Part shown: one piece after another, positions 1 to 32,000 of the stretch
How the letters are laid out: every line of letters starts with the position of its first letter
How positions within the stretch are numbered: the first letter of the stretch is position 1
Origin: Psychrobacter sp. DM4
GTDB taxonomy: Bacteria > Pseudomonadota > Gammaproteobacteria > Pseudomonadales > Moraxellaceae
Assembly: GCF_051307035.1 (NCBI RefSeq)
Contig: NZ_CP195536.1
Location: forward strand, 1,350,001 to 1,382,000
Length of the DNA: 32,000 nucleotides
Reading direction: 5' to 3'
Notes under the pieces: model-generated
Databases searched by the model: none
What the model was told of the DNA's origin: nothing
The model's input: only the letters and a program-made list of their open reading frames with translations
Position numbers and translations under genes: made by a program

Positions 1-2
1 AC

Positions 3-1292
3 GCCACAGAGTTACAGTTCGAGCTGTGCTCGGCAGCGACCAATATGTTTGAATCGGTCGCTGCCGAGCACAAGTTACCTACTGGGTTCAACGCCAGTCA
101 GACAATCTGCGAGCACGCCTTTGCTGAGGGTAGTCATGATAATTTGAGCATGATAATGCTTAGTATGGATGCAACACCATGCCAATCTGGTCAAGCAAGC
201 GCTTTGAATAGCTCAGATCAAAGTAGTAGCGATAGCGATATGCCCCGTTATAAGCTACCGACAGGCTTAGAAGTCGGCGATAGTATCGACGGATTCACAG
301 TAATGACTATCATTGCGCGCACCGCTCGCAGTGATGTGTATTTGGTACAAGATGAGCATAAAAACGACTATGTCTTGAAATCCCCGAGTCTCGATACTAT
401 CGATGATGGTCACTATTTGCGTGATTTTTTGAAGGAGCGCAAGATTGGCCTTAGCCTCTCAAAACATCGACGCGCAGGCGAGTCCGCTTTTAATCAAGCT
501 GATCCTAATCGGTTGCACATGACTACTCTAAATGGTAGTAGCATCCAAAGCCAAAGTATAAGTTCTGGATTTAGTGCGTCAGGACTGCTGCGTTACTATC
601 CTGTACCTGCCAGCACCACCTATCTGTATCACTTAACGGAATACATTGAGGGCGAGAGCCTACGGGACTTTATTGAACGCAATGCGCCGTGTGATGTCTG
701 GCAGACTTATGATCTACTGACCAAGATCGGCATGGCGGTGCGGGTGATGCATCGCAACTATCTGTTGCACCAAGACATCAAGCCTGAAAACGTGCTTTTA
801 ACTCAAGCAGGCGCGGTCAAGCTAATCGACTTTGGTTCGGCAAGCTCCTCCATTCTAAAAGACAGTACGCGCCCGCCTAATGGCGACTTGCATTACGCTG
901 CACCAGAGTATTACACCGATGCACCAAAAGGCGTGCATTCGGATCTTTTTTCAATAGCGGTAATCGGCTATGAGCTACTGACAGGACAGCTGCCGTTTGG
1001 CACGCAAGATCTCATGAATCCGCAGCACGCTCTAGTGATGCCTGCCCAGCCGCTACGCCAAAACAACATACCCGCTATCAGTCAGCAGGCACTTATGCGG
1101 GCGCTACATTCTAATACTAATGCACGCTATCAAGCCATCGGTGAGTTCTTACAGGATTTTAACCCTGATAATAGGGCAAACAGTCGTGACCCTGAACCGC
1201 TTATTCAGCGCAACCCTTTACTGGTATGGCATAGCATTTGCTTTATACAGTTTGTCATCATCATTTTATTGCTGTGGGTTTATCTGGCATAA
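3..1292 (+). CDS. Bifunctional PP2C-type phosphatase / Ser-Thr protein kinase, C-terminally membrane-anchored (5-prime end lies outside the window)
   Basis: The frame is open from the window edge, with no stop between pos 3 and the first ATG at 45. AEGSHDNLSMIML resembles the C-terminal xDN(I/L)(S/T) motif of PP2C phosphatases. Kinase subdomains follow: VLK (beta3 Lys), HQDIKPEN (catalytic loop), IDFG and APEY. The C-terminus has a hydrophobic helix, LLVWHSICFIQFVIIILLLWVYLA. Confidence 0.8.
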   Translation, partial: ATELQFELCSAATNMFESVAAEHKLPTGFNASQTICEHAFAEGSHDNLSMIMLSMDATPCQSGQASALNSSDQSSSDSDMPRYKLPTGLEVGDSIDGFTVMTIIARTARSDVYLVQDEHKNDYVLKSPSLDTIDDGHYLRDFLKERKIGLSLSKHRRAGESAFNQADPNRLHMTTLNGSSIQSQSISSGFSASGLLRYYPVPASTTYLYHLTEYIEGESLRDFIERNAPCDVWQTYDLLTKIGMAVRVMHRNYLLHQDIKPENVLLTQAGAVKLIDFGSASSSILKDSTRPPNGDLHYAAPEYYTDAPKGVHSDLFSIAVIGYELLTGQLPFGTQDLMNPQHALVMPAQPLRQNNIPAISQQALMRALHSNTNARYQAIGEFLQDFNPDNRANSRDPEPLIQRNPLLVWHSICFIQFVIIILLLWVYLA

Positions 1293-1373
1293 GTGCTTAT
1301 GCGCCAAGCATACATTATCAATGACAGATCATCATTTATTTCACGCTGCACCACGCGGCTAAGGATACGCTCT

Positions 1374-2810
1374 ATGTCGCTTTATAAGTCATCACCTACC
1401 ACTCAATCCGATAGTCATAATATAGACGTTACTGAAAATGCGGGCATCATCATCATCGGTGCTGGTATGGCAGGCAGCCGTTTTGCTATTGAGCTGGCAA
1501 GGGCGCAGCAGCTAAATGATGCTGACGTCCATCCGCCAATTACCTTGATTAGCAAAGAGAGCCACGTGGGCTACAACCGCATTATGTTATCGCCTGTGCT
1601 GGCAGGAGATACCGCGTTTGATGATACTTACCTGTATGACCAATCAGACTATGAGCAGTTGGGCATTAGGGTGCTGGCTGGGGTCAGCGTGGATACGATG
1701 GATACCAATCAGCAGTGTATTGAGCTTGATAACGGGCAGACGCTACACTATACCAAAGTAGTGATCGCTACAGGATCAACCGCTCGCGTGATACCGTTTC
1801 CCAATCATAAGGCTAAAGGGGTACATGTCTTTCGAGATTCTATGGATGTCAGCACACTGACTGAATACGCCCGTCAAGGCAAAACGGGACTCGTGATTGG
1901 CGGCGGGGTATTGGGACTGGAGGCGGCGTGTGCTCTAGCAGGACAAGGGGCGAGCATGACGGTCATTCATGTGGATGCTTACGTACTCAACACCCAGCTG
2001 GATCTACCTGCCGCAGAGTTGCTACAAGCTGAGCTGAGTCGCCGCAACGTTGGGCTTGAGGTGTCTGCCAATACCGAAGCGATTGTTATCAATGAGGCCG
2101 ACGAGGTGTGCGGATTATCTCTAAAAGACGGGCGCACCTTAGCTGCTGATTTTATTGTCATGGCAGTCGGCGTGATGCCTAATACGGCGCTAGCCAAAGA
2201 CAGCGGTCTTGAGGTCAATCGCGGTATTATCGTTGACAACTGTATGCATACCAGTTGCCCGCATGTCTATGCAATCGGCGAGTGTGTGGAGCTTGATGGC
2301 GAGCTGTTTGGGATGGTCGCGCCCGTCAATCAGCAAGTCGATACGCTAGTAACGGTACTAAAAGATACCGTTATATCAGACCCTGCTATGGCATCAAATG
2401 CACCCTCACAAGAGCACTGGCAACCCTTCGTCAGCAAACCTTTATCATTAAAATTAAAAGTATCTGGCGTAGCGGCATTCTCAGCGGGTGAAATCGCCTT
2501 TGACGATAGCACGGCTGAGCACATCGAGACTTTGGTTTATCGCCAACCTACTTTGAACCACTATCACTGTCTCTACCTAAGAGATAATAAGATCGTCGGC
2601 GCAGTGCTATACGGTGACGTCAATGAAGGTAGCTTCTATAGTCAGCTGATTATGGATAATGTCGATATCACTCCTATAAAAGACAACTTGCTCTTTGGCG
2701 CGGCTTATTGCGATTTGGATGCATTACATTCAAGCACTACGCATAAGAGTACGACGAGTGATGATAAAAACAATAGCAAAATATGTGATCTAGTAGAGGA
2801 AGCCTCATGA
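1374..2810 (+). CDS. FAD/NAD(P)H-dependent pyridine-nucleotide-disulfide oxidoreductase, NirB N-terminal-half-like; probable electron-transfer partner of the assimilatory nitrate reductase
   Basis: There are two Rossmann GxGxxG motifs (IIIIGAGMAGSRFA and LVIGGGVLGLEAA) and a NirB-like dimerisation tail (HCLYLRDNKIVGAVLYGD). The ORF ends before any BFD, siroheme or 4Fe-4S domain. I chose the ATG at 1374 because AAGGA lies 8 nt upstream, although the ORF is open from GTG 1293. The stop overlaps the nasA start (ATGA at 2807-2810). Confidence 0.8.
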   Translation: MSLYKSSPTTQSDSHNIDVTENAGIIIIGAGMAGSRFAIELARAQQLNDADVHPPITLISKESHVGYNRIMLSPVLAGDTAFDDTYLYDQSDYEQLGIRVLAGVSVDTMDTNQQCIELDNGQTLHYTKVVIATGSTARVIPFPNHKAKGVHVFRDSMDVSTLTEYARQGKTGLVIGGGVLGLEAACALAGQGASMTVIHVDAYVLNTQLDLPAAELLQAELSRRNVGLEVSANTEAIVINEADEVCGLSLKDGRTLAADFIVMAVGVMPNTALAKDSGLEVNRGIIVDNCMHTSCPHVYAIGECVELDGELFGMVAPVNQQVDTLVTVLKDTVISDPAMASNAPSQEHWQPFVSKPLSLKLKVSGVAAFSAGEIAFDDSTAEHIETLVYRQPTLNHYHCLYLRDNKIVGAVLYGDVNEGSFYSQLIMDNVDITPIKDNLLFGAAYCDLDALHSSTTHKSTTSDDKNNSKICDLVEEAS

Positions 2811-5800
2811 ATGATACCCTCATCGAAAAACCCCTAGAAATCTCTAAAGATACCCAAAATATGAACAGCCAAGTTATTGCAACACAGGACATAAGCGCGA
2901 CTCAGACGAATCCGCTAGAGGCTTTGAATGAAAATTTAGCAACGACTATTCGCACCACATGCCCTTACTGCGGTGTTGGTTGTGGGGTTTTAGCCCGTGT
3001 CGATACAACAGGTCATATCAGTGTAACAGGCGATCCTGAGCATCCTGCCAACTTTGGCAAACTGTGCTCAAAGGGCAGTGCGCTCGCGCAAACCTTGGGC
3101 GCCGCGCGCCGATTGACCCAGCCTTACTATCAAAACAAGCTGGCGTCTATGCAACGGCAACAGCCGATGCTGTTAGAGTCATCAGATACACCTTCTGACA
3201 ATAGCGCTGTAGAGGTATCGGCTACCAAACCGCGCATTGCAAACACCGACTGGGATACTGTGTTAGGAGATATTGCTCATCGCTTGAACGACACCATCGA
3301 CAAACACGGCCCAGATAGCATCATGCTGTATGTTTCAGGGCAGCTATTGACCGAAGACTACTATGTGGCTAATAAATTCGTTAAAGGCTTTATTGGGAAT
3401 AATAATATCGATTCCAACTCTCGACTGTGTATGTCATCAGCGGTGGCAGGGCACAAACGGGCATTTGGCGCAGACTTAGTACCGGGCAATTATGAGGATT
3501 TGGAGGCTTGTGACTTATTGGTACTTGTCGGCTCAAACATGGCGTGGTGTCATCCTATTTTATTTGGACGCTTTTTAGCCGCCAAAAAAGCCGATCCTAG
3601 CAAAAAGCTCATCGTCATTGACCCGCGCCGTACCGACTCTTGTGAATTTGCCGATTTGCACTTGCCGATTGCTGCTGGCACGGACACCCATTTATACAAT
3701 GGTCTATTGCATTATCTGGCGCAGCAAGGGTGCCAAGATGACGAATACGTCAAACAAAGCTTAGGTATAGCTGACGCTTTGAGCGCGGCTAACCCATGGA
3801 GTATTGATAAGGTGGCGAGCGCTTGCCAAGTGCCTGCCGAGAGTATTCGCCAGTTTTACGATTCGGTTGCGACTACTGATAAAACAGTGACCGCCTTTAG
3901 TATGGGCGTGAATCAATCCAAAAGTGGCACTGATAAAGTCAACGCTATCATCAATACGCATCTATTCACTGGTCGCGTGGGCAAAGTAGGCGCCAGTCCG
4001 TTTTCGCTCACAGGGCAGCCTAATGCCATGGGCGGACGAGAGGTTGGGGCGCTTGCGAATTTATTGGCGGCGCACTTGGACTTGGATAATGCCGATCATC
4101 GGCAACTGGTCGCTGAATTTTGGCAGTCGCCTCAGGCTATCACTCCAAAAGTTGGTGTTAAGGCGTGTGATGCTGCGGATGCAATCTTGGATGGTCGTAT
4201 CAAAGCCATTTGGATCATGGCGACCAATCCTGTGGTCAGCTTGCCAGAGGCCGATAAGTTCCGCCAAGCGCTCGCGCATTGTGATTTGGTCATAGTGTCT
4301 GATTGCTCAGTGGACAGCGATACAGTGCACTGCGCGGATATTGTATTGCCCGCGCAAGGATGGGGCGAAAAATCTGGTACGGTCACCAACTCTGAGCGGC
4401 GTATCTCTCGTCAACGCCCTTTGATGCCTGCGGTAGGGGTTGCAAAACCTGACTGGTGGATACTGTCACAAGTCGCCACGCGCATGGGGTTTTCAGGGTT
4501 TGATTATCAAAACCCTAGCGAGATATTTAATGAGCATGTGGCCTTAACGACTTATCGCAATGACGGCTATCCAGAACAAGAAACCAGCGCTACTGTATCT
4601 ACTAACAATCAACCTCGCTTTCTTAACCTTACTAACGATTTGACCGCATTTACTACCGATATCAAAGAGGGCAATCAGCCTATTACTCAAATGACTCAGA
4701 CGAGTGTGCTTAGTATTGAGGAGTATGATGCGCTACTGCCATTTCAATGGGGCGGCACGCGTATCTCGATGATTCATACCGCAGGTAATTCGGTAGCCAA
4801 CTCATCTAAGCAAACCGACTCTTGCACTAAAGCCCAGCTGATAGCGATTACGCCCGCTGATGATGCCAGTCTACCCAATTTGCATCAGCGTAGAGAGCCG
4901 CGTAACCAGCACGATAAAGAGAATGATAATAGTGTAAATCAGCAACCGCTCGATCAGCCTGTTATTGATCTACGCCTCATCACTGGCAGACTTCGTGACC
5001 AGTGGCATACGATGACTCGTACTGGCCTTGCCCCGCAGCTCAATCAACACCAATCCGTGCCAACCGTCACCATACATCCAGATGACGCACAGCGATTAAA
5101 TCTATCGGTTGATGATTTTGTAAGGCTTTATAGTAGGTATGACAATAACGATGCCAATAACGATACTACTAACAATGCTAATAACGATGCGACTGCTGCG
5201 AGCGATAAAGCATCATTTGCCAATGAGGCAACAGCCAGTCAAGTGCTGGCACAAGTGGCGATTAGTGACAGTATGCGCGCGGGCGATGCGTTTATGCCAA
5301 TGCACTGGAGCAATGCTTTTGCCAGCTTTGCTCGTATGGGTACGCTGATACCAACGGTCGTGGATCCGCATTCAGGACAGCCTGAACTCAAAAACTCAGC
5401 GATTAGCCTCACGCCAGTGCCGATGCAAGCTTTTGGCAAGATTTTGGTGCATCCTGACTGGCAAGACGCCGTTATAGTGCAGCTACGTACTATTTTGGCT
5501 AGTTTTGATGCACAATCAAATAAGCCTTTATCAAGTCAGCTTCCTGCCCTCACTTGGAATCTAAGCCACCAAACCAACAGCGTGTTATTCCATATTGCAA
5601 GCCCGATGGCTCAGAGTAGCGACATACTGTGCGACCCTGAATTTTGGCAGCAGTTTGCAGCATCTATGCAAACATCACAGCATATTGCCTCAGAGTTTTC
5701 ATCCGCCTTGTCAGACGACGTACTGACAAAATCGTCCTCTCATCGATTAGCAAACGCACTGCCACAAGCAGGGATCAACACCGCATTTACACTGAATAAG

Positions 5801-6241
5801 TCGTACAATCAATTACGTTTTATTATGACTCAATCAGGTGATAGTACAGTAGTAGATCAGTCTGCTACAGACAACATGGAGACTGAGGTTGAGCCGTCTG
5901 AGCAGCTCATGATGGCTGTGTATCTAGCATCAACATCACAGTCATTACCTAGCGTCCATTGGCTTGATGGGTGTTTTGCCGATACTATGCAAATCCCACA
6001 TGAGCAGCGCTATAAATGGCTATTAGCAGGACGTCCTGCCAGTGGTTATATTGACCCGGGCAAGCTGGTTTGCTCATGCATGGCGGTCGGAGAGAATATC
6101 ATTATTAATGCGATAACCAAACACCATTGTACAAGTGCGGTAGCCGTTGGCAAACAGTGCCGAGCAGGCACCAACTGTGGCTCTTGTGTTGGTCAGATTA
6201 ATGCATTGATTGCGCAGTACGCGCCGCTCGCGCCGGTTTAG
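2807..6241 (+). CDS. nasA: Assimilatory nitrate reductase catalytic subunit (molybdopterin oxidoreductase with N-terminal 4Fe-4S and C-terminal BFD-like 2Fe-2S domain), unusually long at 1144 aa
   Basis: The N-terminus has the Cys cluster CPYCGVGCGV...KLCSKG. MopB-type blocks are present (LYVSGQLLTEDYY, VLVGSNMAWCHPI, GQPNAMGGREVG, TGRLRDQWHTMTRTG, MPMHW). The C-terminus has CSC...CRAGTNCGSC, a BFD-like C-x-C...C-x2-C pattern. The start is translationally coupled to the upstream flavoprotein gene. Confidence 0.9.
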   Translation: MNDTLIEKPLEISKDTQNMNSQVIATQDISATQTNPLEALNENLATTIRTTCPYCGVGCGVLARVDTTGHISVTGDPEHPANFGKLCSKGSALAQTLGAARRLTQPYYQNKLASMQRQQPMLLESSDTPSDNSAVEVSATKPRIANTDWDTVLGDIAHRLNDTIDKHGPDSIMLYVSGQLLTEDYYVANKFVKGFIGNNNIDSNSRLCMSSAVAGHKRAFGADLVPGNYEDLEACDLLVLVGSNMAWCHPILFGRFLAAKKADPSKKLIVIDPRRTDSCEFADLHLPIAAGTDTHLYNGLLHYLAQQGCQDDEYVKQSLGIADALSAANPWSIDKVASACQVPAESIRQFYDSVATTDKTVTAFSMGVNQSKSGTDKVNAIINTHLFTGRVGKVGASPFSLTGQPNAMGGREVGALANLLAAHLDLDNADHRQLVAEFWQSPQAITPKVGVKACDAADAILDGRIKAIWIMATNPVVSLPEADKFRQALAHCDLVIVSDCSVDSDTVHCADIVLPAQGWGEKSGTVTNSERRISRQRPLMPAVGVAKPDWWILSQVATRMGFSGFDYQNPSEIFNEHVALTTYRNDGYPEQETSATVSTNNQPRFLNLTNDLTAFTTDIKEGNQPITQMTQTSVLSIEEYDALLPFQWGGTRISMIHTAGNSVANSSKQTDSCTKAQLIAITPADDASLPNLHQRREPRNQHDKENDNSVNQQPLDQPVIDLRLITGRLRDQWHTMTRTGLAPQLNQHQSVPTVTIHPDDAQRLNLSVDDFVRLYSRYDNNDANNDTTNNANNDATAASDKASFANEATASQVLAQVAISDSMRAGDAFMPMHWSNAFASFARMGTLIPTVVDPHSGQPELKNSAISLTPVPMQAFGKILVHPDWQDAVIVQLRTILASFDAQSNKPLSSQLPALTWNLSHQTNSVLFHIASPMAQSSDILCDPEFWQQFAASMQTSQHIASEFSSALSDDVLTKSSSHRLANALPQAGINTAFTLNKSYNQLRFIMTQSGDSTVVDQSATDNMETEVEPSEQLMMAVYLASTSQSLPSVHWLDGCFADTMQIPHEQRYKWLLAGRPASGYIDPGKLVCSCMAVGENIIINAITKHHCTSAVAVGKQCRAGTNCGSCVGQINALIAQYAPLAPV

Positions 6242-6365
6242 ATAAGTGTATGGCACATCGCTTGCAACTTATTAGGCGTGACTTGCTATCCGTTAGCCAC
6301 CGTTTCAACACGCCCTATTCAAATGTTTACTTTGTTGTACCAATACTGCTTTAGGAGCTATCGCC

Positions 6366-7295
6366 ATGACTGATTCATCTGTATCTATTCCAAGCTGTAT
6401 AACAGATAACGTAATCCATCAAAAATGTGCGCAAAATGCCAAAGTATCCGATAGACAAAACTCTGTATGTACGGGCATTGTCTATTTAGTAGGTGCAGGC
6501 GCTGGTGATCCTGAGCTGTTGACACTCAAGGCATTACGAGTGATGCAGCGCGCTGATGTAGTGCTCTATGACAGCTTAGTATCGCAAGATATATTAGATA
6601 TGTGCGCGATAACAGCCGAAAAAATATTTGTCGGTAAGCGCCGTGCCAATCATGCGTTGCCGCAAGAGAATATCAATGAGCTCCTCGTAAAACATGCGCA
6701 GGCAGGCAAAACAGTGGTCAGACTAAAGGGCGGAGATCCTTTTATCTTTGGACGCGGCGGCGAAGAGCTCCAAGAAGTCGTGCGTCATGGCATCTACTTT
6801 GAGTCAATCCCTGGGGTGACCGCAGCGAGTGCAGCGTCTAATCGCGCCGGTATTCCCTTAACGCATCGTGATCATGCGCAGTCCGTCAAGTTTGTGACCG
6901 CGTGCAAAAAGCTTGGCGCGCCTAACAATGACTATACTGAAATGCTCGATACTACGCAGACGGTTGTGTTCTATATGGGATTACATCGGCTGGAGCAGAT
7001 GACACAAGGGCTTATAGAGGCAGGACGCGCTAGTGACACGCCATTTGCCATCATCAGTCATGCAAGCATGCCCACACAGCAAGTGCTCATTGGTACGCTA
7101 AAGGATATTGCAGCGCAGCAGGCGTACGCCAATCTGCCGACACCAGCATTACTGATCATGGGCGATGTGGTCGGATTGCATAAGGAGTTTGCAGCCTATA
7201 ATCTTGGCGCTTCGGGCAACCGTGTATTTGCTAACATGCAAGACACGATAGCGGCTAAAGGTCTGGTATCGAGTTATGAGAGTGTTGTTTTATAA
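6366..7295 (+). CDS. cobA: Uroporphyrinogen-III C-methyltransferase (SUMT, siroheme branch)
   Basis: The SUMT signature is present: VYLVGAGAGDPELLTLKALRVMQRADVVLYD, plus VVRLKGGDPFIFGRGGEE. An AGGAG Shine-Dalgarno lies 8 nt upstream of the ATG. The gene is last in the nas cluster. Confidence 0.9.
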   Translation: MTDSSVSIPSCITDNVIHQKCAQNAKVSDRQNSVCTGIVYLVGAGAGDPELLTLKALRVMQRADVVLYDSLVSQDILDMCAITAEKIFVGKRRANHALPQENINELLVKHAQAGKTVVRLKGGDPFIFGRGGEELQEVVRHGIYFESIPGVTAASAASNRAGIPLTHRDHAQSVKFVTACKKLGAPNNDYTEMLDTTQTVVFYMGLHRLEQMTQGLIEAGRASDTPFAIISHASMPTQQVLIGTLKDIAAQQAYANLPTPALLIMGDVVGLHKEFAAYNLGASGNRVFANMQDTIAAKGLVSSYESVVL

Positions 7296-7331
7296 GATAA
7301 CTATCATAAAACTCAAGACTAGTTAAGGCGT

Positions 7332-7371
7332 AACCCTATCAGTGTCAATTCAGATACTTATAGGGTTTTTT
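7332..7371 (+). terminator. Candidate rho-independent terminator of the nas/cobA operon
   Basis: AACCCTAT (7332-7339) pairs with ATAGGGTT (7360-7367), followed directly by TTTTT. The 20-nt loop is long, so confidence is only moderate. Confidence 0.5.
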
Positions 7372-7510
7372 ATGGTGCCCGTTGACGAGTAATCGATTAC
7401 TATACATCATCATTAATCTGACTATATATTACAGTTAATAATTTTCTATCAACCACACCTGCCATACCTGTAACTCCCCTGTAGACCTGATATAATTCTA
7501 AATATCTTAC

Positions 7511-7540
7511 TGAACATTTATTTATTTTAGATTTTATAAT
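7511..7540 (+). promoter_or_regulatory. Candidate sigma70 promoter for hsdM-hsdS-X
   Basis: TGAACA (7511-7516), an 18-nt spacer and a perfect TATAAT (7535-7540) lie about 30 nt before the hsdM start. An alternative extended -10, TGaTATAAT, sits at 7488-7496. The region is AT-rich, so chance matches are plausible. Confidence 0.3.
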
Positions 7541-7569
7541 AGCATTCAACCTTGCCTATCAAACAAAAG

Positions 7570-9981
7570 ATGCCTTTTATGACCAAAAACTTCTCTCAAA
7601 CAGCGGCTTTCATCTGGTCTGTCGCTGATTTATTGCGCGGCGACTTTAAGCAATCTCAATACGGTCGTATCATCCTGCCATTCACACTACTGCGCCGCTT
7701 AGAGTGCGTATTATCAGAGACCAAAGCCGCTGTGGTTGCCGAAAACCAACGTATCGCTGATATGGGTCTGCCAGAGGAAGCGCAAGAGAAGTTCATCATA
7801 CGTGCCAGCAAGCGACCGTTCTACAATATCTCGCCCATGGACTTAAGCAAGATGGGTCAGAGTGATATCAAGGATAACCTCAACACTTACGTGCAATCAT
7901 TCTCAAAAGATGCGCGCGAGATATTTGAGCACTTCAAGTTTGAAGAGTTCATCGGGCAGCTCGCCGATGCTAACCTGCTATATAAAGTGGTGCAAAAGTT
8001 CGCCAATACTGATCTGAGTCCTGAGGCGATATCCAACCACGAAATGGGCTTTGTGTTTGAAGAGCTGATCCGCCGCTTTGCTGAAAGCTCAAACGAGACC
8101 GCAGGGGAGCACTTTACCCCGCGTGATATTGTACGCCTGACGACGTCACTGGTGTTTATGGAAGATGACAGTGTTCTGAGCAAGGAAGGTATTATTCGTA
8201 CCATTTATGACCCGACAGCAGGGACGGGCGGCTTTTTGTCCTCTGGTATGGAATACGTGCTAGAGCTCAACCCTGATGCGGTCATGCGTACCTATGGGCA
8301 AGAGCTAAATCCTGAGTCCTATGCCATCTGTAAAGCCGATATGCTGATAAAAGGGCAGGAAGTCAATAACATCAAGCTGGGCAATACCTTATCCAGTGAT
8401 CAACTGGTCGCGGAAAAGTTCGACTACATGCTGTCCAATCCGCCGTTTGGGGTAGATTGGAAAAAGATATCAGGTGAGATCAAAGACGAGCACGAGCAAA
8501 AAGGCTTTGACGGTCGATTTGGTGCAGGCTTGCCGCGCGTGTCTGATGGATCGCTATTGTTCCTGATGCATCTGATTAGCAAGCTGCAGAACACGACTGC
8601 CAATAGTGAACAGAGCCGCGCCAATGAGCACCACGGCAGCCGTATCGGTATCATCTTGAATGGCTCACCGCTATTCACGGGCGGCGCAGGTAGCGGCGAG
8701 AGTGAGATTCGCCGTTATATTCTTGAGGCGGATTTACTTGAGGCCATTATCGCCCTGCCTACCGATATGTTCTATAACACAGGTATCGCTACCTATGTAT
8801 GGGTGTTGAGCAATAAGAAAGCGCCTGAGCGTAAAGGTCACGTGCAATTGATCGACGGTAGCAATCTATACGGCAAGATGCGTAAGTCGCTCGGCTCAAA
8901 GCGTAATGAGATGAGCGATGAGGATATCAAAACCATTACTCGTAGTTTTGGTGACTTTGAAGTAGTTGACGCGCGTGTATTAGACAAGCCAGAGGAAGTG
9001 AAATCTAACCGTGGCCGTCAGTCTGCCAACCCCCATTCCAAAAGTGCCAGCTCACCTGCCAAGACCTTTGCCAGTAAGATATTTAAGACCCATGAGTTTG
9101 GCTATCGCCGCATCACCATTGAGCGTCCGCTCCGTCTATCCGCCCAGCTCTCTGACGATGCTATCGAAACCCTACGTTATGCGCCTAAACCGTTCGATAT
9201 GGTCATGCCAGCGCTATATGAGGCGTTTGGTAGCCAATGGACAAGCGTGGACGACTCTAAAAACTACGGCGATTTATCAGCGGTCACTATTGATGCCCGT
9301 GCGATGATTAAGGCCGACTTTAGCGAGCTAAAAGAGAAGCAAATCAAAGATGTGCTGGATACCAAACTCTGGCAAGACCAGCTTAAGATCATGACTAAAG
9401 CCAAGGCCTTGCAAGCAGCGATAGGTACAAGCCAATTCGATGATTTCAATGCGTTTGAAAAGGTGTTTAAGCAAGCGCTTAAAGATACTGATGCCAGTTT
9501 AGATCTTAGTCTTGATGCTAAGGAGAAAAAGCAGATTATCGATGCTATCACGTGGAAAAACCCTGAAGCAGAGCCTGTCATCAAAAAGACAGTCAAGGTG
9601 GCTAATCCGCTTTATGGTGCGTTTAGTTATAAGCCTACCGCGACTACTCAAAAAGCAGACAAGCCAGCCAAAATTGTAGAGTTCCAAACGGATAGCGACC
9701 TACGTGATTATGAAAATGTGCCGCTCAATCCTGAGGTGACCACCACTGAGCTGATTGAAAGTTACTTCGCCCGTGAAGTACAGCCGCATGTGCCTGATGC
9801 GTGGATCAATAGCGACAAGACCGATGCCATCGATGAAGAGGTCGGCATCGTCGGCTTTGAGATACCCTTTAACCGCCATTACTATGTCTATGAGCCACCG
9901 CGCGCGCTTGCTGATATCGATGCGGACTTAGACGCGGTCAGTAGCGAGATTATGCAGTTATTGGGTGAGGTGCATTCATAA
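7570..9981 (+). CDS. hsdM: Type I restriction-modification system, DNA methyltransferase subunit M (long form, about 800 aa)
   Basis: It has an HsdM N-terminal block ([32 protein letters not shown]), AdoMet motif I ([10 protein letters not shown]) and N6-adenine motif IV (NPPFG). The stop overlaps the hsdS start by 1 nt (TAATG). The start is ambiguous: the first ATG is 7570, a second is at 7579, and the ORF is open from TTG 7552. Confidence 0.93.
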
Positions 9982-11345
9982 TGGTGAAGTATCAGCAATA
10001 TGATGAGTATAAGGATTCTGAGGTTGAGTGGTTGGAAAAAGTGCCTAGCCATTGGCAGCCAGTTCCTATTAAATACTTAGCTTCAGAAAAAGACACACTA
10101 TTCTTGGATGGTGACTGGATAGAAAGTAAGGATATTTCTGATTCTGGCATTCGATATATTACTACTGGCAATGTTGGAGAAGGACAGTATAAAGAACAAG
10201 GAACTGGCTTTATTAGTGACCAAGTTTTTCAAAAGTTAAACTGTAGTGAGGTTTTTGAGCAGGATATTCTTATATCTAGACTGAATTTACCTATTGGTAG
10301 AGCTTGCCTTGTACCCAATTTAAATAACCGAATAGTGACTTCAGTAGATAATGTAATTTTGCGACCAGATATCATTTACTGTAAACGGTTTTTGGTACAT
10401 CTTTTTTCAAGTTCCGAGTATTTTCACAACACGGCTAACTTAGCTCGTGGTGCAACTATGCAAAGAATTAGCAGAGGTTTATTAGGGAATATAAGGATTT
10501 CTCTTCCTGAGAAAGAAGAGCAAGTTCAAATCGCCAACTTCCTCGACTTTGAGACCGCGCAGATCGATACGCTAATCGAAAAACAGCAAACTCTTATCCA
10601 ACTGTTAAAAGAAAAGCGCCAAGCCGTCATCAGTCATGCGGTGACTAAAGGCTTAAACCCTGACTCACCAATGAAAGATTCTGGGGTGGAGTGGTTGGGG
10701 GAAGTGCCTGAGCATTGGGAGATTATGGCAATATCAAAGCTAACTCAAAAAATCACTAATGGCTATGTTGGACCTACCCGAGATATTTTAGTACCGAATG
10801 GAGTGCCATACATACAAGCTACCCATATTAAACGTGGGAATGTGAACTTTGATGATGCATATTTCGTAAGAGAAGAATGGAGTAAGAAGCATTCAAAATC
10901 TATCTTAAGAGAGCAGGACGTATTAGTCGTTCAAACAGGCGCAGGTACTGGAGATATAGGTCTAGTTACAAGCAAAGAAGCAGGCTACAACTGCCATGCT
11001 CTAATTATTTTACAACCAAAAGCACATTTAATTTTAGGTGGGTTTTTGTCATTCATCCTTCAATCAGATTATGGCTATGCAATATTATACTCAATACGAA
11101 CAGGTGGCATGCACCCTCATCTAAATTGTGGAGAAGTTAAATACGTTAAAGTAAGTCTTCCTCCTATTGATGAACAACAGGAAATTATTTCGTACATTGA
11201 AAGAATGAAAAGTAAGTTTAATGATTTAATAGATAATGCAGAACGCGCTATTCAACTTATGCAAGAACGCCGCACCGCTTTAATATCTGCCGCGGTTACG
11301 GGTAAGATTGATGTGCGGGGTTGGGTTGCGCCCAAAAGCCGTTAA
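9981..11345 (+). CDS. hsdS: Type I restriction-modification system, specificity subunit S (two target-recognition domains)
   Basis: The half-structure is duplicated. DSEVEWLEKVPSHWQ and DSGVEWLGEVPEHWE precede each TRD. There are two conserved helical spacers: LPEKEEQVQIANFLDFETAQIDTLIEKQQTLIQLLKEKRQAVISHAVTKGL and LPPIDEQQEIISYIERMKSKFNDLI...RRTALISAAVTGKIDV. Confidence 0.9.
   Translation: MVKYQQYDEYKDSEVEWLEKVPSHWQPVPIKYLASEKDTLFLDGDWIESKDISDSGIRYITTGNVGEGQYKEQGTGFISDQVFQKLNCSEVFEQDILISRLNLPIGRACLVPNLNNRIVTSVDNVILRPDIIYCKRFLVHLFSSSEYFHNTANLARGATMQRISRGLLGNIRISLPEKEEQVQIANFLDFETAQIDTLIEKQQTLIQLLKEKRQAVISHAVTKGLNPDSPMKDSGVEWLGEVPEHWEIMAISKLTQKITNGYVGPTRDILVPNGVPYIQATHIKRGNVNFDDAYFVREEWSKKHSKSILREQDVLVVQTGAGTGDIGLVTSKEAGYNCHALIILQPKAHLILGGFLSFILQSDYGYAILYSIRTGGMHPHLNCGEVKYVKVSLPPIDEQQEIISYIERMKSKFNDLIDNAERAIQLMQERRTALISAAVTGKIDVRGWVAPKSR
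10014..10058 (+). repeat. hsdS internal direct repeat, copy 1 (pre-TRD1 conserved block)
   Basis: The 45-nt sequence gattctgaggttgagtggttggaaaaagtgcctagccattggcag matches 10677-10721 at roughly 36/45 positions. The offset is 663 nt (221 codons). Confidence 0.8.
10677..10721 (+). repeat. hsdS internal direct repeat, copy 2 (pre-TRD2 conserved block)
   Basis: gattctggggtggagtggttgggggaagtgcctgagcattgggag is the partner of 10014-10058. Confidence 0.8.
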
Positions 11346-11379
11346 AATAAATACAGAAAACAATAAAAGGAATTATAGG

Positions 11380-12102
11380 GTGAAAAAGTTTACCGTAGCA
11401 GCTTTATTAGGCGCAATAGCGGTTACCACTAGCGCCCAAGCCGAAGTCTATCACTGGCAAGATGAGCTATGCGATAATCGAGGCGAGTTTGATAATACAA
11501 AGTATAGCGCTAAGCAAATCGAAAACTCACATTTTGTCTTCGACCATTTAAATAGCTCAAATCTAAATAGCTTTTTTCCACCGATGGATATTAATGACTT
11601 AGATACGCTATCTATGACCGACCTAGAAACACTGACTGAAGAGTATAAACAAGTTAAGCATAATGTTGAACGACTTGATGTGGTGCCTGACGCAAAAGGT
11701 TATAAGCAAGAGTTGGTCAAGTCTATTGATGGGGAGTATAAACACAATAAGCTAACTATTTTGGCTTATTTAGAACCCATACAAGCTATGCGGCAGAGTC
11801 CATTGATGTGCAAGCAATACATCGAACCCTTTTTTCGTAACGAAACCGCCGTACAGGATAAATGGCAGCAGCTGGTTGAAAAACGCGCGTTAACAAATAG
11901 CTATGCCATGTCCCGTTATCAAGATGAGAAAGCCAGTAATCCTGCCAAGTATGCCAAAATTGACTTGATTACCTTTGGCTTTGGCAATTGCGTCAATGAT
12001 CAGGTCTATCATGCCGACTCCGAAAAAACCTATATCTATCGGCAACAACTGAATAAAATAGTGTTTGGTGAGAGTTTGACCAAGGTTTGTGCTGAGCCTT
12101 AG
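11380..12102 (+). CDS. Sec-exported protein of unknown function, third gene of the hsdM-hsdS transcription unit (here called X)
   Basis: The GTG at 11380 has AAGGAA 8-9 nt upstream and lies only 34 nt after the hsdS stop, with no hairpin between. The N-terminus MKKFTVAALLGAIAVTTSAQA/EV is a classic signal-peptidase I signal (basic n-region, hydrophobic core, AxA site). There is no lipobox Cys. The mature part has four Cys. I recognise no family by eye. The 241-codon ORF is in AT-rich DNA. Confidence 0.7.
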   Translation: MKKFTVAALLGAIAVTTSAQAEVYHWQDELCDNRGEFDNTKYSAKQIENSHFVFDHLNSSNLNSFFPPMDINDLDTLSMTDLETLTEEYKQVKHNVERLDVVPDAKGYKQELVKSIDGEYKHNKLTILAYLEPIQAMRQSPLMCKQYIEPFFRNETAVQDKWQQLVEKRALTNSYAMSRYQDEKASNPAKYAKIDLITFGFGNCVNDQVYHADSEKTYIYRQQLNKIVFGESLTKVCAEP

Positions 12103-12111
12103 TTTGCGTAG

Positions 12112-12160
12112 GCTGCGGCTTTAGCCCAGCAGTCAGGTTTTTTGCTAGGCTAAAGCCTAG
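12112..12160 (+). terminator. Cluster of alternative hairpins and a T-run after gene X (possible terminator or attenuator)
   Basis: Three structures overlap here. GCTGcGGC-TTTA-GCCCAGC (12112-12130) forms a hairpin. GGCTTTAGCC (12117-12126) is the exact reverse complement of GGCTAAAGCC (12148-12157), with a T6 run (12138-12143) between them. CTAGGC-TAAA-GCCTAG (12145-12160) is a separate local hairpin. These structures share arms, so they cannot all form at once. Confidence 0.35.
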
Positions 12161-12164
12161 TAGA

Positions 12165-12179
12165 GTGCATGTCATGCAC
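12165..12179. promoter_or_regulatory. Perfect palindrome upstream of hsdR (possible protein-binding site)
   Basis: GTGCATG-T-CATGCAC has 7-bp arms and a 1-nt spacer, about 140 nt upstream of the hsdR ATG. Confidence 0.3.
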
Positions 12180-12318
12180 CCACAAGATATAGGCTAAAAG
12201 TAAGATGAATCCTAATCAACAACTTAGTCAAAATTAAATACCGTATTGACGAGGCTTATCTAAAAGTTCGGTGCTTAAAAACCCTCTACACCAATAAACT
12301 AATAATAAGAACCATGCC

Positions 12319-15300
12319 ATGACTCAAACTAGCACTGCTACTAACGCACACAACGTTACCTACGAATCTGTCTTCCAAGCCGATATCGTCAGCCAAATGC
12401 AAACGCACGGCTGGCAACTGGGTACACCTAGCGGCTATACGGCAGAGACGGCACTATATGAGCAAGACGTGCTCGACTTTGTGCAGACCACCCAGCCGCA
12501 GGAATGGGAGAAGTTCTGCCGTACTCATCCTATCGACTCTGAGCGTCATTTTATCGCCGCATTGGTCAAGCAGCTGGGTAAGGCTGACGAACACTCAACT
12601 GATAGAGCCTCGCGCACTTATGGCACGCTTGGTGTCTTGCGTCATGGTCTCAAGATTCGTAACGCGCGCTTTAACTTATGCCAGTTCAAGCCTGAGCACA
12701 GCCTCAACCCTGCGACTATGGCACGCTACGAGGCCAATATCTGCCGTATCGTGTCTGAGGTTGTCTATAGTCCGCATATTAGTTCAAAAGACAGTCCTAA
12801 TAGCAAAGTCGCGAAGCGCAACCGTATCGATATTGTATTGTTCGTCAATGGCTTGCCCGTGGTGACGATGGAGCTAAAGTCGGAGTTTAAGCAAGCGGTA
12901 CAAAACGCGATTACTCAGTATAAGCGCACCCGCCTGCCAAAAGACCCTGACACGGGCAAACCTGAACCACTACTGACGTTTAAGCGCGGCGCACTAGTAC
13001 ACTTTGCGGTCAGTCAGTATGAAGTCTATATGACAACGAAGCTGGCAGGCGAGAACACTTACTTTTTACCCTTTAACAAAGGCACAGCCAGTGGCGGCGC
13101 GGGTAATGACGTGCCAGCAGATAGCAGCCGCTATGCAAGCGACTACCTATGGAATGACGTGCTCACCCCAGACAATTTATTGGCAATCCTCGGCCACTTT
13201 ATGCACTTACAGATCGAGGAAGAAGAGGACGTCATCGGGCTTAAGTCCAAAAAGGAAACTATGATGTTCCCGCGCTATCATCAGTGGGACGTTGTGACCA
13301 AATTGGTTAGTGCTGCTATTAGTGAAGGCGCTGGTCAAAGGTATTTGATTCAGCACAGCGCGGGATCAGGCAAGTCCAACTCTATCGCATGGACGGCGCA
13401 TCAGCTATCGACTCTTTACAATAGCGATGGTGATAAGCAGTTTCATTCGGTCATCGTCATCACCGATCGCACGATACTGGACGACCAGCTACAGGACACT
13501 ATCTATCAGTTTGAACATGCCGATGGCGTCGTCGGTAAGATCAGTAGAAATGAGGGTGACGGCTCAAAGTCTGAGCAACTCGCCAGCGCGCTCGTTAATG
13601 CGCAGCCGATCATCATCGTCACGATTCAAACCTTTCCGTTTGTCCTCAAAGCGATTGAAGACTCAAGCGTCCTCAAATCGCGCCGTTATGCCATCATCGC
13701 TGATGAGGCGCACTCGTCACAGACAGGCTCTACCGCGCGTCAGCTCAAAGAGGTCTTGGTCTCAGGTGAGATAAAGAAGAGCGAGGATAGCGCGTTATCT
13801 GATGAGGATGTCATCAATCAGACAATGGAGGCCAATCTTGCTGCGCGCCGTAGTAGTCCGAACCTCAGCTATTACGCCTTTACCGCCACGCCTAAACCCA
13901 AAACCATTGAGTTATTTGGGCGTTTGCCTGATCCTAGTTTGCCCGCCTCCAAACAGAACAAACCTGAGTCCTATCATGTCTATTCTATGCGCCAAGCGAT
14001 AGAGGAGGGTTTTATCTTAGATGTGCTCAAAAACTACACCAACTATAAAGTGGTCTATCAGCTCAAGCAAAAGCTCGCCGCTGATGATGAAGTGGATTCG
14101 CGCCGCGCCAAGATTAAGCTTAGTAACTGGGTACGTCTCCATGACTACAATATCGCGCAAAAGGTCAAAGTCATTATTGAACACTTTAATGACAACGTCA
14201 AAGGCTTACTAGGCGGGCAAGCTAAAGCGATGGTGGTAACGGGGTCTCGTAAAGAGGCGGTGCGTTATAAGATCGCCTTTGATAGCTATATTGCTGATAA
14301 CGGTTATCGCGGTATTAATGCGATGGTTGCCTTCTCAGGAGAGGTGACTTTTGATGACCATGATTTACAAAATAGCAGTGACCCTGATAGTAGCGGGCTA
14401 ATTCCTGATTTGGTCGGCGAAAAGTTCACTGAACATAATATGAATATTGGTCTAAAAAAACGTGACCTACGTACTGCCTTTGATAGTGACGATTATCAAG
14501 TAATGCTAGTGGCGAACAAGTTTCAGACGGGCTTTGATCAGCCCAAACTGTGTGCGATGTATGTCGATAAGAAGTTAGCAGGTGTCGATTGTGTGCAAAC
14601 CTTGTCACGGCTTAATCGCACTTATAAAGGTAAAGCGGAGAGTGGTACCTTTGTGCTCGATTTCTTTAACGATCCTGACGATATCTTAGCCGCCTTTCAG
14701 CCGTATTATGAGACTGCGAGCTTGGCGGATGTGTCTGATCCCGATCAGATTTATGACCTTTATGAGAGACTATGTGCACCTCAAATATTTTTGTGGCATG
14801 AAGTTGAGCAGTTCGTTAGCGCCTTTTATAGTAAGAATAAATCTAACGCCACCCTAAGTAACATCTGTAAGCCTGCGGTTGAGCGCTGGCAAAAGCAATA
14901 TCTTGAGGCGCGTACACAAGCAAAGCACGCCAAAATGATGCTTGAGGAAACCAAAACGACAGGTAATGTGGTACTGATTACTAATGCTGAGAACGACTAC
15001 AAAGGCTTTAAGACCAAGCAAGACGAGCTTGAGATATTCAAAAAGGATTTAGGTACTTTTACCCGCCAGTATGAATTTATGTCGCAGATTGTCGATTATG
15101 ACAGCAAGGATCTTGAGAAGCTTAGCCTATACGCCCGTAACCTACAGCCGCTATTGCGTGAGAGCGTCAGTGATGAGGACGATATCGACTTGAGTAATAT
15201 CGTGATGAGTCATTACCGTGTCTCAAAGCTCTATCAGCAAGACCTCAAGCTACAAGAGAGTAGCGGTGAGCTTGACGCGGGCGGCGGTGCTGGTACGGCT

Positions 15301-15627
15301 AAGCCTAAGGACAAAAAAGAAGAGCTACTATCGCAAGTCATCACTAAGCTAAACGAGGTGTTTGCAGGCGAGGACTTTACGGATAAAGATAAAGTTAATT
15401 TTATGAATACCATCTGGGATAAAGTCACTGAGAACGAGATCGTAGTCAAGCAGTTCACCAATAACAGTGTTGATCAGATTATGCTAGGTGGTTACCCAAA
15501 TGCTGCTGAGGACGCTATGTTTGATGCTAAGGGCACGTTTGAGAGTATGACCATGCACTTATTGTCTAACCCAAAACAGTTTAAGACGTTTATTCGGTTG
15601 ATGCTTGATACGAAGTTAAGTGCTTAA
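12319..15627 (+). CDS. hsdR: Type I restriction-modification system, restriction/translocase subunit R
   Basis: It has the PD-(D/E)xK nuclease block RIDIVLFVNGLPVVTMELKSE. SF2 helicase motifs are present: QHSAGSGKS (Walker A), IADEAHSSQ (DEAH), FQTGFDQP and QTLSRLNR (motif VI). At 1102 aa it is separated from gene X by a 216-nt structured spacer, consistent with having its own promoter. Confidence 0.95.
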   Translation: MTQTSTATNAHNVTYESVFQADIVSQMQTHGWQLGTPSGYTAETALYEQDVLDFVQTTQPQEWEKFCRTHPIDSERHFIAALVKQLGKADEHSTDRASRTYGTLGVLRHGLKIRNARFNLCQFKPEHSLNPATMARYEANICRIVSEVVYSPHISSKDSPNSKVAKRNRIDIVLFVNGLPVVTMELKSEFKQAVQNAITQYKRTRLPKDPDTGKPEPLLTFKRGALVHFAVSQYEVYMTTKLAGENTYFLPFNKGTASGGAGNDVPADSSRYASDYLWNDVLTPDNLLAILGHFMHLQIEEEEDVIGLKSKKETMMFPRYHQWDVVTKLVSAAISEGAGQRYLIQHSAGSGKSNSIAWTAHQLSTLYNSDGDKQFHSVIVITDRTILDDQLQDTIYQFEHADGVVGKISRNEGDGSKSEQLASALVNAQPIIIVTIQTFPFVLKAIEDSSVLKSRRYAIIADEAHSSQTGSTARQLKEVLVSGEIKKSEDSALSDEDVINQTMEANLAARRSSPNLSYYAFTATPKPKTIELFGRLPDPSLPASKQNKPESYHVYSMRQAIEEGFILDVLKNYTNYKVVYQLKQKLAADDEVDSRRAKIKLSNWVRLHDYNIAQKVKVIIEHFNDNVKGLLGGQAKAMVVTGSRKEAVRYKIAFDSYIADNGYRGINAMVAFSGEVTFDDHDLQNSSDPDSSGLIPDLVGEKFTEHNMNIGLKKRDLRTAFDSDDYQVMLVANKFQTGFDQPKLCAMYVDKKLAGVDCVQTLSRLNRTYKGKAESGTFVLDFFNDPDDILAAFQPYYETASLADVSDPDQIYDLYERLCAPQIFLWHEVEQFVSAFYSKNKSNATLSNICKPAVERWQKQYLEARTQAKHAKMMLEETKTTGNVVLITNAENDYKGFKTKQDELEIFKKDLGTFTRQYEFMSQIVDYDSKDLEKLSLYARNLQPLLRESVSDEDDIDLSNIVMSHYRVSKLYQQDLKLQESSGELDAGGGAGTAKPKDKKEELLSQVITKLNEVFAGEDFTDKDKVNFMNTIWDKVTENEIVVKQFTNNSVDQIMLGGYPNAAEDAMFDAKGTFESMTMHLLSNPKQFKTFIRLMLDTKLSA

Positions 15628-15853
15628 CAAAGCAAACCTTCAAATCGTTTCTATAAGTTTGCCAAGCATGATCATCAATGTTTTGAGCGCTTATTCCTAG
15701 TGGAATGTTAGGTATCAGCTCAAAGAGACAGGACTCTTTTTTGCCGCTCCTTTGATAAAAATAGTCTCTGTCAGTGATATGACCGAATATCAAACAGGCC
15801 CTAATATAATCATACTTTATTGATAGTATCTAAACCTCGTCAGATATTAACTA

Positions 15854-16117
15854 TCAATTTACAGTAGCTGTATCATCATCAAGTAAAGGAGTTATAGGAG
15901 TGATGACATAATCGTGTTGAACATCTGGCGCACTATCTACTGGTTTTTGAGTAGTTTTAGGGAGCTGATGCTGCTTAATTTGAGCTTGATTGCGTTTTTT
16001 GACCTCGTCAATCAGCTTTGATAGTTGTTCATTATCTTTCTCAATATCGGCGTCTAACTGCTGAGTGTCTTGGGTTTGCTTTTTTATAAAGATTTGACTA
16101 TATAAAAATGCATACAT
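15854..16117 (-). CDS. Hypothetical small protein (87 aa) with a predicted coiled-coil/charged centre and a Pro-rich tail
   Basis: An 87-codon ORF that stays open in about 35 percent GC DNA is unlikely by chance, because stop codons are AT-rich. The sequence has a heptad-like charged stretch, QQLDADIEKDNEQLSKLIDEVKKRNQAQIKQHQ. There is no convincing Shine-Dalgarno and I recognise no family. Confidence 0.3.
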   Translation of the reverse strand: MYAFLYSQIFIKKQTQDTQQLDADIEKDNEQLSKLIDEVKKRNQAQIKQHQLPKTTQKPVDSAPDVQHDYVITPITPLLDDDTATVN

Positions 16118-16157
16118 TAGAGTTTATAGAATAAATCTTAAAATTTGAAACCAGTTT

Positions 16158-17255
16158 TCAAAAGCAGCCATTGACTTTGTTTAAATATATATTCAACCAT
16201 TCCAGAAACTCATCGCTAGTCGTTGCCACATTCAACCGTAAATAGGTTGATGCTTGCGCCTTTGGATTAAATAGTTGTCCTGGTGCGACAAGCCAGCCAT
16301 TTTTATAAGCATCTAACGCCAACTGCCCAGAATCTACTCCTGTATCAACCCAAACGAAAATACCTGAATTAGTATGTTCAGGGTAGGATAGACCTACTAC
16401 TGATAATGCTTTACGCATATACTGATGGGCAAGATAGAGTTTTCGCTGAACCTTTTTGAGCTGACGCCGATATTCTCCCTGCGTCCATAGCTTATGAACC
16501 ACACGTTCACCAAACTCTGGTGAGGTCATATTGCTAAGCGTTTTAAGCTTAATTATCTGATTGATAAATTTATCAGGACTGACCAACATGCCCACGCGCC
16601 AGCCTGATGCCATCGACTTTGAAAAACCAGTGGCATAAAATACTCGCTCAAACTGGTCTATATTGGCATACCTAAGCGGCTTATCATTAGCTAAAAATAC
16701 GGCGTATAAATCATCTTCGAATATATAGGTATCGTATTCATGCATTAAGTTTAAAACTTGATGGGCGCGGGCAGGGTGCAAATTATAAGACGTTGGATTG
16801 TGTAGCACGCTGTTAGTAATGTATAACTTGGGACGGTGTTCTTCTAAAAGCTGTCTCATTTGTTCAAAATTTGGCCCTTGGTAGTCACGTTCAACTGATA
16901 TTACTTGATAGCCTTGTTGCTGTAGCGTACTTGATGTCCAATACCAGCCCGGACTATCTACTACAACCGTGTCGCCTACGTTTAGCAATAGTTGAATAAC
17001 TGTCAGAATAGCCTGCGAAACTCCTGTTGTAGTAACAATATTATCGGCGCTGGTATGAATACCTAGTAAATCCAAATACTGGACTAATTGCTCACGCAGA
17101 GGTAAGTAGCCTTGAATCTCACCGTAGTTATAAATAAAGCTATCGATATCCTGATTAACTTGCCTGACCGCCCACTGCATCCTATCATTTTTAATCCATT
17201 CAACGGGCAGCTCCCCTGAACCCGGCGCTCGGTGATTGGGAGTATCGCTAAACAT
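16158..17255 (-). CDS. MocR-family regulator, C-terminal PLP-dependent aminotransferase-like domain only (downstream half of a split gene)
   Basis: It is about 70 percent identical by eye to residues 106-466 of the intact paralog at 21138-22538 (for example VLHNPTSYNLHPARAHQV and YATGFSKSMASGWRVGMLV, which carries the PLP-Lys FSK). It starts with an ATG immediately after the TAA that ends the HTH half. Confidence 0.75.
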   Translation of the reverse strand: MFSDTPNHRAPGSGELPVEWIKNDRMQWAVRQVNQDIDSFIYNYGEIQGYLPLREQLVQYLDLLGIHTSADNIVTTTGVSQAILTVIQLLLNVGDTVVVDSPGWYWTSSTLQQQGYQVISVERDYQGPNFEQMRQLLEEHRPKLYITNSVLHNPTSYNLHPARAHQVLNLMHEYDTYIFEDDLYAVFLANDKPLRYANIDQFERVFYATGFSKSMASGWRVGMLVSPDKFINQIIKLKTLSNMTSPEFGERVVHKLWTQGEYRRQLKKVQRKLYLAHQYMRKALSVVGLSYPEHTNSGIFVWVDTGVDSGQLALDAYKNGWLVAPGQLFNPKAQASTYLRLNVATTSDEFLEWLNIYLNKVNGCF

Positions 17256-17564
17256 TTACTGTACGAGCCAGCTGGTATCAACCATAGGCTCTTTATCTAA
17301 AATATCTGAATTTCTATTTTGGATAATCTGAGGTAAAACGTAATAGCCTGAATTTGGCTTAGCCGTCAATACATTAGCAGCGACCAATTGCTCATAAGCT
17401 TGGGTTACGGTAAAGCTGGAAACATCTAAAATTGTAGCTAGTTTACGTACAGAAGGTACTCTCTGGTAGGGTTTGTAGACTTGACTATCAATCCGCTGCT
17501 GAATCCATTCGGCTACAGCAGCAGTTTTACTGATAGTAGGATTGAGCGAGTGAGTGTCATTCAT
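17256..17564 (-). CDS. MocR-family regulator, N-terminal GntR-type winged-HTH domain plus linker only (upstream half of a split gene)
   Basis: TAAVAEWIQQRIDSQVYKPYQRVPSVRKLATILDVSSFTVTQAYEQLVAANVLTAKPNSGYYV aligns with the N-terminus of the 21138-22538 paralog. It ends WLVQ-TAA where the paralog reads WLVQQVFSD. Confidence 0.75.
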   Translation of the reverse strand: MNDTHSLNPTISKTAAVAEWIQQRIDSQVYKPYQRVPSVRKLATILDVSSFTVTQAYEQLVAANVLTAKPNSGYYVLPQIIQNRNSDILDKEPMVDTSWLVQ

Positions 17565-17602
17565 AGATAGTCGGCTTACTAGAAGTTATATTTTATATTC
17601 TT

Positions 17603-17636
17603 AATTGTCACGGGCTATCTAACTATACACTTTGTT
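17603..17636. promoter_or_regulatory. Candidate MocR operator/promoter element (copy 1)
   Basis: The plus strand reads AATTGT-N13-ACTATACACTTTGTT. In the sense of the minus-strand MocR gene this is AACAAAGTGTATAGT-N13-ACAATT, 58-72 nt upstream of its ATG. The motif and spacing are identical to 21062-21095. Confidence 0.4.
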
Positions 17637-17722
17637 GGTAATTTTGAAAAATGCCTCGGTACGGCCAAGTCGTAAGGTAATACTATTACTCCATGTACAC
17701 CACGAAACGACATGGAGTTATG

Positions 17723-18361
17723 ATGTTTACCCCCAAAGCTTTTAAAGAAAACAACTTTGAGACCATACAAGCCTTTATCAAAGAACAACCGCAAGCGACG
17801 GTGATTGCGCAAACGAACAACGGACTTGAAGCGAGTCACATTCCTATGTATTGGCAAAACGATGGCAGTGAGTTTGGTTGTCTTTATGGTCACATTGCCA
17901 AAGTAAATGCGCTAAATAACAGCGATAATCTCGACAAGGCGTGGCTGATTATCTTTCAAGATACGGGACATTATATCAGCCCTAATTGGTATCCTAGTAA
18001 AGCGCTAACCCATAAAGAAGTACCAACATGGAATTATCAAAGCATACATATCACCGGCAATGTCAGCTTATTGACTGCACCTGAGCAACTTATCGAGATT
18101 TTATCGAAGCAAACGGCTGACTTTGAAGCCAACCAGCCCAACCCTTGGTCACTTGATGATGCGCCTGTAGAGTACATTCAGGCGATGTGTCGCGCCATCG
18201 TTGGTATTCGTGTCAATATAACCGATGTTCAAGCGCAGTTTAAGCTGAGTCAAAATAAAACGGTTGAAAATAGAACAGGGGTGGTCGCAGGATTGAAACA
18301 GCTTGGAACGTTTGAGGCTGGCAAGATGGCGATGTTAGTTGATAAGGTAAATGAAGATTAA
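17723..18361 (+). CDS. PaiB-family FMN-binding putative transcriptional regulator
   Basis: The N-terminus MFTPKAFKENNFETIQAFIKEQPQATVI...EASHIPMYW and the C-terminal FKLSQNK motif are typical of the PaiB / putative FMN-binding family. A GGAG lies 5 nt before the ATG at 17723. The ORF is open from 17693. Confidence 0.8.
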   Translation: MFTPKAFKENNFETIQAFIKEQPQATVIAQTNNGLEASHIPMYWQNDGSEFGCLYGHIAKVNALNNSDNLDKAWLIIFQDTGHYISPNWYPSKALTHKEVPTWNYQSIHITGNVSLLTAPEQLIEILSKQTADFEANQPNPWSLDDAPVEYIQAMCRAIVGIRVNITDVQAQFKLSQNKTVENRTGVVAGLKQLGTFEAGKMAMLVDKVNED

Positions 18362-18424
18362 GCTTGATTATAAGGGTATGAATAAGCGATGTTTAATTTA
18401 ACAAAACTAACTCAAGGACACACT

Positions 18425-19150
18425 ATGACAACCCTGCGCACTGTTGGTATCTTACTATTTAATGAAGTTGAAGTATTAGACTTTGCAGGACCTTTTGAGG
18501 TGTTTTCTTTAGCTGAGAATGATAGCAGTGATAAGCATTTTAACGTTATCACTATCGCTGAGCAGACAGACCCAATATCCGCTAGAAATGGATTAACCGT
18601 TATTCCTGATTATAGCCTTGATAATCATCCTGATATTGACGTTTTAGTCATTCCGGGTGGTTATGGCGCTGAGAAGGTTGAGATCAATAATCAAGTAGTT
18701 ATTGATTGGATTGTAAGTCAATTTAAGATGGTAGAGTTGACGCTTTCGCTATGTACAGGTGCGTTGCTACTAGCTAAAGCTGGATTACTCGCTGGCAAGT
18801 CAGCAACGACCCATTGGATGGACTTAGATAATTTAGCGTCCTATCCTAATATTAATGTTATTTCTAACACTCGCTATGTCGATGCCAGCGACGAGACCAA
18901 TAAGCTAGTTACTTCAGCAGGAATAAGCGCAGGTATTCATGCCAGTCTATATTGCATAGAGAAGTTGATAGATCGCCAAACCATGCAAGCAACAGCAAGA
19001 CGTATGGAGAAAAATGCCGAGAAAGGCGCAAACAGCCACTGCTGCCATGATTCGCTTATCACTGGTTTTATTACTAGACTTATGACTAGAGCCTACAAAC
19101 TCAGTAGTGATAAGCTGCTGATATTGAATGCGTCTTGGCGTTTTGCTTAA
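18425..19150 (+). CDS. DJ-1/PfpI-family (class I glutamine amidotransferase-like) protein with an atypical 46-aa C-terminal tail
   Basis: Family features are VGILLFNEVEVLDFAGPFEVF, VLVIPGG, the nucleophile-elbow Cys in SLCTGALLLAKAGLL, and TSAGISAGIHASLYCIEKL. AAGGA lies 6 nt before the ATG at 18425. Family-like sequence ends near ARRME (about 19009). The remaining tail overlaps a convergent ORF. Confidence 0.8.
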   Translation: MTTLRTVGILLFNEVEVLDFAGPFEVFSLAENDSSDKHFNVITIAEQTDPISARNGLTVIPDYSLDNHPDIDVLVIPGGYGAEKVEINNQVVIDWIVSQFKMVELTLSLCTGALLLAKAGLLAGKSATTHWMDLDNLASYPNINVISNTRYVDASDETNKLVTSAGISAGIHASLYCIEKLIDRQTMQATARRMEKNAEKGANSHCCHDSLITGFITRLMTRAYKLSSDKLLILNASWRFA

Positions 19151-19333
19151 CAACGCTGATAGCAAGACAAAAGCAATAATCGTTTTAGAAAATGCAATAT
19201 CGTTACTTTTGAGCCCAGTGTTCATCAGTAGCACACTGAATATAGCTATTGTGGCGTTGAGTGCAGCTGCCGTTAGGGCAAATGAAACACCTAGTGAATT
19301 ACTTAAGTTATGGTTTGATTTTATCATTTTCAT
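18947..19333 (-). pseudogene. Probable remnant of a second EamA/DMT transporter gene (N-terminal two helices only)
   Basis: Its ATG overlaps the stop of the upstream EamA gene (ATGA at 19330-19333), a translational-coupling geometry. The first ~70 aa look like DMT TM1-loop-TM2 (LGVSFALTAAALNATIAIFSVLLM ... IAFSKTIIAFVLLSALL). The rest is hydrophilic and non-transporter-like, and it runs into the DJ-1 gene. Confidence 0.35.
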
Positions 19334-20235
19334 GGTTTTAATTTGACAACCCTTTTACCAAGTATCTTTTTTCTATCCGTAAAGTTAACGGTCAAAAGAA
19401 TAAGTCCCAGTAAAACCAATCCTGATCCTATAAGTTCAGTGATCGATAGCACTTCACCATACAACAACCAACCAAAAAATAAACCCGATATTGGCACTAG
19501 CAATGAATAAGGGGTGACTTTGGATAGACCGTGCTGACTAATAAGACGTGTCCAAACAGCATAACCGAATAAGGTCACTATTAGCGCTTGAAAGACAATC
19601 GATATCCAACCCTTAAGATTTGGCATCTGCAATAAAGTATTAAACTCAACGCCGTAAAATAGCGCATAGACTACCGATAGTAATAATATCGGCACAGGTA
19701 CAAATAAGCTTGACCACACCGTAAAGCTGACTACGTCTTTGGGCTTAGCAATTTTGATAATGATATTACAAATCGTCCAAAAGATAGCTGCCATCAGCAT
19801 CAAACCTAAACCTACATAACTGAGGCTATCCGACTTAAAAATACAGATAGCCATGAACCCTAATAGCGCAATGATGATGCCCACGACTTGCTTAGTTTTC
19901 AAAGTTTCTTTAAAGACCACAACGGCGGCTAAAACGGTCAAAAAAGGACTCATTTGTAGTAGTAGGGACGCTATACCTGCAGGCGTGCCTAAGAATACCG
20001 CTAAATTCGCCAGTCCCCAAACGCCCGTACCGAATAGTACGCCGTAGGTTATGACATAGCGCATCGCAATATCAGGCTTTTTTACTATGAACACCATAGG
20101 AGTAGCAGTTAATAAAAACCGCAGTAGCGTCATGGTCATCGGATGCACGTCTTCAACACCCCAACGAATGACCACAAAGTTAAAGCCCCAGATTAGAACC
20201 ACGGCTATCGCTAATAGATGCTCTTTTATAGTCAT
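19330..20235 (-). CDS. EamA/DMT-superfamily transporter (10 TM)
   Basis: The 301-aa protein is hydrophobic throughout. It has two EamA-like halves, for example LLAIAVVLIWGFNFVVIRWG and MLMAAIFWTICNIIIKIAK. Confidence 0.85.
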   Translation of the reverse strand: MTIKEHLLAIAVVLIWGFNFVVIRWGVEDVHPMTMTLLRFLLTATPMVFIVKKPDIAMRYVITYGVLFGTGVWGLANLAVFLGTPAGIASLLLQMSPFLTVLAAVVVFKETLKTKQVVGIIIALLGFMAICIFKSDSLSYVGLGLMLMAAIFWTICNIIIKIAKPKDVVSFTVWSSLFVPVPILLLSVVYALFYGVEFNTLLQMPNLKGWISIVFQALIVTLFGYAVWTRLISQHGLSKVTPYSLLVPISGLFFGWLLYGEVLSITELIGSGLVLLGLILLTVNFTDRKKILGKRVVKLKP

Positions 20236-20292
20236 TGTTATGTTTATCCATAATTAGAAAGTTTTATTGAAATAAATAAAAATAAATAAGCC

Positions 20293-20970
20293 TTATAACC
20301 ACAGTGTCACCGCACAATACAGCGTCATAAGTACAATCAAAGCATGAATAACGCGCATGACTCGCGGCAGATGCACCAGTTTTCGCAGCCAATGACCGCC
20401 TGCCGCCCAGCAGCTGATTGATAAGATATTGATGACAGCACTCATTGCAAGAAGCGAGTAGTTATCTAACCAAGGCCTGCCAGCATGGAACATCGCTAGA
20501 CTTGGTGCTACTACTGTCATGGTCCACGCTTTGGGATTAAGCCATTGAAACAGTAGTGCCTGCCAAAAATTAAGCGGTAATTCGCCAAAGCTTTTTTTAG
20601 CTTCGATAACGCTTTCACTTGATCGCCTGCGACCTTGTTCGTATTGTAGAGCTTCATTAACAACAGCGATAAAGTCGGTTTTAGCCATCTGATAGGTGAG
20701 CCATAATAAATATAGCGTACCTAATATTTTTATAATGAGCATAATGGGCGGGAAACTGACGACTAGCGCTGCCATACCCCAATAGCTTAGCCAGAGCATA
20801 ACGGTGACGCCAAGCGTAATACCAAGCATATGAAAGCGGCACGCCCAAAATCCGCGTTTAATACTCCCATGAAGTAGCATTAAATTATTGGGTCCAGGCG
20901 TGATGGAATTGACTAGCATAAAGATAGCTAGTGCTATTACACTGCCTTCAAAACTTGCGGTTATACTCAT
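20293..20970 (-). CDS. LysE/RhtB-family amino-acid exporter
   Basis: It has the N-terminal signature LVNSITPGPNNLMLL, six hydrophobic segments and a charged central loop. I chose the start at MSIT (20970) because that gives the family-typical distance to PGPN. The ORF is open to 21012. Confidence 0.85.
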   Translation of the reverse strand: MSITASFEGSVIALAIFMLVNSITPGPNNLMLLHGSIKRGFWACRFHMLGITLGVTVMLWLSYWGMAALVVSFPPIMLIIKILGTLYLLWLTYQMAKTDFIAVVNEALQYEQGRRRSSESVIEAKKSFGELPLNFWQALLFQWLNPKAWTMTVVAPSLAMFHAGRPWLDNYSLLAMSAVINILSISCWAAGGHWLRKLVHLPRVMRVIHALIVLMTLYCAVTLWL

Positions 20971-21061
20971 CTTTTCCCATTCTAAAATGCTAAACATGAT
21001 CGATGAAACCAACTATAGTTTAAATAGCCATAACAGACCCGATACAGTTTCGCTGATGGTA

Positions 21062-21095
21062 AACAAAGTGTATAGTCACTCTCAGCATCACAATT
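21062..21095. promoter_or_regulatory. Candidate MocR operator/promoter element (copy 2)
   Basis: AACAAAGTGTATAGT-N13-ACAATT lies on the plus strand, 62-76 nt upstream of the MocR ATG at 21138. The motif, spacing and gene-relative orientation are identical to 17603-17636. Confidence 0.4.
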
Positions 21096-21137
21096 CATTT
21101 ATGCATAAACTCAGCACAAAAATAGGCATCTCTCATT

Positions 21138-22538
21138 ATGGTCGAAACCTATACTCTCAATCCCAATTTAACTAAGACCGCCGCCGTTGCTGAATGGATA
21201 CAGCAGCGTATTGATTGGCAAATTTATTTGCCCAATCAGCGCGTGCCTTCGGTGCGAAAATTAGCAAAACTATTAGACATATCAAGCTTTACGGTGGTAC
21301 AAGCCTATGAGCAGCTGGTTGCTACTAACGTATTAACCGCTAAACCTAGTTCAGGGTATTATGTCAATGTACTAGCAAGATTGAATGAATCGAGTAGCAG
21401 TAAAGAATCGATTGCCAAATATCCTGTGATAGACACACGCTGGCTAGTCCAGCAGGTATTCAGTGATATTCCGCATGAGCGCTCGCCGGGGGTTGGCACT
21501 TTGCCTAGAGACTGGGTGCGTAACGACAAGATGGAGTGGGCGATACGGCAAGTCACCCAGCAAGCCGATAGTTTTGTCTATGATTATGGCGATGTGCAAG
21601 GCTACCTGCCACTACGTCAACAGCTGGTGCAGCATCTGCATACGCTTGGGATGCAGACTCATACTGATGATATCGTGACTACCGCTGGCGTGTCGCAAGC
21701 CGTGACCATGGTCGCGCAATTACTTACCCAAGCGGGTGACACGGTGGTCGTTGATGGGCCGGGCTGGTACTGGCTATCAAGCTGCCTGCAACAACAAGGT
21801 CTAAATGTCGTCTCTGTAGAACGCGACCATCAGGGTCCTAACATTGATCAGATGCAGAAGCTATTCGCGGCGCATCATCCTAAGCTCTATTTGACCAATA
21901 GTGTGCTACACAATCCGACCTCCTATAATCTGCATCCTGCCCGCGCGCATCAAGTCATCAATCTTATTCACGAGTATGACGCTTATATTTTTGAAGATGA
22001 TTTGTACGCCGCCTTTGTACCGGGTGGTCAAGTGCTGCGTTACGCGACTCTTGACCAGTTCGACCGGGTGTTTTATGCGACAGGATTTTCAAAGTCAATG
22101 TCGTCAGGCTGGCGCGTCGGTATGCTGGTCTGTCCTGATAACTATATCGATGATGTGCTTCGGATCAAAACCCTGAGTAACTTGAATACGCCCGAGTTTG
22201 GCGAACGGGTATGTCATCATTTGTGGACGCATGGTGAGTATCGCCGTCAGATTAAAAAAGTACAGCAACATTTATATAGCGCTCATGAAAGAATGCGAAA
22301 GGCGCTACCAAAGATAGAGCTCATTTATCCTGAGCATACGCAGGCGGGACTGTTCGTTTGGGTAGACACGGGGCAGGATACGAGTCAGCTGGCACTAGAT
22401 GCCTATAAGGAGGGTTGGCTGGTCGCACCGGGGCAATTGTTCTATCCAGACGCTAGTGCTTCGACACATTTGCGACTCAATGTATCAACAACTAGCGATG
22501 AGTTTTTGGTTTGGTTAGGAGGGTATTTAGAACGGTAA
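21138..22538 (+). CDS. MocR-family (GntR HTH + PLP aminotransferase-like domain) transcriptional regulator, intact
   Basis: The 466-aa protein has an N-terminal wHTH (RVPSVRKLAKLLDISSFTVVQAYEQL), a linker and a fold-type-I aminotransferase-like domain with FSKSMSSGWRVG. It is transcribed divergently from the LysE exporter gene. Confidence 0.9.
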   Translation: MVETYTLNPNLTKTAAVAEWIQQRIDWQIYLPNQRVPSVRKLAKLLDISSFTVVQAYEQLVATNVLTAKPSSGYYVNVLARLNESSSSKESIAKYPVIDTRWLVQQVFSDIPHERSPGVGTLPRDWVRNDKMEWAIRQVTQQADSFVYDYGDVQGYLPLRQQLVQHLHTLGMQTHTDDIVTTAGVSQAVTMVAQLLTQAGDTVVVDGPGWYWLSSCLQQQGLNVVSVERDHQGPNIDQMQKLFAAHHPKLYLTNSVLHNPTSYNLHPARAHQVINLIHEYDAYIFEDDLYAAFVPGGQVLRYATLDQFDRVFYATGFSKSMSSGWRVGMLVCPDNYIDDVLRIKTLSNLNTPEFGERVCHHLWTHGEYRRQIKKVQQHLYSAHERMRKALPKIELIYPEHTQAGLFVWVDTGQDTSQLALDAYKEGWLVAPGQLFYPDASASTHLRLNVSTTSDEFLVWLGGYLER

Positions 22539-22845
22539 AATATAAAAGTATGTCTTTGCTGAATTCAAATTATCAATCGTAGTTGCAACATGAAGTCTAC
22601 TAACGACACTATATACGGTGACGAGTATGACAACTTCACAGCTATCTAAAACTATTCTTAAAATCGTTTTTATGCAAAATAGGGTTAATAAAATTGGTTT
22701 GTTACAACTATATACTTGATGGTGTCTCAAGACCTTTGATGGAAAAACTGTGTGGCCATTGTAGTTTTAGCAAAAAAGCTATTCATTGTCCTGATAGTAT
22801 CTATTCAAACTTAACTTTTGAAGCATCTAATATTGTTCAATAAGT

Positions 22846-22980
22846 ATGCCTACCAAACGTAGAGAATACACCCGAGAATTTAAATTAGAAGCCGTCAGTT
22901 TAATGTCAGATCACAAGTTTAAGATTGTAGAAGTGGCGAAGTCTCTAAGGATGGGTACATCAACCTTTTACTATTTATAA
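22846..22980 (+). mobile_element. IS3-family transposase orfA fragment (first ~40 codons only, relic A)
   Basis: It translates to MPTKRREYTREFKLEAVSLMSDHKFKIVEVAKSL. It is near-identical at nucleotide level to 26984-27100. Similarity starts about 3 nt before the ATG and fades around 22967. No IS ends or orfB are present. Confidence 0.6.
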
Positions 22981-23210
22981 TATCAACCAAGCCTAGTATT
23001 TCTAGTCACTATATAGTCACATTATTAATCTAAGTTTAGATAAAATTAGCGAAAGCTGCTATTAGTAATGCTAATCCACTATAAAATCGACAAAAACGAG
23101 CCAAGTATAAATCATACATCAGTAGTTTGAGTTAGGTTAAAACTGTGACTATTATTATTGGCAAGACTATATTTTTCTTTGAAAAGTATAACAATGGATA
23201 AACTCAAGTT

Positions 23211-24314
23211 TTATGGCTTTGATTGCTTCGGATAGTCAGTATAACCTTTAGCACCACCACCAAAAAACTGATCGGTATTGGGTTCATTAAGCAGCGAGTT
23301 ATAACGCAGTCTCTCTGGTAAGTCTGGATTGGCTACGAACGGACGTCCAAACCCAATCAAGTCAGCCCAGTTGTGTCGCAATGCGACCTCAGCCCGCTCC
23401 TTGGTGTATTTTCCTGAATAGATCAATGTGCCATGATAGATCATACGCATTGCTTCTTTAAAGGTTGCTGGCATTTTAGGCGCATCTTCCCAATCAGCCT
23501 CAGCAATATGAATGTAGGTCACACTGATATCATCTAGCATGTTAGCTGCTGCTAGGTAGGTAGCTTGAGGAGTGTCATCTACAGCACCTTGTAAAGTAGT
23601 TAGAGGCGCAAGGCGCACACCAACACGCTTGCGTCCAGCCACACCAACTACAGCTTCGACTACTTCACGTAAGAAACGTAGACGATTGGAGAGTGATCCA
23701 CCGTATTTATCAGTGCGTGTGTTTTCTTGAGAATCAATAAACTGATTAATAAGGTAACTTGCTGCATGTATTTCAACACCATCAAAGCCAGCTTCTAATG
23801 CATTTCGCGTTGCACTGGCAAAATCTTGTATGACTTGTACAATCTCAACTTCTGATAGGGCTCGTGGCTCTGAATGCTGCACCATCTCTCCAATGCCTTC
23901 TTGTGGTCCTTTATTTTCAGGGTCAATGAAAACTTTGACGCCTTTAGCAACCAACGGCGAAGATGAGACTGGCGCTCCACCATTCGGTTGTAATGAGAAG
24001 TGAGAGACCCGTCCTACATGTTGCAATTGCATAAAAATACGACCATTCGCTTCATGTACAGCATGGGTCACGCTGCGCCAACCAACCACCTGTTCAGTGC
24101 TATGGATACCAGGTGTCCACGCATAACCTTGAGCTTGTTGGCTGATCTGCGTGCCTTCTGTTATGATCAGACCTGCTGAGGCTCTTTGAGCATAATATTC
24201 AGCCATTAGTTCAGTAGGGACATTACCATTAGCTGCGCGCGCTCGGGTCATCGGAGGCATAATAATGCGATTGGGTAATGCCAAATCGCCTATCTTATAA
24301 GGTGTGAACAGCAT
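23211..24314 (-). CDS. Old Yellow Enzyme-family NADH:flavin oxidoreductase / alkene (N-ethylmaleimide-type) reductase
   Basis: OYE family blocks are present: LPNRIIMPPMTRARA, GLIITEGTQIS, MQLQHVGRVSH, AGFDGVEIHAASYLINQF and DLIGFGRPFVANPDLPERL. AGGAG lies 9 nt upstream, inside the end of the SGNH gene. Confidence 0.9.
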   Translation of the reverse strand: MLFTPYKIGDLALPNRIIMPPMTRARAANGNVPTELMAEYYAQRASAGLIITEGTQISQQAQGYAWTPGIHSTEQVVGWRSVTHAVHEANGRIFMQLQHVGRVSHFSLQPNGGAPVSSSPLVAKGVKVFIDPENKGPQEGIGEMVQHSEPRALSEVEIVQVIQDFASATRNALEAGFDGVEIHAASYLINQFIDSQENTRTDKYGGSLSNRLRFLREVVEAVVGVAGRKRVGVRLAPLTTLQGAVDDTPQATYLAAANMLDDISVTYIHIAEADWEDAPKMPATFKEAMRMIYHGTLIYSGKYTKERAEVALRHNWADLIGFGRPFVANPDLPERLRYNSLLNEPNTDQFFGGGAKGYTDYPKQSKP

Positions 24315-24317
24315 GAC

Positions 24318-25625
24318 TTAACGCTCCTGTAAATTTATCAGTGTGGCATTAGGTAGGACACCCAACATCTTAAGATCGACAGCTGCAGCCATCGCATGAT
24401 TACCGTTATCGCTAGGATGTAGCCGATCGCCAGAATCGAAGGGCGCTGCTATGCGAGTAGGATGCTCGGAGTCACGCAGTACTGCATCGAAGTCGATCAC
24501 ATCATCGAACACACCACTATTGCGAACCCAGTCGTTTACTTGCTGACGCAAAGCGTCCTTATCAGGGTGATAATAGTCACTTAAAGGTGTTCCTGGCAGA
24601 GCACCTTCGAATGGCGTCAGCGTTGTACCAATTACGCGCACGCCACGGCTATGCGCCTGTTCAACTAATTGGCGGTAACCCGCCGTCATTTCCTCCAATG
24701 TCGGCCGGGAGCTTGTTGGAGCAAATGCTGTACCAGGCCAAGCGATATCGTTGATTCCTAGCATTACGATAACGCTCTGCACTCCGGGCTGAGCCAGCAC
24801 ATCGCGCTCCAGCCGTGCCAATGCATTGACACCCATACCATCGGAAAGTAAGCGTCCACCGGAAATACCTGCATTTACGACAGCTACTCCATGTGGTGCT
24901 AGTCGAGCGGCCAAATAATCAGGCCAGCGATTATTCTTATCCAAGCTGGCAGTAGCACCATCGGTTATAGAGTCACCAAGCACCACGACAGTGTGCGCCG
25001 TTTCAACAGCCTCAACTTGAATGCCTGATAATAGTGGTCGTGCTGTAGTGCTCTGCGCCGACTTTTGACCTGTTTTCAGTTTCGGAGTCATAGTCTGGTC
25101 ACCAGATACGATCCAGCTGGTCTGACGACCGTCCCAGTGGAACGTGGTCAGCGGCGTCTCTTTTGGTAAATACAGACTGACTGCCACTTTTCCTAGCGCA
25201 GGAATGGATAACGCAATAGGATCACTGACCAGTGATGCGCCAGGGAGAATTGTCGCGGTGTCGCGGCCACCGAACGTCACACTACGCAAACTATCAGCAA
25301 CGACAGTGTCGCTCGTCTTCGGCAGTGCAACCGTGGCTTTGCCCACAGTTAGCGATTGCTCACCATAAACATTGGATAACACGATACGCATGCGCGGCCC
25401 GCCTAGGCTCACTTGCGACACCTGCCGTATGGTCTGATCATGCAGTACGGCCGGAACGTTAGTAGGAAACAGAAAATCCGATCCCCATACCGATTGAGGA
25501 CTAGCTTCCCATGTCGCCACCCAATTGGGCGTCGCAGCGAGAGCATGAGTTGTAAAAAGTGGTGCCCCAATTGTAAACGCGAGGCTCAATATTGCCATAG
25601 CAGACGTTTCGACAAGGTTTTGCAT
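24318..25625 (-). CDS. Exported SGNH/GDSL-family hydrolase with an ~190-aa N-terminal accessory domain
   Basis: It has a signal-like N-terminus (AMAILSLAFTIGAPLFTTHALA/AT) and three SGNH blocks: VVVLGDSITDG (block I), VIVMLGINDI (block III) and DRLHPS (block V, DxxH). Its stop is 3 nt from the OYE start. Confidence 0.85.
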   Translation of the reverse strand: MQNLVETSAMAILSLAFTIGAPLFTTHALAATPNWVATWEASPQSVWGSDFLFPTNVPAVLHDQTIRQVSQVSLGGPRMRIVLSNVYGEQSLTVGKATVALPKTSDTVVADSLRSVTFGGRDTATILPGASLVSDPIALSIPALGKVAVSLYLPKETPLTTFHWDGRQTSWIVSGDQTMTPKLKTGQKSAQSTTARPLLSGIQVEAVETAHTVVVLGDSITDGATASLDKNNRWPDYLAARLAPHGVAVVNAGISGGRLLSDGMGVNALARLERDVLAQPGVQSVIVMLGINDIAWPGTAFAPTSSRPTLEEMTAGYRQLVEQAHSRGVRVIGTTLTPFEGALPGTPLSDYYHPDKDALRQQVNDWVRNSGVFDDVIDFDAVLRDSEHPTRIAAPFDSGDRLHPSDNGNHAMAAAVDLKMLGVLPNATLINLQER

Positions 25626-25737
25626 ATCAATAATATCCAGTTCTTATAGAATAGCTAATGGTAAACCTAATAGCTAAAAGAGAGTAGACTACCTACTGGA
25701 CAATCATTTATGATTTGAGTTCACAAAGGAGGTAGCT

Positions 25738-26649
25738 ATGGCGCGCTCAAAGGTTAATAGGTCTGGTGAGTTAGAAGTACTTGTGCAGGTGGTTGAACTG
25801 GGCGGGTTTTCTGCCGCTGCCCGCGCTTGCGCAATGACGCCATCCGCTGTAAGCAAATTGATATCGCGCATGGAACAGCGTCTCGGAGTACGACTACTAA
25901 ATCGCTCCACTCGACAGTTTCAACTGACTCCCGAGGGCTGTGTTTTTTATGAGCGTGGTGTGCGCGTACTGGCTGATTTGGACGAAGCAGAGCGCTGTGC
26001 CAGTGCGAATACTATTCCGCGTGGTCGGCTACGAGTAAACGCAAACGTACCTTTCGGTCATCATTTTTTGCTGCCACTTATTCCGGAATTCTTGGATTGC
26101 CATCCTGACGTGACGCTAGACATTGTGCTCACTGATGAAGTTATTGATATTTTGGAGCAGCGTACCGACGTAGCTCTGAGAGCAGGTCCGTTGAAAAGCT
26201 CGAACCTAATTGCAAGCAAATTGGGTGCTACACCAAAGATAATTGTTGGCGCACCCCTTTATCTAGAACGCTATGGCACACCTTCTACGCCACAGGAGCT
26301 GCTGGAACATAATAGACTGGGTTCAAACTATGTACGTACTCAGCAAGGTTGGCCATTGCTACAAGATGATGAAAGTATAGTGTTACCGGTTACTGGCAAT
26401 ACTCAAGCCAGTGATGGCGAAGCATTGCGCCATCTGGCACTGGCAGGCTTAGGGTTGGCGCGCTTGGCCTGTTTTCAGGTACGCGAGGATATTACCGCTG
26501 GTAGACTCCTGCCAGTGCTTGAAGATTGCAATCCGGGTGATCTAGAGGAGGTACATGCCGTGTACGTTGGACAAGGTGATTACCTACCATTGCGTGTTCG
26601 TGCTTTTCTAGATTTCTTAGTCGAGCGAGTTGATATCGGTATACGTTGA
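25738..26649 (+). CDS. LysR-family transcriptional regulator
   Basis: It has the N-terminal HTH FSAAARACAMTPSAVSKLISRMEQRLGVRLLNRSTR and a LysR substrate-binding domain layout. AAGGAGG lies 7 nt upstream. It is divergent from the SGNH-OYE operon. Confidence 0.9.
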   Translation: MARSKVNRSGELEVLVQVVELGGFSAAARACAMTPSAVSKLISRMEQRLGVRLLNRSTRQFQLTPEGCVFYERGVRVLADLDEAERCASANTIPRGRLRVNANVPFGHHFLLPLIPEFLDCHPDVTLDIVLTDEVIDILEQRTDVALRAGPLKSSNLIASKLGATPKIIVGAPLYLERYGTPSTPQELLEHNRLGSNYVRTQQGWPLLQDDESIVLPVTGNTQASDGEALRHLALAGLGLARLACFQVREDITAGRLLPVLEDCNPGDLEEVHAVYVGQGDYLPLRVRAFLDFLVERVDIGIR

Positions 26650-26930
26650 TGCAATTGGCATGATTACTCTAGAATCAAACATTATGTACTACTGTTAGTC
26701 GCCAATAGGAAAACAGTCAGATGCAGTGTGTTATTGTTTCAGACTTAATTTATAAATACCAAATCCAAGGTTTTCTACGCTGCTTCTATGTCAGATTTTC
26801 GATTATAAAACCAGAAGAACTCAAGAATTAGGAATGAGATTTTCTCAGATAATGGATATCCCTGCAGTATCACCGCCAAGGAAGTGGCTAGAGTCTCAGA
26901 CTGTAGTGGCATAATTAAATTGGACAGCTT

Positions 26931-26964
26931 ATAAGAGGTTGTACTATATAAGAGGTTGTACTAA
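26931..26964 (+). repeat. 17-bp tandem duplication just upstream of IS3 orfA relic B
   Basis: ATAAGAGGTTGTACTAT (26931-26947) is followed directly by ATAAGAGGTTGTACTAA (26948-26964), matching at 16/17 positions. Confidence 0.8.
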
Positions 26965-26983
26965 CTGAAAGAGAACAACTAGT

Positions 26984-27390
26984 ATGCCTGCCAAACGCCG
27001 AGAATACACCCGAGAATTTAAATTAGAAGCCGTCAGTTTAATGTCAGATCACAAGCTTAAGATTGTAGAAGTAGCAGAGTCACTAGGCATCGGTACTTCC
27101 ACCTTAGATAGCTGGGTTGGCAAGTATCGACTAGAGTAGCAAGGGGTTACGCCAATTCAAGGGAGTGCACTCACTGATGAACAACGAGAGCTACAAGCGC
27201 TTCGCAAGTAAGTTAAGCAGTTGACCATTAAGCGTAACATACTAAAAAAGGCTTCAGCTCTGTTGGCATCGGACAGTCTAGAAGGCTACTACTAATAAGT
27301 AAGCTTGCAGAGCAGGACAAACAATTGAACAAGCGCAAACTATGTGAGTTGTTTGATGCGGTCAGAAGCAGTTACTACTATATTCATCAG
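26984..27390 (+). mobile_element. IS3-family transposase relic B: orfA with two in-frame stops, slippery site, and only the first ~33 codons of orfB
   Basis: orfA translates to MPAKRREYTREFKLEAVSLMSDHKLKIVEVAESLGIGTSTLDSWVGKYRLE, then TAG (27137) and TAA (27209) in frame. The classic A-AAA-AAG frameshift heptamer is at 27244-27250 in the correct phase. The -1 frame from 27295 reads ISKLAEQDKQLNKRKLCELFDAVRSSYYY (orfB N-terminus), and similarity is then lost. A possible left end, TGGAC..., is at 26921. Confidence 0.7.
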
Positions 27391-27550
27391 AGCGTCATAT
27401 TCTGCCATGAGTTCAAAATTAGGCTTTATCATAATACCAATGCCATCTTTATAGGTGACTCAGTATAACAATATTTTTGATACAAAAATTAAACTATGTA
27501 GGATATAGAACCAAACTAAAAGTTAATAGTTAATTCGACTATTTCCTGAG

Positions 27551-28918
27551 TTAATCTAATGACTCTACCAATACCTCGAATATTTTTGGATGACTCATTT
27601 GCGCCACATTAAAGCGCATAAAGCTCTCAGCACTCTTTGATTGGCTAAAGGCATTACCTGGGGCCAAGACCACGCCTTGAGACAGACAGCGCTTGGCTAT
27701 ACCAGTAGCGCTATTATTATCTGGCAAGCGGCACCAAAGAAACATACCTGCTTGCGGTGTCAGCCAAGGTTCAATACCCAGCCTAGCTAATCTAGATATT
27801 GTTTGTACACGAGCGTCGGCTAAGCGCTTATGAATCGCACTCATATGTTTGCGATAACCGCTATCCGTTAACGCTGATAATACAACTGCTGCTGCCAGCT
27901 GGCCGCCGCCGAAACCAGTCGCTATTTTCAAGTCAAGCAAACTCTCAACCCACTGGTTCGGCGCGGCTATATAACCGCAGCGCAAGGATGCCGATAAAGT
28001 TTTAGAAAAACTCCCGATGTAAAACACATTAGATAAGCTGTCTAATGCCGCAAGCCGTGGCGCAGGTTTGACTTCGAAATCAGCAAAAATATCGTCTTCG
28101 ATAATATATAAACCAGATGCCTGAGCCAATTGTAAGACGCGGTAGGCAGTAGCTGGCGATAAGGTTGCACCTGTTGGATTATGGATAGCGGCATTGGTAA
28201 TATATAGGCGAGGTTTGTGTTCCTTTATAACGGCTGCAAAGGCATCCACATCTGGACCAGTTGGTGTATAGGATACGCCTATGACTTTGACTCGGTGGGC
28301 GCGGAGTAGCGCTCGAAAATTAAAGTAGCAAGGGTCGTCAACGATCACTGTATCACCCGGTGTTAGTAAAAAGCGCAAGATCAAATCTATCGCTTGTGTA
28401 CCTGATTCTGTCAATATTACTTGCGAAGGCTCAGCACTGATATCTAGTCCTGCCATACGTCGTGTCAGTAATTGACGTAATTCCAGTAACCCTAGCGGGG
28501 TTGCGTATTCACTGATAACCGTAATATCAGCCTTGGCTGCTTGCCTCAAACCACGGCGCATACCTTCTTCAAATAACCAGTCTGGCGGTAGCCAACCGCA
28601 GCCCGGTTTTAGGGCATTATCAGACGGTTCTAGCGCTTGTCGTGAGACCCATAGCGGATCTACTTCTCGATCAAGATTAGGGCCTATATCTGTCAACGTT
28701 AGAGGCGCTGTCGTCTCAGCCATATAAAATCCGGCTCCTGGACGCGAATAGATGATGCCTTCTGTTTGCAAACGCTCATAGGCTTCAACTATCGTTGATG
28801 GAGAAAAGCCATAGCTTGCAGCCGCTGCCCGTACGGAGGGCAAGCGCGTGCCTGAGGTATAGGTGACTGTTGCTATCTTCTCTTTAATATCAGTTATTAC
28901 AAGCTCTATTTTAGTCAC
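27551..28918 (-). CDS. MocR-family (GntR HTH + PLP aminotransferase-like domain) transcriptional regulator, third and more divergent copy
   Basis: The start is GTG, with AAAGG upstream. It has the wHTH RLPSVRAAAASYGFSPSTIVEAYERL and aminotransferase-like blocks (YITNAAIHNPTGATLS; IGSFSKTLSASLRCGYI). It is divergent from an MFS transporter gene. Confidence 0.9.
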   Translation of the reverse strand: MTKIELVITDIKEKIATVTYTSGTRLPSVRAAAASYGFSPSTIVEAYERLQTEGIIYSRPGAGFYMAETTAPLTLTDIGPNLDREVDPLWVSRQALEPSDNALKPGCGWLPPDWLFEEGMRRGLRQAAKADITVISEYATPLGLLELRQLLTRRMAGLDISAEPSQVILTESGTQAIDLILRFLLTPGDTVIVDDPCYFNFRALLRAHRVKVIGVSYTPTGPDVDAFAAVIKEHKPRLYITNAAIHNPTGATLSPATAYRVLQLAQASGLYIIEDDIFADFEVKPAPRLAALDSLSNVFYIGSFSKTLSASLRCGYIAAPNQWVESLLDLKIATGFGGGQLAAAVVLSALTDSGYRKHMSAIHKRLADARVQTISRLARLGIEPWLTPQAGMFLWCRLPDNNSATGIAKRCLSQGVVLAPGNAFSQSKSAESFMRFNVAQMSHPKIFEVLVESLD

Positions 28919-28985
28919 TTAAACTACCTTTCTTATTATAGGGTTTTACGCTGTATGGGTTCTATGCACCAAACAGTTATGCGTA

Positions 28986-29027
28986 ATTGTACTGGATTGT
29001 ATATAGATAACCTAAGGCACTTTTGTT
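28986..29027. promoter_or_regulatory. Candidate operator region of the third MocR regulator
   Basis: ATTGTA is directly repeated with a 10-bp period (28986-28991 and 28996-29001), and CACTTTTGTT lies at 29018-29027. In the sense of the minus-strand gene this reads AACAAAAGTG-N17-ACAAT-N5-ACAATT, echoing the AAAGTG...ACAATT layout of the other two MocR upstream regions. Confidence 0.3.
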
Positions 29028-29074
29028 TTAATCATTGACTCAAATCAATAAGATTTTCAGCAAAGCGATTCAAT

Positions 29075-30247
29075 ATGACGGCGACAAGAAACAATAAGTA
29101 TTTGGCGTTTGCACTATGTGTAATTACAACCAGCGTCAATATCCAAGGACCGCTCTACGCGATTTACGCACAAAACGATGGTTACGGCGTATTGGCAACC
29201 ACCATAGCCTTCTCTTTATATGTCCTAGGCGTCATACCCGTGTTGTTGGCTTTTGGTGGACTCTCCGATAAAATTGGAAGAAAAAAGACGATTTTAATCT
29301 CATTAGGTCTATCGATAGCCGCAACTGCTCTGATGATGTTCTACCCTTATACGCGAGCGTTAGCAGTAGCGCGACTGTTGCTTGGTGTGGGCACGGCCTT
29401 AATGGCAGCGACGGCTACCGCTTATATGATTGAGCTGATTGGCTCATCCGATACGGCACATGCAACGACTTGGGTCACTGCCAGTACGACGATAGGCTTT
29501 GGCCTTGGACCTGCGCTGACCACAGTATCGTTATTGGCTTATGAGTCGTCGCAACCTGCTAGCTTTTTTATATTACTGGCATGCGCGTTTTTATCCATGT
29601 TCCTAGTTTGGCAACTACCAGAAACGTCGCCTAAGCAATTAAATAAGGTATCGATGTTAAAGCTGCCTTATTTTAATCGCGAGGTCATATGGTATGGCGG
29701 CGGTATCTTAATATGCTGGGCAACCACAGGACTGGTATTGTCTATCATTCCATCAGTACTAGCCACGCATGGGCTCGCAAAATATGCAGGTATATCTTCT
29801 ATGCTCGCCATCAGCTGCGGATTATTATTTCAGCCCATAGCTCGAAAGCTTGATCCGAAAGTATCAAGCAAGCTGGGTATTATGATTTTACTGCCAGCTT
29901 ATACCTTGCTCGCTTGGGGTGCGCTACATGCGAACCTGCCAGCTATTCTTTTGGCCGCTTTTGCAGCGAGCAGTAGTTGCTATGGTTTTGTCTATTTGGG
30001 AGGGTTATCAGGGGTGACAAGATCAGCCGGAAAAGAGCAAGCTCGCGCTAGTGCGGGTTATTTTCTAATGGCTTATATGGGATTTAGTGTGCCGGTAATT
30101 TTTACTGGTTTAATCGTTGATCGCTATGGCGCTGCTGTTGCATTTTACGCTTTTGGGTTGTTTTTACTGCTTGGCGCGTTAATATTATTTGCAAGTGGGT
30201 CTATTTTGCAAGTAAATCAAGCGAGGTTTGAACCAAAAAATTTGTAG
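29075..30247 (+). CDS. MFS-superfamily transporter
   Basis: The 390-aa protein has about 12 hydrophobic segments. MFS motif A, GGLSDKIGRKKTIL, follows TM2. Confidence 0.85.
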   Translation: MTATRNNKYLAFALCVITTSVNIQGPLYAIYAQNDGYGVLATTIAFSLYVLGVIPVLLAFGGLSDKIGRKKTILISLGLSIAATALMMFYPYTRALAVARLLLGVGTALMAATATAYMIELIGSSDTAHATTWVTASTTIGFGLGPALTTVSLLAYESSQPASFFILLACAFLSMFLVWQLPETSPKQLNKVSMLKLPYFNREVIWYGGGILICWATTGLVLSIIPSVLATHGLAKYAGISSMLAISCGLLFQPIARKLDPKVSSKLGIMILLPAYTLLAWGALHANLPAILLAAFAASSSCYGFVYLGGLSGVTRSAGKEQARASAGYFLMAYMGFSVPVIFTGLIVDRYGAAVAFYAFGLFLLLGALILFASGSILQVNQARFEPKNL

Positions 30248-30420
30248 ATATTAATTCATAGAAAGTTATGTTGGTAAGAATAGCTTTTATAGAGTTGAAT
30301 TTTCTGTTAGATATCTGGCGTGAGTGACTATTAGTTCTTGAAATAGCTGTAATAAGACTCAATGAGAATTGACTTTCGAAGAAAATATATCAAATTAGTC
30401 TCGACTTAAAAAGTTACTTT

Positions 30421-31332
30421 CTATCTACCAAACACTTCGCCCAACCACTCTGCGACTGCGCTCACTCTTGCAGAGCGGCGGACATCAGGATGCATAACGA
30501 CGTATAGAGGCTGCGATTGGCTCAAAGGTATCGTATTCTTATCCTGATTGGTAGGATTCTTATCAGGTGCTATTTCGTGTTCTGTTATTACTACTCTGTT
30601 AATAGGATTAATCGGCAGTAAATCTGGATTGTTAGCTGCTAAAAAGTAAGGCAAGATAGCAATACCCAATTGTTGATACACGCTACTATAGGTTACGTAC
30701 AAGTCGTTACTACTAAAAATAATGGGGTAGTGATGCTGTTGTATTAGGTTTTGTGACCAATGTAGTAAACGTGCATTAGCGTGAAACTCAATGAGTTGCC
30801 ACTGCTTGGCTGGCGTGCACTCAATATAGTCTTTATGGGCAAAAAAACCATATTTGACGTGAGATATCGCACGGATCAGTAAGTCTTCTTGGGTGGGCCG
30901 GCTTAGGCGTAGAGCAATATCAGCTTCTTTGCGATGCAAGTCACTAAAATGAACATCGCCGCGTAGATGTAGCACGATATCAGGGTAGCGCTTACGAAAA
31001 GCGGATAGCTTAGCTATTAATACTTCGTTAGCCAACACTGGCGGCGCAGAGATGACAACGCTACCTTGCATCGCGTTTTGGTCAATCGCCATACGTTTGA
31101 AGGTGATAATTTCTTTTTGTACCTCAGCAGCTTGCGCGTATAAGAGCTTACCTTCTTGAGTAAGAATATAACGCTTTCCCAAACGCTCGAACAAAGTTAA
31201 AGACAGGACTTGTTCAAGGCGTGCAATACGTCGAGACACAGTGCTATGCTGCACGTCCAACTGCTCTGCACAAGCCGTTAGGGTTTGTTGTTCTACTAAG
31301 CAAACGAAATATGCTAAATCATGCCAATCCAT
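30421..31332 (-). CDS. LysR-family transcriptional regulator
   Basis: It has the HTH LTACAEQLDVQHSTVSRRIARLEQVL. I chose the start at MDWHDLAYF (31332) because AAGGAG lies 8-9 nt upstream and the family N-terminus fits. The ORF is open to 31368. Confidence 0.88.
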   Translation of the reverse strand: MDWHDLAYFVCLVEQQTLTACAEQLDVQHSTVSRRIARLEQVLSLTLFERLGKRYILTQEGKLLYAQAAEVQKEIITFKRMAIDQNAMQGSVVISAPPVLANEVLIAKLSAFRKRYPDIVLHLRGDVHFSDLHRKEADIALRLSRPTQEDLLIRAISHVKYGFFAHKDYIECTPAKQWQLIEFHANARLLHWSQNLIQQHHYPIIFSSNDLYVTYSSVYQQLGIAILPYFLAANNPDLLPINPINRVVITEHEIAPDKNPTNQDKNTIPLSQSQPLYVVMHPDVRRSARVSAVAEWLGEVFGR

Positions 31333-31394
31333 TGTTCTAACTCTCCTTATATCTAGTATCCGAGACATGCCTACCTCTGTCGTTGTAACACAAG

Positions 31395-31418
31395 CTATTG
31401 TGCATTATTGCACAGTAG
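31395..31418. promoter_or_regulatory. Dyad-symmetric candidate LysR operator in the divergent LysR/CMD promoter region
   Basis: CTATTGTGCA-TTAT-TGCACAGTAG has 10-bp arms matching at 9/10 positions around a 4-nt spacer. It lies 63 nt upstream of the LysR start and about 90 nt upstream of the CMD-family gene. Confidence 0.4.
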
Positions 31419-31508
31419 CTGGTTTTCTGTCGTCTATTGTTTATGTAAGGTTTGGATTAGACTGATTCTAAGGTACTGGCCTATATAATAATGCAAAGGA
31501 GATAAACG

Positions 31509-31880
31509 ATGAGTGATAGTGCGCTTACCGAGCACGGCAAATCTATTATGAACCAGTTACAAGAGGGTCTTGCTGATAGGGTATCTAATAGTCTGGCTGA
31601 GCTAGATACTGACTTGCCGGCATTGATTACTGATTACGCTTTTGGCGCAGTGGTCGGTCGCCCAGGTCTTGATCTAAAGTCCCGAGAGATGATAACGGTA
31701 GCCTCATTGATTACCTTAGGTCACCCTGCGCCGCAGCTCAAACTACATATGCGGGCAGCCTTAAATATAGGTGTCAGCCAGCAAGAGTTATTGGAGATCG
31801 TTATCCAAATGGCAATTTATGCCGGTGTACCCGCCTGTATGAATGCGTTGACTATTTATAGAGAAGTCATCGAAGTGTGA
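31509..31880 (+). CDS. Carboxymuconolactone decarboxylase (CMD/AhpD-like) family protein
   Basis: The 123-aa protein carries the CMD-family core GRPGLDLKSREMITVASLITLGHPAPQLKLHMRAALNIGVSQQELLEIVIQMAIYAGVPA. AAGGAG lies upstream. Confidence 0.88.
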   Translation: MSDSALTEHGKSIMNQLQEGLADRVSNSLAELDTDLPALITDYAFGAVVGRPGLDLKSREMITVASLITLGHPAPQLKLHMRAALNIGVSQQELLEIVIQMAIYAGVPACMNALTIYREVIEV

Positions 31881-31921
31881 TTGATAGGAATGACTTTAAA
31901 CAACCTTAATACGGAGAATAA

Positions 31922-32000
31922 GATGCAAACAAGACTATTGCAGCAAATGAATCAGCCCGTTTCAGCTATTGGGCTGGGTTGTATGGGTATGAGTGAGTTC
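31922..32000 (+). CDS. Aldo/keto reductase, N-terminal 26 codons only (runs off the window)
   Basis: MQTRLLQQMNQPVSAIGLGCMGMSEF matches the AKR N-terminal pattern (V-S-x-I/L-G-L-G-C-M-G-M-S). GGAG lies upstream. The gene sits 41 nt after the CMD gene. Confidence 0.7.

Follow-up and report, generated by a model that had tools for sequence, protein, structure and literature searches.

The window, a stretch of 32,000 nucleotides from Psychrobacter sp. DM4 (contig NZ_CP195536.1), carries a type I restriction-modification (R-M) locus in which an additional open reading frame, here termed X, lies between hsdS and hsdR. The features of the locus are as follows.

7511..7540, plus strand: best sigma-70-like promoter match ahead of hsdM (TGAACA-18-TATAAT, 10/12 matches)
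7579..9981, plus strand: hsdM (HsdM_N, 1.6e-27; N6_Mtase, 7.5e-56)
9981..11345, plus strand: hsdS, specificity subunit (Methylase_S, 4e-21)
11258..11345, plus strand: conserved 3' end of hsdS, the left homology arm, which travels with the X cassette
11346..11379, plus strand: 34-nt hsdS-X spacer, with an AAAGGA ribosome-binding site (Shine-Dalgarno) at 11366-11371
11380..12102, plus strand: X open reading frame, with a GTG start, 240 codons plus stop and a product of 240 aa
11380..11442, plus strand: predicted signal peptide of X, residues 1-21, MKKFTVAALLGAIAVTTSAQA, with cleavage predicted after AQA
11443..12102, plus strand: mature X, residues 22-240, plus the stop codon
12117..12157, plus strand: strong hairpin 15 nt past the X stop (15-bp stem with one mismatch, 11-nt loop)
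12319..15627, plus strand: hsdR (Pfam HSDR_N, SWI2_SNF2/ResIII and T1R_D3)

The hsdM reading frame is open from a TTG at 7552, and tblastn alignments to orthologues begin at residue 10, corresponding to the ATG at 7579. The site at 7511..7540, identified by consensus matching alone, probably marks the start of a transcript that would carry X too. The first-pass annotation had described a 241-codon gene 34 nt past hsdS, and this is confirmed, with hsdS ending at 11345 and X comprising 240 codons and a stop. A longer version of X, from a TTG at 11308, would overlap hsdS and has no homologue support; the X homologues all start at the MK(A/K)xTVAALL position. The 34-nt spacer is kept across paralogue types. 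As had been proposed, it contains no significant hairpin (z = -0.67), and no promoter-like or terminator-like site separating hsdS from X was found within it. X appears to be positioned for read-through from the hsdMS transcript, and co-transcription is predicted.

Downstream of X, the 216-nt spacer preceding hsdR showed no promoter-like site; in Psychrobacter coccoides, X lies just 43 nt from hsdR. The hairpin at 12117-12157 was absent from the first-pass annotation. It falls in a 106-nt stretch (12095-12200) of -40.6 kcal/mol (z = -3.1). Both arms were found, the structure is unique in the window and no U-tract follows it. The hairpin is 100% identical in loci L004 and L034 and belongs to the exchanged cassette described below; it could be a transcript-stabilizing or attenuating element. 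An Rfam scan of 11000-12600 returned a sub-threshold chance match only, and no direct repeats of at least 11 bp were found flanking the hsd island.

X is a real gene, as is evident from its homologues, its dN/dS and a confident AlphaFold model. It had been described as more AT-rich than hsdM and hsdR, and its GC content is indeed 40.9%, compared with 48.4% for hsdM and 47.4% for hsdR; hsdS equals X in AT-richness (GC 39.0%). Base composition relative to hsdM and hsdR, the use of a GTG start and the lack of a match to any known family could all be read as signs of a chance open reading frame, or of a decaying remnant without function between hsdS and hsdR. Such a reading is hard to reconcile with hundreds of full-length homologues across phyla in which the Cys residues and motifs are conserved, with purifying selection (dN/dS 0.09-0.23), with a very confidently predicted fold and with the proper ribosome-binding site ahead of X. 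The conservation data already refute it, and we give it practically no credence.

A 5.8-billion-sequence database yielded 164 X homologues; at 50% identity there are 188 clusters, and the family extends beyond Psychrobacter. The first-pass annotation had recognized no family for X, and scans with Pfam, NCBIfam, PADLOC and PHROG models led to the same result. Searches of X against Pfam and NCBIfam gave sub-threshold noise only, with no Hsd subunit domain, while PADLOC models matched 0 families and the PHROGs scan gave no match. Neither an ATPase nor a nuclease domain was found with Pfam or PADLOC, and a Pfam scan of 68 relatives returned no family at E up to 0.1. The X-family profile had 0 matches among PDB sequences. 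In a Foldseek search of the X model against the PDB and viral structures (BFVD), the best match had E = 0.37, with TM <=0.22, and known immunity proteins and inhibitors with solved structures showed no sequence or fold similarity to X. No match was obtained by tblastn against plasmids or against 50,697 phage records. The genome survey used a Psychrobacter-only alignment, diverse alignments having no sufficiently conserved stretch, and is therefore biased to close relatives.

Two X homologues bear the UniRef names DUF1311 (LprI-like) and DUF4124, families that are periplasmic and Cys-containing, like X. X is predicted to be helical, like DUF1311, and its N-terminal Y-x-W-x-D hairpin resembles DUF4124. 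Identity with either was rejected, since hmmscan of the two homologues so named (P0060 and P0114) finds neither at E up to 10; unlike members of DUF1311 and DUF4124, the 68 X-family proteins scanned with Pfam match neither model.

The first reading of the locus had attributed to X a cleavable signal peptide and a mature protein with four Cys. Both attributions stand, and the signal appears to be conserved family-wide. The signal peptide consists of an MKK n-region, the h-region FTVAALLGAIAVTT and an SAQA/EV end, with a Kyte-Doolittle peak of 2.4-2.6. Under Sec/SPI criteria, which included an h-region of 10-15 hydrophobic residues, X has a positive n-region, a hydrophobic h-region and small residues at -3/-1 (AXA). 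An N-terminal export signal is present in 67/68 diverse homologues (38 SPI-like and at least 29 with a lipobox), and the Bacteroidota relatives are predicted from sequence to be lipoproteins. The Cys residues, at positions 31, 144, 204 and 237, are each invariant or present in at least 90% of 68 homologues that are 22-74% identical to the window protein.

The AlphaFold model of X has a pLDDT of 93.8 and a pTM of 0.86; pLDDT is 56-62 at residues 1-20 and at least 93 for most other residues. In this model the mature protein has a beta-hairpin at its N-terminus, a bundle that is all alpha, and a short strand at its C-terminus, where a C-(D/A)EP motif is also located. The near-invariant residues of the family are only W, C, G, L, Y, P, A, N and F. 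The family lacks conserved catalytic-looking residues, i.e. it is non-enzymatic as far as residue conservation indicates. The median pI of the mature proteins is 5.35. In view of the acidity of the mature protein, periplasmic DNA binding by X was discarded as a possible role.

Among Psychrobacter genomes, 20 of the 25 X copies are situated between hsdS and hsdR, as are nine metagenomic X loci and even a copy at just 42% identity. There are one to three divergent X paralogues per gap in Psychrobacter. At least nine subtypes, 42-70% identical to each other, can be distinguished, and a single gap may contain up to three different subtypes. Predicted exported Sel1-repeat proteins often adjoin X in these gaps. 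In related hsd loci, the same slot encodes Abi_2, RhuM, Mrr_cat or an AAA_15/AAA_21 ATPase with a partner gene, and in others a Ser/Thr kinase, KAP NTPase, DUF1016 or DUF4145. The contents of these sister loci bear out the earlier description of the hsdS-hsdR gap as a docking site for defence cargo, of which X is the commonest in Psychrobacter. Some closely related hsd loci have nothing in the slot. X is missing from 12/21 informative metagenomic loci with hsdR at least 83% identical, one of which has a gap of only 68 nt. All of about 50 loci with hsdR 65-72% identical are without X, and hsdS abuts hsdR in most; distant hsd loci have gaps of 12-95 nt, again with hsdS abutting hsdR.

Comparison with L004 and L034 reveals a jump in identity to 84-100% from position 11258 onwards. 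The near-identical exchanged tract extends from 11258 to about 12400, and the first ~80-100 nt of hsdR, which lie inside it, form the right homology arm. In L004, an hsdS 3' remnant (9833-10011) is located between two X genes and is followed by the identical 34-nt spacer. Remnants of hsdS 3' ends and hsdR 5' ends are present inside gaps; the cassettes have therefore been swapped by homologous recombination. As read from these alignments, X cassettes are shown to be both stacked and swapped in this way, on the conserved hsdS 3' and hsdR 5' ends. For X, dS is 0.07-0.11, versus 1.3-1.6 for hsdR compared across the same pairs of genomes; the dN/dS of L004 hsdM was left out as a frame artefact. Exchange of the X cassette is independent of hsdM and hsdR.

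These data bear on the functional coupling of X to the R-M system that the first-pass annotation had put forward. X would then be an envelope phage exclusion or sensing factor working with the type I enzyme in two layers, a periplasmic entry block and cytoplasmic DNA cutting. The placement of X in the operon after hsdS without an intervening signal, the short distance to hsdR in P. coccoides, the strong and long-lived linkage to the hsd lineage and the presence of bona fide anti-phage genes in the same slot of sister loci are all consistent with this. PrrC in EcoprrI is a documented precedent for an accessory gene in a type I R-M locus, and for an embedded gene that cooperates with its host R-M system (PMC12707154). 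However, hsd loci neither require X nor confine it, and X does not share the history of hsdM and hsdR. A soluble periplasmic protein whose signal is cleaved would have no evident route to a cytoplasmic enzyme, X has no relatives in phages or prophages, the usual home of exclusion proteins, and its distant homologues occur in non-defence contexts. With X missing in 12/21 loci, hsd-free in 5/25 and exchanged independently, the proposed coupling is unsupported, and we regard a two-layer system of this kind as improbable.

In five of 25 Psychrobacter loci, X occurs without hsd. In L008 and L014, one X subtype is found at the same site, between genes for a 518-aa membrane protein and a 286-aa protein. 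Other copies of X adjoin an IS630-like transposase or prophage-like genes, or are split by an IS605-type tnpB; prophage-like genes are near just one non-hsd copy (L023). Overall, the species-level genome collection contains just 26 loci with X, an accessory distribution in Psychrobacter. The distant homologues are solitary, single-copy genes in conserved housekeeping neighbourhoods. The Acidobacteriota homologue is in stable uvrC-sua5 synteny, with uvrC-sua5-PMT adjoining it in L026, L031 and L114; the Pedobacter homologue adjoins ligD/usp; and the Rufibacter homologue, translationally coupled to batA, overlaps the batA stop in a MoxR/VWA Bat operon. The first-pass annotation had named predominantly non-defence contexts of homologues as evidence against a defence role. 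This holds for the distant homologues but not for Psychrobacter, with 20/25 copies between hsdS and hsdR. The housekeeping contexts would be compatible with a physiological role in the envelope no less than with protection.

X could accordingly be an ordinary periplasmic protein or lipoprotein of the envelope (structural, stress-related or redox, for example), a physiological passenger without a role in conflict that was captured in the hsd gap of a Psychrobacter ancestor and then duplicated and shuffled. The solitary distant homologues in uvrC-sua5-PMT, ligD/usp and batA neighbourhoods, the fixed chromosomal site of one Psychrobacter subtype in L008 and L014, the clearly purifying selection and the lack of a PADLOC or PHROG match are in keeping with this. 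A housekeeping factor would, however, be expected as a single copy at a fixed position, whereas X is accessory in Psychrobacter (26 loci in the species-level collection), is found there overwhelmingly in a slot that otherwise holds defence genes, forms arrays of strongly diverged paralogues, has been exchanged recently between lineages and retains its hsd linkage down to 42% identity. The first-pass annotation had offered a hitch-hiking periplasmic protein as its alternative to coupling. This lies nearer to the evidence than coupling does, but the pattern of X suggests cargo that is selected and diversifying, not a random passenger, and we consider an ordinary envelope role rather unlikely, if a serious competitor.

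The reading that we favour, with confidence somewhat short of even, is that X is an autonomous, predicted exported cargo of the hsd hotspot that acts as a periplasmic protective binder, and neither belongs to the restriction enzyme nor regulates it. Protective binding in the periplasm is the most likely role of X that we can infer. Mature X would be an acidic (pI about 5.3), alpha-helical binder in which two disulfides probably staple the chain, C31-C237 and C144-C204 being the likeliest pairs. It may neutralize or block an external aggressor that acts on the envelope, be it a phage component or a bacterial toxin directed at the periplasm, and so serve as an orphan immunity protein or inhibitor-like shield. 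Divergent paralogues in one gap could provide different specificities. From the hsd location X would gain joint mobilization and expression with a defence operon rather than a biochemical partnership with HsdMSR.

Subtype diversity, accessory distribution, mobile neighbours and Sel1 co-cargo together suggest a conflict-type signature for X, and its predicted export signal and arrays of diverged paralogues in variable regions are traits of the immunity type. No toxin genes (Rhs, VgrG, PAAR, CdiA-like) were found beside X in roughly 40 loci inspected. Orphan immunity arrays without toxins exist, so the toxin-less loci weaken the immunity claim without excluding it. For one Sel1-repeat protein, Sel1E, experiments have demonstrated a role as a T6SS immunity protein (PMC7108748). 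Compared with solved structures, the Psychrobacter Sel1 proteins gave generic Sel1 matches only, with no specific likeness to an immunity protein. Hotspots containing both anti-phage and interbacterial arsenals have been reported (bioRxiv 10.64898/2026.08.01.741415).

A bolder proposal, which we hold as doubtful, is that X founds an undescribed exported, disulfide-stapled helical family of periplasmic shields against phage entry or periplasm-targeted toxins, nested in an R-M operon. In Psychrobacter and Moraxellaceae related to it, recombination-swappable X cassettes, together with exported Sel1-repeat proteins, would then place a defence of the periplasm physically within the operon of a cytoplasmic defence.

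The commonest cargo of a type I R-M hotspot is here a soluble, predicted exported protein whose family is unannotated and for which no structural relative could be detected. To our knowledge, guilt by association in defence islands has so far brought out almost only cytoplasmic or membrane-embedded systems. If X protects the envelope, it would add a periplasmic class to the defence and immunity repertoire, and its swappable subtypes would provide a clean test system. If it is a plain envelope protein, the locus would be a caution that residence in a hotspot alone is no proof of a defence function. Irrespective of the function of X, the remnants of hsdS 3' and hsdR 5' ends provide a concrete example of cargo stacking and exchange within an operon.

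X differs from the type I R-M subunits (HsdR, HsdM and HsdS) in its lack of Hsd homology and its predicted export and, unlike them, is not always present with the orthologous system. It shares the niche of PrrC (EcoprrI), RloC and Abi/RhuM inserts, between hsd genes, on the same strand and in the operon. Proteins of the PrrC/RloC type are cytoplasmic and combine an ABC-ATPase-like N domain with an anticodon-nuclease C domain. Inserts of the PrrC, RloC, Abi and RhuM types are cytoplasmic enzymes or NTPases, whereas X is predicted to be exported, has no homology to any of them, lacks enzyme-like conserved residues and is also found outside R-M loci. The superinfection-exclusion and entry-blocking envelope proteins of prophages include T4 Sp, T5 Llp and Cor. 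Like these, X is small, fast-evolving and a predicted exported or lipoprotein envelope protein; unlike these, it is absent from 50,697 phage records, PHROGs and BFVD. In contrast to immunity proteins, X has no adjoining cognate toxin in the loci examined and no solved-fold match, and its distant homologues are single-copy genes in housekeeping synteny. With the periplasmic immunity proteins of T6SS and polymorphic-toxin systems it nevertheless shares a signal peptide and, putatively, the character of a small non-enzymatic binder. Like the orphan immunity arrays, of which Sel1E is an example, X occurs as tandem diverged paralogues, is accessory and mobile, and is accompanied by Sel1-repeat proteins.

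X is encoded inside a type I restriction-modification (R-M) operon with the following layout.

Features of the hsd operon in the window
7552/7579-9981, + strand: hsdM (Pfam HsdM_N and N6_Mtase)
9981-11345, + strand: hsdS (Pfam Methylase_S)
11366-11371, + strand: putative X ribosome-binding site AAAGGA, preceding the GTG start
11380-12102, + strand: X, GTG start, 240 codons plus stop
12117-12157, + strand: hairpin after the X stop, 15-bp stem, U-rich loop, no trailing U-tract, z = -3.1
12319-15627, + strand: hsdR (Pfam HSDR_N, SWI2_SNF2/ResIII and T1R_D3)

An alternative upstream TTG at 11308, taken from a mechanical ORF list and overlapping hsdS, was rejected as the start of X, since all homologues begin at the MK(A/K)xTVAALL position, which corresponds to 11380. 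The closest database homologue, P0001 (97% identity), is recorded as 263 aa via an in-frame upstream TTG overlapping hsdS, probably a mis-call by gene callers.

The first-pass annotation placed X 34 nt past hsdS with no hairpin between them. The spacer is indeed 34 nt, and neither a hairpin (z = -0.67) nor a promoter-like or terminator-like site was found in it. The 216-nt spacer between X and hsdR gave no promoter match, and the best match at the locus (10 of 12) lies at 7511-7540, upstream of hsdM. The simplest reading is that X would be read from the hsdMS transcript. The hairpin downstream begins 15 nt past the X stop, occurs once in the window and is 100% conserved in two other loci (L004 and L034); it may be a terminator, an attenuator or an RNA stabiliser. 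X is more AT-rich than hsdM and hsdR, as had been noted (40.9% GC versus 48.4% and 47.4%), but hsdS is equally so (39.0%).

Elsewhere in the operon, the C-terminal ~330 residues of HsdM (~800 aa) have no family match, the Pfam methylase domains stopping near residue 473, yet are conserved in all orthologues. HsdR residues 1001-1075 (15319-15543) give a sub-threshold Pfam colicin/pyocin DNase match (E = 0.009, 16.6 bits against a cut-off of 27), which is probably noise. An 87-aa ORF on the opposite strand (15854-16117, - strand; 36% GC, GC3 27%) comes immediately after hsdR, at the edge of the region common to other genomes; it may be cargo at the island border, or an ORF arising by chance.

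X is a real gene. There are 164 homologues, mostly from Psychrobacter (58-97% identity), in a collection of 5.8 billion proteins. Searching 1.84 billion cluster representatives exhaustively with HMMER gave a family of 188 clusters, which are mostly full-length and 240-285 aa long. Pairwise dN/dS is 0.09-0.23 for X and 0.06-0.09 for hsdM/hsdR in the same genome pairs. The AlphaFold2 model (mean pLDDT 93.8, pTM 0.86, low confidence in the signal peptide only) predicts a helical bundle, together with a beta-hairpin at 21-38 and a short strand at the C-terminus. The cleavable signal peptide reported at first pass has textbook n, h and c regions, with predicted cleavage between AQA and EV, and an N-terminal signal is predicted in 67 of 68 diverse relatives (38 signal peptide I-like, at least 29 in which a low-complexity linker comes after a lipobox Cys). 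The four Cys of the mature protein, also reported then, are at positions 31, 144, 204 and 237, each found in all, or in at least 90%, of sequences with only 22-74% identity to the window protein. The signal, as a prediction of export, and the conserved Cys are family-wide. Besides Cys, W, G, L, Y, P, A, N and F occur at near-invariant positions; no catalytic-type residue is among the conserved positions, and the mature proteins have a median pI of 5.35. These features suggest a non-enzymatic, disulfide-stapled periplasmic binder; from the secondary-structure layout, the pairing might be guessed as C31-C237 and C144-C204. The family is, as first thought, unannotated, and has no detected structural relative.

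A scan of one genome per species returned 26 loci and, with three loci added from exact-protein look-ups, the survey gave 25 Psychrobacter loci. In 20 of these, X lies between hsdS and hsdR of the orthologous system (hsdM 75-91% and hsdR 69-89% identical to the window), in gaps of 845 to 7,490 bp with one to three X paralogues each. It is the first gene past hsdS in 14 of 21 loci, the window included. At least nine subtypes are separated at a 72% identity cut-off; they are mutually 42-70% identical, and different subtypes are combined within single gaps. A copy only 42% identical (L119) again lies between an hsdS C-terminus and a 73%-identical hsdR, and in P. coccoides the X-hsdR spacer is just 43 nt. 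Homology between the window and other genomes is limited to ~7443-15627; the whole hsdM to hsdR unit therefore occupies a different chromosomal site here, flanked by nasA/cobA and by aminotransferase/GntR genes, than in L001-L003, where it adjoins SIR2 and adenosine deaminase genes.

When the window is compared with L004 or L006, dS is 0.07-0.11 for X and 1.3-1.6 for hsdR. A near-100% identical tract starts at ~11258, within the final 90 nt of hsdS, spans X and the hairpin, and ends at ~12400, inside the first 80-100 nt of hsdR. A remnant of the 3' end of hsdS, its stop codon unchanged, lies in the spacer between X genes 1 and 2 of L004, and the identical 34-nt leader comes after it. In several metagenomic loci (L037, L043, L045 and L051), a fragment from the hsdS C-terminus lies downstream of X.

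Remnants of hsd gene ends inside gaps, between cargo genes
L004 9833-10000: hsdS 3' remnant, between X genes
L022 7658-7972: hsdR 5' fragment
L040 941-1141: hsdR 5' fragment
L018 13375-13602: hsdR 5' fragment

Taken together, the remnants, the shared leader and the bounded identical tract are the footprint of homologous recombination, in which conserved sequence at the 3' end of hsdS and the 5' end of hsdR serves as the arms. Such recombination both swaps and stacks cassettes. The history of X is decoupled from that of hsdM and hsdR.

With the HsdR N-terminus as seed, a scan of metagenomes gave 80 loci. Where hsdR is 65-72% identical, hsdS mostly abuts hsdR (gaps of 12-95 nt), and a few loci carry RhuM, DUF1016 or DUF4145. 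Where it is at least 83% identical, X is present in nine of 21 informative loci; the other 12 have no insert (L035, with a 68-nt gap), a short Sel1-repeat protein, Abi_2, Mrr_cat, no-family cargo or the following.

Other occupants of the hsdS-hsdR slot
L051 2172-4552: AAA_15/AAA_21 ATPase and a 321-aa partner without Pfam match, a layout resembling PARIS or OLD-type systems
L040 1217-2776 and L057 4646-6199: Ser/Thr protein kinase, 517-519 aa
L055 1488-3704: KAP NTPase, 738 aa

Because related loci hold either nothing or such a range of genes, the slot is a genuine hotspot for defence cargo, as the first-pass annotation had said of type I loci in general. X is its commonest occupant in Psychrobacter, but an optional one.

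Other genes share the X-containing gaps, and some recur as a string of X paralogue(s), a no-family cytoplasmic protein, an exported Sel1-repeat protein (450-515 aa) and a membrane protein. The string could itself be a multi-gene module.

Co-cargo in the gaps
Exported Sel1-repeat proteins: 14 copies in 10 loci
205-206-aa cytoplasmic protein, no family: seven loci
~126-aa membrane protein: seven loci
TPR-like protein: five loci
Recurring string: L003 10001-14429; L013 12967-17369; L015-L018; L054 5328-8926; parts of it also in L024 5140-12926, away from hsd

Five Psychrobacter X loci lack hsd genes. Two (L008 and L014) are at the same place in the chromosome, flanked by genes for a 518-aa membrane protein and a 286-aa protein; in L020, X adjoins an IS630-like transposase, and in L023 it is near prophage-like genes. 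In L024, where Sel1 genes, X and the 205-aa gene lie together with no hsd genes nearby, X is split (10001-10381 and 11895-12269) by a 435-aa ORF whose N-terminal sequence we read as IS200/IS605-type TnpB-like. No homologues were found on plasmids or phages. In Bacteroidota and Acidobacteriota, homologues (22-35% identity) occur singly and away from R-M loci. The acidobacterial setting, near uvrC, sua5 and a PMT-family glycosyltransferase gene, is stable and non-mobile; uvrC is directly beside X in two contigs and one gene away in L031.

Acidobacterial X with uvrC/sua5/PMT
L026 9962-12572
L031 8001-11251
L114 1157-3720

A Pedobacter homologue adjoins ligD and a usp gene. In Rufibacter sp. LB8 (L030 6448-8843), a 280-aa homologue overlaps the batA stop by 4 nt in a MoxR/DUF58/VWA operon, roughly where the TPR protein BatC would be expected, a position that hints at ancestral ties with the Bat/VWA envelope complex. 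The remaining distant homologues lie among miscellaneous genes. Housekeeping contexts, named at first pass as counting against a defence link, are seen among distant homologues; in Psychrobacter, 20 of 25 loci are in hsd.

X is optional defence-hotspot cargo, in operon downstream of hsdS and also found outside R-M loci. Since it is optional and decoupled in history, and occurs elsewhere too, it is not part of the restriction enzyme. The first-pass annotation had suggested an envelope exclusion factor coupled to R-M, and the Psychrobacter contexts agree with that suggestion as to position; nothing supports biochemical coupling, X being exchanged apart from hsdM and hsdR, and this reading is distinctly improbable. 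That X is a plain envelope factor and physiological hitch-hiker is kept alive by the distant homologues, single-copy in housekeeping synteny, but is on the whole unlikely. That X is autonomous cargo is highly probable; that it would also have a protective role is proposed tentatively, the combination falling somewhat short of probable. The accessory distribution in Psychrobacter, the deeply diverged paralogue arrays, recent exchange, the IS and prophage-like associations and the co-occurrence with exported Sel1-repeat proteins speak for a periplasmic binder with a protective role, whether immunity-like or entry-blocking. A Sel1-repeat protein has been shown experimentally to be a T6SS immunity protein (PMC7108748), and there are published descriptions of hotspots in which interbacterial cargo is mixed with anti-phage cargo (bioRxiv 10.64898/2026.08.01.741415). 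Against a protective role, no toxin gene lies beside any copy examined, and no similarity to known immunity folds was found. The distant homologues likewise caution against assuming a defence role; the observation of X itself is solid, and the anatomy of the recombination cassette is informative.

By analogy, X would work most like an orphan periplasmic immunity gene. It differs from that class in having neither an adjacent toxin nor homology to a known immunity family, and for these two reasons is not assigned to it. Nearest to X among known arrangements are accessory genes embedded in type I loci, for which PrrC is the precedent (PMC12707154). Compared with PrrC and with the Abi and RhuM inserts of sister loci, X is of an unannotated family with no detected structural relative, and is predicted to be exported and non-enzymatic; it occupies the same niche.
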